IMG/VR virus record: IMGVR_UViG_2693429779_000006
Length of the DNA stretch: 22,225 bases
Strand: one strand, 5' to 3'
DNA from: a virus
Lineage: Duplodnaviria > Heunggongvirae > Uroviricota > Caudoviricetes
Part shown: piece after piece, positions 1 to 22,225 of the stretch
Layout of the letters: each line of letters begins with the position of its first letter
Position numbering within the stretch: the stretch's first letter is position 1
The notes under the pieces: model-generated
Told to the model about the DNA's origin: nothing
The model's database searches: none
Seen by the model: the letters and a program-made list of their open reading frames with translations, nothing else
Made by a program: the position numbers and the translations under genes

Positions 1-17
1 ATTACAACAACCATAAA

Positions 18-39
18 AAAAGCCCCATAAGGGGCTTTT
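18..39. terminator. Likely bidirectional rho-independent terminator downstream of the gene at 56..850
   Basis: Hairpin AAAAGCCCC-ATAA-GGGGCTTTT read directly, with an A-tract on the left and a T-tract on the right, so it could terminate transcripts from either strand. Confidence 0.5.
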
Positions 40-55
40 ATATATTTCATAACAC

Positions 56-850
56 TCATAGAATAGGAGAGTAAATTTCCACCTCAGGGTAATAAGCTCT
101 AAGGTAATTTATAAGACCTTCATAAGCATTAAGAAGAGATATTTTATGTGAAATCAAATCTTGTTCTATTATCAGTGCTTTATCGGATGGTAGCTCATCA
201 TAATTGAAATGACAAAGAAGATTATGATTCGCACCACCAAACACCTGAATGTTTCTATTATCGGAAATCGGCAAATGTCCAGATATGATAAAATCAATAT
301 TTTTATACGAATCAATAAAACTTTGGAAATGACCGTGGAGTAATTTATCATTTAAAGGATAGCTCGCTGGAAAATCCCTTAAAATACTATCAAACTGATC
401 TCCAAAAATAAGAAGATTGATGTGAAAAGAATTAGGTAAAGTTTCAACTAATGAACGTACCCTCGCAAACGGTGTAAAGTGGAAGTAAGCGTTTAAAAAG
501 TCCACATCTGACTGTCTTTTTTTATCTGAAAATAATGTATTATCGGTTGCACCCTGTATATAAGCCTCATGTTCACTTTTGATTTGATGCAATTTTTCTA
601 CTGTATAAGTGAATGGATCTCTATCAACAAGAATATGATCATTTGCACAAAGCAGGATAAGATTTTCATAAGAATTGTCATTTGCTAACAGGTCATCGCC
701 CCTTGGTCCTTTTGGGCTTTTGGCTATTACATGAGCCATTTGTCCGATGTGAACCTGCTCTTTAAAAAGAGAAGTTCGGCAAATATTACATTGCCCAGCG
801 GATAGTCCATACAATTTTTTTATTGCTGCTGTAGTAATTGCATCACTCAT
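56..850 (-). CDS. HNH endonuclease-motif protein with an uncharacterised C-terminal domain of about 170 aa
   Basis: N-terminal 75 aa contain C-N-I-C, then AHVIAKSPKGPRG, then ENLILLCANDH, which fits the HNH/His-Me finger layout of zinc ligands, catalytic His and conserved Asn. AGGA sits 8 nt upstream of the ATG. The C-terminal region has no motif I recognise. Confidence 0.55.
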   Translation of the reverse strand: MSDAITTAAIKKLYGLSAGQCNICRTSLFKEQVHIGQMAHVIAKSPKGPRGDDLLANDNSYENLILLCANDHILVDRDPFTYTVEKLHQIKSEHEAYIQGATDNTLFSDKKRQSDVDFLNAYFHFTPFARVRSLVETLPNSFHINLLIFGDQFDSILRDFPASYPLNDKLLHGHFQSFIDSYKNIDFIISGHLPISDNRNIQVFGGANHNLLCHFNYDELPSDKALIIEQDLISHKISLLNAYEGLINYLRAYYPEVEIYSPIL

Positions 851-910
851 AAATCAAATCCTTAGATTGCTATTTTATTAACTCAAAACACATATTAAAG
901 GAAAAATCTT

Positions 911-1204
911 TCAGCTTCCACCAACCATAATCAATAGCACTTGCAAAAGTTGTCCTAATGGAACTTGGATCACAATAATTCCAAAAGCATCAAGTACTGG
1001 TACTATGATCCAGTTATAGAGAATGATAAGGGTTAGTACAAAACCGAGGGCATTACGCCAGTGGAATGTTACCTTTTCAATCTCTTCTTTATTCGTTTCA
1101 ATCTGCCCTTCTACATTCGTTTTCTTTACTTCCTGTTCAATAGTTTTCTTCTTAATGAAAAAATCCAATCCTGACTTCAGAAACTCAATCAATATACTAA
1201 TCAT
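911..1204 (-). CDS. Small membrane protein with a charged N-terminal half and two predicted C-terminal TM helices
   Basis: Hydrophobic stretches ALGFVLTLIILYNWIIVPVL and GIIVIQVPLGQLLQVLLIMVGG at the C-terminus. Its start overlaps the stop of the upstream gene as ATGA. Confidence 0.45.
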   Translation of the reverse strand: MISILIEFLKSGLDFFIKKKTIEQEVKKTNVEGQIETNKEEIEKVTFHWRNALGFVLTLIILYNWIIVPVLDAFGIIVIQVPLGQLLQVLLIMVGGS

Positions 1205-1512
1205 TCAATAATCCCCACGGCATATACCCAAAAATGTTTACCCTTCACAAAGAGCTTTTTACTCTCAATTAGAAATACAGGCATCTTTTCACCCTGTAAT
1301 TCCCATTCAAGTACTTCACCAACTTTGAAATCTTTCTTCTTCTCATAAATAACGTTCATATAGCTATCAATCTGATAATTACTTTTCTTAACGACCTTTT
1401 GAAATTTCTTATCAAGAAAACATTTGTTAATTGGCATACTATTACCATCTGGTGTCATGCCATTTAGCTTAATCTTGCTTATTAAATCACCATAATGTTG
1501 CTCAAAATTCAT
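1201..1512 (-). CDS. Hypothetical protein, 103 aa, lysine-rich
   Basis: ORF with ATGA overlaps to both neighbours (1509-1512 and 1201-1204), indicating translational coupling. No recognisable motif. Confidence 0.45.
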   Translation of the reverse strand: MNFEQHYGDLISKIKLNGMTPDGNSMPINKCFLDKKFQKVVKKSNYQIDSYMNVIYEKKKDFKVGEVLEWELQGEKMPVFLIESKKLFVKGKHFWVYAVGIIE

Positions 1513-2087
1513 TGTCTACTTATCCTGAATGTTCCCTGAATACCGCTCATAATTACCCTTACACCATCATTGGCTTCCTTATAGAAGTCATAGATAAGGC
1601 GACGTTGTTTCTTCTCACGTAAGCCAATTACACGTTTGGTTTTCTTCTTGGTATCTTTCTTTGCGGTATCAATTAATCGTTCTTTACCATTCTTACCCTT
1701 CACTACCTTATATCGTTCACTTAAAAGATTCTTTTTCAGTCCTGAAATGTTGCCCTGCTTAGTTAATCTTGTAGATGAAGTAGGTATAAACTTATCAATT
1801 GCCTTTGGCTGTACCAGTACTTGATAAAGGTACTTAGCCTGAATATCTTTAACCATGATGGTCGATGTAACTGAATTTCTCCCAACCTTTCTATAGAAGA
1901 AAAGGATGGAACGTTGAGTAAAGCCCACTGCCCCACGGTCAACGCTATTATTCAAATCACCCTGCATTCTTTGGGATAGTAGCTTGGAACGTTTAATTAT
2001 TTCATTCTGGAATTGATTATTTAATCTAACTCCCTGCGTTTGTATATAGTTCCTTATACTACCAATCCCATTTATTCCACTTGCCAT
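1509..2087 (-). CDS. Basic (K/R-rich) hypothetical protein; possibly the separated DNA-binding part of a GIY-YIG endonuclease
   Basis: Lies in the same reading frame as the GIY-YIG ORF upstream, separated only by a TGA at 2097-2099 and three codons. Highly basic C-terminal half. Confidence 0.45.
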   Translation of the reverse strand: MASGINGIGSIRNYIQTQGVRLNNQFQNEIIKRSKLLSQRMQGDLNNSVDRGAVGFTQRSILFFYRKVGRNSVTSTIMVKDIQAKYLYQVLVQPKAIDKFIPTSSTRLTKQGNISGLKKNLLSERYKVVKGKNGKERLIDTAKKDTKKKTKRVIGLREKKQRRLIYDFYKEANDGVRVIMSGIQGTFRISRQ

Positions 2088-2096
2088 ATATTTACC

Positions 2097-2531
2097 TCAA
2101 TTCAAGTACTCCAATAGTTCCTGTACTATTCCGAGTAGTCTTTTTTTATCCTTTGCATTTGGTGATCTAATCTTACTCATCATTGCCAGATTCAAACATT
2201 CCGGTTTAAGCATCTGATGAAGGATCAGTATTGCCTCTACAATCATTACCTCTCGCATAGTTGCGAAGCACCATAGAATCGTTTTTGAGTACTGTTCACC
2301 ATTTTCAATTTTGTTTTTAACGACATTGGAACTACTGAGGTACTCACGCCAGCCATTTTCCTTTGAAGTGGGCTTTAGCTTTCTCGCATCCTTAACCCGC
2401 TGATAGATTTGCTTAGCACCGACATAATTAGAACCATCCTCAAACTGAAAGATATAAACGAAACCAGCATATTCACCGGATAACATTTCCTCCTCGCTCC
2501 AATCATCCGAGTATTTCCATTCACTCATCAT
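2097..2531 (-). CDS. GIY-YIG nuclease domain protein
   Basis: AGFVYIFQFEDGSNYVGAKQIYQRVKDAR matches the GIY...YIG...R core, with a downstream acidic residue in MREVMIVEAIL as the candidate catalytic Glu. AGGAA sits 6 nt upstream of the ATG. Confidence 0.55.
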   Translation of the reverse strand: MMSEWKYSDDWSEEEMLSGEYAGFVYIFQFEDGSNYVGAKQIYQRVKDARKLKPTSKENGWREYLSSSNVVKNKIENGEQYSKTILWCFATMREVMIVEAILILHQMLKPECLNLAMMSKIRSPNAKDKKRLLGIVQELLEYLN

Positions 2532-2538
2532 AAATATT

Positions 2539-2557
2539 CCTATAAATTCATTATAGG
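2539..2557. promoter_or_regulatory. Perfect 7-bp inverted repeat CCTATAA-N5-TTATAGG in the 36-bp divergent region between the GIY-YIG and lysozyme starts
   Basis: Read directly. Each half supplies an AGG Shine-Dalgarno-like element for one of the two divergent genes, so it may be an operator or an mRNA structure. Confidence 0.3.
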
Positions 2558-2567
2558 TATTTAGTAA

Positions 2568-3017
2568 ATGAGCGATTTAAAAACACGATTAAAAGAATAT
2601 GAAGGTACTAAAGAGTATCAGGCAAATTTGAAGTACTTCAGAAATGGGAAATTCTATCCATATGCTGATAGTTTAGGATGTAGTACTATTGGATATGGTC
2701 ACTTAATTCAGGCGGGAGAAGATTTTAGTACTGGCATTACTGAAAGCGAAGCAGACAAGTTACTATCTCGCGATTTAGCCAAAACAATTATGCAGGTACA
2801 GACATTAGGGTTAAATCTTCCCGATGACTGGAATGATTTTATTATTATCATGACCTTCCAGTTAGGTATTGGCGGGGTGAAGAAATTCCGTAAGATGTTA
2901 GCAGCCCTGAAAGCACATGATTACCTTGAAGCAATTAAACAGGCTAAGTGTTCTCTATGGTACAGGCAGACACCAAACCGTGTGAATTCCATGATTGCAG
3001 TACTTAAAAACAAATAA
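2568..3017 (+). CDS. GH24 (T4-type) lysozyme, putative endolysin
   Basis: Catalytic-region motifs in T4-lysozyme order: E in KEYEGT, D in PYADSLG, T in CSTIGYGH. No N-terminal hydrophobic signal or SAR segment. This is the only confidently coding plus-strand gene in the window. Confidence 0.8.
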   Translation: MSDLKTRLKEYEGTKEYQANLKYFRNGKFYPYADSLGCSTIGYGHLIQAGEDFSTGITESEADKLLSRDLAKTIMQVQTLGLNLPDDWNDFIIIMTFQLGIGGVKKFRKMLAALKAHDYLEAIKQAKCSLWYRQTPNRVNSMIAVLKNK

Positions 3018-3057
3018 AGAAAAGGCATAGTACGAATGACATACTATGCCTTTTTTT
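3016..3057. terminator. Bidirectional rho-independent terminator between the convergent lysozyme and 90-aa genes
   Basis: Stem GGCATAGTA / TACTATGCC with a 9-nt loop, preceded by AAAGAAAA and followed by TTTTTTT. Confidence 0.6.
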
Positions 3058-3328
3058 ATGGTCGTTGTTTCTGCTGAAGAATTGCAATAATCCTTTCAAT
3101 CTTAACATCAAGTTCATGGATTTGTGTTTCCAGTTTACTTAGTGTATCTCTCATCTTATCCTGATCATCCTCAATACGGGAAATACTACTTTCCAGTACA
3201 GCAATGGTAGTTTCAAGAGTAGCAACGCGAGTTAATAGATCATTCGTATCCTTTGTATTATCTCTAAAGATAGTATAAAGGAATACGCATCCAGAAATAA
3301 CAAGAGCTAAAATAGCACCGATATCCAT
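3056..3328 (-). CDS. Membrane-anchored coiled-coil protein; candidate lysis accessory (holin or i-spanin-like)
   Basis: N-terminal TM helix DIGAILALVISGCVFLYTIF followed by about 65 aa of heptad-like charged sequence. Convergent with the lysozyme gene. AAGGGA upstream of the ATG. Confidence 0.4.
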   Translation of the reverse strand: MDIGAILALVISGCVFLYTIFRDNTKDTNDLLTRVATLETTIAVLESSISRIEDDQDKMRDTLSKLETQIHELDVKIERIIAILQQKQRP

Positions 3329-3340
3329 ACTGAAATCCCT

Positions 3341-3385
3341 TTGTTGTTATTGTTATTGTTATTGTTATTGTTATTGTTATTGTAT
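3341..3385. repeat. Hexanucleotide simple sequence repeat, (TTGTTA)6 with degenerate flanking copies
   Basis: Six perfect TTGTTA units at 3344..3379 read directly, between the stop of the 218-aa gene (3385-3387) and the start of the 90-aa gene (3326-3328). It is out of frame with both genes. Confidence 0.9.
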
Positions 3386-4041
3386 TAATACCCTGTAAAT
3401 GTCGCCAATGCTATCTGGATACCATTATTCCCCATTGCCTGGCGGTAGGTTTTCTGGTTCTTTGAAACGTACTGTAGACTGAATGAAGTACTGGAATTAC
3501 GCCTGATAACCAGACCAGAGTACCCAATTACTGTACCATCATCTGATATGTTCCCCGGACATTGTGACCAGCAGAACCAGGGATCAGCTACTGGAGACGT
3601 TACCGTAATGGCAGTACTGAGATCGGTAGCCGCAGGTGCTGTCAAAAATCCCCTGATACGTGGCATTGTTGCCGCTGATGCAGCAGACCAGATTAAAGTA
3701 CCTTCTTCACTGAACACATCAAGAAAACCAGATGTGGGGGTAGCCGTGTGACTACTTGTCATGAACCTGCCCATGCCAGGCTGGAACATATAGGCACCAG
3801 GGAAACACCATGCCCCGTCTTTCTGTATCTGGAACCAGTACTGTGTTGTGTTCCTGTTAGCTACTACTGATGGCATAACGAAACCGAGCGATCCACCATT
3901 ACCGAAGGCACAGGTAAAGCCTGTGTAGTATCCCGTATCAGTTAGATTTCCCATGGCCTTTACTGCACCCGTCATTATCGACTTGTTAGTACTATCTATA
4001 GTCAGTGCACCCGCTGAATTATATACCTCGAAACCTGCCAT
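3385..4041 (-). CDS. Hypothetical protein downstream of the tail-tip gene, 218 aa
   Basis: Long ORF. N-terminus MAGFEVYNSAGALTIDSTNKSIMTG resembles the N-terminus of the adjacent 98-aa ORF. Gly/Ser/Thr-rich with several Cys and Trp. Confidence 0.5.
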   Translation of the reverse strand: MAGFEVYNSAGALTIDSTNKSIMTGAVKAMGNLTDTGYYTGFTCAFGNGGSLGFVMPSVVANRNTTQYWFQIQKDGAWCFPGAYMFQPGMGRFMTSSHTATPTSGFLDVFSEEGTLIWSAASAATMPRIRGFLTAPAATDLSTAITVTSPVADPWFCWSQCPGNISDDGTVIGYSGLVIRRNSSTSFSLQYVSKNQKTYRQAMGNNGIQIALATFTGY

Positions 4042-4042
4042 C

Positions 4043-4339
4043 TTACGCCGTCCACTTATATACGTTAAAAGTGTAGTTACCAGCTAACGGTGCATATGTT
4101 GGCAAATAAACCGCAGTAAATGACCCATTATTACAAAAGGCTGACCACTCATTAAAGGTATCACTGGCGGGGGCATAGTGTACAAACCAGCCTGTAGTTT
4201 TCATATTTGGTACTGATACAGTATAGGTCTGTGCAGAAGTAGCCTTGACAGTATAAGTACCCATAAAACGTATGTTATAATCAGTCAGATCTACTACTAA
4301 TACACCCGCTGCATTCCAACATTGTAATCCCTGTGCCAT
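4043..4339 (-). CDS. Hypothetical protein, 98 aa; short paralogue of the 218-aa neighbour
   Basis: N-terminus MAQGLQCWNAAGVLVVDLTDYNIRFMG parallels the neighbour. AGGAG sits about 8 nt upstream of the ATG. Confidence 0.5.
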   Translation of the reverse strand: MAQGLQCWNAAGVLVVDLTDYNIRFMGTYTVKATSAQTYTVSVPNMKTTGWFVHYAPASDTFNEWSAFCNNGSFTAVYLPTYAPLAGNYTFNVYKWTA

Positions 4340-4496
4340 AGCTCTTACTCCTGTAAATCCTTTTCTTCATTCCAATTGTTTCTTTTCCGCTAATACTGAA
4401 TGGGTTAGTACTGGTACTATTGAAAGTACGTTCATTAGATTTCATTTATGTATCCTTTTGAAATGAGGTTACAGTTAATAATCCCTGAATTATTTA

Positions 4497-8195
<3,699 letters not shown>

Positions 8196-8196
<1 letters not shown>

Positions 8197-8819
8197 TACT
8201 TGTATTTCCAGTTCTGATTTTGATTAACTTGACCTAACAGACTAAAGTACTCATCATTTCTATAGTAAGATTGATATACTGAGTTGGCGGCAATTAATGC
8301 AGGTTGTCTGTCTAATTTCTTATAGACAGAATTCACATATATAGTCATTTCGTTTTGCTTCTGATTTGGATCAGTTACTGCCTGTACATAGTCAATAAAC
8401 CCCGTAAACATGAGCATTGAATCAATTACAGTACTATCATATGGATTGAGAATTACTAACTTGATATTCATCTGTGCATCTTTCAAGAAACCACCAAGGG
8501 CAAGAGCACGAACCGAGGCGTTTACATTGCTAATTTTAAAATTGATAGCATCATTAGACATGCCCTTTTGTTCAGAATATGAAGGTAATGAACCACTGAT
8601 AATGTCGGGGAAACTTATGTACTTATAACCATCCAGATCTATATCAATTAGTGAATCCGTCCAGTGAAAACCATTAGTACCTTTTGGTAGTACATCAAAA
8701 CAAGTAACATTAACGCCTAAGCTCATAATTTCCATTAGTGTTAATCTTGTCTTGGTTGTACCTCTGACTAACTTCCAGTACTTAAGAAGATTAGCATTAG
8801 TATATATACCTGAGTCCAT
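8196..8819 (-). CDS. Minor tail protein (gpL position)
   Basis: Called from position within the tail module and 1-bp overlaps with both neighbours. No diagnostic motif. Confidence 0.35.
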
Positions 8820-9376
8820 TAGATGATATTCTCCGTTGCTTTCAATGTAATATTCATGATGTTCCCAATAGGCAATGAATAATCATTGTCTGGATCTAAT
8901 ACAGCCTCGATCATGAGATTGTTATATTTGAGTGCTTCACTTGCCTGTACTGTATTTTGTAGAGCAGGGAAAATAGTAATTGAAGTACTGGTACGTTCTA
9001 CGATTCGATATAGCTTATTGTGATTGGAAAACTGTACCCACTCACCCACAGCTAATGTGTTAGTACTGATAGGTACAACCATATTACCCGGTTTAGTGAG
9101 AGCAGTAGCGGTTACTGCACCAGTCTGTTTACCGTAATATGTACCTGCAAGCCCCAATGACATAGTGAAAGGTTTGCCCTGTGCATATTGAGCTAAAAAG
9201 CTATTCACTTCATTTAGTGATGCAGGATTAAAATTAAGGGTGAACTGAATTTGATAGTATTGAATTCCAGTACTTCTCATGATACGTTGACCTGTCCATG
9301 TTTGATTAGAATAGATCGGTTCAGTACTTTTAATTTGAAAGTTCGTTACTTTTATTTGATTTGAAAAGGATGCCAT
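8819..9376 (-). CDS. Minor tail protein (distal tail, gpM position)
   Basis: Position downstream of the tape measure gene. GAGGT sits 6 nt upstream of the ATG. Confidence 0.35.
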   Translation of the reverse strand: MASFSNQIKVTNFQIKSTEPIYSNQTWTGQRIMRSTGIQYYQIQFTLNFNPASLNEVNSFLAQYAQGKPFTMSLGLAGTYYGKQTGAVTATALTKPGNMVVPISTNTLAVGEWVQFSNHNKLYRIVERTSTSITIFPALQNTVQASEALKYNNLMIEAVLDPDNDYSLPIGNIMNITLKATENII

Positions 9377-9377
9377 T

Positions 9378-9950
9378 TTGTTACCTCGAATATCTTCTTT
9401 CTTTATTTATTTAAAAACCTCGATTCGTATTTTTTTTAACAGGCTTGATTGGCAGGCTGCATCCGTCATCGTTGCTATGTTGTTATTTGCAGGCCAAATA
9501 GGCTATAACGCATATGATAAATGGAAAGAAAGTTCAGATGATGTTTTTAAGATGCGTGTAATCTTATTGAGCGAAATCAACAATAACCTTTTAGCTCTTG
9601 CTACTGGTGGCGATGAGTCTCAGGTGTTAGGCACATATGAAATATGTATTCCTCTTCCAACTGAAGATACAGAAGCTATTAAAAGAGTAGCAACTGCCGT
9701 TTCTTATTTGCATGATGATGTATATTATTCCCAATTAGAAAAATTAGCATCACTCCCAAAAAAAGAAGTAGATGCCATCGTAAAGAGTTATTATTCATTA
9801 TCGAGATTACGTACTCTTTCAACACAGCTTGCATACAATATTAAATACTCACCACCTAAAGTTAAATTATTGCGGGAAGAGTATTACAATCTCTATACCC
9901 TTTCATCTTCTCTTTCACAATATTTGTCTTATCACACGGAAAATCCCTAA
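9378..9950 (+). CDS. Opposite-strand insert (moron) in the tail operon: hypothetical protein with one predicted N-proximal TM helix
   Basis: A 190-codon open frame on the plus strand fills a 584-bp region that has no minus-strand ORF, in AT-rich DNA where long open frames are unlikely by chance. The track start is TTG; the first ATG is at 9477. TM candidate AASVIVAMLLFAGQIGYNAY. Confidence 0.4.
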   Translation: MLPRISSFFIYLKTSIRIFFNRLDWQAASVIVAMLLFAGQIGYNAYDKWKESSDDVFKMRVILLSEINNNLLALATGGDESQVLGTYEICIPLPTEDTEAIKRVATAVSYLHDDVYYSQLEKLASLPKKEVDAIVKSYYSLSRLRTLSTQLAYNIKYSPPKVKLLREEYYNLYTLSSSLSQYLSYHTENP

Positions 9951-9960
9951 CTGGGCTTTC

Positions 9961-12174
9961 TTATGTATTACGTTTTTGACTACTTCTCACAGCTTGAGAA
10001 ACACTATTGGCGTGTTTCTTAAGCATCTCATTAAATTTCTTGTCATCATCAGCTACATCACCCTGGATGATCAATGGTGCGTTAACGGTAATATCACCTG
10101 AAGTACTTCCACCTTCTTGTTTATCCAAGAATGCTGTTAATTTCTTATTCGCTTCAGGCTGCACCACTCTCTCGCCCTGCTTAAGTACAAATGATTTGTT
10201 GTCATAACTTGCTGGTAGTTCATCTACCCCGCCATGGAACTGACCAGCAGCAGCACCCTTTGCAGTACTAATAATCGACATACCAAGTGAAAGTACTTGT
10301 GCATAGTTTGCCAATGAAGCTGGCCAAGGGGTAGCGAGTGCTTGGGCCAATGCTGACTGAATTGAAAGTACTGTCTGTGCAATGCTTATGCTCTTACTTA
10401 GGGTAAATGCAGCTTGTGCAGCCCCACTACTTTCCCCAAACGCATCAACCATGCCCTGTGATAGTGACTGTGCAGTACTTGAGAAGATACTTAACTGATC
10501 CTGTGCATTCTGGTTACTGATTTGGATGGCCTGTGCATTGTACTTTGCCGTGATCTCAGCTTTACGTTTCTCATAGTCCTCATGGCCTTTCAGCAACAAC
10601 TCATTCTGCTGAAGTTCAGCATTCATAGCATCAGCGTTATCTTTCAACTTCTGATCGGTATCGTTATAGGCTAATGGATTACCACCATTGATACGCTGAT
10701 TCTGTTGCTGTGCCAGATACCCCTTCTGATTGTCATTGAGTAGACCGGAACCAATAAGAGCATTGGTATCTTTCAGACCCTGATTAGGATCTTGATAACC
10801 AACCATTGAATTCAGTAAATCAGTACGTTGTTTAGCACCATATGCAGTAGCGTTCTTTAGCATTTCATCAGGATTGATACCGAGTACTTGAGCACTATCG
10901 GTGATGGTTTTAAGAAGTGCCTTTTGTTGTCTGTCGAACTGCTGTAGACGTACCTGAAAACCATCTTCCCCAACTTGAGCAAGAGCAGCTTCCAGATTAC
11001 GTTGAGCCTGTAGGCGTTTTGCATCTGCCGCCTTTTGTGCCGCTTCTGCCTGTTTACGTTGTTGTTCTAACTTCTTCGCTGCATCTTCAGCTTCTTTTGC
11101 CTGATCAACCCATCCGCCAGTAGGAGCGGTAGCAACCGCAACATCGGACTTTAGGTTGTTTGCCAGTTCTTCTAAACGTGCCTTAGCCTGAGCGAACTCA
11201 TTACCCTTGTTGCCCTTATCATCCATGATGCCAGTATTGAGTGCTGCACCCTGGTAGTTTAATGCCCCTGCTGTACGTAATTTTTCCCAGATATCCAACA
11301 TATCCTGTAGAGAACCCTTGGAAGTTTTAATACGTTCATTCAGATCTTCAAACAAACCTGCCTCGTGAGGTTTTTGATTTGCAGCATCATAGACACTGTT
11401 CATGGCATTAACTAAAGGTGATAGGCCATCAGCAATAGTACCTTTAATGCTGGTAGTAAGTTTCCCAAGGTTTTTATCGAATTCAGCATATTTTTCAGCA
11501 GCATCATTAGTTACTTCAGCATTTTGTGACTGGATATAGGCTGTAGCTTGAGCCTCATTATTGAACTGCTGAAGAGTACTAATCATGTGGCTTGAGTCAC
11601 TGGCTAACGTTTCCATTACGTTAACTATTTCACTCTGTGATTTACCTGCATCACGCATGGCGTAAAAGGTGTGGATCACAGCCTGCATACCACCATCAGC
11701 CTGTTTTAAGTACTTGTTATAGTCCTGTAGGTTGAGTCCATATTCTTTAAGATCATCGGATACACCACCGCCAGCACGAAAAGCATCACCGAGCTTATCC
11801 AAGGTATCCTTGTTGAAATCACCAAACTTATCAATCTCAAGACCGAGGCCACTAAACGCCGCTGATAGCTGTTGTAACTGAACCACGGACAATCCGGTAC
11901 TCTTACTGATCTGGTTCATTTCACGCACATATTCACGTGATGATTCTACTAATGCTGCCAGGCCACCAATACCAATAGCCGCAGCACCCGCGATCCCGGT
12001 CATAGCAGTACCGAACCCGCCAGCCATACCAGTTATTCGGCCTGTGAACTCTTCAACAATGCCACCAGCAGTACTACCAAATTCCTCTAATGATTCAGTA
12101 CCAGACCTTAAAGCACGCTGTAAACCGGAAGAATCACCCGTAATATCTACACGTATTCTATTATTATTTGCCAT
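9961..12174 (-). CDS. Tail tape measure protein
   Basis: 737 aa, directly downstream of the G/GT chaperone pair. Gly/Ala-rich hydrophobic N-proximal segment, long Ala/Gln/Lys-rich helical regions, and a C-terminal region. Length implies a tail of roughly 110 nm at about 0.15 nm per residue. Confidence 0.8.
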   Translation of the reverse strand: MANNNRIRVDITGDSSGLQRALRSGTESLEEFGSTAGGIVEEFTGRITGMAGGFGTAMTGIAGAAAIGIGGLAALVESSREYVREMNQISKSTGLSVVQLQQLSAAFSGLGLEIDKFGDFNKDTLDKLGDAFRAGGGVSDDLKEYGLNLQDYNKYLKQADGGMQAVIHTFYAMRDAGKSQSEIVNVMETLASDSSHMISTLQQFNNEAQATAYIQSQNAEVTNDAAEKYAEFDKNLGKLTTSIKGTIADGLSPLVNAMNSVYDAANQKPHEAGLFEDLNERIKTSKGSLQDMLDIWEKLRTAGALNYQGAALNTGIMDDKGNKGNEFAQAKARLEELANNLKSDVAVATAPTGGWVDQAKEAEDAAKKLEQQRKQAEAAQKAADAKRLQAQRNLEAALAQVGEDGFQVRLQQFDRQQKALLKTITDSAQVLGINPDEMLKNATAYGAKQRTDLLNSMVGYQDPNQGLKDTNALIGSGLLNDNQKGYLAQQQNQRINGGNPLAYNDTDQKLKDNADAMNAELQQNELLLKGHEDYEKRKAEITAKYNAQAIQISNQNAQDQLSIFSSTAQSLSQGMVDAFGESSGAAQAAFTLSKSISIAQTVLSIQSALAQALATPWPASLANYAQVLSLGMSIISTAKGAAAGQFHGGVDELPASYDNKSFVLKQGERVVQPEANKKLTAFLDKQEGGSTSGDITVNAPLIIQGDVADDDKKFNEMLKKHANSVSQAVRSSQKRNT

Positions 12175-12526
12175 TCTTTTTCTTTCCTAATACCTGAGAT
12201 TTAATTAACTCCCCTATAGATTTAATATCATTGGATTGAGCCTCTTTAGTTTTTAATTTTCTTTCTTCAGCTTTCTCTGAAGTACTCTTAGTACTATCAC
12301 TAAGCACATCAAGAAAATCAAAATCCTGTACCTTGATACTTTTCCTTGCTTCTGGTGTTAGGTTGCCATTACTGATAGTGGTGTAGTAACACTGGTACGC
12401 ATGTTTCATCATTTCAATCTGCGTACCGGATGGTTCTATAAAAGTATCGTAGATCATAAGCATATTGAGTACATCAGGATCTAAACTAAAGTATTCTTCA
12501 GGTGATAAGCCTCTTTTGTTAACCAT
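12164..12526 (-). CDS. Tail assembly chaperone, T-like part, expressed as a G-T fusion by -1 frameshift
   Basis: The -1 frame is open from the slippery site at 12562..12568 straight into this ORF with no stop (linker reads V-R-G-D-I-E-L-K-Y-F-C-K then M-V-N-K-R...). Overlaps the tape measure start by 11 bp. Confidence 0.7.
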   Translation of the reverse strand: MVNKRGLSPEEYFSLDPDVLNMLMIYDTFIEPSGTQIEMMKHAYQCYYTTISNGNLTPEARKSIKVQDFDFLDVLSDSTKSTSEKAEERKLKTKEAQSNDIKSIGELIKSQVLGKKKNGK

Positions 12527-12558
12527 CTTACAAAAGTACTTTAATTCGATATCACCTC

Positions 12559-12870
12559 TTACTTTTTTTCTACTTCATCTACAGGTTTCGCAGTATTGAT
12601 TAAAGCAATAATTGCTGAGTAAATTTCATTCTGGATTACAAAATCAATAGAGTTAACATTAATTCGTCCATCAATATCTTCTTCTGCGAAGATAGGATCA
12701 CCATTTTCATCTTTTACACATAGGATTAGAGTTTTAGCCACATCAGTGCATTTCTGGAAATCCTGACCATTTGGACGATGAATAAAGATGATTTCACCCA
12801 TTACTTCATGTGGTTTTAATTCTGGTTGTAGTTTTTTCTTCAATTCGTTTAAATTCATTTTCATCTCCAA
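12559..12870 (-). CDS. Tail assembly chaperone, G-like
   Basis: Small acidic protein immediately upstream of the tape measure gene, ending in the slippery heptamer. The track start is TTG; the likely true start is an ATG at 12864 or 12858 (GGAG upstream). Confidence 0.7.
   Translation of the reverse strand: MEMKMNLNELKKKLQPELKPHEVMGEIIFIHRPNGQDFQKCTDVAKTLILCVKDENGDPIFAEEDIDGRINVNSIDFVIQNEIYSAIIALINTAKPVDEVEKK
12562..12568 (-). other. Programmed -1 ribosomal frameshift slippery heptamer A_AAA_AAG
   Basis: Minus-strand codons ...GTA GAA AAA AAG TAA. The heptamer sits in the zero frame immediately before the G stop codon, and the -1 frame continues into the downstream ORF. Confidence 0.7.
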
Positions 12871-12871
12871 T

Positions 12872-12903
12872 AAAAAAGGGAAAGTTGAGCACCTTCCCTT
12901 TAT
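12872..12903 (-). terminator. Candidate rho-independent terminator or attenuator after the major tail protein gene
   Basis: Minus-strand RNA AAAGGGAAG-GUGCUCAA-CUUUCCCUUU followed by a U-tract. Its position would let the tail tube gene be expressed more than the downstream genes. Confidence 0.45.
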
Positions 12904-12909
12904 TTATTA

Positions 12910-13383
12910 TTATTCGCCCGATTCTGGTTTTGGAGTAATCAGACCTGAATCAATTGCTTCACCATCAACTGCAAGGGTGAAAGTCTTAGTTACTACTTCA
13001 TCTTTATCACCACCGATAGTGGTACTTGAAACAAAGCAGGTATAAATTACAAAGAAACCTTCTTTTTTAGTTGCATCGGTAAAATAGCTTAGTTTTACCT
13101 GACAACGTTTCTGATCGTCTGCAAGTTGTTCTAAATTCTGATGTACTGCATTATCTGGTAAGTAGTTAACTGCAAGAGAAATGTCCGGGATTGACTTAGT
13201 ACCCAATAGCTTACGATCATAAGCATTATTGAATGTTTTTACGCTAATTACAGTACTTTCAAAGCCTGAAGTACTGAAGGTGTTTACCTCTGGTACTTCT
13301 ACAAAGTCAGTAGCAACTGTTTTACCAGCACTTGAACCTACTTCTACAGTAAGGTTAGCACCGGAAAAAATATCCATAGCCAT
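12910..13383 (-). CDS. Major tail (tube) protein, short form
   Basis: 157 aa immediately upstream of the G/GT chaperones. Shares DIFSG, NTF, VNYLPD, HQ.L and VVTK motifs in the same order with the N-terminus of the 883-aa protein. Confidence 0.6.
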   Translation of the reverse strand: MAMDIFSGANLTVEVGSSAGKTVATDFVEVPEVNTFSTSGFESTVISVKTFNNAYDRKLLGTKSIPDISLAVNYLPDNAVHQNLEQLADDQKRCQVKLSYFTDATKKEGFFVIYTCFVSSTTIGGDKDEVVTKTFTLAVDGEAIDSGLITPKPESGE

Positions 13384-13441
13384 AGTTTTATATCCTTATA
13401 AGAAAATTTTATTGGAGTGAATCCGTTCACCCCGTTTATAT

Positions 13442-16093
13442 TTATTTATTATTTAATAGCTGTTGTACTAAATCTTTTAGCTGATTAATTTCTTCTTGTT
13501 GGGCTTGAATAGCTCCCATCAAGTCCATCACTATTGGATTTAAATCAACACGTGGATGATCACGAGTGACAATCTCCCCTTCTATTTCAACTGTTTCTTC
13601 ATCATGCTTAATGTACTGCGGAGCAGTCAACTCAGCATCTTCGGCGATAACACCAAACCTAACCCTTTCTTGTTCATCATCCTTGTAGATAAACGTTACT
13701 AAATCTTGTGACATTATCCGATCTAATGCTTCAACTGGATTTGCTGGAGTTATGTCTCTTTTAAACTCACGACCTGATGTACCTTGAGCTTGCATTACTA
13801 ACCATCCAAACCATGTTGTACCGTTCCCGCCTCGTACTCTTAAAGTACCACCACCGTCTATCTGAAGCTGAGAGCGATTTGCCCCTGGGTATCTTTGCAT
13901 GTGCAATAAAGGGGAATATTTTTCACTATAGTTAATACCTGAGTCACCTGGCCCTGCATACATACCGTTAAAGGTGATGGTATTGGCATCTGTCGGTCCC
14001 GAAACAGCGGTATTAGTCATCCATCCTGATTGAACATCAGTTAGGATCGTTCCAGTCGGCCCTTTTAGCCCCCATAGTTTATCCTCTGCACCATTTTCAG
14101 AAATAAAAAGGGTGAGATCAGCCTGTCCAGTCTGTCCCATCGTTTTACCAACCCGAAAACCACCAGATATTTCAGTTGATGTACCAATGTTGCATATCGA
14201 ACGAATACGCCCTCCAGTTACATAACTACCAATTGCCGTAGAGGAAGGGGAAGAAGCAATAACATCCCATTGAGGACTAACTGAAGTACGACTACTCAGC
14301 AAGTTTTCAACCCAGCGTTTGGTAGTCGCGTCAGAATCAGAGACAGGATCTCCTGCTAAAGAAGTTGCACCCGTAGGACGAATCGCAGGCCATAACTCAG
14401 CCTGAGTCTTAACACCAGTACCGCCCTGCGGAATTGCTAATGCTTTCCAGCCAGTGAAAGCACCCGCAATATATGTAGCTGAACCCCATTGCCCTCCATC
14501 ATAAACCACTAATGCAGCGGAAGAATCAGCGGATTTAATAGTTGTTAAATTACTACCTTGATTAAAGCGATCCACCTGAAAGTTTAGGCGAGCACTCAAA
14601 GCATCTGTAGCCCCTGTCCCCCCCTGACCTATACCTAAAGCAATCCATCCAGTACCAGTACTTGCACCCCATGCCCCGTTATCCTGAATTCGGATACGGT
14701 TAGTCAGGTCATTACTCATCAGATCGGTGTACGTAGCACCCTGAGTCAAACGGTTCACCTGTAGGTTAGTACGTGCTGTAGAGAGACTGGATAGATCAGA
14801 AAGGTTACTCGCTTTCTTCATGGAAGCGGAATCAAGGGAAGTAATACTGTCAGCTAAAGCCGTTACCTCTGCATCTACTTCATCCATTGAGTAAACAGCA
14901 AGGTTAATACGTGCTTCTTCCACGTCCCCCAGATCACTTAGATTACCTGCTATCGTAAGCTGGGCATCATCTGTAACCTTCCCTAAGCCAACATCAGTAC
15001 TGGTAAGTACTACATCCTCACTGAGTACATGACCGTTGACCATACGTGTATCAGGTACTGAACCTGTATCTTCACTACTCAGTACTACATTTTCACTAAG
15101 TACATGACCGTTCACTGTACGCGTGTCAGGTACTGAACCTGTATCTTCACTACTCAGTACTATATCTTCACTGAGTACATGACCATTAACTGTCCGTGTA
15201 TCTGGTACAGAGCCGGTATCAGTACTGGTAAGTACTACATCCTCACTTAGAGGCTTACCATTCACAGTACGTGTATCAGGTACTGAACCTGTATCTTCAC
15301 TGTTCAGTACTAAATTGGCCGTGAGTGCATGGCCGTTGATGGTACGTGTAAGGGGTACGTATCGCCCGTCCATCTGTGTAGCGGTATATATGCGTGTCCA
15401 GGCGGTTGTAGCGTTCTTTGCATAGATACTTAGAGTACCCGTCTTTGTCATCGCAAGAGAACTTACAGTAGTGCCATCTACAAGCCCTACTCCCATCAGA
15501 TCCGCCCCGGCAGGATTGCCTGCTTGAGATGATGGTACTTTGATGAAGCTGTTACCCGTAGGTACTGATGGTGAGTACTGAGGTACATCCGTAGTGTTCG
15601 AACCTAAACCGTAGTCCCCCTGATAGATTGGCGATAGTGCGTTAATGGTCATTGCACGTGCGATCACATCATGTGGGGCAAAACTGTATGCCTTGGTTAC
15701 TACTGAACCTTTATCACCGTCCAACTTATAAGAGGTGATATAACCATTCACCATCGCATAAGTAATGGTATTTTCATCCTTATTCATCTGGTACTGAATG
15801 ATGATCTGGAAAAGCTGCTGAGACTTAGCGGCATTATCCAAGAATTGATGTGTAGGATCATCAGGTAGGTAGTTAACTACAATATCAAATGGTGCTACTG
15901 ATTTATCAGATAGTAGTACTGTCCTGTAATCACTATCATACGTTTCAAAATTATTTGCTTCTGAATTTATTGTTAAGGTTGGAAAAGTATTAATCTGTTT
16001 AATTACTACATTGCCTGCTCCCTGTGGTGTTCTGTTACCAATATCAGCATTATACTGTACTGATAATTCTCTTCCTGAGAAAATATCACTCAT
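13442..16093 (-). CDS. Chimeric tail protein: tail-tube-like N-domain, tandem tail-fibre repeats and a C-terminal S74-type intramolecular chaperone domain
   Basis: aa 1-150 are paralogous to the 157-aa major tail protein. aa 249-368 hold five 25-aa repeats (TRTVNGHVLSEDVVLSSEDTGSVPD). The C-terminus reads FKRDITP...ALDRIMSQDLVTFIYKDD...RFGVIAEDAELTAP, resembling the self-cleaving chaperone domain of tail fibres and tailspikes, and ends in a coiled coil. Confidence 0.65.
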   Translation of the reverse strand: MSDIFSGRELSVQYNADIGNRTPQGAGNVVIKQINTFPTLTINSEANNFETYDSDYRTVLLSDKSVAPFDIVVNYLPDDPTHQFLDNAAKSQQLFQIIIQYQMNKDENTITYAMVNGYITSYKLDGDKGSVVTKAYSFAPHDVIARAMTINALSPIYQGDYGLGSNTTDVPQYSPSVPTGNSFIKVPSSQAGNPAGADLMGVGLVDGTTVSSLAMTKTGTLSIYAKNATTAWTRIYTATQMDGRYVPLTRTINGHALTANLVLNSEDTGSVPDTRTVNGKPLSEDVVLTSTDTGSVPDTRTVNGHVLSEDIVLSSEDTGSVPDTRTVNGHVLSENVVLSSEDTGSVPDTRMVNGHVLSEDVVLTSTDVGLGKVTDDAQLTIAGNLSDLGDVEEARINLAVYSMDEVDAEVTALADSITSLDSASMKKASNLSDLSSLSTARTNLQVNRLTQGATYTDLMSNDLTNRIRIQDNGAWGASTGTGWIALGIGQGGTGATDALSARLNFQVDRFNQGSNLTTIKSADSSAALVVYDGGQWGSATYIAGAFTGWKALAIPQGGTGVKTQAELWPAIRPTGATSLAGDPVSDSDATTKRWVENLLSSRTSVSPQWDVIASSPSSTAIGSYVTGGRIRSICNIGTSTEISGGFRVGKTMGQTGQADLTLFISENGAEDKLWGLKGPTGTILTDVQSGWMTNTAVSGPTDANTITFNGMYAGPGDSGINYSEKYSPLLHMQRYPGANRSQLQIDGGGTLRVRGGNGTTWFGWLVMQAQGTSGREFKRDITPANPVEALDRIMSQDLVTFIYKDDEQERVRFGVIAEDAELTAPQYIKHDEETVEIEGEIVTRDHPRVDLNPIVMDLMGAIQAQQEEINQLKDLVQQLLNNK
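14990..15349 (-). repeat. Tandem 75-bp coding repeats (about 5 copies) inside the 883-aa gene
   Basis: Near-identical DNA units are visible directly, for example ...tcactgagtacatgaccgtt...acgtgtatcaggtactgaacctgtatcttcactactcagtact..., each encoding one 25-aa repeat. Confidence 0.85.
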
Positions 16094-16110
16094 CCTTTAT
16101 ATCCTTTTAG

Positions 16111-16503
16111 TTATCTTGTCTTTTCCGTAACTTGAATATTTATCGTAAAGGATAGGGAAACCGAGCCAGTTATAGGATCTGTGACAATATCGGATTGTTC
16201 ATAAGAACACGAAAGCATTATTAAACCTGCATCACTGAATGCTGAAGTTTTCTCTTTATCAAAAGTACTAATAATCTGATCATAAGTGATGGATGGGGCT
16301 GTATTACCTGATTCTGGTTTAGGGGAAATCAGATACTGAATTGCAAAGTTACCTGCCCGGCGTTCATTGCTGAAACTTAAACTCGTTAATGAGTAATCAA
16401 AAGCAATTTGTTCAAATACATCAACATCACGTGATACTGTCAGATTCTTAGTAGCATTGATAAGCTGCTTCATCGTATTCCGTACTTTTTGTACTAACAT
16501 CAT
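16111..16503 (-). CDS. Head-tail connector / tail completion protein (gpZ or gpU position)
   Basis: The track ORF (16111..16581) overlaps the upstream gene by 77 bp in another frame. Start is re-set here to the ATG-ATG at 16503, with AGAGGA upstream, 1 bp after the upstream stop. Contains an LISPKPESG segment that recurs at the C-terminus of the 157-aa protein. Confidence 0.4.
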   Translation of the reverse strand: MMLVQKVRNTMKQLINATKNLTVSRDVDVFEQIAFDYSLTSLSFSNERRAGNFAIQYLISPKPESGNTAPSITYDQIISTFDKEKTSAFSDAGLIMLSCSYEQSDIVTDPITGSVSLSFTINIQVTEKTR

Positions 16504-16504
16504 A

Positions 16505-16828
16505 TTAGTAGTCCTCTGCAAATGAAGCACCAGCAGAAGTACGGAAATAGCAATTAACCATACCTGATAGATCATCTTCAATGTTATAGATTGTCTGGTT
16601 TACACCATCAATGATTAGTACTGTACCAATTGCCACGTTTGCGGTTATTAGATCGTCCTTTCTGATTGTTAGGTATGTTTCCACGCTTTCGATAAATCCA
16701 CCTGCCGCCTCAATAGAAACGGGAAGTACTTCTACTATTCCTGTAAAAGTACTTCCCGTACAAGTTTGGATAGACTGACCGAAAGCATTTAGAAACGCAT
16801 CACACTGCGTATCTTTAAATACTCTCAT
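16505..16828 (-). CDS. Head-tail connector / head completion protein (gpFII position)
   Basis: Small ORF directly downstream of the capsid gene. Called from position only. Confidence 0.4.
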   Translation of the reverse strand: MRVFKDTQCDAFLNAFGQSIQTCTGSTFTGIVEVLPVSIEAAGGFIESVETYLTIRKDDLITANVAIGTVLIIDGVNQTIYNIEDDLSGMVNCYFRTSAGASFAEDY

Positions 16829-16841
16829 TATCTAATCCTTA

Positions 16842-22183
<5,342 letters not shown>

Positions 22184-22225
22184 CTAGACTGGCCCCCTGA
22201 ATCTCCAGACAACCAGTATCACTTA

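What the first reader, a model, noticed from the sequence alone, without database searches (positions are those of the whole stretch)
911..1512. Translationally coupled pair: a small soluble protein and a small protein with two C-terminal TM helices
The 103-aa and 97-aa genes overlap by ATGA and form the tail of a four-gene minus-strand unit. A small cytosolic protein paired with a small membrane protein in a phage accessory region fits a toxin-antitoxin, superinfection-exclusion or lysis-timing module. The membrane protein could also be the holin that the lone lysozyme seems to lack.
Basis: inference. Interest (0 to 1): 0.45.

Follow-up and report, generated by a model that had tools for sequence, protein, structure and literature searches.

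The report
Prophage holin beside an unrelated gene pair
The small membrane protein is the prophage's holin, already labelled as such in public databases, while the small soluble protein overlapping it belongs with the gene upstream (a probable tail-completion protein), so the "pair" is a packing accident and not a toxin-antitoxin or lysis-timing module.

Summary
ORFs of 103 aa (1201-1512, -) and 97 aa (911-1204, -) overlap by ATGA. Both are conserved in more than 60 related Enterobacteriaceae prophages, and the 97-aa protein has two C-terminal hydrophobic helices.

The 97-aa protein is a PF11351 (GTA/3TM-type) holin. An identical Shigella sonnei/E. coli protein already carries that name.

The idea of a two-gene functional module is not supported:
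- The 103-aa gene always travels with the upstream 192-aa gene.
- Their pairwise distances correlate at r=0.94, against 0.30 for the 103-aa protein and the holin.
- In four relatives the 192-103 pair sits directly after the J-like tail gene, and the holin then overlaps the GIY-YIG-like gene by ATGA.
- Phage DCP80 has the 192-103 pair but no detectable copy of this holin.

The 192-aa protein looks like a lambda gpZ / 80alpha gp51 tail-completion protein, at fold level only and with moderate confidence. The 103-aa protein is an orphan small beta-barrel with no assignable function. No toxin-antitoxin or defence signal was found. This is an ordinary late-gene arrangement of low interest.

The parts
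911..1204 (-). 97-aa holin. It has a charged N-terminal domain of about 50 residues, probably cytoplasmic, followed by two C-terminal transmembrane helices.
   Evidence: PF11351 scores 25.0 bits against a cutoff of 24.8, and phrog_3427 'holin' gives 1.9e-4. An identical protein, P0001, is named '3TM-type holin'. It is the most conserved gene of the module, with mean pairwise distance 0.21 and pN/pS 0.18.
1201..1512 (-). 103-aa soluble protein of an orphan family with a small beta-barrel fold. It is the second gene of the conserved 192-103 cassette.
1201..1204 (-). ATGA overlap of the 103-aa stop codon and the holin start codon (translational coupling).
   Evidence: Read directly. Among 61 loci, 36 have the 4-nt overlap, 7 have another overlap (1 or 8 nt), 14 have gaps of 1-11 nt and 4 are not adjacent. 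In L061 the holin overlaps the GIY-YIG-like gene by 4 nt instead.
1509..2087 (-). 192-aa basic protein (pI 10.8). Candidate tail-completion protein (lambda gpZ / 80alpha gp51 type) and partner of the 103-aa gene.
2097..2531 (-). 144-aa GIY-YIG (SegE-like) domain protein. First gene of the unit and syntenic in all relatives.
   Evidence: PF19835 at 2.1e-16. It is 41-64% identical and in the same position in all relatives.
2532..2567 (.). 36-bp divergent control region between the lysozyme gene and the holin-operon genes. It is an imperfect palindrome that contains TATAAT.
   Evidence: In the alignment 80.6% of cells are paired, against 33-54% for slid controls. There are 21 cells with changes on both sides, a value reached by 0 of 500 shuffles.
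2568..3017 (+). 149-aa soluble T4-type lysozyme (endolysin) on the opposite strand.
   Evidence: PF00959 at 1e-11. It has no hydrophobic segment. Synteny is conserved.
3020..3054 (.). Bidirectional terminator-like hairpin (15-bp stem) between the convergent 90-aa gene and the lysozyme gene.
3056..3328 (-). 90-aa protein with an N-terminal transmembrane helix and a coiled coil. Possible lysis accessory protein.
   Evidence: Weak matches to phrog_739 'Rz-like spanin' at 2.7e-5 and to PF10805 DUF2730. Transmembrane helix at residues 1-23. Syntenic in relatives.
56..850 (-). 264-aa HNH nuclease-like cargo gene downstream of the holin. Variable among relatives.
   Evidence: PADLOC SAVED-HNH effector at 4e-23 and PDC-M68A at 2e-21. 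Present in only a minority of relatives.
18..39 (-). Terminator-like hairpin that ends the minus-strand unit.

Best explanation
The window is the right end of a siphovirus-like prophage of Shigella sonnei and other Enterobacteriaceae.

The 97-aa gene is the phage holin, of the PF11351 '3TM-type/GTA' family. Its charged N-terminal half probably stays in the cytoplasm and two C-terminal helices span the inner membrane. At the end of the late period it would permeabilise the membrane and let the soluble 149-aa lysozyme, encoded 1.4 kb away on the other strand, reach the cell wall.

The 103-aa gene is not a partner of the holin. It is the second gene of a two-gene cassette (192 aa + 103 aa) that is inherited, diverges and relocates as one unit. 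The 192-aa protein is most likely the tail-completion protein (lambda gpZ / 80alpha gp51 type), which is missing from the head-tail gene block of this phage. The 103-aa beta-barrel protein most likely works with it in virion completion.

The ATGA overlap with the holin reflects tight packing of late genes. The holin start is coupled to whichever reading frame lies upstream, and this probably sets a low holin dose.

Shown: gene structure, conservation, family match of the holin, and linkage of the 192-aa and 103-aa genes. Inferred: holin topology and hole formation, the tail-completion role of the 192-aa protein, and any role of the 103-aa protein.
For: Holin:
- PF11351 scores above its gathering cutoff, and relatives also match.
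- An identical protein is named '3TM-type holin'.
- Two C-terminal hydrophobic helices are present.
- The lysozyme has no SAR or signal segment.
- Lysozyme and holin are syntenic in about 65 loci.

The 103-aa gene belongs with the 192-aa gene:
- All 61 complete loci have the two genes adjacent.
- Pairwise-distance vectors correlate at r=0.94 for 103/192, against 0.30 for 103/holin and 0.50 for 103/GIY, over 1431 pairs.
- In L061, L062, L065 and L068 the pair lies directly after the J-like gene. In L061 the holin then overlaps the GIY-YIG-like gene by 4 nt, and the ORF coordinates of the other three loci fit the same arrangement.
- Phage DCP80 has a 192-like gene (hhalign probability 98.7%, E 4e-16) followed by a weak 103-like gene (E 6.7e-4), downstream of its largest tail-region gene. 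Our holin gave no tblastn match at E <= 0.01 in any phage record.

The 192-aa protein as tail-completion protein:
- phrog_1924 links the family to lambda gpZ.
- The head-tail block has an FII-like 107-aa gene and a 130-aa gene in the terminator position, but no gpZ-type gene.
Against: - The holin match is marginal (25.0 bits against 24.8) and covers only profile positions 40-116. Only two of the family's three nominal transmembrane segments are seen.
- No similarity to ICP1 ORF136-139 was detected. ICP1 TeaA is reported as a remote PF11351 member, and I could not tell which ORF of this record it is.
- No spanin was found, so the lysis set is incomplete as described.
- The 192-aa model has low confidence (pLDDT 67, pTM 0.48).
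- Profile-profile comparison with a lambda gpZ family is not significant: E 0.02 over 26 columns.
- No PF06763, PF04883 or phrog_27 match was found.
- The 192-aa gene is not in the usual tail-completion position.
- The fold of the 103-aa protein does not settle its role. PilZ domains score higher than any virion protein, and BFVD gave nothing at E <= 1e-3.
- The holin start is coupled to the 103-aa gene in 57 of 61 loci, so a regulatory link is not excluded.
Confidence: 0.6

Rival explanations
1. The 103-aa protein is a cytoplasmic antiholin or holin regulator, analogous to T4 RIII. It would bind the 50-residue cytoplasmic N-terminal domain of the holin and delay triggering. Translational coupling would fix the ratio of the two proteins.
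For: The holin start is coupled to the 103-aa gene by overlap or a gap of at most 11 nt in 57 of 61 loci. The holin has a long, conserved, charged N-terminal domain and no dual-start motif, so a separate regulator is conceivable. Soluble cytoplasmic antiholins exist (T4 RIII, cited in PMC7182436). The 103-aa protein is soluble and basic.
Against: Four relatives separate the 103-aa gene from the holin while keeping it next to the 192-aa gene. DCP80 has the pair but no match to this holin. The 103-aa protein diverges fast (mean pairwise distance 0.62) while the holin is nearly constant (0.21), and their distances correlate only at r=0.30. There is no match to any lysis-regulator family.
Confidence: 0.12
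2. The two genes form a toxin-antitoxin or superinfection-exclusion/defence module carried as prophage cargo. The membrane protein would be the toxin or effector and the soluble protein its antidote or sensor.
For: The genes lie near the prophage end, next to a defence-like HNH nuclease gene (PADLOC 4e-23). A small membrane protein paired with a small soluble protein is a common layout for such systems (general knowledge).
Against: Neither protein matches PADLOC. Both are core genes at a fixed position in all relatives, whereas real cargo such as the 264-aa gene varies. The membrane protein belongs to a holin family and accompanies an endolysin. The soluble protein is linked to the 192-aa gene and not to the membrane protein.
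Confidence: 0.04
3. The 103-aa protein is a PilZ-type sensor of c-di-GMP or a related ligand, or an adaptor, that ties a late phage function (lysis or assembly) to host signalling.
Confidence: 0.07
4. The 192-aa and 103-aa proteins are a late-gene pair with a role that is neither virion assembly nor holin control. One example: a cationic outer-membrane-disrupting or DNA-binding factor with its chaperone, standing in for the missing spanin.
For: No spanin candidate was found. The 192-aa protein is very basic (pI 10.8) and has a Lys/Arg-rich stretch. In this prophage group and in DCP80 the pair always lies close to the lysis genes.
Against: Neither protein has a signal sequence or membrane segment. 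The best fold match of the 192-aa protein is a tail-completion protein. In four relatives the pair joins the tail operon.
Confidence: 0.15

Closest known systems
PF11351 GTA_holin_3TM ('3TM-type holin'; TCDB GTA-holin family, from memory; ICP1 TeaA is reported as a remote member)
   Same: The HMM match is above the gathering score. The protein is small, has C-terminal transmembrane helices and sits in a conserved neighbourhood with an endolysin. An identical protein already carries this name in UniRef, and close homologues carry it in NCBI records too.
   Different: Only two clear transmembrane segments are present, and the match covers profile positions 40-116 of 123. The charged domain is N-terminal and not a C-terminal tail. 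No detectable similarity to ICP1 ORF136-139, the region where TeaA should lie. No member this close has been tested experimentally.
Lambda gpZ / SPP1 gp16.1 / HK97 gp10 / 80alpha gp51 tail-completion proteins (Ne1), compared with the neighbouring 192-aa protein
   Different: There is no significant sequence or profile similarity. The gene lies after the tail-fibre and lysis genes and not between the head-closure and terminator genes. The gene that follows it is not a recognisable terminator.
T4 holin T with its cytoplasmic antiholin RIII
   Same: A small soluble cytoplasmic protein is encoded together with a holin that has a cytoplasmic N-terminal domain.
   Different: No sequence or fold relation was found. 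The soluble protein is not tied to the holin in evolution. No lysis-inhibition evidence exists.
PilZ domain proteins (YcgR, MotI, PlzA)
   Different: The c-di-GMP binding motifs are absent. The helix lies before the main strands and not at the C-terminus. The genomic context is a phage late operon.

Membership tests
PF11351 GTA_holin_3TM / 3TM-type holin (97-aa protein) | Score against the family HMM at or above the curated gathering cutoff | tested here: met
   The score is 25.0 bits against 24.8, so the margin is thin. The relative in L061 scores 27.9. Those in L017 (24.2) and L075 (18.6) fall below the cutoff. Many close homologues carry a precomputed PF11351 assignment.
PF11351 GTA_holin_3TM / 3TM-type holin (97-aa protein) | Three transmembrane segments | tested here: not met
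   The Kyte-Doolittle scan finds two segments, about residues 50-71 and 73-96. The N-terminal 17 residues are amphipathic and do not pass the threshold. The HMM match lacks profile positions 1-39.
PF11351 GTA_holin_3TM / 3TM-type holin (97-aa protein) | Genomic association with an endolysin that needs a holin for export | tested here: met
   A soluble PF00959 lysozyme with no hydrophobic segment lies 1.4 kb away and is syntenic in about 65 loci.
PF11351 GTA_holin_3TM / 3TM-type holin (97-aa protein) | Membrane permeabilisation and endolysin release on expression | not testable with these tools
   This needs expression and lysis assays.
Holin-antiholin pair (the 103-aa and 97-aa proteins together) | The regulator co-occurs and co-evolves with its holin | tested here: not met
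   The two genes are separated in four loci. DCP80 has the 103-like gene but no match to this holin. The distance correlation is 0.30, against 0.94 with the 192-aa gene.
Holin-antiholin pair (the 103-aa and 97-aa proteins together) | Dual-start motif or a membrane/periplasmic antiholin domain | tested here: not met
   The holin has a single N-terminal Met and no internal start near the N-terminus. The 103-aa protein has no transmembrane segment.
Known toxin-antitoxin or anti-phage defence systems (PADLOC) | Match to a defence-system protein model | tested here: not met
   The 97-aa protein has no match. The 103-aa protein has only a chance-level JetB match (E 0.014).
Tail-completion protein Ne1 (lambda gpZ PF06763, HK97 gp10 PF04883, phrog_27), tested on the 192-aa neighbour | Sequence-family membership | tested here: not met
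   No Pfam or phrog_27 match was found. hhalign against an 8-member gpZ alignment gives E 0.02 over 26 columns. The only indirect link is the weak phrog_1924 matches shared with lambda gpZ.
Tail-completion protein Ne1 (lambda gpZ PF06763, HK97 gp10 PF04883, phrog_27), tested on the 192-aa neighbour | Fold: long N-terminal helix, beta element, C-terminal helix, as in 80alpha gp51 | tested here: inconclusive
Tail-completion protein Ne1 (lambda gpZ PF06763, HK97 gp10 PF04883, phrog_27), tested on the 192-aa neighbour | Presence in the virion at the proximal end of the tail | not testable with these tools
   This needs virion proteomics or cryo-EM.
PilZ domain (103-aa protein) | RxxxR and (D/N)xSxxG c-di-GMP binding motifs | tested here: not met
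   The family alignment A3 has no conserved arginine upstream of the barrel and no motif in register.
Head-closure/stopper (lambda FII, SPP1 gp16) or tail terminator (lambda gpU) (103-aa protein) | Sequence or fold membership | tested here: inconclusive

The most novel reading that the evidence does not exclude
The 103-aa orphan beta-barrel protein would be a new kind of soluble regulator. It could be PilZ-like or RIII-like and act on the holin's cytoplasmic N-terminal domain. Alternatively it could link tail completion by the 192-aa protein to the timing of lysis, so that cells lyse only when virions are finished.
Probability: 0.08. Interest if true: 0.6.

Novelty: new member of a known kind. 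Interest (0 to 1): 0.2.

Why it matters
The result matters mostly as a correction.

- A start-stop overlap between a small soluble gene and a small membrane gene is not evidence of a functional pair. Comparative gene order shows that the real pair here is the 192-aa and 103-aa genes.
- The holin call explains how the lone soluble lysozyme gets out of the cytoplasm, and it agrees with existing database annotation.
- A modest residual point concerns a widespread but uncultured group of Enterobacteriaceae prophages. They appear to encode their tail-completion protein, together with an uncharacterised beta-barrel partner, outside the head-tail block and next to the lysis genes. They also have no recognisable spanin.

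Tried and rejected
- Megablast of window 1-4500 and tblastn of the 97-aa and 103-aa proteins against 50,697 phage records found nothing. Complete E. coli genomes gave only one 82%-identical 260-nt match.
- Pfam, PHROG, NCBIfam and PADLOC gave nothing for the 103-aa protein, including scans of 24 family members at E <= 1.
- A profile search of the PDB sequence set with the 103-aa family gave no hit. phmmer of the 192-aa protein gave only chance hits.
- Foldseek against BFVD with the 103-aa model gave nothing at E <= 1e-3. The afdb50 library was not available.
- The 2045-aa 'homologue' P0162 is a low-complexity repeat artefact.
- ICP1 ORF136-139 were tested as the reported remote PF11351 holin TeaA. 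None matched Pfam, and hhalign of ORF137-139 showed no similarity to the holin alignment. I could not tell which ORF of that record is TeaA.
- hhalign of the 103-aa family against lambda gpU, FII and gpZ, and of the 192-aa family against gpZ, was not significant with single sequences or with 8-member alignments.
- The lipobox search for o-spanin or u-spanin ORFs in window 1-4600 found none.
- The sigma-70 promoter scan was at chance level: 18 sites found, 16.7 expected.
- RNAalifold on the MAFFT alignment of the divergent intergenic region gave no structure, so the palindrome had to be scored with a structure written by hand.
- Two related-loci runs failed because the alignments had no conserved stretch.

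Full report
**1. What is in the sequence**

On the minus strand, ORF 1201..1512 (103 aa) and ORF 911..1204 (97 aa) overlap by ATGA, with a GGGGA run 7 nt before the second ATG. The upstream 192-aa ORF (1509..2087) overlaps the 103-aa ORF in the same way. It is preceded, 9 nt away, by a 144-aa ORF (2097..2531).

The 97-aa protein has a charged N-terminal half and two hydrophobic segments, about residues 50-71 and 73-96. The 103-aa protein has no hydrophobic segment, signal peptide or lipobox.

The unit does not end with the 97-aa gene. No terminator-like site separates it from the 264-aa gene (56..850), and the first terminator-like hairpin is at 18-39. A 15-bp-stem bidirectional hairpin at 3020-3054 separates the unit from the structural late operon.

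**2. Where the window comes from**

The window carries a complete siphovirus-type structural module on the minus strand: large terminase, portal, a protease-capsid fusion, tail tube, tape measure and a J-like tip protein.

The 97-aa protein is identical to a protein seen on 551 contigs, mostly Shigella sonnei and E. coli. In S. sonnei 53G the region is the right end of a prophage next to mipA and gapA. No isolated phage in the INPHARED set is close.

**3. The 97-aa protein**

- It matches Pfam PF11351 (GTA_holin_3TM) at 25.0 bits against a cutoff of 24.8, and a PHROG holin family at 1.9e-4.
- UniRef names the identical protein '3TM-type holin', and NCBI and UniRef give that name to many close homologues.
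- The nearest lysozyme (2568..3017, + strand; PF00959) has no membrane anchor, so it needs a hole-forming holin.
- Lysozyme and holin stay together in about 65 related loci.
- The holin is by far the most conserved gene of the neighbourhood. Its mean pairwise distance is 0.21, against 0.44-0.62 for the neighbours, and its pN/pS is 0.18.

Caveats: the HMM match is marginal and partial, only two transmembrane segments are evident, and I found no similarity to ICP1 ORF136-139. ICP1 TeaA is reported as a remote PF11351 member (PMC7182436), and I could not tell which ORF of that record it is.

I take the holin assignment as likely (about 0.85).

**4. The 103-aa protein**

It belongs to a very small orphan family. 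There are 33 clusters in the 5.8-billion-protein set and 30 representatives in an exhaustive profile search of 1.84 billion proteins. Apart from one 2045-aa hit, all are at most 117 aa, so there are no fusions. The 2045-aa hit is a repeat artefact. No family library recognises the protein.

The AlphaFold model is confident (pLDDT 87, pTM 0.79) and shows a small beta-barrel with one helix.

- Flavin-reductase split barrels also appear.

The PilZ ligand-binding motifs are absent from the family alignment. BFVD gave nothing significant. The fold therefore does not name a function.

**5. Gene order settles the pairing question**

I collected 10 genome loci and 58 IMG/VR loci with the holin and located the neighbouring families with profile searches.

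- Nearly all of the complete loci have this order: J-like tip, (98 aa, 218 aa), 90 aa, lysozyme (nearly always on the opposite strand), GIY-YIG-like, 192 aa, 103 aa, holin.
- Four loci from four different metagenomes (L061, L062, L065, L068) have the 192-103 pair directly after the J-like gene. In L061 the holin then follows the GIY-YIG-like gene and overlaps it by 4 nt. The ORF coordinates of the other three fit the same arrangement.
- Across 54 non-identical loci, the pairwise-distance vectors of the 103-aa and 192-aa proteins correlate at r=0.94. The 103-aa protein correlates with the holin at 0.30 and with the GIY-YIG-like protein at 0.50.
- Phage DCP80 is the only isolate with any homologue. 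It has a 192-like gene (hhalign probability 98.7%) followed by a weak 103-like gene (E 6.7e-4, with shared NG..P.G.S.P and KKFQK motifs). The two genes lie downstream of its largest tail-region gene (1252 aa) and an endonuclease VII gene. Our holin gave no tblastn match at E <= 0.01 in any phage record. That record may be a chimeric assembly.

The stable unit is therefore 192+103. The overlap with the holin is positional. The holin start is coupled to whatever lies upstream: overlap or a gap of at most 11 nt in 57 of 61 loci with the 103-aa gene, and with the GIY-YIG-like gene in L061 (and apparently the other three).

**6. The 192-aa protein**

It is basic (pI 10.8). The model has only moderate confidence (pLDDT 67) and shows a 40-residue N-terminal helix, a beta region and a C-terminal helix.

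Evidence for a tail-completion role:
- That chain is 80alpha gp51, the tail-completion protein. The authors of that structure equate it with lambda gpZ, SPP1 gp16.1 and HK97 gp10 (PMC11661146).
- Eight of 29 family members weakly match phrog_1924 'minor tail protein' (best 6.3e-5), and lambda gpZ matches the same family at 1.9e-4.
- Between capsid and tube genes, the head-tail block has only an FII-like 107-aa gene and a 130-aa gene in the terminator position. No gpZ-type gene is there.

Evidence against: profile-profile comparison with an 8-member gpZ alignment gives only E 0.02 over 26 colinear columns, and no curated tail-completion family matches.

I rate the tail-completion reading at about 0.5-0.55. 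The reading that the 103-aa protein works with the 192-aa protein in virion completion is somewhat less likely than that.

**7. How the region most likely works**

Shown:
- A transcription unit bounded by the 3020-3054 and 18-39 hairpins.
- A chain of close-packed genes: a 9-nt gap, then two ATGA overlaps.
- A 36-bp divergent region shared with the lysozyme gene.

Inferred:
- Late in infection the unit is transcribed.
- The 192-aa and 103-aa proteins complete tails.
- Holin made at a dose set by coupling to upstream translation accumulates in the inner membrane with its N-terminus and C-terminus both on the cytoplasmic side. It triggers and releases the lysozyme.
- The 90-aa protein with a transmembrane helix and coiled coil (weak Rz-like and DUF2730 signals) may assist lysis. 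No spanin was found.

**8. Rivals**

- A cytoplasmic antiholin role for the 103-aa protein is not excluded (0.12). It conflicts with the relocation, with DCP80 and with the lack of co-variation with the holin.
- A toxin-antitoxin or exclusion module is unlikely (0.04). There are no defence-model matches, and the genes are in a fixed core position while true cargo varies.
- A PilZ-type ligand sensor is unlikely without the motifs (0.07).
- A different late function for the 192-103 pair, for example connected with the missing spanin, keeps about 0.15.

**9. Verdict**

The finding is real but ordinary. It is a known-family holin, already annotated, next to an uncharacterised gene that belongs to a different two-gene cassette. 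Interest is 0.2. Novelty: new member of a known kind.

Noticed in passing
window 56-850 (-): The 264-aa protein downstream of the holin has an N-terminal HNH nuclease domain. It matches CBASS SAVED-HNH effectors (4e-23) and the candidate defence family PDC-M68A (2e-21) in PADLOC. Only a minority of related prophages carry it, so it looks like defence cargo at the prophage end.
   Followed up: partly
window 2532-2567: The 36-bp region between the divergent lysozyme and GIY-YIG-like start codons is an imperfect palindrome (AAATACCTATAA..TTATAGGAATATTT) that contains TATAAT. In 26 relatives 80.6% of cells are paired, against 33-54% for slid controls, and there are 21 cells with compensating changes on both sides (0 of 500 shuffles reach this). 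G-U pairs occur on the holin-operon strand. It may be an operator, or an RNA hairpin covering the Shine-Dalgarno site of the first gene.
   Followed up: partly
window 3020-3054: A 15-bp-stem hairpin with an A-run on one side and a T-run on the other lies between the convergent 90-aa gene and the lysozyme gene. It is a likely bidirectional terminator that ends the structural late operon.
   Followed up: no
window 2097-2531 (-): The SegE-like GIY-YIG gene is not a recent homing-endonuclease insertion. It sits in the same place in all relatives and is 41-64% identical, diverging in step with its neighbours. Phage DCP80 has an endonuclease VII gene in the equivalent position before its 192-like gene.
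   Followed up: partly
window 2568-3017 (+); loci L070, L075: In nearly all relatives the lysozyme is the only late gene on the opposite strand. At least two relatives (L070, L075) have it co-oriented with the holin operon, so the gene has been inverted during the history of the group.
   Followed up: no
window 3056-3328 (-) and 1-4600: No lipobox-bearing ORF was found, so no o-spanin or u-spanin candidate. The only spanin-like gene is the 90-aa protein with a transmembrane helix and coiled coil, which gives weak matches to an Rz-like PHROG and to DUF2730 (the phage Mu releasin family), although the lysozyme here has no SAR anchor.
   Followed up: partly
window 13442-16093 (-): The 883-aa protein joins an N-terminal domain like a major tail tube protein (phrog_158, residues 2-150) to tail-fibre repeats and a C-terminal S74 intramolecular chaperone domain. 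It lies just upstream of the ordinary 157-aa tube gene and may be a fibre-bearing tube paralogue.
   Followed up: no
window 911-1204 and all related loci: The holin is far more conserved than every neighbouring gene (mean pairwise distance 0.21 against 0.44-0.62). Its distances are poorly correlated with those of the overlapping 103-aa gene. This implies a recombination boundary at the ATGA junction or unusually strong constraint on the holin.
   Followed up: partly
loci L002, L003, L004, L006 (Shigella sonnei genomes): Several S. sonnei copies of the prophage are interrupted by IS elements (in the J-like gene, and replacing the region upstream of the GIY-YIG-like gene) or carry frameshifts in the 192-aa and GIY-YIG-like genes. 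The element is decaying in that species, although the copy in this window looks intact.
   Followed up: no
window 16111-16581 (-): The listed 156-aa ORF starts at a TTG inside the preceding gene. The likely true start is the ATG at 16503, which overlaps the stop of the 107-aa FII-like gene. That gives a 130-aa protein in the position of a tail terminator.
   Followed up: partly

Follow-up and report, generated by a model that had tools for sequence, protein, structure and literature searches.

The window, that is the whole stretch of 22,225 nucleotides analysed here, covers the late region of a siphovirus-type prophage, with nearly all of its real genes on the minus strand. Ahead of the lysozyme region, the following genes were found, given in transcription order of the late genes:

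20684-22144, minus strand: large terminase of the GpA type, first of the late genes
minus strand, following the large terminase: portal, then a protease-capsid fusion
13442-16093, minus strand: long fibre-like protein, after the protease-capsid fusion
minus strand, between the fibre-like gene and the tape measure: tail tube
9961-12174, minus strand: tape measure
9378-9950, plus strand: second plus-strand gene of the window (190 aa), after the tape measure and before the tail-tip genes begin
minus strand: tail-tip genes, the last of which (4497-7799) encodes a J-like protein of 1100 aa
minus strand, after the J-like gene: two small tail-associated genes

The lysozyme region comes next. Its genes and predicted signals, together with what lies beyond it, are:

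3056-3328, minus strand: TMCC90, last gene of the tail operon, a 90-aa protein with an N-terminal transmembrane (TM) segment and a coiled coil
3020-3054, both strands: bidirectional hairpin terminator of the lysozyme gene and the TMCC90 gene, with a 15-bp stem
2568-3017, plus strand: LYS149, soluble T4-type (GH24) lysozyme of 149 aa with an ATG start, putative endolysin
2529-2567, both strands: putative divergent control region, a palindrome with two boxes and both ribosome-binding sites
2559-2565, minus strand: reverse-facing CTAAATA box
2530-2536, plus strand: ATAAATA box facing the lysozyme gene
2097-2531, minus strand: GIY144, protein with a SegE-like GIY-YIG nuclease domain (PF19835, 60.7 bits, cut-off 25)
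1509-2087, minus strand: p192, basic protein (pI 10.8), no family found in Pfam
1201-1512, minus strand: p103, translationally coupled to p192 and hol97
911-1204, minus strand: hol97, candidate 3TM-type holin of 97 aa (PF11351)
next after the hol97 gene: 264-aa protein with a defence-type HNH domain
18-39: further terminator, beyond the HNH-domain gene

The element possesses lambda-type terminase and portal genes, and the prophage type is described as lambda-like, siphovirus-type and about 35 kb long, from a lineage widespread in Enterobacterales. The chromosomal places read are all of the Shigella sonnei type and adjoin mipA-yeaD-gapA, for example in strain 53G (HE616528.1). The element was absent from the Escherichia coli complete genomes searched, in which the matches corresponded to IS ends only. 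A near-identity DNA search against cultured phages gave no match, and the closest capsid protein was 30% identical. No annotated cultured relative was usable for comparison. The search of phage records by tblastn with TMCC90 and hol97 also gave no matches.

LYS149 matched the Pfam family PF00959 (Phage_lysozyme) with 45.7 bits (cut-off 22.3), and a phmmer search of the PDB returned the T4 gp5 lysozyme domain and T4 lysozyme (T4L) with E-values of about 1e-11. No variation was seen at Glu12, Asp34 or Thr40 among 13 relatives, the most distant of which are 58% identical. In the BLASTP alignment D34 and T40 correspond to D20 and T26 of T4L, and E12 is presumably the counterpart of E11 of T4L, judging from the YEG/DEG motif; a 13-residue insertion follows E12. 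The hydropathy profile of LYS149 showed no hydrophobic segment, and hence neither a signal peptide nor a SAR segment, as the sequence-only reading had stated. The enzyme is therefore predicted to be soluble and to depend on a holin, which agrees with the earlier claim. LYS149 had also been described as a lone plus-strand gene. This is correct locally, since the genes on either side are minus-strand genes (GIY-YIG divergent across a gap of 36-39 bp, TMCC90 convergent), but not for the window as a whole, where 9378-9950 is also a plus-strand gene.

LYS149 is the sole peptidoglycan-hydrolase domain recognised in the element. A canonical holin-endolysin-spanin cassette elsewhere in the genome, with a different role for this lysozyme, had been named earlier as grounds against the sequence-only reading. 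In S. sonnei 53G, the region from integrase to terminase and the genes from the IS elements up to the small terminase gene gave no such set, and no other muralytic or lysis family was recognised there or in the structural genes. Similarly, in a 35.6-kb viral contig whose lysozyme is 94% identical, read from its variable end almost to its far end, no further lysozyme, holin or spanin family was recognised. Because no other lysis cassette was recognised, LYS149 is by elimination the probable cytoplasmic endolysin of the prophage. The small membrane protein and lipoprotein genes found upstream of the small terminase gene in 53G were also considered as a hidden lysis cassette. They had no family matches and occurred in only 1-27 of 65 related loci, and were classed as accessory. 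In L039, the closest full contig, a partial ORF at 32-1201, at the far end, appears serine-recombinase-like, by eye only.

Among the module genes, hol97 was the only one with an above-threshold match to a holin family. The match to PF11351 (GTA_holin_3TM) was marginal, with 25.0 bits against a cut-off of 24.8, and covered profile positions 40-116 of 123. hol97 also matched phrog_3427, annotated as 'holin', at 2e-4. The hol97 relatives L107, L109, L115 and L013 score below the PF11351 cut-off, and many relatives are labelled '3TM-type holin' by NCBI and UniRef. The protein possesses a pair of strong TM segments at its C-terminus and an amphipathic helix at its N-terminus. In all relatives, hol97 is the last conserved gene of the module and lies within 1.4 kb of the lysozyme gene. 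Two allelic types of hol97, about 40-45% identical, are swapped between otherwise near-identical prophages. The rcc00556 protein of RcGTA is reportedly a tested holin of the PF11351 family. Another member of the family, TeaA, was characterised as the holin of Vibrio phage ICP1 (PMC7182436). hol97 shares with these two holins the profile, the small size and the linkage to an endolysin, but its score is only at the threshold, with many members of its clade below it. Judging from its family matches and its place in the module, hol97 is likely the best holin candidate. Of the two membrane proteins proposed earlier as holin, of 90 and 97 aa, the latter thus gains support from the PF11351 score and the names of its relatives, and the former does not.

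The order TMCC90, lysozyme, GIY-YIG, p192, p103 and hol97 was found in 16 viral contigs, with lysozymes 58-94% identical to the window copy, and in 15 genomes. About 40 relatives in Enterobacterales share this order. The lysozyme gene is the only gene of the module that changes strand among the relatives, and it is inverted in most of them, including the 16 viral contigs and a dozen genomes, from Pseudescherichia, Phytobacter, Enterobacter, Buttiauxella, Kluyvera, Pseudocitrobacter and others. All module genes are co-oriented in Mangrovibacter plantisponsor (L107), Serratia proteamaculans (L109) and Yersinia pekkanenii (L114). In these co-oriented relatives, the TM-coil gene is followed by the terminator, the lysozyme gene and then the GIY-YIG gene, which starts ~4 nt past the lysozyme stop. 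The lysozyme gene thus heads an operon whose last gene encodes the candidate holin. In Leclercia, p192 and p103 have relocated together to the tail side, where p192 adjoins tail genes, away from the lysis genes. The TM-coil gene, the inverted lysozyme gene, the GIY-YIG gene and the candidate holin gene stay together in this locus, and TMCC90, lysozyme, GIY-YIG and hol97 are therefore regarded as the core unit.

The comparison of the relatives indicates at least one in-place reversal of the lysozyme ORF during the history of the lineage. Its position alone on one strand would then result from a single-gene inversion and not from a scattered cassette. The sequence-only reading had called the lysis cassette dispersed or non-canonical. 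The genes form a module of 2.4 kb in fixed order and are not really dispersed, but it is correct that the putative holin and endolysin genes are not adjacent. Midpoint-rooted neighbour-joining trees of the lysozyme and the GIY-YIG protein agreed with each other, and in both the three co-oriented copies cluster with that of Leclercia, which is inverted, so that these trees fix neither the direction nor the number of inversions. An invertible switch of the Hin/Gin/Cin type was not supported, as no meaningful inverted repeats flank the lysozyme segment and a single orientation was found in all ten S. sonnei-type places read and in every viral contig, with identities as low as 58%.

All 28 distinct relatives have a TAAATA box (in most cases ATAAATA, frequently TATAAATA) ahead of the lysozyme gene, 24-42 nt before its ATG, regardless of the orientation of the gene; in the co-oriented relatives it lies after the terminator. 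Where the lysozyme gene is inverted, the 36-39 bp that separate its start codon from that of the GIY-YIG gene form a palindrome, which has a second, reverse box at a similar distance upstream of the GIY-YIG gene. This reverse box was detected by script in 22 of the 25 inverted relatives and by eye in the other three, with the copy running into the ATG, and in none of the three co-oriented relatives. The small terminase gene of S. sonnei 53G and of most relatives is also preceded, at 25 nt, by the TAAATA box, and in the 35.6-kb contig the box precedes the gene that opens the early-side operon. ATAAATA is an AT-rich motif and was not enriched across the window (10 found, 9.4 expected), and several intergenic copies overlap runs of stop codons; the box is informative only by its position relative to genes. 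This position suggests a promoter-like element of the lineage, and the palindrome would be a pair of opposed promoters. The late promoters of T4 have the consensus TATAAATA, and the resemblance of the box to it may serve as a lead only. The palindrome was also considered as an RNA hairpin that would mask the ribosome-binding site of the lysozyme gene. This reading was rejected, with a consensus fold of only -2.5 kcal/mol, one compensatory pair, and co-oriented relatives that do not possess the second arm, and the two opposed boxes were preferred.

Downstream of the lysozyme, the hairpin at 3020-3054 folds strongly on both strands, with -19.1 kcal/mol (z -6.1) on the plus strand and -22.2 kcal/mol (z -7.5) on the minus strand, and has a U-run on each side. 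This is in agreement with the bidirectional terminator proposed earlier for the lysozyme gene and the 90-aa gene. All relatives possess a hairpin at the same position, with a different sequence.

From these observations, we consider it fairly probable that LYS149 belongs, as the endolysin, to a compact lysis module located distally in the late region, with hol97 as the holin and the lysozyme gene inverted in place. A segment of ~0.5 kb, including the lysozyme ORF and its upstream TAAATA box, would have been inverted at least once. In the co-oriented form, the tail operon would stop at the terminator past TMCC90, and the box would start an operon of lysozyme, GIY-YIG, p192, p103 and hol97. In the inverted form, the same terminator would end both convergent genes, and the opposed boxes in the 39-bp gap would drive the lysozyme gene one way and GIY-YIG, p192, p103 and hol97 the other way. 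hol97 would build up in the inner membrane and then open holes, which the folded soluble muramidase would cross to reach the cell wall and degrade it. TMCC90 would be a coiled-coil protein anchored in the membrane, probably on its cytoplasmic side, with a possible modulating effect on lysis.

Read in this way, the module is a holin-endolysin system of the ordinary kind whose layout is unusual but can be explained, from an uncultured prophage lineage. As in canonical holin-endolysin lysis (lambda S/R type, with the T4 gene e lysozyme as homologue of the enzyme), the enzyme is a GH24 muramidase that carries the Glu/Asp/Thr triad of the T4 type, shows no export signal and is predicted to be cytoplasmic. 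It would depend on a small membrane protein encoded nearby, in DNA predicted to be expressed late. Unlike the lambda S/R type, three unrelated genes lie between the endolysin and holin genes, which are not co-directional, the endolysin gene is on the opposite strand in most relatives, and no spanin of the Rz/Rz1 type was found. In T4, T7 and P1, the lysis genes are scattered, with endolysin and holin genes not adjacent and in separate transcription units, whereas the genes of the module described here are within 2.4 kb, in fixed order, and split by one local inversion. The explanation of a lone lysozyme gene by one local inversion calls for caution against over-reading strand switches in prophage annotation, and the natural co-oriented and inverted versions of the module allow comparison.

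The window copy is an IS-damaged, decaying prophage beside mipA in S. sonnei, since an IS element at the window end truncates the large terminase, removing its first ~146 residues, and IS insertions were also found in other S. sonnei assemblies, in tail genes including the tail-tip gene, in the TMCC90 gene and elsewhere. The action of the module in S. sonnei is therefore doubtful, and it may no longer be active in this host. A reading of the module as an inactive relic, kept intact through recent clonal descent, is compatible with the inverted module proposed above, and we regard it as possible but somewhat unlikely. In addition to the IS damage, it draws on the exact lysozyme protein being indexed in 747 blocks of the assembly collection, which, with the mipA context shared by the chromosomal places read, fits clonal spread. 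However, all module ORFs are intact in the window, and their regulatory signals match those of apparently intact relatives.

TMCC90 possesses a single TM segment at about residues 3-22 and, after it, a coiled coil of ~65 aa. Its gene always adjoins the lysozyme gene, even in the rearranged Leclercia locus, and this constant place suggests a role related to lysis. According to the positive-inside rule, 42 of 45 members of the TMCC90 family are predicted to be N-out/C-in, with Lys/Arg far richer after the TM segment than before it, and the coiled coil is predicted to be cytoplasmic. TMCC90 had weak matches to phrog_739 (2.7e-5), TIGR03495 LysB (0.02), XhlA and DUF2730, all below threshold. It is unlikely that TMCC90 is the holin or an essential co-holin, with hol97 as antiholin or unrelated membrane protein. 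The single TM domain, the classical position directly upstream of the lysozyme gene in the co-oriented relatives, the persistence of this neighbourhood in Leclercia and the weak matches to the lysis-associated phrog_739, XhlA and DUF2730 are all in its favour, but a terminator separates TMCC90 from the lysozyme gene in every relative, the sub-threshold family matches fall mostly within the coiled coil, and the above-threshold holin-family match belongs to hol97 only.

The membership of TMCC90 in DUF2730 (PF10805) was tested in four ways and was statistically unsupported. The Pfam cut-off of this family is 24.9 bits, and gp25 of phage Mu itself scores 50.4 bits. DUF2730 was absent among the Pfam matches listed for the window TMCC90, and precomputed tables contained weak DUF2730 matches. 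Six of 13 close relatives matched DUF2730 at E<=0.01, as did two of the 45 members of the broad family at E<=0.001, with a best value of about 5e-5 in the family, and the scores fell below the cut-off. The hhalign comparison with Mu gp25 gave a probability of 18-36%. Mu gp25 is the DUF2730 'releasin' (PMC9239132), and DUF2730 proteins are also paired with non-SAR endolysins, according to the Mu study (PMC9239132). Both Mu gp25 and TMCC90 are about 90-100 aa long, with an N-terminal TM anchor and a gene next to the endolysin gene, and the N-out/C-in topology with a cytoplasmic helical domain is predicted for TMCC90 as well. However, the phage described here is not Mu-like, and its endolysin has no SAR domain to release.

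A more elaborate reading sees in the module a distinct design of lysis control. In this design, the opposed and overlapping box promoters of the 39-bp palindrome would make transcription of the endolysin gene and of the holin operon compete, any transcript reading through from the tail genes would run antisense to the endolysin gene, and TMCC90 would represent a family, found outside Mu-like phages, of membrane-tethered cytoplasmic regulators of a 3TM holin or of a soluble endolysin. The constantly present GIY-YIG protein would be a domesticated part of the module and not a homing endonuclease. We give this design little credence as a whole. GIY144 is a 144-aa protein in which the Pfam scan detected no second domain, and neither the sporadic presence nor the separate DNA-binding domain of a free-standing homing endonuclease of the Seg type was found for it. 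The GIY-YIG gene is at the same place beside the lysozyme gene in nearly all relatives, and in L014 and L015 it has an in-frame internal deletion.

It is very improbable that TMCC90 is an i-spanin with a missing or unrecognised outer-membrane partner. The N-terminal TM segment followed by a coiled coil and the weak Rz-like matches to phrog_739 and LysB resemble such a protein, but the predicted cytoplasmic location of the coiled coil in 42 of 45 family members argues against it, and 90 aa is short for an i-spanin. In positions 1-4600 we found no ORF with a lipobox, embedded in, overlapping or adjoining TMCC90, that could be an o-spanin lipoprotein gene, except for the non-conserved Cys of TMCC90 itself. 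This residue, Cys14, lies inside the TM helix and is not conserved among the relatives, and TMCC90 is therefore not a lipoprotein. The topology and the spanin or holin family searches suggested earlier, applied to the 90-aa protein, returned no above-threshold family and a coiled coil predicted to be cytoplasmic. With its predicted N-out/C-in topology, the terminator in all relatives, and neither a lipoprotein partner nor a conserved Cys, TMCC90 is probably neither holin nor spanin, although it had been one of the two possible holins named earlier, and it is a possible lysis accessory protein given its place beside the lysozyme gene.

A role of LYS149 as a virion-associated or otherwise specialised muramidase, with lysis by other means, is hardly credible: its nearest sequence relatives (~47% identity) are lysozyme domains at the C-terminus of jumbo-phage baseplate-hub proteins, its best PHROG is 'baseplate hub subunit and tail lysozyme' and its best PDB match is the T4 gp5 lysozyme domain, but LYS149 is a bare catalytic domain of 149 aa with no structural domain attached, is located outside the tail operon in a separate predicted transcription unit, heads the operon ending in the candidate holin in the co-oriented relatives, and is the only endolysin candidate recognised in the element.

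Returning to the inverted module with hol97 as holin, no spanin was identifiable, and the disruption of the outer membrane is therefore unexplained; this makes the lineage a candidate for other ways of outer-membrane breaching. The lineage also represents a test bed for a marginal PF11351 holin, for a Mu gp25-like protein outside Mu-like phages, and for a palindromic control region with a TATAAATA-like box.

Regarding the remaining genes between lysozyme and hol97, the genes p192, p103 and hol97 are linked by ATGA start-stop overlaps. Family searches with p103 gave no matches. The p192 family is limited to this prophage lineage, and the low-confidence AlphaFold model of p192 (pLDDT 64) had only weak matches, to HK97 gp10-like tail components; p192 is possibly a tail or neck component.

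The gene of the candidate holin hol97 occurs in two allelic types among the related loci, with an identity of about 40-45%, and these types do not track the adjacent genes. In the related locus L013, p103 and p192 are 96-98% identical to their counterparts in the window, whereas the holin shares only 45% identity (window 911-1204 vs L013 2970-3260). The near-identity of p103 and p192 next to a divergent holin implies recombination at the p103/holin junction.

The slot located 3′ of the holin gene differs in content among the relatives, and defence-like genes are found there. This slot and the further features described below are located as follows (window positions, except where L039 is named, a closely related full-length contig of 35.6 kb whose lysozyme is 94% identical):
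56-850, minus strand: gene that occupies this slot in the window and encodes a 264-aa HNH-domain protein
3344-3383: perfect (TTGTTA) hexanucleotide repeat, 6.7 copies according to TRF, in the spacer immediately upstream of the 90-aa gene
9378-9950, plus strand: gene of a 190-aa protein, the second to stand alone on this strand; it separates the tape-measure gene from the first tail-tip gene
13442-16093, minus strand: gene of an 883-aa three-part protein
20684-22225: large terminase gene and IS end
L039 1637-1828: cluster of four ATAAATA boxes, in a 660-bp non-coding region

The N-terminal HNH domain of the 264-aa protein resembles CBASS SAVED-HNH effectors and PDC-M68A (4e-23). In other relatives, the same slot encodes a PDC-S20 KAP NTPase (6e-85) and an LmuA-like protein (L026 917-2206; L013 1388-2305).

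The lysozyme gene and the GIY-YIG gene (2097-2531 (-)) remain neighbours in nearly all relatives, and both co-evolve. Such constant pairing and co-evolution with a lysozyme is unusual for a homing endonuclease. Two related loci, L014 and L015, have lost GIY-YIG residues about 19-105 by an in-frame deletion, with both gene ends kept. These ends are carriers of signals for the adjacent genes.

The 190-aa protein has a single weak TM segment, and the search for a family match to it returned none. Its gene was found in only some relatives and contains an ATAAATA box, the presumed promoter-like element of this lineage; the next tail gene starts 28 nt downstream of the box. In L039, the non-coding region with the box cluster is flanked on one side by an incomplete ORF (32-1201) at the end of the contig that on reading looked like a recombinase gene, and on the other by the small gene with which the early-side operon opens. 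This region could be regulatory.

The (TTGTTA) repeat has 6 perfect copies in the window and 5 to 10 across S. sonnei assemblies that are otherwise identical, and it was not found in the non-Shigella relatives. It could be used as a locus for strain typing, and might influence how the 90-aa gene is translated.

The 883-aa protein looks like a fusion of a tube protein and a fibre. Its N-terminus (about 140 aa) is homologous to the tail tube protein, with 29-33% identity, in its middle part a unit of 25 aa recurs four to five times, encoded by a 75-bp tandem repeat at 15006-15350, and its C-terminus is a Peptidase_S74 chaperone domain.

In the window, about 146 codons are missing from the 5′ end of the large terminase gene, and the final 60 or so bases belong to the end of an IS element. 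The part of the terminase that is absent here was found in S. sonnei 53G across that IS, on its other side.

Follow-up and report, generated by a model that had tools for sequence, protein, structure and literature searches.

The closest described counterparts of the repeat analysed here are STTR6, an intergenic 6-bp VNTR in the prophage Gifsy-1 of Salmonella Typhimurium in which mid-range copy numbers predominate (PMC3901673, PMC5183578), and the Shigella sonnei MLVA loci SS1-SS26, which have units of 5-9 bp and 2-34 copies (Liang et al. 2007; PMC3310650). A repeat with a demonstrated effect on expression is represented by (AGAT)n of Moraxella catarrhalis uspA2, with 6-23 copies and number-dependent expression (Attia and Hansen 2006, as cited in PMC4679880). 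In addition, several types of single-stranded RNA elements are relevant for the comparison, namely, the (A-R-N)n or AAYAAYAA binding sites of Hfq, the CA motifs of CrcZ, and ribosome standby sites along with the AU- and CA-rich translational enhancers.

The window, that is, the entire stretch of 22,225 nucleotides that was analysed, is a lambdoid prophage of S. sonnei with a GC content of 39%. The host is identified as S. sonnei because the 90-aa and 218-aa proteins encoded on the two sides of the repeat are found, in identical form, on hundreds of S. sonnei contigs, including the chromosome HE616528. The locus comprises the following elements:

Positions 3344..3383, minus strand: hexanucleotide array, (TTGTTA)6.7 on the plus strand and UAC-(AAUAAC)6-AAC in the mRNA sense, delineated by Tandem Repeats Finder (TRF), shuffles and copy-number polymorphism.
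Positions 3329..3345, minus strand: invariant 17-nt stretch from the array to the ATG, AACAAAGGGATTTCAGT.
Positions 3342..3336, minus strand: Shine-Dalgarno (SD)-like AAAGGGA, between the array and the ATG of the 90-aa gene.
Positions 3056..3328, minus strand: 90-aa gene, which closes the late/tail transcription unit; its product has a hydrophobic helix at the N-terminus, followed by a coiled coil.
Positions 3385..4041, minus strand: 218-aa gene, phrog_4524, with DUF8377 among the precomputed Pfam hits.
Positions 4497..7799: J-like tail-tip gene, in the same transcription unit as the 98-aa, 218-aa and 90-aa genes.
Positions 3020..3054, minus strand: intrinsic terminator with a 15-bp stem and a T-run, located immediately behind the 90-aa gene.
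Positions 3379..3408, minus strand: candidate sigma-70 promoter with the -35 element TTGGCG, an 18-nt spacer and the -10 element TACAAT, a chance-level match to the consensus.

The TTGTTA array is real and non-random. TRF reports a period of 6, 6.7 copies of the consensus TTGTTA with 100% matches and no indels, and a score of 80, and no other short-period repeat in the 22-kb window scores above 33. The longest perfect period-6 run in the window is 40 bp, whereas such runs average 13.3 bp and do not exceed 17 bp in 300 shuffles that preserve dinucleotide composition, so that the original prediction of a perfect TTGTTA repeat upstream of the 90-aa gene is borne out. Both flanking genes are located on the minus strand, and the array unit in the mRNA sense is AATAAC (or TAACAA), with the perfect units occupying positions 3381..3346. 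The minus strand around the array reads ...ACA GGG TAT TAA, the end of the 218-aa gene, then TAC (AATAAC)6 AAC AAAGGGA TTTCAGT, and then ATG GAT ATC..., the beginning of the 90-aa gene; the mRNA from the stop codon to the start codon is UAA-UAC-(AAUAAC)6-AACAAAGGGAUUUCAGU-AUG. The TAA stop codon of the 218-aa gene (3385..3387) thus lies 3 nt upstream of the first AATAAC unit, and the array occupies the interval between this stop and the start of the 90-aa gene (ATG, 3328..3326), 5' of the SD. This interval spans 56 nt (3329..3384) rather than the 58 bp given initially. The distance of about 12 bp between the repeat and the ATG holds if the partial unit AACAA is counted as part of the array, but from the last full AATAAC the distance is 17 nt. 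Similarly, the degenerate copies that had been described amount, in the window, to partial units at the two ends, but a true variant unit, AAAAAC, which is absent from the allele of the window, is found at the 5' end of the array in other alleles. The array follows the UAA stop and does not share the reading frame of the ATG downstream. A coding role of the array is rejected given that no open reading frame (ORF) of at least 20 aa crosses it on either strand.

We compared the array interval in 17 independent S. sonnei-type assemblies as well as in relatives. The S. sonnei-type alleles take two forms, TAC-(AATAAC)n, with n = 5, 6, 7 and 8, and TAC-AAAAAC-(AATAAC)n, with n = 6, 7, 8 and 10, and at least nine array alleles are present in the 17 assemblies on an invariant background. 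Finished chromosomes differ as well: HE616528 has 5 units, CP026802 has AAAAAC followed by 6 units, and CP179990 has AAAAAC followed by 10 units. Every difference in spacer length between alleles is a multiple of 6, that is, consists of whole units. Across 5.9 kb of flanking sequence (2.9 kb on the left and 3 kb on the right), alleles with 5 to 10 units are separated by 0-1 SNP, the flanks being either identical or one mismatch and one indel apart. Perfect head-to-tail units beyond the chance expectation, together with whole-unit differences between constant flanks, define a VNTR, and the array is a hypermutable hexanucleotide VNTR, or microsatellite. The gain or loss of units that the original prediction had envisaged is accordingly seen among related genomes. 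One contig with 7 units recurs in at least 20 samples, which implies that the tract is stable over short epidemiological time, like known VNTRs.

Like STTR6, this locus is a non-coding VNTR with a hexanucleotide unit, carried by a lambdoid prophage that resides in an enterobacterial pathogen, but the phage, the sequence and the neighbouring genes are different from those of STTR6 and Gifsy-1. The similarity to the S. sonnei MLVA loci consists in short units (6 bp in six loci), perfect head-to-tail arrays and high allelic diversity in a very clonal species; the same source records null alleles at some of these loci, as expected on mobile elements. With up to 2 mismatches allowed, the 22-kb window and the compared loci contain none of the forward primers of seven MLVA loci (SS1, 3, 6, 9, 10, 11 and 13; sequences from PMC3420240). 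The remaining 6-bp loci, SS15 and SS17, have only 2-4 copies, compared to 5-11 in the array described here. As far as the primers of these seven commonly used loci, out of 26, can show, the locus appears to lie outside the MLVA26 scheme. A literature search with the unit sequence in combination with VNTR or Shigella retrieved no paper containing this sequence. A highly polymorphic 6-bp VNTR, seemingly outside the commonly used MLVA loci, could sharpen the typing of S. sonnei.

Among repeats with an effect on expression, the AGAT repeat in the 5' UTR of uspA2 seems, by analogy, to be the nearest precedent for the array as a possible regulator. In uspA2, as in uspA1 with its poly-G tract, the repeat is located between the transcription start and the start codon, as may be the case here, and the copy number is strain-dependent with a graded rather than a frameshift effect (cited in PMC4679880). 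In that system, however, an experimental expression effect is established for a surface virulence protein, whereas here the repeat precedes a late gene of a prophage with a candidate promoter only. The resemblance to the Hfq sites and to the CA motifs of CrcZ lies in a run of AAY triplets that is predicted to be single-stranded and adjoins the ribosome binding site; known Hfq sites, however, consist of 2-6 triplets and are not hypermutable arrays. As in ribosome standby sites and AU- or CA-rich enhancers, a tract rich in A, C and U, predicted here to be unstructured, is located immediately 5' of the SD. Unlike the synthetic CA and AU tails (PMC5934652), which were placed at the 5' ends of engineered mRNAs with a strongly structured site, the tract analysed here is intercistronic and precedes a start site that is predicted to be only moderately structured.

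Relatives of the prophage suggest how the array originated. The copy in an E. coli-like host (L010/L026), which is the same prophage at the same chromosomal site with flanks 0.5-0.8% diverged, has TATAAATAC-AAAAAC-(AATAAC)2, and the 95-96% identical prophages from Kosakonia, Enterobacter and gut metagenomes have TATAAATAC-AAAAAC-AATAAC, with one unit. Relatives at 74-87% protein identity are without the hexamer array and have AAT/AAY-rich leaders just 5' of the SD, one of these containing (AAT)5. This group includes Pluralibacter gergoviae and Scandinavium lactucae, the sources of the only two relatives, both distant and devoid of the array, that came out of a scan of the GTDB genomes. In sequence comparison, the series of 1, 2 and 5-11 units reads as a textbook case of microsatellite birth by slippage followed by hypermutability. 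The ancestral leader would have been A-rich, with one AATAAC followed by AAC, a state that appears to persist in the prophages from Kosakonia, Enterobacter and gut metagenomes. The S. sonnei tract would then have exceeded the length at which slippage becomes frequent and now seems to drift by whole units within a range of 5 to about 11, the surrounding sequence being otherwise invariant, with replication slippage as the presumable mechanism of unit change. Thus, the locus would show the birth of a microsatellite stepwise in the leader of a prophage gene, from 1 unit in other hosts through 2 in the E. coli-like host to 5-11 in S. sonnei. The sizes observed in the 17 assemblies, all within 5-11 units, could reflect either mutation bias or selection.

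The sequence next to the start codon differs between these groups as well. Alleles with at least two units, that is, those of S. sonnei and the 2-unit L010/L026, have AAAGGGATTTCAGT before the ATG, and the one-unit relatives (L002, L006, L007, L009 and L020 were compared) have AAAGAGGTTCCAGT, which contains the better SD: AAAGAGG (AGAGG) in the one-unit relatives versus the weaker AAGGGA in the expanded alleles. On sequence grounds, the pairing of expanded alleles with a weaker SD could represent compensation. The S. sonnei alleles have lost the 6-bp TAAATA that follows the stop codon and belongs to a motif, ATAAATA, shared by most relatives. In all relatives, the leader is rich in A and has AAY triplets directly 5' of the SD, which hints that A-rich AAY leaders are a functional sequence class, e.g., a translational enhancer, the length of which could matter.

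The prophage adjoins the host genes mipA, gapA and msrB. Megablast searches with the region against the INPHARED phages and 5,426 complete E. coli genomes yielded no match, and a tblastn search of phages with the 90-aa protein found nothing. The relatives of the 218-aa protein among phages, at 33-45% identity only, are from siphoviruses of E. coli and Klebsiella. HK639-like phages also have the 98-aa and 218-aa genes as a pair behind the J-like gene but are without the 90-aa gene. In different S. sonnei genomes, IS elements break the tape-measure gene, the 90-aa gene and the J-like gene, the latter in four different arrangements. In GCA_026013135.1, the IS lies within the 90-aa gene, 64 nt past the array, and a contig present in seven samples has its break very near this position. 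The prophage is repeatedly being inactivated in S. sonnei. These insertions, which are independent and carry rve-family transposases, lie in the tail region of five S. sonnei genomes (L024, L025, L027, L028 and L029); in the copy in the window, these genes are intact. The window and the commonest contig both retain intact tail genes, so the late region is not dead in every strain. The IS insertions in late genes nevertheless point to relaxed selection on the late region, which favours near-neutral drift of the array. Near the end of the prophage, adjoining mipA, positions 56..850 (minus strand) encode a 264-aa protein with an N-terminal HNH nuclease domain that matches CBASS-type effector models of PADLOC (SAVED_HNH, E = 4e-23; PDC-M68A, E = 2e-21) and may be a prophage-borne defence or accessory gene, although partner genes were not identified.

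The 90-aa gene product contains hydrophobic residues 3-21 followed by heptad-like repeats, in accord with the original assignment as a membrane-anchored coiled coil. Searches of this protein against Pfam, PHROGs, NCBIfam and PADLOC gave only sub-threshold generic coiled-coil matches. A precomputed match to DUF2730 is weak, and this family is absent from the best 25 of the 42 Pfam families (E up to 1) for the protein. The match to the Rz-like phrog_739 is weak as well (E = 2.7e-5), and an interpretation of the gene as a spanin (Rz/Rz1) was rejected because the embedded and adjacent ORFs are without an N-terminal lipobox, that is, there is no o-spanin. The terminator at 3054..3020 is the sole terminator-like site within 2500-4600, with none between the J-like and 90-aa genes; given this strong terminator and the lack of another up to the J-like gene, the 90-aa gene is the last cistron of the unit. 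The terminator is common to the 90-aa gene and the convergent lysozyme gene 2568..3017 (plus strand). The lone lysozyme gene is oriented opposite to all neighbouring genes, with a bidirectional terminator common with the 90-aa gene, and is back-to-back with a gene for a GIY-YIG SegE-like homing endonuclease (2097..2531, minus strand); a weak holin-like 97-aa gene (911..1204) is located about 1.4 kb from the lysozyme gene. The array presumably is part of a transcribed leader, either from the candidate promoter or from the late promoter. The TTGGCG-18-TACAAT pair ends just upstream of the array, at its 5' edge, and promoter-like matches in the region number 6 versus 7.3 expected in shuffles. A similar promoter-like arrangement is found at the same place in relatives, with the -35 element in conserved codons and the -10 element in the AT-rich spacer. 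If the TTGGCG/TACAAT promoter is real, the array would constitute almost the entire 5' UTR.

To assess the effect of unit number on the RNA, we folded the mRNA context, in which the array, with n = 0-14, was flanked by 132 nt on the upstream side and 95 nt on the downstream side. According to the prediction, the array is unpaired (p about 0.93), and the AUG is about 65% paired in the 260-nt context. The predicted energy of opening the region from -15 to +15 is 10.3 kcal/mol for n=1, 8.6 for n=6 and 8.3 for n=12, and the predicted probability of the SD and AUG being unpaired hardly varies with unit number. A structured RNA at the array was rejected: the predicted stability of the local fold, over 101 nt, does not exceed that of shuffled sequences (z = 0.3), and the Rfam scan gave nothing above the gathering score. 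Because the SD sits between the array and the ATG, unit changes cannot alter the SD-AUG spacing. The folding predicts that unit number has, at most, a mild, saturating, graded effect, and no switch.

We consider it probable that the array is a VNTR made by slippage and near-neutral, located in the leader, A-rich and non-coding, that precedes the last late gene in the S. sonnei prophage. The variation of the array in S. sonnei is most likely near-neutral given that the late region of the prophage is decaying. Under this explanation, the array would be carried on the late polycistronic mRNA, and possibly also on a transcript from the weak promoter at its 5' edge, where it would separate the 218-aa stop codon from the SD of the 90-aa gene as an unstructured (AAY)n spacer. 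Because the array is located upstream of the SD and falls neither within an ORF nor within a promoter spacer, unit changes cannot switch the gene on or off. Contingency, or phase variation, had been proposed in the original prediction, and of this proposal, the hypermutable tract in the 5' leader of the 90-aa gene stands; the geometry of a switch is absent, as this would call for a tract within an ORF and a unit length not divisible by 3, a tract between the -35 and -10 elements, or another location where a single unit flips expression, whereas the unit here is 6 nt long and outside any ORF. Graded effects could nevertheless arise by several routes. The distance relevant for termination-reinitiation coupling may change, with the stop-to-AUG interval growing from 38 to 86 nt, and a longer interval should weaken coupling; the array may insulate the start site from upstream structure; or its length may set the size of the single-stranded region on which Hfq or ribosomal protein S1 could dock. 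Should translation be tuned by unit number, the locus would offer a simple system, provided by nature, to study the length of (AAY)n leaders via S1, standby or Hfq; if it has no effect, this is an ordinary neutral VNTR in a decaying prophage.

A more active role of the array, although unlikely in our assessment, would be that of a translational rheostat, in which the array acts via ribosome standby or S1 as a docking platform for the 30S subunit 5' of a weak SD and a partly paired AUG, so that more units yield more of the 90-aa protein and slippage generates heritable, graded expression variants, i.e., a contingency locus of the 'volume-control' type. Such a role is consistent with the predicted single-stranded state of the array, which abuts the SD, with the predicted pairing of the AUG (about 65%) and an opening energy of 8-10 kcal/mol that falls monotonically with n, with the A-rich AAY leaders in all relatives, and with the weaker SD in the expanded alleles. 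Moreover, in E. coli, translation from structured ribosome binding sites increases strongly as 5' tails of AU or CA repeats become longer (PMC5934652), and a precedent exists in the AGAT repeat of the Moraxella uspA2 5' UTR, with 6-23 copies and number-dependent expression (cited in PMC4679880). The predicted effect is small, however, about 2 kcal/mol and saturating by about 6 units, and the 90-aa gene is dispensable, being IS-disrupted in some strains. The standby/S1 and Hfq models predict opposite effects of unit number. In the Hfq model, which the sequence makes conceivable but which we regard as rather improbable, the array would load one to three Hfq hexamers by the SD, their number being set by the units, and would either repress translation of the 90-aa protein or, under strong transcription of the late operon, sequester host Hfq in the manner of CrcZ in Pseudomonas. 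The array RNA is an uninterrupted run of 14 A-R-N triplets, i.e., concatenated AAYAAYAA, a motif that is enriched in the E. coli genomic SELEX for Hfq, is bound with low-nanomolar affinity and is footprinted by Hfq (PMC2887942), and the array is predicted to be unpaired, as required for binding to the distal face of Hfq. Furthermore, 12 of the 33 AAYAAYAA matches in the window (overlapping matches included) lie inside the array, the chance expectation for the whole window being 9.3 +/- 3.1, and CrcZ is the only Rfam family near the region (25.2 bits, E = 1e-4, minus strand 3302..3383). This is, however, a resemblance in sequence that any (AAT/AAC)n microsatellite would display; the remaining AAYAAYAA matches of the window are mostly ordinary TAA-containing gene junctions; and the one-unit ancestral leader works without an array. 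The CrcZ (RF01675) score of 25.2 bits is far under the gathering score of 95, so the array is not a CrcZ homologue and the likeness is compositional, reflecting A-rich CA motifs. We likewise assign a low probability to the broader notion that the array could be a hypermutable RNA-protein docking site, in which the count of AAY triplets would set the number of contacts with Hfq hexamers or with S1/30S beside the ribosome binding site. If this were true, the array would provide heritable, stepwise 'volume control' of the translation of a membrane protein or a variable Hfq sponge in late transcription. To our knowledge, a microsatellite acting via Hfq or standby binding has not been described so far.

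Classical phase variation, in which units would alter the spacing of promoter elements or between an activator and the promoter and so switch transcription of the 90-aa gene on and off, is very unlikely. The hypermutability of the array and the promoter-like pair at its 5' edge fit such a model, as does a second, weaker pair, TTAATA-16-AACAAT, with the -10 hexamer inside the array. However, the TTGGCG-18-TACAAT pair, the best of the promoter-like pairs and itself at chance level, lies wholly upstream of the array, so that its spacing is constant with n, in disagreement with the original prediction of altered promoter spacing. Because the array begins at a fixed place, the -10 element of the weaker pair is regenerated at the same distance in every allele, and the promoter-like matches in the region do not exceed the expectation from shuffles (6 versus 7.3). 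A 6-bp step would also rotate the helix by ~200 degrees and so produce alternating effects, yet alleles of both parities are common. A promoter-spacing switch is rejected on this geometry. The probability that the length differences are a sequencing or assembly artefact, i.e., short-read errors in a low-complexity tract, is practically negligible. Some draft contigs do end at or near the locus (L032 and L038), but the contig break in L032 is close to the IS insertion site of L028. The arrays, at 30-66 bp, are shorter than a single read, so the length variation is not generated by assembly; the three finished chromosomes have three different alleles; the same allele recurs in independent samples; and the changes always involve whole units. 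In practical terms, the array is a place where short-read pipelines may miscall indels.

Several other features of the window deserve mention. A sub-threshold Rfam match to the Salmonella sRNA STnc40 at 2983..3056 (plus strand), with 27 bits versus the gathering score of 45, covers the bidirectional terminator together with the 3' end of the lysozyme gene and is probably just the terminator hairpin. A 190-aa ORF that starts with TTG (9378..9950, plus strand) is inserted on the opposite strand where the tape-measure gene (9961..12174) adjoins the next tail gene; this ORF is called in all related contigs, has no family match and may be a moron. Finally, the 883-aa gene at 13442..16093 (minus strand), which contains a Peptidase_S74 domain and probably encodes a fibre or spike, is unusually located upstream of the major tail protein gene and harbours, at 15006..15350, an in-frame tandem repeat of 75 bp (25 codons) with 4.1 copies of about 80% identity.

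Follow-up and report, generated by a model that had tools for sequence, protein, structure and literature searches.

Gene organization downstream of the J-like tail-tip gene

We analysed a 22,225-nucleotide stretch of viral DNA (IMG/VR record IMGVR_UViG_2693429779_000006; hereafter, the window), the backbone of which is a compact E. coli/Shigella prophage adjoining mipA. An earlier note, made from the sequence alone, had reported two adjacent genes at positions 3385-4339 downstream of a J-like tail-tip gene, and both open reading frames were confirmed at these coordinates. The first gene, encoding a protein of 98 aa, occupies 4043..4339 on the minus strand and ends with a TAA stop codon at 4045..4043; the second, encoding 218 aa, occupies 3385..4041 on the same strand and starts with an ATG at 4041..4039. 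Because just 1 nt lies between the stop and the start, the 98-aa protein should be made in step with the 218-aa protein. The gene upstream (4497..7799, minus strand; 1100 aa) runs in the same direction, and its assignment as J-like agrees with matches of its product to the Phage_Tail_Tip domain PF09327 (E = 4.8e-20) and to phrog_31, 'central tail fiber J' (E = 1.6e-61); PF13550 and fn3 domains were also found.

The 157-bp spacer between the J-like gene and the 98-aa gene (4340..4496, minus strand), read off the sequence, contains a weak hairpin right after the J stop codon and a ribosome-binding site (AGGAG, 4348..4352) located 8 nt ahead of the 98-aa ATG. No Rfam family and no consensus promoter or terminator was found in the spacer, and its predicted RNA fold was not more stable than that of shuffled sequences (z = +0.86). 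The gap that the earlier note had pointed out is thus present, but it is not conserved, measuring 45 nt in relatives that are approximately 71% identical with the 98-aa protein as yardstick.

The pair was also found in Enterobacteriaceae prophage relatives. A megablast search with the region returned no match in the phage collection, and the sole match among 5,426 complete E. coli genomes was a 625-bp stretch at the J 3′ end. In the window, neither a cor-like ORF nor another superinfection-exclusion gene was seen beside the pair, and none of the window ORFs after the pair is a fibre gene.

Families and predicted folds of the two proteins

The 98-aa protein belongs to phrog_7961 (E = 9e-16), and its AF2 model (pLDDT 88.5) is all-beta, which suggests a single beta-sandwich domain. 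The 218-aa protein belongs to phrog_4524 over its full length (E = 1.6e-54); its model (pLDDT 87.4) suggests two tandem beta-sandwich domains, and the predicted fold matches that of a structurally solved virion receptor-binding protein (RBP; PDB 9RPT). Precomputed PF28254 (DUF8377) assignments cover P0018, which is 97% identical, and all 77 homologues.

Neither protein had an above-threshold match in Pfam-A (PF28254 lies outside the Pfam-A copy searched), in NCBIfam or among the PADLOC defence families, and searches against PDB sequences gave no match other than weak Fab matches, which we attribute to chance. No signal peptide or transmembrane segment was found in either protein; the maximum Kyte-Doolittle means over 19 residues were 0.92 and 1.16. 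Because both proteins appear soluble and are free of such segments, they suit virion proteins rather than envelope proteins.

A shared N-terminal hairpin and an internal repeat

The pattern MA(Q)G[L/F][Q/E]..N.AG.L.[VI]D.T, approximately 17 residues long, was found at the N-termini of both proteins by hhalign, permutation and regular-expression searches. It covers residues 4-20 of the 98-aa protein (GLQCWNAAGVLVVDLTD; 4280..4330, minus strand) and residues 3-19 of the 218-aa protein (GFEVYNSAGALTIDSTN; 3985..4035, minus strand), and in both models it is predicted to form a beta-hairpin, with strands at residues 6-8 and 14-17 (at a lower pLDDT of 73-79) and at residues 5-7 and 13-16 (pLDDT 67-74), respectively. 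Local alignment of the N-terminal 22-mers gave a score of 43 that was reached by none of 20,000 shuffles (p < 5e-5). The corresponding shuffle-based p-values were approximately 3e-4 for the 218-aa N-terminus against the entire 98-aa protein and 0.007 for the two entire proteins. Among the 44,446 six-frame residues of the window, the motif matched just these two N-termini, and profile-profile alignment of the families covered 16-20 N-terminal columns (E = 1e-5 to 3.7e-5, probability 71-82%). The shared pattern, first noticed from the sequence alone, is thus significant in both permutation and profile-profile alignment.

Plain BLASTP of the 98-aa against the 218-aa protein was not significant (E = 5.4); the similarity of the pair emerges just in the N-termini or in comparisons of family profiles. 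An HMM built from 120 proteins of the small family matched the N-termini of 75 of 75 DUF8377 proteins, but we rejected these matches as proof of kinship, with a maximum of 8.7 bits barely above the 6.8 bits of the best of 1,480 shuffles. Because BLASTP was not significant and the HMM scores lie near those of shuffled controls, the paralogy that sequence supports is that of the N-terminal hairpin alone. The description of the proteins as paralogous in the earlier note accordingly stands for some 17 N-terminal residues, and for the remainder it is the predicted structures that point to a common origin of the full domain.

A second, internal hairpin in the 218-aa protein (residues ~105-121, GFLDVFSEEGTLIWSAA; 3679..3729, minus strand) emerged from profile comparisons; both the 98-aa profile (E = 0.016) and the profile of the N-terminal half (E = 0.0033) had their best local alignment on this segment, with which the second domain begins. 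The order of secondary-structure elements in residues 103-218 mirrors that of the 98-aa protein (z = 4.2 versus block shuffles). In phage HK639, residues 102-177 of gp25 match the small-protein family phrog_2427 (E = 4.7e-4), and counterparts of the internal motif occur in T1 gp31 (residues 111-124) and DEV gp54 (residues 113-128). A Foldseek match to a 134-aa protein of phage XC38, considered as a link from the 98-aa fold to the N-terminal half of the 218-aa protein, was rejected; because XC38 gp35 and gp36 are two separate genes, they represent a further case of the pair and not evidence of paralogy.

The gene pair accompanies a particular class of J tail

A gene of ~100 aa followed by a DUF8377 gene adjoins the J 3′ end across unrelated backbones, and the 98-aa-type gene was immediately upstream of the DUF8377 gene at every locus examined. 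Beside this prophage and its relatives, the pair lies by J in the lambdoid phages HK639 and KW1E_UTAR and, in convergent orientation, in the Drexlerviridae Skenny, Bas11, BananaBelafonte and IME347, where its neighbour is J rather than the lateral fibre gene. In the Schitoviridae podovirus XC38 of Acinetobacter, the pair (gp35 and gp36) follows gp34. The J-tip receptor-binding module is hereby placed on one more phage backbone.

The J-like protein is presumed to be the trimeric carrier of the pair, with its last 38 residues (4500..4613, minus strand) as the presumed docking tail. Their identity is 53-68% with the J tails of six further phages of the same module type, against 21-37% with J tails of the FhuA and LptD types. 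Immediately before them, the region -290..-60 shows just 20-28% identity to all J proteins compared and otherwise tracks phage lineage. At the level of sequence, the J tail clusters by module type and the J body by lineage. Sushi and Skenny carry different modules, and their J proteins share 93% identity over the body and 29% over the tail. In XC38, the giant tail protein gp34 terminates in the same tail as the window J, just ahead of the pair, so a cassette that includes the last ~38 residues of the fibre is present in an Acinetobacter podovirus as well.

Comparison with known receptor-binding modules

Among the closest known systems is the locus of phages dependent on the outer-membrane protein YncD. 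Bas10, Bas11 and IME347 require YncD (PMC8594841; RB-TnSeq data in the supplement of 10.64898/2026.04.02.716166), and the same receptor was predicted for phage Eeyore from its RBP locus (10.64898/2026.04.02.716166). As in the window, the YncD-type locus of these four phages combines phrog_7961 with phrog_4524/DUF8377 adjoining the J 3′ end, and its J C-terminal tail is of the same class as that of the window J. The 218-aa protein is 36-44% identical to the proteins of Bas11, IME347, Eeyore and HK639 at 100% coverage (by tblastn, also at 100% coverage: Bas11 36.5%, IME347 37.0%, Henu7 36.5%, Eeyore 41.5%), and it thus falls within an RBP family as delimited in the preprint, where receptor-specific families are defined by >30% identity and >99% coverage (10.64898/2026.04.02.716166). 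AF3 models of YncD-RBP pairs reached ipTM values of 0.78-0.83 (10.64898/2026.04.02.716166). The RBP label CDS_0024 of Bas11 in that preprint was equated with the 216-aa gene solely via the number shared with the GenBank tag bas11_0024. The two settings differ in the backbone, with a window J body just 20-28% identical, and in the orientation of the genes, which are co-directional with J in the window and convergent in Drexlerviridae. A third gene of the Drexlerviridae module (110 aa, with a signal peptide, phrog_25729, likely an exclusion factor) is absent here.

The same layout has been dissected in DEV, a Pseudomonas podovirus in which gp56 is a J-like trimer and gp55 (99 aa) is an essential protein and proposed adaptor (PMC12892993). 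The RBP is gp54 (223 aa), a role backed by suppressor mutations, and the complex was modelled as 3:1:1 (PMC12892993). The DEV gene order of fibre, ~99 aa and ~220 aa with coupled starts is that of the window. In size and in its N-terminal hairpin motif (MSYGFRFYDANGNVTVDSTNKS), gp55 resembles the 98-aa protein; gp54, like the 218-aa protein, carries both an N-terminal and an internal motif, and the DEV fibre tail is related to the window J tail (including LRV). In contrast to the window phage, DEV uses LptD as its receptor and has its fibre beside a tail plug, and its proteins lie outside the PHROG and Pfam families of the window proteins. Profile alignment by hhalign was marginal for both partners (98-aa profile versus gp55: E = 4e-4, probability 34%, 31 columns; 218-aa profile versus gp54: E = 0.016, probability 3%). 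Because sequence homology to gp55 and gp54 is weak, the analogy to DEV rests on layout and motifs.

A small and a large gene (101 + 229 aa) also follow J in T1 (gp32/gp31, equivalent to N15 gp22/gp23 and phi80 22/23), and like the 218-aa protein, T1 gp31 has the hairpin motif both at its N-terminus and internally, in gp31 at residue ~111. The T1/N15 proteins belong to phrog_557 and phrog_425, unlike the window pair, and their J tails (...GEGAMKxTNxxISVRDxxGxLRVQIGRLTGxW) are of another class. Their module has the cor lipoprotein gene alongside, which was not found by the window pair, and targets FhuA. The 98-aa profile aligned to the T1 gp32/N15 gp22 family with 85% probability (hhalign; E = 6.4e-6, 44 columns), a homology that is remote given the different PHROGs. 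The literature offered nothing usable on the function of T1 gp31/gp32 or on virion proteomics of NBD2, IME347 or Henu7.

The LptD-binding RBP of Oekolampad/Rtp44 (PDB 9RPT; PMC12685063) is a single 321-aa chain without a separate small protein, in contrast to the two proteins here. It belongs to phrog_1265, occurs with another J tail and a lipoprotein exclusion factor, and the window proteins had no match to phrog_1265. In phage T5, the monomeric RBP pb5 sits non-covalently on the trimeric central fibre (pb4) and targets a TonB-dependent transporter. The likeness is one of function alone, with pb5 being one large protein encoded at another genomic position, and pb5 was not among the matches of the window proteins in sequence and structure searches.

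Proposed function and alternative explanations

We propose that the pair encodes an adaptor and an RBP located at the tip of J and that YncD is the probable receptor, a reading to which we assign a probability of about 0.6; that the pair forms a receptor-binding module carried at the J tip of the virion, whatever its receptor, we regard as likely. The two genes would supply the far end of the tail-tip receptor-binding complex, attached to it non-covalently. By analogy to DEV gp55/gp54, from which we infer the presence of both proteins in the virion and their roles, the 218-aa DUF8377 protein would be the RBP, with its N-terminal side towards the phage and its C-terminal domain contacting a TonB-dependent transporter of the outer membrane, for which YncD is the most probable candidate. 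The 98-aa protein would be a one-domain adaptor that helps to fasten the RBP to the ~38 C-terminal residues of the trimeric J-like fibre, in a geometry that we infer, and receptor binding may then commit the particle to irreversible adsorption and DNA ejection. Receptor-binding accessories, one of the options in the earlier note, are the best-supported reading for this conserved module tied to J-like 3′ ends. The label 'unknown function' is outdated, given homologues in a YncD-linked locus and a layout dissected in DEV; the module type has already been described within the last five years, and the pair most likely adds one instance. Two 'hypothetical' genes, one still a Pfam DUF, thereby obtain a working function, and sequence may allow prediction of which receptor such phages and prophages use. 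For phage re-targeting, the J tail plus two genes gives the exchange boundary at which to cut.

The assignment of YncD as the probable receptor comes from homologues, and because these are just 36-44% identical, the same adaptor-RBP complex might instead bind another TonB-dependent transporter or outer-membrane protein. The DUF8377 family is also present in phages of Klebsiella, Cronobacter, Enterobacter, Pantoea and Acinetobacter, and the variable stretches of its alignment (residues ~20-35, 40-65 and 130-155) could be receptor-contacting loops. However, the preprint saw one receptor per family at >30% identity, the host species has yncD, and the C-terminal half, which lies on the receptor in the preprint's AF3 models, is the better conserved one in three phage homologues (42-47% versus 32-43% for the N-terminal half), so we consider a different receptor unlikely. 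An action of the pair in the infected or lysogenic cell, as a superinfection-exclusion or membrane-associated accessory, would fit the legacy names 'outer membrane protein' and 'membrane associated protein' in the records of T1 gp32/gp31 and N15 gp22/gp23, the exclusion role that the KanT1 paper speculated for two genes upstream of cor (PMC13164509), and the result that mass spectrometry of DEV virions did not clearly detect gp55. Against it, signal peptides, lipoboxes and transmembrane segments are missing from both window proteins, whereas true exclusion proteins of these loci carry such features (Oekolampad bas18_0026 is a lipoprotein and Bas11_0023 has a signal peptide); the predicted fold matches a virion RBP, the J tail co-varies with the module, and DEV requires gp54 and gp55 to form plaques, with gp54 being a virion protein. 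We therefore judge a role in the cell to be very improbable, and the legacy names of the T1/N15 analogues are probably wrong.

Small genes beside fibre genes often encode chaperones, such as lambda Tfa and T4 gp38/gp57, and the 98-aa protein might likewise assist assembly of the 218-aa protein or of the J tip and be absent from the finished virion, as its tight translational coupling to the next gene and the uncertain virion detection of DEV gp55 would allow. Its predicted fold and hairpin, which recur in each domain of the 218-aa protein, suit a structural partner better, orthologues of DEV gp55 are reported to be structural in LIT1, and the AF3 model has gp55 in the complex; a chaperone thus appears distinctly unlikely. 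Side-fibre, fibre-assembly or moron cargo genes comparable to lambda stf, tfa and lom, gene types that the earlier note brought up for this position, are hardly credible. The position downstream of J and the tail-fibre gene that follows the module in HK639, KW1E, N15 and phi80 would suit them, but no Stf, Tfa or Lom match was obtained in Pfam, PHROGs or NCBIfam, nor any defence-family match; the proteins lack a hydrophobic N-terminus, the window has no such following fibre gene, and the Drexlerviridae pair is found by J instead of by the lateral fibre gene. The cargo and outer-membrane options were dropped for want of a signal peptide, a transmembrane segment and a defence-family match, and the side-fibre and assembly options for want of any Stf- or Tfa-like match.

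For the adaptor and RBP as parts of one complex, we also entertain a speculative arrangement, which we think unlikely in its specific form. The two proteins would provide three homologous beta-sandwich domains, each opening with a hairpin of the form G-phi-x-phi-[WYF]-[DN]-x-x-G-x-L, and the hairpins would dock one-to-one on the three J tails, each of which would itself end in a similar hairpin-like sequence. If so, the pair would form a pseudo-threefold cap that reconciles the threefold symmetry of the fibre with a monomeric receptor, and J tail, adaptor and RBP would constitute a plug-and-socket cassette exchanged among siphoviruses and podoviruses. A fused version of the pair (98 + 218 = 316 residues) would then be represented by the single-chain 321-aa LptD binder. 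When the J C-terminal profile was aligned to the hairpin motif, the same register was always the best (E ~0.002, probability 12-14%).

Organization of the locus

The 98-aa and 218-aa genes downstream of the J-like gene most likely encode the adaptor and the receptor-binding protein (RBP) of a J-tip complex of the DUF8377 type, which is associated with YncD. Both lie on the minus strand, at 4043..4339 (98 aa; phrog_7961) and 3385..4041 (218 aa; phrog_4524, E 1.6e-54), exactly where the earlier note had placed them, and the 157-bp gap that it described (4340..4496) separates them from the J-like gene (4497..7799, minus strand), whose 1100-aa product (J) matches PF09327 Phage_Tail_Tip (E 4.8e-20), Phage-tail_3, fn3 and phrog_31, 'central tail fiber J'. 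An AGGAG site is located 8 nt ahead of the ATG of the 98-aa gene. Because a single nucleotide separates the TAA stop of this gene (4045..4043) from the ATG of the 218-aa gene (4041..4039), the pair is probably translated together. The remainder of the window forms a compact structural module of the siphovirus kind, consisting of large terminase, portal, protease-capsid fusion, tail tube proteins, tape measure, distal tail protein and two more tail-tip proteins, and ending in J.

A Ser/Thr/Asn-rich 54-aa ORF with an AAGGA site (4281-4445, minus strand) begins within the gap and, in a different frame, extends over the start of the 98-aa gene. It was predicted by a gene caller in L022, a close relative of the window, but conservation is uninformative here because close relatives all have almost the same sequence in this region. 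After the J stop codon comes a short hairpin (about 4460-4485, minus strand); its 7-bp stem GGGGTTA/TAACCCC is perfect in the relatives L019-L022 and weakened in the window by two non-compensating substitutions, and it is perhaps a weak terminator, similar to the one annotated in T1 between J and gp32. Most of the 56-nt spacer 3′ of the 218-aa stop is occupied by a minus-strand (TAACAA)n hexanucleotide microsatellite (3344-3383), whose copy number varies among close relatives, with six copies in the window, L015, L017 and L018, seven in L016 and one in L019-L022. The gene after this spacer encodes 90 aa with an N-terminal TM segment, a coiled coil and a weak DUF2730 match.

Distribution of the gene pair and probable link to YncD

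Relatives of the 218-aa protein carry PF28254 (DUF8377) and form a small family (73 clusters at E <= 1e-3 among 1.84 billion representatives), nearly all of them 210-230 aa long. At every locus examined, the two genes adjoin each other and the 3′ end of a J-like gene: in the lambdoid phage HK639; in KW1E_UTAR; in the Drexlerviridae Skenny, Bas11 (JohannLBurckhardt), BananaBelafonte and IME347, in which the pair and J converge and a third gene comes next; in E. coli and Shigella prophages that are near-identical or 71% identical, adjoining mipA; and in the Acinetobacter podovirus XC38 (Schitoviridae), downstream of a giant tail protein.

The third gene of the Drexlerviridae loci (L004 7726-8058, L002 6726-7058, L006 5726-6064) encodes a protein of ~110 aa (phrog_25729) with what looks like a cleavable signal peptide, a candidate for a periplasmic superinfection-exclusion factor for the same receptor; no counterpart lies beside the pair in the window. 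In the related E. coli chromosomes L023-L027 the prophage family adjoins mipA, and in several of these genomes IS elements have split or truncated J while the 98-aa and 218-aa genes are intact. The annotated 134-aa product of XC38 gp35 (L028 3593-3997) is extended at its N-terminus by a hydrophobic stretch. Starting at the in-frame GTG of codon 28, after AAGGAG, would yield MPQGLQAWDADG..., matching the family N-terminus, and the annotated start is probably wrong.

The terminal receptor of Bas10, Bas11 and IME347 is YncD, and Maffei et al. matched each receptor to allelic variants of the locus beside gpJ (PMC8594841). A 2026 preprint (10.64898/2026.04.02.716166) confirmed yncD for Bas10 and Bas11 by RB-TnSeq, described four unrelated RBP families (FhuA, BtuB, LptD, YncD) accompanied by either one or two accessory proteins, reported YncD-RBP models with an AF3 ipTM of 0.78-0.83 and predicted YncD from the locus alone for the temperate phage Eeyore. 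Because the 218-aa protein is 36.5, 37.0 and 41.5% identical to its Bas11, IME347 and Eeyore counterparts, respectively, at 100% coverage, the family cut-off of that preprint (>30% identity, >99% coverage) assigns it, by sequence, to the YncD RBP family. For this comparison, the preprint's Bas11 'CDS_0024' was taken to be the 216-aa gene, on the sole basis that the number coincides with the GenBank tag bas11_0024.

Coupling of the module to the J tail

Comparison of the J proteins of 14 phages showed that the last 38 residues (the J tail) cluster by the type of the downstream module, with the window tail 53-68% identical to the six other tails of the same type and 21-37% identical to FhuA-type and LptD-type tails. 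Residues -290 to -60, in contrast, cluster by phage lineage (Sushi/Skenny 93%, UAE_MI-01/Oekolampad 90%, phi80/HK639 71%, window versus all 20-28%). Between Sushi and Skenny, the J body is nearly the same, the tails are 29% identical and the modules differ. The XC38 tail protein ends, as does the window J, in the J tail of the DUF8377-type cassette (last 18 residues compared). Because the J tail follows the module type and the J body the lineage, the exchanged unit is, as judged from these alignments, 'J tail + small gene + large gene', which agrees with a comment in the preprint associating specificity with the C-terminal tip of GpJ (10.64898/2026.04.02.716166). Such co-exchange would be expected of a tail that serves as the docking site.

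A shared N-terminal motif and a likely internal duplication

The N-terminal pattern that the earlier note had seen in both proteins (MA.G.Q/E...N.AG.L..D.T) is real but short, and whole-protein BLASTP detected no significant similarity between them (E 5.4). The alignment score of the two N-terminal 22-mers, 43, was reached by none of 20,000 shuffles; p was about 3e-4 for the 218-aa N-terminus against the complete 98-aa protein and 0.007 for the two complete proteins, and the two N-termini were the sole matches of the motif regex in 44,446 six-frame residues of the window. Family profiles made from database homologues aligned over 16-20 N-terminal columns (E 1e-5 to 3.7e-5, probability 71-82%). 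An HMM-to-sequence search gave an in-register N-terminal match in 75/75 DUF8377 proteins, but because its scores were no better than those of the best shuffled controls, we gave it no weight.

AlphaFold2 models of both proteins are confident (pLDDT 88.5 for 98 aa and 87.4 for 218 aa), are all-beta and start with a lower-confidence beta-hairpin made by the motif. A second motif copy at residues about 105-121 of the 218-aa protein, GFLDVFSEEGTLIWSAA, is where both the 98-aa profile (E 0.016) and the N-half profile (E 0.0033) find their best local match. The secondary-structure elements of residues 103-218 come in an order that mirrors the 98-aa protein: over the first 45 positions, offset 102 gives the best match (80% agreement), and gapped comparison with the 98-aa protein gave z = 4.2 for residues 103-218 and z = 1.9 for the N-half (block shuffles). 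HK639 gp25 residues 102-177 match the small-protein family phrog_2427 (E 4.7e-4). The 218-aa protein likely consists of two tandem domains of the kind present once in the 98-aa protein. Of the paralogy proposed earlier, the motif similarity stands, and a likeness beyond the motif is probable on the predicted structures. PDB sequence searches returned no match for the window proteins.

Role of the pair

In Pseudomonas phage DEV, three essential proteins are encoded by the operon gp56-gp55-gp54: a J-like, trimeric short fibre, a protein of 99 aa and one of 223 aa. Of these, gp54 is present in the virion, and growth on an lptD mutant is regained through suppressor mutations in it; according to AlphaFold3 (ipTM 0.8) and a cryo-EM map of low resolution, the C-terminus of the gp56 trimer bears one copy each of gp55 and gp54, and gp55 was proposed as an adaptor (PMC12892993). 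We examined the DEV sequences, including the C-terminal end of gp56 (35 residues). The gp55 N-terminus reads MSYGFRFYDANGNVTVDSTNKS, and in gp54 the motif occurs both N-terminally and at residues 113-128 (GWGMQVFDADGNGVFD). Because gene layout and motif positions are alike but profile-to-sequence scores are marginal (E 4e-4 and 0.016), we claim that the window module would work like the DEV fibre, not that the two share a sequence family. The layout after J is also that of T1 gp32/gp31, N15 gp22/gp23 and phi80 22/23, together with cor; their small proteins align with the 98-aa family (85% probability, E 6.4e-6, 44 columns), and in the large ones the motif reappears at residue ~111. The names that these proteins still bear, 'outer membrane protein' and 'membrane associated protein', are probably wrong because the window pair has no export signals and because of the other evidence on the module.

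Synteny with J, YncD-family membership, J-tail coupling and the DEV precedent make receptor-binding accessories, one option of the earlier note, the best reading. Its alternative of cargo or outer-membrane proteins, and likewise exclusion proteins, is disfavoured because neither protein has a signal peptide or TM segment, unlike the true exclusion proteins of such loci, which have export signals (the Oekolampad lipoprotein; the Bas11_0023 signal peptide). A defence-family search gave no match, and the side-fibre or fibre-assembly option found none among the Stf, Tfa and Lom families. Less probably, the 98-aa protein may be a pure chaperone, or the receptor of the pair may be other than YncD. 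As a speculative extension of the adaptor-RBP reading, the pair could dock on three J tails as a pseudo-threefold cap, compatible with the DEV 3:1:1 model. In the cited literature, we found no statement of a hairpin signature common to the starts of the three domains, of the likely internal duplication in the 218-aa protein, or of a DUF8377-type cassette with J tail in a podovirus of another host genus.

Other features of the window

An 883-aa ORF (13442-16093, minus strand) just upstream of the ordinary 157-aa major tail protein (12910-13383, minus strand) combines a major-tail-protein N-terminal domain (phrog_158) with a long tail-fibre-like C-terminal region, and its product could be a fibre-carrying tube subunit. 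Between the tape-measure and distal-tail-protein genes, the opposite strand carries a 190-aa ORF that starts with TTG (9378-9950, plus strand). At this position, relatives have another reverse-oriented gene (157 aa, or a 206-aa DUF6216 protein), and the site looks like a variable cargo slot within the tail operon. A GIY-YIG (SegE-like) homing-endonuclease-type ORF (2097-2531, minus strand) adjoins the lysozyme gene (2568-3017, plus strand), which is encoded on the strand opposite to the structural genes.

Follow-up and report, generated by a model that had tools for sequence, protein, structure and literature searches.

[quoted passage not shown] On comparative grounds this is a genuine gene under strong purifying selection, and it is almost certainly a real moron. 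Alignment of related loci further establishes the TMP-DTP junction as an accessory cargo hotspot of Enterobacteriaceae siphovirus-type prophages. We think it fairly probable that the gene serves some anti-phage role, and we put forward, as a tentative reading on which we would not insist, that the protein is made by the lysogen and acts in superinfection exclusion at the point of genome entry.

The preliminary description of this DNA had proposed that a 584-bp space within the tail operon lacks a minus-strand gene and carries instead a 190-codon plus-strand frame, flanked by tape measure and distal tail genes. Each part is borne out: the ORF listing places the frame at 9378-9950, the longest minus-strand ORF in the space encodes 51 aa, and PHROG matches identify both flanking products, the 737-aa protein matching phrog_13674 (tape-measure, E=5e-86) and the 185-aa protein matching phrog_1302 (distal tail protein, E=8e-17; the Pfam DTP-pb9 match is weak). 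The space extends between the DTP start codon, the complement of 9374-9376, and the TMP stop codon at 9961-9963, and belongs to a lambda-like minus-strand tail module encoding the major tail protein, chaperones, TMP, DTP, an L-like protein, a DUF6950 protein and a J-like protein of 1100 aa. The base composition of the gene departs from that of its neighbours, as is characteristic of morons, with a GC content of 0.33-0.35 over 9200-9999; the contrast is modest with the DTP gene (0.35-0.39) and larger with the TMP gene (0.42-0.47). GC skew is positive over 9200-9799, which covers most of the ORF, and negative in the TMP gene. Searches with 8800-10400 recovered no near-identical DNA from phage records or complete E. 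coli genomes, and 9100-10300 matched no Rfam RNA family. The coordinates of the principal features are collected below.

Table 1. Features of the accessory gene and its surroundings (window coordinates)
Feature	Position	Strand	Remarks
Accessory gene CDS	9378..9950	+	TTG start, 190 aa, 573 nt, phrog_3829 family
Protein regions			Predicted: basic N-tail, residues 1-24; TM helix, ~25-46; four-helix bundle, ~47-188
Signal-anchor TM helix, codons 25-46	9450..9515	+	WQAASVIVAMLLFAGQIGYNAY; predicted
Shine-Dalgarno AAGGA	9366..9370	+	7 nt before TTG; inside DTP codons 2-4
DTP Shine-Dalgarno GAGGT	9383..9387	-	Inside codons 2-4 of the plus-strand gene
DTP gene, left flank	8819..9376	-	185 aa
TMP gene, right flank	9961..12174	-	737 aa
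Candidate promoter	9260..9288	+	TTGAAT (9260-9265), 17 nt, TG-n-TACGTT (9283-9288); found by eye
Hairpin	9992..10024	+	13-bp stem, -18.4 kcal/mol, 42 nt after stop, inside TMP 3' end

Evidence for selection at the protein level comes from four loci that are 61-85% identical in DNA sequence, in all of which the ORF measures exactly 573 nt, begins at the same TTG and is free of indels and stops. Nei-Gojobori dN/dS among these loci is 0.09-0.22, and substitutions at codon positions 1/2/3 (19/9/59, 20/15/64 and 69/41/101) are dominated by the third position. Purifying selection is not seen in codons 2-24, yet this segment is basic in all members of the family. The identical protein is present on 347 contigs, mostly of Shigella sonnei, and Citrobacter, Enterobacter, Klebsiella and Dryocola carry homologues, with identities of 84-87% and 57-59%.

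Public annotations describe the product as a hypothetical protein and disagree on its start, giving lengths of either 190 aa or 157/159 aa (from Met34 or Met32). The long form, starting at 9378, is favoured because initiation at Met34 would halve the only hydrophobic helix of the protein. Moreover, codons 25-33 (WQAASVIVA) are conserved despite synonymous changes, and since amino acids upstream of Met34 are thus kept, translation must begin before 9477. Past the TGA that precedes the gene (9357-9359), the TTG at 9378 is the sole canonical start in frame, and in two further members of the family (L031 and L012/P0006) this position is taken by an ATG. The AAGGA preceding the TTG arises from the Ser3 codon (TCC) of DTP on the opposite strand, and was found in all nine family-bearing loci inspected vs none of 28 related loci without the family, which read AAAGA, AAACT and similar. 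The alignments place the start of the accessory gene at 9378, and the annotations of the short form are probably wrong, with half of the TM helix lost from the predicted product. Given that the Shine-Dalgarno sequences of the two divergent genes each lie within codons of the opposite gene, their initiation regions are interlocked.

To place the gene in its evolutionary setting, we surveyed 35 related viral loci retrieved by a DTP search, and measured the gap from TMP stop to DTP start in each. The junction is empty in 20 loci (gap 31-129 nt), and a further locus has a gap of 257 nt without an ORF. Members of the phrog_3829 family occupy six loci with gaps of 583-587 nt (four distinct contigs besides the window copies), multi-TM DUF6216 proteins of 208-241 aa occupy four loci (659-673 nt), DUF726 proteins of 260-280 aa with a GHSLG motif occupy three or four loci, depending on L033, which was unscanned (886-975 nt), and IS1 is found in one locus, L038 (890 nt). 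The presence/absence comparison among related phages that the preliminary description had suggested thus finds the family in 6 of the 35 loci, and absent or replaced in the other 29. All junction cargos are antisense to the tail operon. The DUF6216 genes were located in L030, L040, L053 and L054 (~2838-3574), and the DUF726 genes in L032-L034 and L056 (~2583-3437), where the GHSLG motif resembles that of an alpha/beta hydrolase; neither cargo is represented in PADLOC.

Comparisons between individual loci resolve how these cargos differ. L030 matches the window at 94-95% identity as far as 9381 and again from 9941 on, with a DUF6216 gene lying between in L030, so that the exchange of unrelated cargos is exactly ORF-sized. 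Against a locus with an empty site (L035), homology stops at 9367 and restarts at 10012, and in the DCP80 record TMP and DTP are directly adjacent. The proposal that the gene is an inserted moron therefore agrees both with the many close relatives in which TMP and DTP adjoin and with the unrelated cargos of the window and L030; an extra gene here separates two genes that are neighbours in related phages, the space being 584 nt as against 31-129 nt. Conversely, every related intact prophage or viral contig found by protein search (L005-L013) has the gene antisense between TMP and DTP, and the same arrangement is seen in a distant prophage (L018) whose copy is only 31% identical.

Conservation of the gene and of its flanks are frequently at odds. 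Comparing L009 with L011, the flanks are 91-100% identical and the gene 53-66%; comparing L005 with L012, the flanks are 92-100% identical and the gene 44-64%; the reverse pattern is seen between L005 and L011, where the flanks are 62-82% identical and the gene, together with ~200 bp on each side, 86-95%. These mismatches indicate at least three alleles (A, B and C) that have been moved by recombination in the conserved gene ends, and allele divergence is greatest in the C-terminal third. Co-variation of the gene allele with the TMP C-terminus or with DTP was looked for and not seen, and a simple model in which the protein is matched to the TMP of its own phage is therefore unsupported.

The gene has also outlasted the phages that carried it. 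In Citrobacter cronae (L001-L003), a prophage remnant near modABC-gal, within a split HAD hydrolase gene, retains only the equivalent of 8560-10326, and in Enterobacter (L004/L014) a remnant near prkA, beside transposase fragments, retains only the equivalent of 8967-10191. The two remnants occupy different chromosomal sites and have only ~970 bp in common, at 77% identity. Each has kept the 573-nt gene intact, while DTP has suffered at least one to two frameshifts and TMP has been cut to its last 76-120 codons. The gene has thus been worth keeping to hosts that lost the phage. These patterns mark it as an independently selected accessory gene that is dispensable for the virion and evolves like a conflict gene.

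The family to which the protein belongs is rare: a whole-library HMM search of 1.84 billion proteins recovered only 11 representatives of clusters at E<=1e-3. The window protein matches phrog_3829 at E=1e-5 over residues 21-143, and 11 of its 14 relatives match the same family (best 1.6e-29); this family, the only one matched by the window protein, has no assigned function. Pfam returned no family at E<=0.1 for the window protein, YebO included, a PDB profile search and a tblastn search of phage records with the window protein gave no match, and PADLOC-DB 2.0 gave none for the window protein and two isolated weak matches (E ~0.005) among the 14 relatives. Full-length members share a basic N-tail, a hydrophobic helix of the form W[QE]AxSVIxAM... 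and a helical domain of ~140 aa, and E66 and N70 are invariant across the family alignment. The single TM helix predicted in the preliminary description is borne out by one hydrophobic segment at residues ~25-46, following the basic N-tail, with a Kyte-Doolittle value of 1.52 over 19 aa, which makes the segment only moderately hydrophobic.

An AlphaFold2 model built from the family alignment (pLDDT 83.4, pTM 0.68) predicts a long helix (residues 25-75) that runs from the TM segment into a four-helix bundle, and a loop (76-96) that carries a C90-IPLP motif; a TM helix continuing into a four-helix bundle is reminiscent of the periplasmic domains of chemoreceptors. The net charge of the N-tail is +2 to +7 in full-length family members, and ~0 after the TM helix, and because this asymmetry points to an N-in/C-out orientation the bundle is predicted to be periplasmic. 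The protein is thus most likely, as modelled, a type II inner-membrane protein with a periplasmic bundle of ~145 aa.

More distant relatives occur in other contexts. Among 50,697 phage records searched, family matches were confined to 13 P2-like records, in which the proteins are ~30% identical or less; homology of the phage D8 protein is indicated by hhalign (95.5% probability, E=1.5e-8). Both records that were inspected place the gene between gpG and gpFI, an interval that constitutes the classical P2 Z/fun accessory hotspot (bioRxiv 10.1101/2024.10.15.618418). The Z/fun cargo of these phages (D8, 12W, P2_AC1, P24B2 and others) therefore belongs to the same phrog_3829 family and, as judged from those two records, likewise occupies an accessory hotspot in the tail cluster of a temperate phage; it differs in lying on the same strand as the tail genes and in a myovirus backbone, and is also uncharacterised. 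In the case of P2_AC1, the defence phenotype of the lysogen was reproduced by another locus and none has been credited to the family gene (PMC9122126). A tie to the TIR+TM defence system of P2_AC1 was considered and rejected: the family gene of this phage is at Z/fun, and P0012 matches only that locus. Elsewhere, one member lies 38 nt downstream of a TIR-domain gene and beside an integrase (L019, 7090-8657), another, on a contig that also bears ParA, is divergent to a Cap4 nuclease gene (L024, 4162-6220), and two other relatives are chromosomal singletons. A chromosomal member with 34% identity (L016, 8001-9880) is followed on the same strand by a gene for a 421-aa secreted Sel1/TPR-like repeat protein, which may be a partner or a coincidence.

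Taken together, an accessory gene at a hotspot, conflict-like evolution, retention by hosts and a predicted periplasm-facing bundle make exclusion the most economical reading. On this reading the gene, a moron of siphovirus-type prophages of Shigella sonnei and other Enterobacteriaceae, would be expressed in the lysogen, and its product, with a short basic tail in the cytoplasm and a single TM helix as its anchor, would place a four-helix bundle of ~145 residues in the periplasm. There, the bundle might interfere with the incoming tail tip, with the tape-measure conduit or with the host inner-membrane factor used, such that superinfecting phages would be stopped at DNA entry and the lysogen protected, in the manner of HK97 gp15, P22 SieA and lactococcal Sie2009. 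The periplasmic location of the bundle, the anti-phage activity and the entry block are what we infer; the host-interaction or exclusion function suggested in the preliminary description draws contextual support from the hotspot, from the swapping of alleles, from retention in dead prophages and from the defence-island neighbours of distant members.

Several characterised systems offer parallels. The moron gp15 of HK97 lies in the tail operon beside the TMP gene, and encodes an inner-membrane protein that the prophage expresses and that prevents the entry of DNA (PMC3594210). As in HK97, the gene described here is an extra gene beside TMP in a siphovirus tail operon, is absent from close relatives and encodes a small protein with an N-terminal TM segment. 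The two nevertheless differ in position, gp15 lying between the chaperone and TMP genes while the present gene is antisense at the TMP-DTP junction, and in that the present protein, unlike gp15, carries a large predicted periplasmic four-helix bundle; gp15 is YebO-like, and by Pfam has no sequence relationship to the window protein. Exclusion proteins of the P22 SieA type fall into sequence types that are <30% identical in otherwise similar phages (PMC10883804), a situation mirrored by the A, B and C alleles. No similarity to SieA was detected, and Pfam, PHROGs, PADLOC and the PDB gave nothing of known function. The sieA gene of P22 is not known to lie in the tail gene cluster. Lactococcal proteins of the Sie2009 type and the T4 proteins Sp and Imm combine an N-terminal TM segment with an extracytoplasmic domain and stop DNA injection; their domain size is similar, their hosts and loci differ, and the likeness is one of description. 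As SNIPE illustrates, a defence bound to the membrane can be associated with tape measure proteins and with the machinery of entry (PMC13190303). HK97 gp15, SieA and SNIPE are non-homologous to the protein described here, and their bearing on it would be one of working alike, as opposed to common membership.

Extending this reading to the junction as a whole, we raise the more speculative and, on balance, doubtful proposal that it is a dedicated entry-defence hotspot, whose unrelated phrog_3829, DUF6216 and DUF726 cargos would all reside in the envelope and either block the injection of genomes or sense it; on that view phrog_3829 would represent a new periplasm-facing class of exclusion proteins, with exchangeable alleles setting which phages are excluded.

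Defence might instead be exerted after entry. The protein could be an abortive-infection or membrane effector or a sensor, which on detection of infection would oligomerise and damage the membrane, or signal, alone or with other genes of the prophage, an unlikely reading overall but one to which the evidence from the hotspot and from allele swapping applies equally. Its particular appeal lies in two distant members, one found directly after a TIR gene within an integrative island and the other adjoining a gene for a Cap4 nuclease, the TM proteins of such systems being usually held to be suicide effectors (PMC9122126). However, the members with TIR and Cap4 neighbours are only 22-23% identical to the window protein, and neither in the window nor in those P2-like records that were inspected does the gene have a partner. 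The predicted topology, moreover, leaves only ~24 cytoplasmic residues for sensing, a globular four-helix bundle is no known pore former, and PADLOC, as noted, has no match for the window protein.

Lysogenic conversion offers another explanation for a gene that benefits the host, with lambda bor and lom as its models: as a periplasmic four-helix bundle, the protein could contribute to host fitness in ways unrelated to phage, be it by altering the physiology of the envelope, the sensing of stress, the tolerance of colicins or antibiotics, or the colonisation of a host. We consider this quite unlikely, as divergent alleles swapped among near-identical phages and a site shared with unrelated cargos are more typical of conflict genes, and the neighbours of distant relatives are defence genes.

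Roles within the lytic cycle, as an i-spanin, a helper of lysis or injection, or a tail-assembly factor encoded on the other strand, are improbable. A type II protein with a helical periplasmic domain of ~150 aa does conform to the architecture of Rz-type i-spanins, whose predicted topology the window protein shares, and the lysozyme gene (2568-3017) is also on the plus strand. On the other hand, the lysis genes are >6 kb away, 9300-10150 contains no plus-strand ORF of >=20 aa with a lipobox that could encode an o-spanin, and the model is a compact bundle rather than an extended coiled coil. The gene is furthermore missing from most close relatives with the same tail genes and replaced elsewhere by unrelated proteins, and it is kept in remnants incapable of lysis or assembly. 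We have accordingly rejected an Rz-type i-spanin, which would here be without its o-spanin partner, outside the lysis cassette, dispensable in relatives and of compact fold.

Still more improbable is a counter-defence or anti-exclusion factor directed against the barriers of resident prophages: fast allele turnover would also fit such a factor, but a position antisense in the late operon and retention in dead prophages are ill-suited to a gene of early infection, and a membrane anchor is unusual among known anti-defence proteins. Finally, the view that the frame is non-functional, having arisen by chance or being what frameshifting has left of a minus-strand tail gene, the case that the preliminary description had named as its own refutation, retains virtually no credence and is refuted by the dN/dS values, the third-position bias and the recurrence of the gene in several genomic contexts, and by the junction comparisons, in which no relative has a minus-strand gene, the gap DNA of relatives holds plus-sense genes, and no minus-strand ORF exceeds 51 aa.

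Morons in temperate-phage hotspots are a familiar kind of gene, and this one is already present, as a hypothetical protein, in the annotation of many genomes. What is new is its family assignment, corrected start and predicted architecture, the finding that the TMP-DTP junction is a hotspot in which three membrane-protein cargos lie antisense, and the evidence from allele swapping and remnant retention. Strains differ in their sensitivity to phages in large part because of prophage morons, which gives the gene relevance to phage therapy and to the epidemiology of Shigella sonnei and Klebsiella, the gene and its alleles being carried on hundreds of sequenced contigs. As a candidate for a new family of exclusion or defence proteins it is clean and lends itself readily to testing, with three natural alleles available for specificity swaps and with natural empty sites and alternative cargos as controls; DUF6216 and DUF726 represent two further uncharacterised membrane cargos at the same junction. 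Should the exclusion role prove true, the family would join the few known inhibitors of siphovirus genome entry.

That the gene is transcribed from the prophage is likewise something we infer. A consensus scan reported no plus-strand sigma-70 promoter or intrinsic terminator. The candidate promoter in Table 1, a weak one of the extended -10 kind that the scan did not report, sits in the 5' coding region of DTP, where synonymous divergence is low over codons 1-50 (pS 0.07-0.6 vs mostly 0.5-1.0 in the rest of the gene), and this stretch is kept in both decayed remnants. The low divergence could equally be explained by recent recombination together with strong conservation of the DTP N-terminus. 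The hairpin downstream of the gene was examined as a conserved terminator and rejected, since it was found in the window and L001 only and lacks a U-tract; it is possibly a terminator in the window allele only. In the distant prophage L018, a 141-nt intergenic region precedes the family gene and a 12-13-bp hairpin follows it. Upstream of this copy, at 7902-7965, is a perfect 12-bp inverted repeat (GGGTAGTACTGG / CCAGTACTACCC, 40 nt apart), and the hairpin just after the gene, at 8588-8616, shares AGTACTGG; these elements could be an operator and a terminator, or the ends of a cassette. A motif containing AGTACT is repeated near the gene in both the window and L018, and in the window falls within conserved DTP codons.

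Other genes of the window include one at 56-850 (minus strand), where the late region ends, that is likely to be a second accessory gene of defence type, judged by its predicted product, a 264-aa protein with an N-terminal HNH nuclease domain that matches PADLOC models for CBASS-type effectors and for PDC-M68A (best E=4e-23); its syntenic counterpart in L005 carries Pfam AbiGi. A holin with three TM segments is encoded at 911-1204 (minus strand). The lysozyme gene is the sole other plus-strand gene in the window, and is flanked by minus-strand genes for a SegE-like GIY-YIG homing endonuclease (2097-2531) and a 90-aa protein with a TM segment and coiled coil (3056-3328). Upstream of the major tail protein gene, and not with the distal tail genes, lies a gene (13442-16093, minus strand) for a fibre or spike protein of 883 aa that ends in an S74 intramolecular chaperone domain at its C-terminus.

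What the first reader, a model, noticed from the sequence alone, without database searches (positions are those of the whole stretch)
12526..12570. G/GT tail chaperone frameshift uses a dnaX-type A_AAA_AAG slippery site directly before the G stop codon
The G-like ORF ends ...GAA AAA AAG TAA. The heptamer A_AAA_AAG (12562..12568) is in the zero frame, and the -1 frame reads V-R-G-D-I-E-L-K-Y-F-C-K and then enters the 120-aa ORF with no intervening stop. This is the conserved G/GT chaperone strategy of long-tailed phages. Here the slip site differs from lambda's G_GGA_AAG and lies on the last two sense codons, so the stop codon may act as the pause element.
Basis: partly seen in the sequence, partly recalled or inferred. 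Interest (0 to 1): 0.5.

Follow-up and report, generated by a model that had tools for sequence, protein, structure and literature searches.

The report
Tail chaperone G/GT frameshift site
A Shigella sonnei prophage has the usual long-tailed-phage trick of making two tail-assembly chaperones from one message by a backward ribosome slip, here on A_AAA_AAG placed directly against the stop codon; this is an unannotated but ordinary example of a well-known mechanism.

The parts
12559..12858 (-). G-like tail assembly chaperone gene (99 codons plus TAA). The product of standard translation ends ...DEVEKK.
12562..12568 (-). Slippery heptamer A_AAA_AAG, covering the last base of Glu97 and the codons Lys98 and Lys99 of G.
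   Evidence: Kept as A_AAA_AAG (23) or A_AAA_AAA (6) in 29 distinct related sequences.
12559..12561 (-). Zero-frame stop TAA of G, directly 3' of the heptamer. In the -1 frame it overlaps codons GTA and AGA.
   Evidence: TAA is invariant in all 38 loci, including the wobble A of the -1-frame Val/Ile codon.
12575..12577 (-). TGA that closes the -1 (T) frame upstream and limits the possible shift window to 12574..12562.
   Evidence: In about half of the relatives the equivalent TGA lies directly against the heptamer.
12527..12562 (-). Twelve-codon linker read only after the shift (VRGDIELKYFCK). Base 12562 is read twice.
   Evidence: The family pattern is [VI][RK]xDxxLx[YH][FY][CL]K, with synonymous changes in the Leu, Phe, Cys and Lys codons. 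The T frame is stop-free in 28 of 28 sequences, whereas the zero frame has stops in 18 of 28 and the +1 frame in 26 of 28.
12164..12526 (-). T-like ORF (120 codons plus stop). It is the C-terminal part of the predicted 231-aa GT fusion and overlaps the tape measure start at 12174.
   Evidence: No Pfam or PHROG family. No Shine-Dalgarno motif in front of ATG 12526. A small family: 18 cluster representatives among 1.8 billion proteins.
12550..12557 (-). 5' arm (AGGUGAUA) of a predicted stem that starts 4-5 nt after the heptamer. It also resembles a Shine-Dalgarno sequence. Its function is not established.
   Evidence: No covariation. AGGTGAT occurs 8 times in the window, mostly inside genes.
12500..12507 (-). 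3' arm (UAUCACCU) of the same predicted stem, within the T codons for Leu-Ser-Pro.
12910..13383 (-). Tail tube protein gene directly upstream (context).
   Evidence: PF08813 Phage_tail_3, E 2.8e-8, above the cut-off. phrog_158 major tail protein, E 5.8e-19.
9961..12174 (-). Tape measure protein gene directly downstream (context).
   Evidence: phrog_13674 tail length tape measure protein, E 5.4e-86.

Best explanation
This is the G/GT tail assembly chaperone pair of a siphovirus-type prophage of Shigella sonnei, expressed by programmed -1 ribosomal frameshifting.

Most ribosomes translate the 99-aa G protein and terminate at UAA. A minority slip back one base while tRNA-Lys occupies AAA and AAG, the last two sense codons, and re-pair on AAA AAA. 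They then read GUA and go on to make a 231-aa GT fusion: G, a 12-residue linker, and the 120-aa T segment.

By analogy with phage lambda, the G part binds the tape measure protein and the T part recruits the tail tube protein, and neither ends up in the virion.

Shown here: the sequence anatomy, the chaperone fold of G, the gene context, and the conservation of the heptamer, stop and open -1 frame.

Inferred: that the shift happens at all, its efficiency, and the roles of G and T.

The heptamer is probably the main determinant. The abutting stop codon may add to it, because a slowly decoded A site gives P-site tRNA-Lys on AAG time to slip. A downstream stem may add a little in this clade.
For: Anatomy.

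Context: tube gene, G, T, tape measure, distal tail protein.

Conservation:
- All 38 loci that carry the junction have GAAAAAAA[G/A]TAA, with T identity from 100% down to 37%.
- 39 of 40 G-family proteins end in EKK. The one exception is an insertion-sequence disruption.
- In about half of the loci a -1-frame TGA abuts the heptamer, so no other shift point exists.

Linker: it is conserved as protein with synonymous codon changes, it is stop-free only in the T frame, and it has no conserved start codon.

No Shine-Dalgarno motif precedes ATG 12526.

Hosts are Enterobacteriaceae. In E. coli a single tRNA-Lys reads AAA and AAG, and A_AAA_AAG was the most shift-prone heptamer tested there (PMC5009743).

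A distant relative, Escherichia phage DCP80, has the same gene order with a -1-frame downstream ORF and a different canonical heptamer, T_TTA_AAG, about 30 nt before the stop.
Against: No protein evidence is available.

No stimulatory element is demonstrated. There is no upstream Shine-Dalgarno-like sequence. The downstream stem lacks covariation and is absent in five divergent lineages.

The T segment matches no known family, so its role rests on position alone.

The Met at the annotated T start is invariant, so some independent initiation cannot be excluded.

Insertion of one A by RNA polymerase in the A7 run would give the identical protein.
Confidence: 0.85

Rival explanations
1. Transcriptional slippage. 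RNA polymerase adds one A in the A7 run (A8 in some relatives). A fraction of mRNAs then encode G and T in one frame, giving the same ...EKKVRGD... fusion without any ribosomal slip.
For: The site is a homopolymer run of 7 A in the window and 8 A in 6 of 29 distinct relatives. The protein product would be indistinguishable. Runs of A with n > 7 are listed as used for programmed transcriptional realignment (PMC3711429).
Against: The run in the window and in 23 of 29 relatives is only A7, below that threshold. It ends in G, which is the hallmark of the ribosomal site in enterobacteria (PMC5009743). No lineage has lengthened the run beyond 8. The run always sits in the exact X_XXY_YYZ register, which polymerase slippage does not require.
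Confidence: 0.06
2. No fusion. T is made as a separate 120-aa protein from ATG 12526, for example by reinitiation of ribosomes that have just terminated at the G stop 33 nt upstream. The A-run is incidental.
For: Met13 of the linker-plus-T alignment is invariant. Gene callers start the protein there in nearly all relatives. A Shine-Dalgarno-like AGGTGAT lies between the stop and the ATG.
Against: That AGGTGAT lies 24 nt from the ATG. It is lost in several relatives (AAGTGAT, AACCGAT), and the motif is common inside genes of this window. Nothing purine-rich directly precedes the ATG. The 12 codons upstream of the ATG are conserved as protein in the T frame and are stop-free in 28 of 28 sequences, which is unexplained if they are untranslated. 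The heptamer and its register are invariant.
Confidence: 0.06
3. DNA-level phase variation. Replication slippage in the A-run switches the prophage between separate G and T genes and a fused GT gene.
For: Homopolymer runs are prone to indels. One related locus (L001) has a shorter run (A6) that fuses G and T in frame.
Against: L001 is a long-read assembly whose neighbouring genes are also broken by frameshifts, so its run length is most likely a homopolymer error. None of the other 38 loci shows a length variant other than A7G or A8, both of which keep the two-frame arrangement.
Confidence: 0.02

Closest known systems
Phage lambda G/GT and the conserved tail assembly chaperone frameshift of long-tailed phages (Levin et al. 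1993; Xu, Hendrix and Duda 2004, 2013, 2014, as cited in PMC5009743)
   Same: There are two small ORFs between the major tail gene and the tape measure gene. The second ORF is in the -1 frame without its own ribosome-binding site. [quoted passage not shown] The upstream protein has the chaperone fold.
   Different: The heptamer is A_AAA_AAG rather than lambda's G_GGA_AAG (my own knowledge, consistent). It lies on the last two sense codons, 0 nt from the stop. Reported average distances are 26 nt (SEA-PHAGES set) and 36 nt (Xu set) (PMC10885494). The T segment has no detectable similarity to known T segments.
Paenibacillus larvae phage tail assembly genes with proposed AAAAAAG slip site (PMC6003738)
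   Same: The same heptamer is proposed for the same gene pair.
   Different: The phages and hosts are unrelated (Firmicutes). That paper identified the site only tentatively and does not give its distance to the stop.
E. coli dnaX -1 frameshift cassette
   Same: The heptamer A_AAA_AAG is identical, it is read by the single enterobacterial tRNA-Lys, and the shift is -1.
   Different: dnaX has a Shine-Dalgarno-like stimulator about 10 nt upstream and a strong hairpin downstream (PMC3711429). Here the upstream element is absent and the downstream stem is unsupported. In dnaX the shifted frame stops almost at once and gives a shorter product, whereas here it extends the protein by 132 residues.
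IS3-family transposase orfA/orfB frameshift on A_AAA_AAG
   Same: A_AAA_AAG-type motif is used to fuse two overlapping ORFs at low efficiency (PMC5009743; PMC7556043).
   Different: The biology differs (transposase). IS elements usually carry defined downstream structures. Incidentally, one relative (L040) has an IS3-family element inserted into this very A-run.
Escherichia phage DCP80 (PQ671644), the nearest deposited phage
   Same: It has the same module order (tube, G-like, T-like in the -1 frame, tape measure). Its T segment is 36% identical and its portal 31.5% identical.
   Different: Its candidate slip site is T_TTA_AAG, about 30 nt before the G stop, and its G does not end in EKK. Both of its genes are annotated as hypothetical proteins.

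Membership tests
G/GT tail assembly chaperone -1 frameshift (lambda type) | Two adjacent small ORFs lie between the major tail (tube) gene and the tape measure gene. | tested here: met
   Tube gene 12910-13383 (PF08813 above cut-off). Tape measure 9961-12174 (phrog_13674, E 5e-86). G and T lie between them.
G/GT tail assembly chaperone -1 frameshift (lambda type) | The upstream ORF encodes a tail assembly chaperone. | tested here: met
G/GT tail assembly chaperone -1 frameshift (lambda type) | The downstream ORF is in the -1 frame, open from the slip site, and has no ribosome-binding site of its own. | tested here: met
   No GGAG, GAGG or AGGA within 15 nt upstream of ATG 12526 (read).
G/GT tail assembly chaperone -1 frameshift (lambda type) | A canonical X_XXY_YYZ heptamer lies in the zero frame inside the overlap. 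| tested here: met
   A_AAA_AAG at 12568..12562. It is the only in-frame copy among 23 ORFs.
G/GT tail assembly chaperone -1 frameshift (lambda type) | The arrangement is conserved in relatives while the surrounding sequence diverges. | tested here: met
   38 of 38 loci, 29 distinct sequences, T identity down to 37%.
G/GT tail assembly chaperone -1 frameshift (lambda type) | A GT fusion protein is made at a low fixed ratio and is needed for tail assembly. | not testable with these tools
   This needs proteomics, a reporter assay or genetics.
G/GT tail assembly chaperone -1 frameshift (lambda type) | The T segment binds the major tail protein and the G segment binds the tape measure. | not testable with these tools
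   T matches no Pfam or PHROG family. Its role is inferred from position only.
dnaX-type frameshift cassette | A_AAA_AAG heptamer. | tested here: met
dnaX-type frameshift cassette | A Shine-Dalgarno-like stimulator about 10 nt upstream of the heptamer. | tested here: not met
   The upstream 20 nt, AACCUGUAGAUGAAGUAG, contain no GGAG, GAGG or AGGA. The family consensus is GGAUGAAnUUG, which is set by the Asp-Glu codons.
dnaX-type frameshift cassette | A stable downstream stem-loop at 5-9 nt that is needed for high efficiency. | tested here: inconclusive
   An 8-bp stem, AGGUGAUA/UAUCACCU, is predicted 4-5 nt downstream. Its z-score is -2.1 against dinucleotide shuffles and -1.8 against synonymous recoding. 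Covariation is not above the slid controls, and the stem is lost in L002, L019, L034, L036 and L037.
Shifty-stop (slow A-site) single-tRNA slippage | A stop codon lies in the A site directly 3' of a codon whose tRNA can re-pair at -1 (A_AAG). | tested here: met
   AAG UAA, with A 5' of AAG. TAA is invariant in 38 loci.
Shifty-stop (slow A-site) single-tRNA slippage | Shift efficiency depends on release factor activity or on stop codon identity. | not testable with these tools
   This needs a reporter with the stop replaced by a sense codon, or release factor titration.
Programmed transcriptional slippage | A homopolymer run long enough for RNA polymerase realignment (A run with n > 7, per PMC3711429). 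| tested here: not met
   The window has A7 followed by G. 6 of 29 relatives have A8.

The most novel reading that the evidence does not exclude
In this family the frameshift cassette is reduced to the heptamer plus the abutting UAA, with no RNA structure. The G:GT ratio would then be set by competition between release-factor-mediated termination and -1 slippage of P-site tRNA-Lys on A_AAG. That would make tail chaperone stoichiometry sensitive to the host's release factor and translation state. The invariant position of the stop, and the -1-frame TGA that abuts the heptamer in half of the family, would be adaptations to this minimal design.
Probability: 0.25. Interest if true: 0.35.

Novelty: new member of a known kind. 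Interest (0 to 1): 0.2.

Why it matters
Both genes are labelled 'hypothetical protein' in hundreds of Shigella sonnei assemblies, and also in the nearest deposited phage. The result therefore improves annotation: a tail assembly chaperone and a 231-aa frameshift product should be added.

It also offers a compact natural cassette, a heptamer directly against a stop with a shift window as short as the heptamer itself. This could be used to measure how much a 3' stop codon contributes to -1 frameshifting on A_AAA_AAG in enterobacteria.

It does not change what is known about phage tail assembly or recoding.

Tried and rejected
1. DNA searches (megablast) found nothing in either the phage collection or the complete E. 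coli genomes. Relatives had to be found through proteins.

2. A conserved stimulatory hairpin is not supported.
- The RNAalifold consensus is weak, -4.4 kcal/mol.
- Counting pairs for the stem predicted in the window gave no excess of compensatory changes over slid controls, on 18 and on 28 sequences.
- Only one clear U-A to C-G double change was seen, in L025.
- I therefore do not claim the stem as a functional element.

3. The Shine-Dalgarno-like AGGTGAT after the stop is not treated as a signal. It is not conserved, it lies 24 nt from the ATG, and the motif is common inside genes here.

4. Rfam has no match for any frameshift element.

5. Codon-level invariance of GAA and AAA at Glu97 and Lys98 is not, on its own, stronger than at other invariant Glu and Lys codons of G. 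I do not use it as evidence.

6. A profile search of G against PDB sequences found nothing. Only the fold comparison identified G.

It was repeated with database homologues.

8. The apparent exception P0038, which ends in EKM, turned out to be an insertion-sequence disruption.

9. The Xu et al. 2004 paper is not held in the library. My comparison with its table of slip sites therefore rests on secondary sources.

Full report
**What is in the sequence**

All genes in this part of the window run on the minus strand. Reading that strand shows a small gene that ends ...GAT GAA GTA GAA AAA AAG TAA. The heptamer A_AAA_AAG lies at 12568..12562 in the X_XXY_YYZ register of the zero frame, and the stop lies at 12561..12559.

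Translation from 12562 in the -1 frame gives VRGDIELKYFCK, followed by MVNKRG..., and runs to the stop at 12166..12164.

The -1 frame is closed by TGA at 12577..12575. A shift that joins the two ORFs must therefore occur within 13 nt.

The upstream gene most likely starts at ATG 12858, with GGAG six nt upstream. That gives 99 aa, the length found throughout the family.

The string AAAAAAG is not enriched in the window (9 against 7.3 expected). However, this is the only copy in the shift-competent frame among 23 minus-strand ORFs, and it sits 0 nt from its gene's stop.

**Context and identity**

The gene order is terminase, portal, protease-capsid, an 883-aa tube-fibre protein, tail tube (12910-13383; PF08813 above its cut-off), the 99-aa gene, the 120-aa ORF, tape measure (9961-12174; phrog_13674, E 5e-86) and distal tail protein.

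The 99-aa protein gives only weak sequence hits to chaperone families. Pfam Phage_TAC_13 scores 24 bits against a cut-off of 28.8 and is matched by 17 of 18 relatives. phrog_344 gives E 1e-5.

The 120-aa ORF matches no Pfam or PHROG family. It has only 18 cluster representatives among 1.8 billion proteins.

Exact-sequence look-up places the window in a prophage of Shigella sonnei that is present on hundreds of contigs. Both proteins are labelled hypothetical there.

**Comparative evidence**

Protein-guided searches recovered 19 viral contigs, 5 genomes (Scandinavium, Buttiauxella, Pluralibacter, Pseudescherichia, Phytobacter), 13 metagenome contigs and 2 further contigs.

- Every one of the 38 loci that includes the junction carries GAAAAAAA[G/A]TAA in the same register. 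These give 29 distinct 126-nt sequences: 23 with A_AAA_AAG and 6 with A_AAA_AAA. T identity ranges from 100% down to 37%.
- In about half of the loci the codon before the heptamer creates a -1-frame TGA directly against it. The heptamer is then the only place where a shift can work.
- 39 of 40 G-family proteins end in EKK. The exception, P0038 (EKM), is a contig in which an IS3-family element interrupts the A-run. An intact copy of the junction follows the element.
- The 12 codons between the heptamer and the ATG follow the pattern [VI][RK]xDxxLx[YH][FY][CL]K, with synonymous changes in the Leu, Phe, Cys and Lys codons. They contain no stop in the T frame in 28 of 28 sequences, against stops in 18 of 28 in the zero frame and 26 of 28 in the +1 frame. 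They contain no conserved start codon.

This is what is expected if the linker is translated after a shift. It is hard to explain otherwise.

A distant relative, Escherichia phage DCP80, has the same module. Its downstream ORF is also in the -1 frame, but its candidate heptamer is T_TTA_AAG, about 30 nt before the stop.

**Stimulatory elements**

*Upstream.* The 20 nt before the heptamer contain no GGAG, GAGG or AGGA. The Shine-Dalgarno-like stimulator of dnaX is therefore absent.

*Downstream.* An 8-bp stem, AGGUGAUA (12557..12550) with UAUCACCU (12507..12500), begins 4-5 nt after the heptamer and encloses a second hairpin around the ATG. For the window, the fold is somewhat more stable than dinucleotide shuffles (z -2.1) and than synonymous recodings (z -1.8). 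The family mean against synonymous recodings is -1.24.

Both arms lie in conserved codons (Arg-Gly-Asp and Leu-Ser-Pro). Compensatory changes do not exceed the slid controls, and the RNAalifold consensus is weak. The stem is absent in L002, L019, L034, L036 and L037, which all keep the heptamer and the stop. I regard the stem as possible in this clade but not established.

The 5' arm also resembles a Shine-Dalgarno sequence. It is not conserved, and the motif is frequent inside genes here.

Rfam has no matching element.

*The stop codon.* TAA is invariant, including the wobble A of the overlapping -1-frame Val/Ile codon, while neighbouring wobble positions vary. Slow A-site decoding is a known promoter of P-site slippage (PMC5009743). 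Only an experiment can show this.

**Mechanism proposed**

Standard translation yields G (99 aa). A minority of ribosomes shift -1 on A_AAA_AAG. This could happen by tandem slippage of the two tRNA-Lys, or by P-site slippage of tRNA-Lys on A_AAG while UAA waits in the A site. Either way the ribosome then reads GUA and produces a 231-aa GT protein.

In enterobacteria a single tRNA-Lys reads both AAA and AAG, and A_AAA_AAG was the most shift-prone heptamer tested in E. coli (PMC5009743). This matches the host range found here.

The roles of G and T are inferred from phage lambda (PMC5009743).

**Rivals**

- *Transcriptional slippage* would give the same protein. However, the run is A7 followed by G in most members, below the length cited for polymerase realignment, and its fixed codon register is not needed for that mechanism.
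- *Independent initiation at ATG 12526* is not excluded as a side route. It does not explain the conserved linker or the heptamer.
- *DNA-level run-length variation* is seen only in one error-prone long-read assembly, L001.

**Comparison with what is known, and verdict**

The G/GT frameshift is conserved across long-tailed phages (Xu et al. 2004, cited in PMC5009743 and PMC10885494). AAAAAAG has already been proposed as the slip site in tail assembly genes of Paenibacillus larvae phages (PMC6003738). An archaeal virus uses A_AAA_AAC for the same purpose.

What is slightly unusual here is the zero distance between heptamer and stop, against reported averages of 26-36 nt (PMC10885494), and its strict conservation.

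This is a new, unannotated member of a known kind. It is useful for annotation and as a compact test case for the effect of a 3' stop codon, but it is not surprising.

Noticed in passing
window 13442-16093 (-): An 883-aa protein. Its first ~140 residues are a paralogue of the 157-aa tail tube protein (31% identity, E 3e-19). The rest matches tail fibre families and ends in a Peptidase_S74 intramolecular chaperone domain. It is a tube-domain/fibre fusion encoded directly upstream of the ordinary tube gene.
   Followed up: partly
window 12875-12901 (-): A terminator-like hairpin (AAAGGGAAGG...CTTTCCCTTT followed by TTTTATT) lies between the tail tube gene and G. Similar hairpins are visible at the same place in L001 and L002. 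It might lower expression of the chaperone and tape measure genes relative to the tube protein.
   Followed up: partly
L040 1790-3100: In one metagenome relative an IS3-family element (HTH_Tnp_1 plus rve ORFs) is inserted into the A-run of the slip site, so G ends in EKM. About 65 nt of the G 3' end is repeated after the element, followed by an intact GAAAAAAAGTAAG junction. This is either an assembly chimera of two populations or a real duplication.
   Followed up: partly
L001 6070-6130: A long-read assembly (tig00000001, 1.37 Mb) has the run as A6, which fuses G and T in frame. A gene caller therefore produced the read-through protein P0002. Neighbouring phage genes in this contig are also fragmented, so this is probably a homopolymer error rather than a natural fusion.
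   Followed up: partly
window, whole: AGGTGAT, a strong Shine-Dalgarno-like heptamer, occurs 8 times against 3.2 expected, with none of 100 shuffles reaching 8. Most copies lie inside coding sequence, probably reflecting Gly-Asp (GGT GAT) codon pairs.
   Followed up: no
window 4503-4509 (-): A canonical heptamer, G_GGT_TTA, lies in the zero frame 3 nt before the stop of the 1100-aa ORF (4497-7799). I did not examine whether the -1 frame continues into a downstream ORF.
   Followed up: no
L041 (PQ671644.1 10639-17908): Escherichia phage DCP80 is filed under Straboviridae/Gaprivervirus with a 141-kb record. It nevertheless carries a siphovirus-like tube, chaperone and tape measure module related to this prophage, all annotated as hypothetical proteins. 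A candidate T_TTA_AAG -1 slip site lies at about L041 3456-3462.
   Followed up: partly
window, whole; 9378-9950 (+): The window is 39% G+C, low for a prophage of Shigella/Escherichia (the host value of about 51% is from my own knowledge). A 190-aa plus-strand ORF sits alone against the direction of the tail genes, between the distal tail protein gene and the tape measure gene.
   Followed up: no

Follow-up and report, generated by a model that had tools for sequence, protein, structure and literature searches.

Can a side fiber be fastened to a long non-contractile phage tail by a copy of the tail-tube protein itself? The question was raised by an ORF of 883 aa (13442-16093, minus strand, ATG start) in the window, by which we mean the whole 22,225-bp stretch of phage DNA that was analyzed. 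An earlier note had described this ORF and read it as a tube-protein paralogue extended by fiber repeats and an S74 chaperone, and had noted that an ordinary tube gene lies downstream as well. To our knowledge, T5 and Ur-lambda are the only phages for which the fastening of side fibers to such tails has been worked out, in both cases recently, and in both a separate collar surrounds the tube.

Domains of the 883-aa protein

We compared the tube-fold domain at the N-terminus of the fusion (aa 1-151; 15641-16093; this and all other coding features given here are on the minus strand) with the ordinary major tail (tube) protein of the same phage. The latter is an undecorated protein of 157 aa, encoded by a gene separate from the fusion (12910-13383), and it matched Pfam Phage_tail_3 with an E-value of 2.8e-8 (above the cut-off) and PHROG 158 with an E-value of 5.8e-19. 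BLASTP aligned residues 3-139 of the fusion with residues 4-138 of the 157-aa protein at 31% identity with 2 gap positions (E = 3e-19), and the motifs DIFSG, NTF, VNYLPD, HQ.L and VVTK, from which the kinship had originally been read, all fell inside this alignment. Residues 2-150 of the fusion matched the same family, PHROG 158 (E = 1.3e-16); none of the Pfam tube-protein models reached an E-value of 0.1 with the fusion itself. Structure prediction and comparison with the 157-aa protein indicated that the N-terminal domain aligns and folds like a tube protein, as had been anticipated. The AlphaFold2 model, which spans aa 1-265 at moderate confidence (mean pLDDT of 74), contained the tube fold with its beta-sandwich, one flanking helix and a long hairpin. 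In tube proteins the long hairpin and the N-terminal arm make the inter-ring contacts, and both were retained in the fusion free of indels, the alignment with the tube protein having only a 2-residue gap. The two proteins were also comparably acidic, with a mean net charge of -13 for the tube-like domain and -9 for the tube protein. Identity between the paralogues within the hairpin was about 28% as judged by eye, which equals the overall value and is non-discriminating. The tube-like domain is under purifying selection (dN/dS of 0.09-0.18), and its rate of evolution is about 1.7-fold that of the tube protein (mean pairwise distance of 0.43 vs 0.25). The N-terminal ~150 residues of the fusion are a diverged paralogue of the phage's own tail-tube protein. 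Assembly of this domain into a hexameric ring around a DNA channel is a candidate property, to which the net charge and the indel-free contact elements point indirectly.

The tube-fold domain is followed by a flexible linker (aa 152-181; 15551-15640), which had no secondary structure and a pLDDT below 50 at aa 157-163 and 165-175. The linker leads to a small, conserved beta domain, hereafter the mid domain (aa 182-248; 15350-15550), which had five strands with a pLDDT of about 76-86 in the AlphaFold2 model and ends in the fiber-type motif WTRIYT..D.RYV. This was the best-conserved part of the fusion, with a mean pairwise distance of 0.27 as compared to 0.43 for the tube-like domain and a dN/dS of 0.02-0.07. 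No Pfam or PHROG family covered aa 182-248. When the whole 265-aa model was used as the query, Foldseek aligned it, at high rmsd, with tube proteins bearing a C-terminal FN3/Ig-type domain, a hint that the mid domain may be an FN3/Ig-like appendage.

Five tandem 25-aa fiber repeats (aa 250-374; 14972-15346) were delimited by regular expression and DNA comparison. They begin at aa 250, 275, 300, 325 and 350 and have the pattern R[TM][IV]NG...DTGSVPDT, and the stretch matched the PHROG tail-fiber/tail-protein families 17472, 23008 and 23426. The fiber shaft and distal region, which is presumably receptor-binding (aa 375-772; 13778-14971), contains two GW.AL.I.QGGTG segments at aa 482-494 (nt 14612-14650) and aa 548-560 (nt 14414-14452) and matched the PHROG tail-fiber families 6921, 5481, 1980 and 10305. 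By tblastn, matches to the tail fibers of many Escherichia and Salmonella phages were confined to aa ~400-883.

The C-terminus had been said to resemble an S74 intramolecular chaperone, and we located this domain at aa 773-883 (13445-13777). Pfam Peptidase_S74 (PF13884) matched aa 774-822 with an E-value of 3.3e-8 and 34.1 bits against a cut-off of 22, and phmmer matched the last ~112 aa to the C-terminus of DT57C LtfB, solved chain 8hqz_d (E = 6.8e-34), both in agreement with the earlier reading. GTSGREFKRD of the fusion was aligned to GTSGIEYKKD of DT57C LtfB, with S773-G-R-E-F-K778 opposite SGIEYK, and an S-x4-K motif was present within the last 170 aa in 81 of 120 homologues. We take Ser773 and Lys778 to be the catalytic pair, by transfer from endosialidase NF and T5 pb1. 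Self-cleavage is predicted to occur before Ser773, with Lys778 as its partner, after the trimer has folded. A coiled coil follows at the C-terminus.

The DNA-level description in the earlier note (ORF, motifs, repeats, GW segments and S74) was thus accurate in all details, and its order of domains, from tube paralogue through fiber repeats to S74 chaperone, with the ordinary tube gene downstream, was supported by BLASTP, Pfam and PHROG. The architecture of the fusion is not attributable to chance.

Gene neighborhood and distribution

The fusion gene has the head-tail joining genes on one side and the tube gene on the other. The 130-aa protein encoded immediately upstream (16111-16503) was identified as the tail terminator by its fold, while sequence methods, Pfam and PHROG among them, gave no match for it; a 156-aa ORF starting from a TTG at 16581 is an over-extension of this gene. 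Beyond it is a head-tail joining protein of 107 aa of the FII/Hc1-like type (16505-16828), which matched Pfam Phage_attach with an E-value of 3e-4 (below the cut-off) and PHROG 82, 'head closure Hc1', with an E-value of 0.004, and whose E. coli orthologue carries the RefSeq label 'head-tail joining protein'. The small number of connector genes had made the tube-like domain itself a candidate for the tail terminator; this was rejected because the upstream gene encodes the terminator by fold. We also identified a distal tail protein of the T5 pb9 type (185 aa; 8819-9376) by its family profile, which matched DT57C 8hqz_H (E = 7.7e-4) and T5 pb9 (E = 0.009), and by a weak Pfam match to DTP-pb9_B-dom. 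This protein is a candidate neighbor of a ring formed by the fusion. The remaining tail is lambda-like, with a gpA-type terminase, a lambda-family portal and a J-like tip. A search of the window with Pfam, PHROG and NCBIfam gave no match suggestive of a collar protein. A terminator-like hairpin occurs at 12875-12901, 3' of the 157-aa tube gene. The ribosome-binding site of the fusion gene is as good as that of the tube gene; it does not suggest a very low copy number, and nothing on copy number follows from the comparison.

Since the two-gene arrangement had been proposed as something to look for in related phages, its recurrence was examined in loci seeded in two ways. The order FII-like protein, terminator, fusion, tube protein and chaperone was found in 43 out of 43 loci seeded with the N-terminal module, and an intact fusion was almost always present in the 48 loci seeded with the terminator as well. 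About 80 related prophage loci in various Enterobacterales share the order of terminator, tube-fiber fusion and tube protein. When 1.84 billion cluster representatives were queried with aa 1-150 alone, 134 matches were obtained, ~100 of which were proteins of 700-1560 aa that carry the domain at residues 1-147. In all of the best 120 full-length homologues, both the tube-like and the mid domain were N-terminal. The fusion is a core gene of a widespread Enterobacterales prophage lineage. An assembly or frameshift artifact was rejected, as intact fusions were present in more than 100 clusters (27-100% identity) and are under purifying selection.

In the relatives the N-terminal module was constant and the distal fiber and chaperone were exchanged for unrelated fiber sequence. 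In some of them S74 is absent and a separate gene, Tfa-like or another small one, is present, and in others the fiber is split into a tube-anchored proximal protein of 560-698 aa and a second fiber protein. In a single locus (L068), the tube-like domain and the fiber are in separate reading frames. When 50,697 phage records were searched by megablast and tblastn for a characterized phage with the module, only DCP80 was found. This record combines the siphovirus module with T4-like genes and looks like a chimeric assembly; a literature search for DCP80 returned only unrelated papers. A DNA search of 5,426 complete E. coli genomes gave 2 matches and is too insensitive for an estimate of frequency.

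Comparison with known fiber attachments and tube decorations

In T5, a ring of p140 at the distal end, beside the distal tail protein, anchors the side-fiber collar (PMC10038345). The fusion is similar to p140 in that it is a tube-fold paralogue of the major tube protein and is encoded adjacent to it. However, p140 has a tandem double tube domain, forms a pseudo-hexameric trimer and is undecorated, with the p132 collar around it, whereas the fusion has a single tube domain of 150 aa followed by a fiber. The fusion gene is upstream of the tube gene and the p140 gene downstream of its own. The T5/DT57C set consists of three proteins, the tube paralogue p140, the collar p132 (LtfC) and the L-shaped fiber pb1 (LtfA/LtfB), which the fusion would merge. 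A p140-like site, with the ring interposed between distal tail protein and tube, is a candidate position for the fusion, at which the pb9-like distal tail protein and the distance matrices (below) weakly hint.

The Stf fiber of Ur-lambda has an N-terminal ring-forming domain, linkers of ~10 residues and a trimeric bundle, and is attached at the gpV/gpM junction, where tube and distal tail protein meet (PMC12617516). In both Stf and the fusion, a single chain leads from an N-terminal anchor through short, flexible linkers and a trimeric shaft to an exchangeable distal part with a folding helper, and among the relatives of the fusion the swappable distal module typical of Stf was accompanied by such a helper, either S74 or a separate Tfa-like or small ORF. 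On the other hand, the anchor of Stf is a non-tube fold, a six-strand sheet with a helix, that forms a 12-mer collar round the tube, whereas that of the fusion is a tube fold and presumably forms a ring of the tube. In lambda, stf is located after J and is dispensable, while the fusion gene precedes the tube gene and nearly all members of the lineage have it.

A tube-fold domain with a C-terminal extension projecting outside the tube has precedent (PMC8718954). The decorated tube proteins (lambda gpV with an Ig-like domain, T5 pb6 with Big_2, SPP1 gp17.1* with FN3 added by frameshift, and lactococcal examples) carry small monomeric domains on the major tube protein or its frameshift product. 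Unlike these, the fusion is a separate paralogue that bears a fiber of more than 600 residues, probably trimeric, and a self-cleaving chaperone. The earlier view that it exceeds the usual small Ig-like or frameshift decorations was upheld. The tube-initiator rings of T4, gp54 and gp48, also differ from the fusion since they belong to a contractile tail and are without a fiber. On the best reading of these comparisons, the fusion would be akin to a single-chain version of T5 p140, p132 and pb1, or of the lambda Stf collar, and the family suggests a third, simpler solution in which the fiber brings its own tube ring. We found no description of a tube-fiber fusion in a literature search that had most subscription-journal papers outside its reach.

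Anchoring and position of the fiber

We consider it probable (roughly 60%) that the fusion is a side (lateral) tail fiber and that its tube-fold domain anchors it by being built into the tube. The S74 chaperone would drive trimerization from the C-terminus and then be released by self-cleavage before Ser773. Each trimer would have three tube-fold domains on flexible linkers, and these could then join a hexameric ring in register with the tube, and a full ring of six subunits would carry two trimeric fibers in a 6-to-3 arrangement. The fiber would be covalently part of the tail tube, making a collar protein unnecessary. The ring or rings would most probably have the pb9-like distal tail protein on one side and the first ring of 157-aa subunits on the other, a site from which fibers of this length could reach the cell together with the J-like central fiber and bring about a fast, reversible adsorption. 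This position at the tube/distal-tail-protein junction is a tentative assignment, to which we give somewhat less than an even chance. It is at least as likely as a position at the neck or along the tail and, on precedent and weak evidence, is the one we would favor.

The earlier note had argued for fibers along the tail or at the neck from the slot of the gene between connector and tube genes. We found no support for this argument, which is undercut by the T5-like phages, where the tube paralogue p140 is encoded beside the tube gene and its ring is at the tail tip. DT57C, for instance, has the gene order terminator, pb6, p140 homologue, chaperones, tape measure and distal tail protein. Tandem duplication explains the adjacency of the fusion and the tube gene equally well. 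Fibers on many or all rings, making a bottle-brush tail the adsorption organ, or fibers under the terminator would be unlike any characterized siphophage. With each fiber covalently in a tube ring, receptor binding could then pass mechanically into the tube lattice, which is thought to relay the signal for DNA ejection. We regard the two placements together as unlikely. For the neck, the tube-like domains would make the last head-proximal ring or rings under the terminator, with fibers like T4 whiskers or lactococcal neck passage structures that serve first contact or environmental sensing. The position of the fusion gene directly after the terminator gene and before the tube gene speaks for this, as siphophage gene order often mirrors physical order, but T5-like phages combine such an adjacency with a distal ring. 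Distance matrices of the mid domain and the terminator correlated moderately once the background was removed (partial r of 0.38). The tube-like domain, however, correlated best with the distal tail protein (r of 0.86; partial r of 0.55) and less with the terminator (0.71; 0.18), although these values are confounded by shared ancestry, as an r of 0.87 was obtained for the terminator and the distal tail protein, two proteins that are not in contact, and because of this shared history we take them as a weak hint only. A special ring at the end of polymerization would also need an extra mechanism, which a first ring on the initiator would not, and the distal modules, e.g., DT57C LtfB and Dhillonvirus fibers, are receptor-binding side fibers at the cell surface. 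Neck fibers therefore appear decidedly improbable to us.

We give a similarly low rating to a fusion that co-polymerizes with the 157-aa protein along the tube, in the manner of SPP1 gp17.1* and the lactococcal extensions, and so makes a first contact more likely. In its favor are the preserved N-terminal arm, hairpin and acidic character, a ribosome-binding site equal in strength to the one of the tube gene, and the precedent of C-terminal extensions on a fraction of tube subunits (PMC8718954). Against it, the paralogues share only 31% identity and the tube-like domain is the faster-evolving of the two (0.43 vs 0.25), whereas a subunit of the same lattice should be constrained like the tube protein; the faster evolution is a hint that a low-copy, specialized ring fits better than a lattice co-polymer. 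Trimeric fibers would also need three neighboring fusion subunits, which random incorporation would rarely provide. The known fibers of more than 600 residues with self-cleaving chaperones are low-copy receptor binders, which again counts against co-polymerization. A tube-like domain outside the tube wall, either docked externally or acting in assembly only, for instance as a mimic with the tape measure-chaperone complex or the terminator as its binding partner, with the fiber held by, e.g., the mid domain, would agree with the mid domain rather than the tube-like domain being the most conserved and with the separate frames of L068. This we consider very unlikely, since the complete tube fold, with its hairpin, arm and acidic charge, is under purifying selection family-wide, every known tail protein of tube fold (tube, distal tail protein, hub, p140 and gp54) lines the central channel, and L068 is a single case that a sequencing frameshift would explain. 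Least probable of all is a reversal of roles, with the 883-aa protein as the major tube subunit and the 157-aa protein as a specialized minor ring. Both proteins have the tube fold and good translation signals, but the 157-aa protein matches curated tube families above threshold, is the more conserved and is encoded by a gene with a terminator-like hairpin typical of a highly expressed gene, and a tail with about 190 copies of a chain of 883 aa would come at an extraordinary cost.

The fusion had also been suspected to represent an unusual adsorption apparatus. This was correct insofar as the way of anchoring the fibers is undescribed, but the apparatus is not rare, being encoded by a core gene of a widespread prophage lineage. 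If confirmed, the side fiber anchored by its own tube ring would be a new building principle for tail architecture and would show tube-gene duplication to be a route to an attachment site. For phage engineers, the protein would be a compact, self-anchoring fiber cassette with a constant N-terminal module of 250 residues and a swappable distal part. Relatives of the fusion are currently labelled 'tail fiber domain-containing protein' or 'pyocin knob domain-containing S74 family peptidase'; confirmation would correct the annotation of hundreds of enterobacterial prophage proteins, and the neighboring 130-aa 'hypothetical protein' would become a tail terminator.

Domain composition of the tube-fibre fusion and its prophage setting

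The window takes in the late region of a siphovirus-type prophage, with every structural gene on the minus strand. First comes the gene for a large terminase of gpA type (20684-22144), truncated where the window ends. Genes for a 176-aa protein and for a portal of the lambda family (18634-20142) follow, then one in which prohead protease and HK97 capsid protein are fused (16842-18686). An FII/Hc1-like joining protein of 107 aa (16505-16828) and a small protein (16111-16503) are encoded ahead of the 883-aa target (13442-16093). Beyond the target lie genes for the tube protein (157 aa, 12910-13383), two chaperone-type proteins, the tape measure protein (737 aa, 9961-12174), a distal tail protein of pb9 type (185 aa, 8819-9376), L- and K-like proteins and a J-like tip protein of 1100 aa (4497-7799). 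The lysis genes come last. Besides the target, the only long fibre gene in the window was that of the J-like tip protein. We found no DNA-level relative of the region among deposited phage genomes; a protein identical to the target is on record from Shigella sonnei.

Every element that the earlier note had listed for the 883-aa protein was present. Residues 3-139 aligned with residues 4-138 of the tube protein at 31% identity with a single 2-residue gap (E 3e-19). The 157-aa protein exceeded the Pfam Phage_tail_3 threshold, and both proteins matched PHROG 158, 'major tail protein'. The five 25-residue repeats begin at residues 250, 275, 300, 325 and 350, and the two GW.AL.I.QGGTG segments at residues 482 and 548. 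The suggested S74 C-terminus was borne out by a Pfam Peptidase_S74 match at residues 774-822, above the gathering score. The last ~112 residues matched the C-terminus of LtfB, a solved fibre of phage DT57C (phmmer E 6.8e-34), where SGIEYK lies opposite the stretch with Ser773 and Lys778 (SGREFK). Profile and motif assign the protein to the S74 chaperone family.

An AlphaFold2 model of residues 1-265, generated with 21 aligned sequences and of moderate confidence (mean pLDDT 74), consisted of a beta-sandwich with one helix (the tube-like domain, residues 11-151), a segment without structure (residues 157-175, pLDDT <50) and a five-strand beta domain (the mid domain, residues 182-237). The R4C, GTA and monocin tube proteins were named in the structure comparison of this module. 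The tube-like domain belongs to the tube-fold superfamily by both sequence and fold. Its mean net charge over the family, -13, makes it strongly acidic, a character that the tube protein shares (-9). Foldseek against viral models aligned the full 265 residues with tube proteins bearing a C-terminal FN3/Ig-type domain, so the modelled mid domain may be such an appendage.

The upstream neighbour of the fusion, a 130-aa protein (16111-16503, minus strand) labelled 'hypothetical protein' in public records, has the tail terminator fold. A 156-aa ORF with a TTG start (16111-16581, minus strand) was a mechanical listing overlapping the upstream gene, the real gene being that for 130 aa. An ordinary terminator and an ordinary tube protein are thus both encoded by the phage, and the fibre's tube-like domain comes on top of them as a third module of ring type.

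Conservation and variation of the locus

The tube-like and mid domains were N-terminal in all of the 120 best full-protein homologues (497-1286 aa, the shortest being partial records), whose hosts include Escherichia, Shigella, Enterobacter, Citrobacter, Salmonella, Klebsiella, Cedecea, Kosakonia, Erwinia and others. Searching residues 1-150 alone in 1.84 billion cluster representatives gave 134 matches; ~100 were proteins of 700-1560 aa with the domain at residues 1-147, and only ~10 were full-length ~150-aa tube proteins. Distant fusion members came from Leclercia, Serratia, Edwardsiella, Yersinia and Rouxiella and were named 'tail fiber protein' or 'pyocin knob domain-containing S74 family peptidase' at source. 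The two-gene arrangement recurred in relatives: the order FII-like protein, terminator, fusion, ~150-aa tube protein and chaperone was found in 43/43 loci retrieved with the N-terminal module as query. An independent search with the terminator yielded 48 loci, and in these the fusion was intact wherever the contig permitted, except in L068 (frameshifted, 168 + 1144 aa, 6405-10308), L054 (cut at 367 aa), L090 (N-terminally shortened, 641 aa) and L060 (a truncated remnant). In a RefSeq E. coli example the fusion is a 'tail fiber domain-containing protein' adjoining a 'phage tail tube protein', and the terminator bears the label 'hypothetical protein'. The truncated Shigella sonnei homologue P0002 (622 aa) carries a ~59-residue internal duplication in the shaft (residues ~425-483); this and the L068 split could be assembly errors or genuine decay or variation.

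Across the window and 26 loci, the tube-like domain was the most divergent (mean pairwise distance 0.43), ahead of the mid domain (0.27) and the tube protein (0.25). dN/dS ranged from 0.09 to 0.18 in the tube-like domain and from 0.02 to 0.07 in the mid domain. Both domains are thus functional, although the tube-like one tolerates more change than the genuine tube protein does. Past residue ~250 the fusion proteins are mosaic: some end in S74, whereas in others S74 is missing and the next gene is a 75-aa ORF or a Tfa-like ORF of 125 aa. These mosaic distal parts match the behaviour of host-range fibres. In a Klebsiella/Enterobacter branch, as in DCP80, the tube-anchored protein is reduced to 560-698 aa and precedes a second large fibre/tail protein, of 745-940 aa in L045 (9001-13505) and L001 (8763-13136); these two-gene loci suggest jointed or branched fibres. 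L001 and L047 correspond to GenBank PQ671644 (Escherichia phage DCP80, 140,978 bp, filed as Straboviridae). That record begins with a ~26-kb siphovirus-type structural module including a tube-fibre fusion and continues with T4-like genes containing two inverted rIIA copies; it looks like a chimeric assembly.

Proposed anchoring of the fibre and possible position of its ring

The fibre begins with a tube fold, continues through a flexible linker and a conserved proximal domain, and ends in an S74 chaperone predicted to be self-cleaving. S74 chaperones such as those of T5 pb1 and endosialidase NF trimerise and then cleave themselves; on this basis the fibre would trimerise at its C-terminus and then be cut before Ser773. 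The known tail proteins of the tube fold all line the central channel (PMC10038345, plus our fold comparison), which suggests that the three N-terminal domains of the trimer would join a hexameric ring stacked within the tube, at two fibres per ring. In T5, the tube paralogue p140 forms a ring at the junction of tube and distal tail protein, and the p132 collar, which holds the side fibre pb1, wraps around it (PMC10038345). At the same junction in Ur-lambda, twelve N-terminal domains of the side tail fibre Stf lead through ~10-residue linkers to four trimeric bundles (PMC12617516). By analogy, the 883-aa protein looks like these two anchoring solutions merged in one chain. It is not of the p140 type, since p140 has a double tube domain whereas the fusion has a single, decorated one and no evident collar; nor of the Stf collar type, because its anchor has a different fold; nor a decorated major tube protein, being instead a separate paralogue that bears a presumably trimeric fibre. 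A known function (side fibre) and known parts are joined in an undescribed way, and within an incomplete coverage of the literature we found no published account of a tail fibre fused to a tube-fold domain. Such a joining implies a new anchoring principle.

We tentatively place the fusion ring at the distal end of the tail (probability roughly 0.4). This position is favoured by the T5 and Ur-lambda precedents, by the pb9-type distal tail protein, by the LtfB-type fibre end and by the distance-matrix correlation of the tube-like domain, which was best with the distal tail protein (r 0.86 vs 0.71 for the terminator), weak evidence since unrelated pairs also correlate strongly. The earlier note had argued from gene position for fibres at the neck or along the whole tail. 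However, the DT57C p140 homologue is also encoded directly beside the tube gene, which undercuts that argument. A neck ring carrying fibres is unlikely, and rings distributed along the tail are equally so; the remaining probability falls to less likely options.

Other features of the window

The capsid gene (16842-18686, minus strand) joins a Peptidase_S78 prohead protease and an HK97-type major capsid protein in a single 614-aa ORF, a fusion also present in Xanthomonas, Vibrio VP882 and Burkholderia phages. Directly 3' of the tube gene is a strong terminator-like hairpin followed through by a T-run (12875-12901, minus strand), and an 8-bp hairpin, GGGGTGAA-CGGA-TTCACTCC (13404-13423, minus strand), lies within the 58 nt that separate the fusion gene from the tube gene; jointly they might set the tube protein:chaperone expression ratio.

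An ORF of 190 aa with a hydrophobic N-terminus lies on the opposite strand (9378-9950, plus strand), in the gap that separates the tape measure gene from the distal tail protein gene. This gap is ~60 nt in roughly half of the related loci and 585-890 nt in the others, a variability that indicates a hotspot for inserted cargo genes. The ORF had no match in Pfam or PADLOC and might be a superinfection-exclusion or defence gene. The first ~105 residues of a 264-aa protein (56-850, minus strand) matched HNH nuclease effectors (PADLOC E 4e-23) of CBASS (SAVED-HNH) and of the candidate defence system PDC-M68A; the protein is probably defence cargo carried by the prophage at the close of the late region. 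A SegE-like GIY-YIG homing endonuclease (2097-2531, minus strand; Pfam E 2e-16) adjoins the lysozyme gene on the opposite strand (2568-3017, plus strand).

Follow-up and report, generated by a model that had tools for sequence, protein, structure and literature searches.

The window, by which we mean the whole 22,225-nucleotide stretch of DNA that was analysed, holds a small siphovirus-type prophage remnant that is decaying in Shigella sonnei. At its far end (22184–22225) lies the end of an IS2 element, with 100% identity to annotated IS2 ends. The insertion truncates the gene for the large terminase (20684–22183), whose homology begins precisely where IS2 stops, at residue 134 of a 632-aa homologue, and this makes the prophage defective. 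The fibre gene described here thus sits within a dead prophage and has no practical consequence in S. sonnei. This gene is intact in the window (13442–16093, minus strand) and encodes a protein of 883 aa, as seen from the open reading frame list, the translation, PHROG and protein matches. The product matches PHROG tail-fibre families with E values of 1e-34 to 1e-37 and is 100% identical to S. sonnei entries annotated as ‘tail fiber domain-containing protein’. Directly downstream on the same strand is the gene for a 157-aa major tail tube protein (12910–13383; Pfam Phage_tail_3, E = 2.8e-8; phrog_158); in 77 of 85 related loci the fibre gene is likewise followed by a separate tube gene.

The fibre protein starts with a domain that resembles a tail tube protein (residues 1–150, 15644–16093; this and all further parts of the gene are on the minus strand). 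The domain is a paralogue of the adjacent 157-aa tube protein, with 31% identity and an E value of 3e-19 in BLASTP, and it matches phrog_158, ‘major tail protein’, with an E value of 1.3e-16. The AlphaFold model has a pLDDT of ∼90 over these residues, and Foldseek places them with the tube proteins lambda gpV, 80alpha, NF5 and monocin (E of ∼1e-7, TM of 0.57–0.66 on the target). No Pfam tube model was found on the N-terminal 248 residues, even at E values of up to 10. Residues 151–248 (15350–15643) consist of a flexible linker (pLDDT 51–60) and a small conserved β domain at about residues 180–235 (pLDDT 85–91). Conservation in the family is highest over this stretch, which holds 15 of the 17 invariant alignment columns, and the Foldseek alignments to full-length gpV extend over 255–269 columns.

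Beyond the array that is the subject of this work, the distal fibre (residues 374–766, 13796–14974) contains NLSDL...ARxNL motifs and a coiled-coil-like stretch and is made up of two modules of ∼60 aa, an Ltf-like neck (residues 563–607, which align with DT57C LtfA, 8hqz_d, in phmmer) and a tip domain. By tblastn, many enterobacterial phages have lateral tail fibres that match it. Homology to the closest relatives stops near nucleotide 1500 of the gene, showing that the distal half has been swapped; it is this swapped half that holds the recognisable receptor-binding part. The array had been considered as the mosaic breakpoint between relatives, which was rejected as the end of homology lies well beyond it. 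The C-terminus is an S74 intramolecular chaperone domain (residues 767–883, 13445–13795), which passes the gathering score of Pfam PF13884 (Peptidase_S74; 34.1 bits against a cut-off of 22, residues 774–822). In known fibres the S74 chaperone drives folding of the trimer and then cuts itself off. The window domain would be expected to cleave itself in the same way: the predicted site consists of Ser773 and Lys778 in ‘GTSGREFK’, aligned with ‘GTSGIEYK’ of DT57C LtfA (S-x4-K), and we take these two residues to be catalytic, as in K1F endosialidase and T5 pb1.

Between the conserved small domain and the distal fibre lie five tandem 75-bp units (14975–15349), which in codon register are five 25-residue modules (residues 249–373 of the protein). 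Unit 1 is at 15275–15349, unit 2 at 15200–15274, unit 3 at 15125–15199, unit 4 at 15050–15124 and unit 5 at 14975–15049. Tandem Repeats Finder reports an array of period 75 at 15006–15312 (4.1 copies, 80% matches, score 383) and calls the identical array with a period of 150 at 15006–15350, and a separate repeat search also gave a spacing of 75 nt between copies. The periodicity is far above chance and preserves the reading frame; beneath the array there is no competing open reading frame of at least 40 aa on either strand and no Rfam match. The sequence-only reading had described five head-to-tail 75-bp units within the 883-aa gene, and these are indeed present and in frame. It had placed them at 14990–15349, which gives the start of the array correctly and misses 15 nt at the distal end. 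Its description of the units as near-identical was overstated: the pairwise DNA identity is 48–67 of 75 nt (64–89%, mean 73%) and the pairwise protein identity is 11–23 of 25 residues. Units 3 and 4 are the most alike (89%, with an exact run of 37 nt). Further in-register exact runs between units measure 34, 30 and 26 nt, and the longest shared runs overall are 26–38 nt. The array is a mosaic, in which the 3′ half of unit 1 is that of units 3 and 4 (26–34 nt identical) and the middle of unit 2 is that of unit 5 (30 nt identical).

The modules have the consensus TRTVNGhxLSxDvvLtSxDTGSVPD, with the N, G, D and P positions kept in every unit. There are many synonymous differences between the units; the dN/dS among internal units is 0.09–0.32 and pS is 0.32–0.70, a pattern that points to selection maintaining the protein sequence of the units. 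No Pfam or NCBIfam model was found for the unit. In the Pfam search, PF03406 (Phage_fiber_2) was absent from the array and PF22337 (Phage_fiber_rpt) reached only an E value of 6.1, and neither was seen in relatives with 3–16 units. PHROG families 17472, 23008 and 23426 also span the repeat motif. A PDB profile search gave one single-unit match, in the solved 448-aa ‘Gp12 short tail fibers’ chain 9f4b_FG (E = 2e-5), and no solved structure of a tandem array of the unit; there was no tblastn match for the phage source of 9f4b. The AlphaFold confidence for the array is low (below 50 for units 3 and 4), in a monomer model that is unreliable over the repeats. The position and periodicity of the array make a role as a shaft a reasonable proposal: the units would most likely stack as a periodic rod, with each unit adding a fixed lengthening step.

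In relatives, the array site is found directly after the conserved 248-aa N-terminal module and contains 0, 1, 2, 3, 4, 5 or 16 units. The first array of 87 IMG/VR and GTDB loci has no unit in 21, one in 46, two in 13, three in three and five in three; among the 50%-identity representatives there are 39 with none, 33 with one and a single one with four. The longest array, in a Cedecea prophage protein (P0008), runs through 16 units without an indel across 400 residues. Most relatives thus manage on no unit or one, and length at the array position may matter little. It had been suggested from the sequence that the length would shift in 25-aa steps with the frame intact, and this is what the relatives display, in exact 25-residue steps; the copy number across related prophages, which had been put forward as the check, proved to be variable (0 to 16) and not invariant. 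In the closest relative (L018) the upstream 744 nt are 95.7% identical to the window, yet there are three units instead of five. A second relative (L017) has a five-unit array in which the internal units are 92–97% identical to each other but only ∼75–91% identical to the window units, which implies independent expansion or gene conversion. The two- and three-unit arrays of other relatives have just 41–59% DNA identity between units and are therefore old and stable. Gain and loss of units on an evolutionary timescale is supported by these comparisons of sequence.

Megablast with the gene gave no match in 50,697 phage records or in 5,426 complete E. coli genomes, only two E. coli genomes have a distant relative of it, and an E. 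coli-type allele (L019) used as a query also gave no match. A pattern scan of metagenomes yielded two single-unit loci only and the GTDB scan yielded eight loci only. A literature search on phage fibre repeats that vary in copy number gave nothing relevant.

In the S. sonnei protein cluster, the listed members comprise ∼296 contigs with five units and two with four. The four-unit allele is an exact 75-bp deletion with its junction inside the 37-nt run common to units 3 and 4, and the rest is 100% identical. Its carriers are two short-read draft assemblies with neighbouring accession numbers (one is GCA_001257935.1), and the allele could be real or could be a collapse of the de Bruijn assembly at the 37-nt run. 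Five units are essentially the fixed state in S. sonnei, and a four-unit allele is rare at most. The sequence-only reading had held that the array is prone to gain and loss of units; with units that are 64–89% identical and the counts above for the listed S. sonnei members, rapid instability within populations is not supported. Other S. sonnei lineages have further changes: one has a 165-bp in-frame tandem duplication elsewhere in the fibre gene, on a 4.98-Mb contig, and W568* and extra IS copies are also found.

The array probably supplies the proximal part of a side tail fibre with five copies of a 25-residue building block and has changed by slow in-frame recombination or slippage; in S. 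sonnei it is nearly fixed. The order along the protein is the tube-like domain and the conserved small domain, the array, a body related to the lateral fibres of the T5 family and finally the S74 chaperone. As the comparison of relatives shows, the array has grown, shrunk and been homogenised through misaligned recombination or replication slippage between units, and every gain or loss stays in frame because the unit is 75 nt. Such change is slow, on the scale of lineages and not of cultures; the exact runs are only 26–38 nt long and selection maintains the protein sequence of the units.

An unlikely alternative is that the duplications are all ancient, with no ongoing gain or loss and with the four-unit allele of S. 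sonnei an assembly artefact. A de Bruijn graph with k ≤ 37 would short-circuit at precisely the deletion junction, both carriers are drafts with neighbouring accession numbers, and most arrays of two or three units are old. However, the mutual identity of the L017 units, which are unlike their positional counterparts in the window, and the two units fewer in L018 at 95.7% flanking identity both need recent events. We consider it quite improbable that the units serve as modules for adhesion or ligand binding, for instance as weak carbohydrate binders, with a copy number that would tune avidity and not length. Purifying selection on the unit sequence and the conservation of the N, G, D and P positions in all units would fit such modules, and decoration domains on tail tube proteins (Ig-like domains, as in lambda gpV and similar proteins) bind surfaces weakly. 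Against this, the unit has no match to a binding-domain family in Pfam or NCBIfam, a strict 25-residue register through 16 units is typical of a structural repeat and the recognisable receptor-binding part is elsewhere, in the swapped distal half.

A stronger form of the instability idea, in which the array is a fast contingency locus where slippage produces fibres of heterogeneous length within a single phage population or culture, is very unlikely. In its favour, the in-frame tandem units share exact runs of as many as 37 nt, the young, clonal S. sonnei has one allele with a 75-bp deletion, and the separate 165-bp duplication in another lineage is likewise in frame; but the moderate identity of the units, with its many synonymous differences, the rarity of the four-unit contigs and the age of the two- and three-unit arrays in relatives all count against it. 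A repeat-based contingency (phase-variable) locus is recognised by repeats that are close to perfect and by lengths that often differ between close isolates, and neither is seen here. It is hardly credible that the array is a globular Ig-like β-sandwich akin to the second domain of GldM/PorM and not a fibrous repeat: the match to Pfam PF21601 (31.9 bits against a cut-off of 24.4, also found for P0008 and the related protein P0002, with weak PDB profile matches to PorM at E = 0.13–0.17) is rejected as an artefact of a short motif (NIVLSSxDT...VNGKxL) counted repeatedly in the repeat, single-unit steps over a range of 1 to 16 units are not compatible with a closed sandwich, and the context is that of a phage fibre.

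The odder point of this gene is not the variation of its repeat but its anchor, a tube paralogue at the start of a fibre and beside the real tube gene, which may deserve follow-up. Tentatively, and with somewhat more doubt than confidence, we suggest that the fibre is built into the tail via its own tube-protein domain and without an adaptor: the tube paralogue would form or join a dedicated ring, from which the chains would run outward as trimeric side fibres, with the 25-residue accordion setting the reach of the tip. Under this reading six tube positions must feed three-chain fibres. If true, side fibres would here be attached to a siphovirus tail in a distinct manner, and a tube-like domain sitting in the tube would be a simple covalent solution to attachment; it would also be a handle for engineering, as copy number would set the fibre length and the distal half has already been swapped in nature. 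We found no description of a tube–fibre fusion in the literature. The arrangement appears to be confined to a small prophage family: a search of 1.84 billion representative proteins gave 141 matches, and cultured phages gave almost none.

Tube proteins with C-terminal extensions are known and include SPP1 gp17.1* and lactococcal TpeX. Lambda gpV similarly has a tube fold followed by a small second domain, and the window N-terminus is homologous to the tube protein of its own phage. In the window protein, by contrast, the extension amounts to an entire fibre, over 600 residues long, that carries a chaperone of its own and comes from a separate gene, a paralogue of the tube gene; it does not arise by frameshifting and is not a decoration domain. 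The overall logic of the protein, in which a long side fibre of three chains ends in a tip that can be swapped, is that of the lateral fibres of the T5 family (T5 pb1 and DT57C LtfA), and the likeness to DT57C LtfA (PDB entry 8hqz, chain d) extends to 58% identity over 117 aa of the S74 chaperone and 57% over 40 aa of the neck segment. T5-type fibres are held by N-terminal strands that insert into the LtfC collar surrounding a tube-like ring (PMC10713586), whereas the window fibre begins with the tube-protein domain and does not have the LtfA N-terminus; tblastn with DT57C LtfC and with LtfA residues 1–200 against the window gave nothing better than an E value of 1.4. T5-type fibres also do not have the 25-residue unit.

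Repeat-built shafts that change by whole units are a familiar viral way to adjust reach to the host surface, and the copy-number variation of the window array is ordinary fibre evolution, of which it is a clean case: the step is exactly 25 residues, the range runs from 0 to 16 units and traces of unequal recombination can be seen. In the adenovirus fibre, the number of 15-residue repeats sets the shaft length. In the window fibre, as in that of adenovirus and those of T4, a rod would be made from short repeats whose number varies from one related fibre to another. The T4 gp34, gp12 and gp37 fibres have quasi-repeats in the shaft (PMC3004832), from which the 25-residue unit is distinct: its HMM gave no domain with a positive score in T4 gp34, gp35, gp36 or gp37. 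The literature search found no copy-number study of the same repeat motif in the fibres of Aeromonas, Vibrio and Microbacterium phages, which have other anchors and tips. There the motif occurs in annotated tail fibre proteins (tblastn E values of 1e-4 to 5e-12; the Vibrio phages are myoviruses of ∼240 kb), often several times per genome, in three to four places per record.

The tandem array of 75-bp units that the sequence-only reading described within the 883-aa fibre gene is real. Tandem Repeats Finder calls it at period 75 (15006–15312; 4.1 copies, 80% matches, score 383) and also at period 150 (15006–15350), and a separate repeat search gives a constant spacing of 75 nt between copies. 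The array falls inside the sole long open reading frame of the region (13442–16093, minus strand, 883 aa); no ORF of at least 40 aa lies beneath it on either strand and no Rfam family is found there. Placed in codon register, it comprises five units (amino acids 249–373, window 14975–15349, minus strand), so that the original count of five and the span of 14990–15349 were essentially right. The description of the units as near-identical was overstated, as pairs of units agree at 48–67 of 75 nt (64–89%) and at 11–23 of 25 residues. The array is a mosaic of exact blocks common to different units, with the longest in-register runs between units 3 and 4 (37 nt), 1 and 4 (34 nt), 2 and 5 (30 nt) and 1 and 3 (26 nt). 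Among the internal units dN/dS is 0.09–0.32 and pS is 0.32–0.70; the low dN/dS together with the high pS indicates that the protein sequence of the unit is under selection and that most of the duplications are not recent.

An HMM trained on the repeat units served to count them in relatives. In the first protein matches the array, which starts at residue 246–252, has 0, 1, 2, 3, 4 or 5 units, and a protein from Cedecea lapagei reaches 16 units, all spaced at exactly 25 residues. Examination of 87 DNA loci (IMG/VR and GTDB) gave 0 units in 21, one in 46, two in 13, three in 3 and five in 3; additional representatives at 50% identity gave 0 units in 39, one in 33 and four in one. By this distribution a single unit is the usual state, and expansions are rare and lineage-specific. 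Copy number among relatives thus varies, as had been anticipated, and always by whole units. In the 744 nt that lie upstream of the array, a close relative, L018 (on the same contig as another related locus, L002), matches the window at 95.7% identity, but it has three units; the window units that are extra relative to L018 are units 3 and 4. The other closest relative, L017, has five units that are 92–97% identical to each other but only about 75–91% identical to the window units, which is the pattern that independent expansion or gene conversion within the array would be expected to produce. The two- or three-unit arrays of more distant relatives show only 41–59% DNA identity between units and are thus old.

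The 883-aa protein is identical residue for residue on more than 100 contigs of Shigella sonnei. Among the listed members of the 90% protein cluster (15 of 92), five-unit proteins are found on about 296 contigs and a four-unit protein (P0129, 858 aa) on two. Apart from 75 missing nt, whose position could be any within the 37-nt run common to units 3 and 4, the P0129 gene matches the window fibre gene at 100% identity. Slippage or unequal exchange would be expected to give such a deletion, but so would assembly collapse at short k-mers, and we consider the two about even; the carriers are short-read draft assemblies. Another S. sonnei lineage has a 165-bp in-frame tandem duplication (window 14657–14821), which is present, for instance, on a 4.98 Mb contig; in-frame length changes of the fibre gene thus do arise even within the short history of this species. 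The proposal of a variable copy number is borne out over evolutionary time. It is not borne out as instability, and rapid heterogeneity within a population is not supported.

These comparisons show that the number of units has changed repeatedly and in frame in this protein family, and that exchanges have left mosaic and homogenised arrays. The changes probably arose by misalignment between units in replication or recombination. The exact runs of 26–38 nt are close to the shortest length generally given for homologous exchange to be efficient in Escherichia coli, which fits a low rate of change. Every unit would add a fixed length to what is presumably a trimeric fibre.

The unit has no model in Pfam or NCBIfam. 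A Pfam GldM_2nd match above threshold was rejected, as a short motif was being counted repeatedly. The unit is found in Aeromonas, Vibrio and Microbacterium phages, in proteins annotated as tail fibres, as well as in tail-fibre PHROGs and, as a single copy, in a solved chain of ‘Gp12 short tail fibers’ (9f4b_FG; E = 2e-5); it is absent from T5-type fibres. The conserved positions (T3, V/I4, N5, G6, L9, L15, D19, V23 and P24) suggest two short strands with tight turns between them. The role of fibre shaft initially given to the array is plausible but unproven: a periodic rod would fit the way in which 16 units keep strict register, and also the location of the array between the anchor and the distal fibre, but the monomer structure model is unreliable across the array. 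A repeat shaft is itself a familiar kind of structure; in adenovirus, repeat number sets the length of the fibre shaft. The rods of T4 fibres are likewise built of quasi-repeats (PMC3004832), although the window unit was not found in T4 gp34–gp37. The array is a modest finding, a fresh example of a familiar kind, and the tube-protein anchor is where work at the bench could prove worthwhile.

This anchor, residues 1–150, has 31% identity to the adjacent 157-aa tube protein (E = 3e-19; phrog_158), is modelled with a pLDDT near 90 and matches the solved tube proteins of lambda, 80alpha, NF5 and monocin (E about 1e-7). It is followed by a linker and small beta domain (residues 151–248), the most conserved part of the protein family; residues 1–248 (window 15350–16093) are a paralogue of the tube protein (12910–13383, minus strand) joined to this small domain. 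A separate short tube gene follows the fibre gene in 77 of 85 loci. The 248-aa module is rare: a set of 1.84 billion representative proteins gave 141 matches, almost all of them N-terminal in proteins 700–1560 aa long, and the module is found in only one of 50,697 phage records (DCP80, where it is unannotated); a literature search of limited coverage found no description of it. The DCP80 locus (Escherichia phage, PQ671644.1, 8763–13136), in a record classified in the Straboviridae, has a siphovirus-like head and tail block. In it, two fibre genes in succession, each beginning with the tube-like domain, precede a short tube gene; all of them carry the annotation hypothetical, and the assembly may be a mixed one.

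Beyond the array, residues 374–883 comprise the fibre body, which has a segment in common with T5-family lateral fibres, and a C-terminal S74 intramolecular chaperone. The chaperone scores 34.1 bits in Pfam (cut-off 22) and is 58% identical to the C-terminus of LtfA, the lateral fibre protein of phage DT57C; Ser773 and Lys778 line up with the catalytic motif, where the protein would cleave itself. The likeness to T5-type fibres at the C-terminal end fails at the anchor: those fibres are held by a collar of LtfC around a tube-like ring (PMC10713586), whereas neither LtfC nor the LtfA N-terminus is found in the window. The anchor instead resembles lambda gpV and other extended tube proteins, with the difference from gpV that the extension is the whole fibre and is encoded by a separate paralogue. 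Homology to L017 and L018 ends near nucleotide 1500 of the gene (about residue 500; window 13442–14590 compared): the anchor and array were retained, but the distal half, which binds the receptor, has been swapped.

The window represents the structural and lysis arm of a small prophage of siphovirus type, read on the minus strand, with genes for the large terminase, portal, a protease–capsid fusion, two small proteins, the fibre, the tube protein, chaperones, tape measure, distal tail protein, a J-like tip protein and lysis. The prophage is defective. Homology of the terminase (20684–22225 region) begins at residue 134 of a 632-aa homologue, exactly at the end of an IS2 element (22184), and with its large terminase gene truncated by IS2 the prophage cannot package DNA. 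Other S. sonnei lineages (L093–L095) have W568* in the fibre gene (TGG to TAG, window 14390–14392) and further IS copies in the prophage. One 614-aa gene (16842–18686) encodes the head protease (Peptidase_S78) and the major capsid protein as a fusion; between it and the fibre gene lie just two small genes, a smaller number of connector genes than would be expected. A 190-aa ORF with a TTG start (9378–9950, plus strand) lies between the genes for the tape measure and the distal tail protein, where the relative L002 has a gene on the opposite strand (208 aa, DUF6216) that looks like a cargo gene. A GIY-YIG (SegE-like) homing-endonuclease ORF adjoins a phage lysozyme gene (2097–2531 and 2568–3017); the lysozyme gene lies on the plus strand, whereas most other genes of the window lie on the minus strand. 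A perfect hexanucleotide microsatellite, (TTGTTA) × 6.7 (3344–3383), sits between a 90-aa coiled-coil/Rz-like ORF (3056–3328) and a 218-aa gene (3385–4041). The G+C content is 34–46% across the window (1–22225), much lower than in the chromosomes of Shigella and E. coli (roughly 51%) and consistent with a foreign origin.
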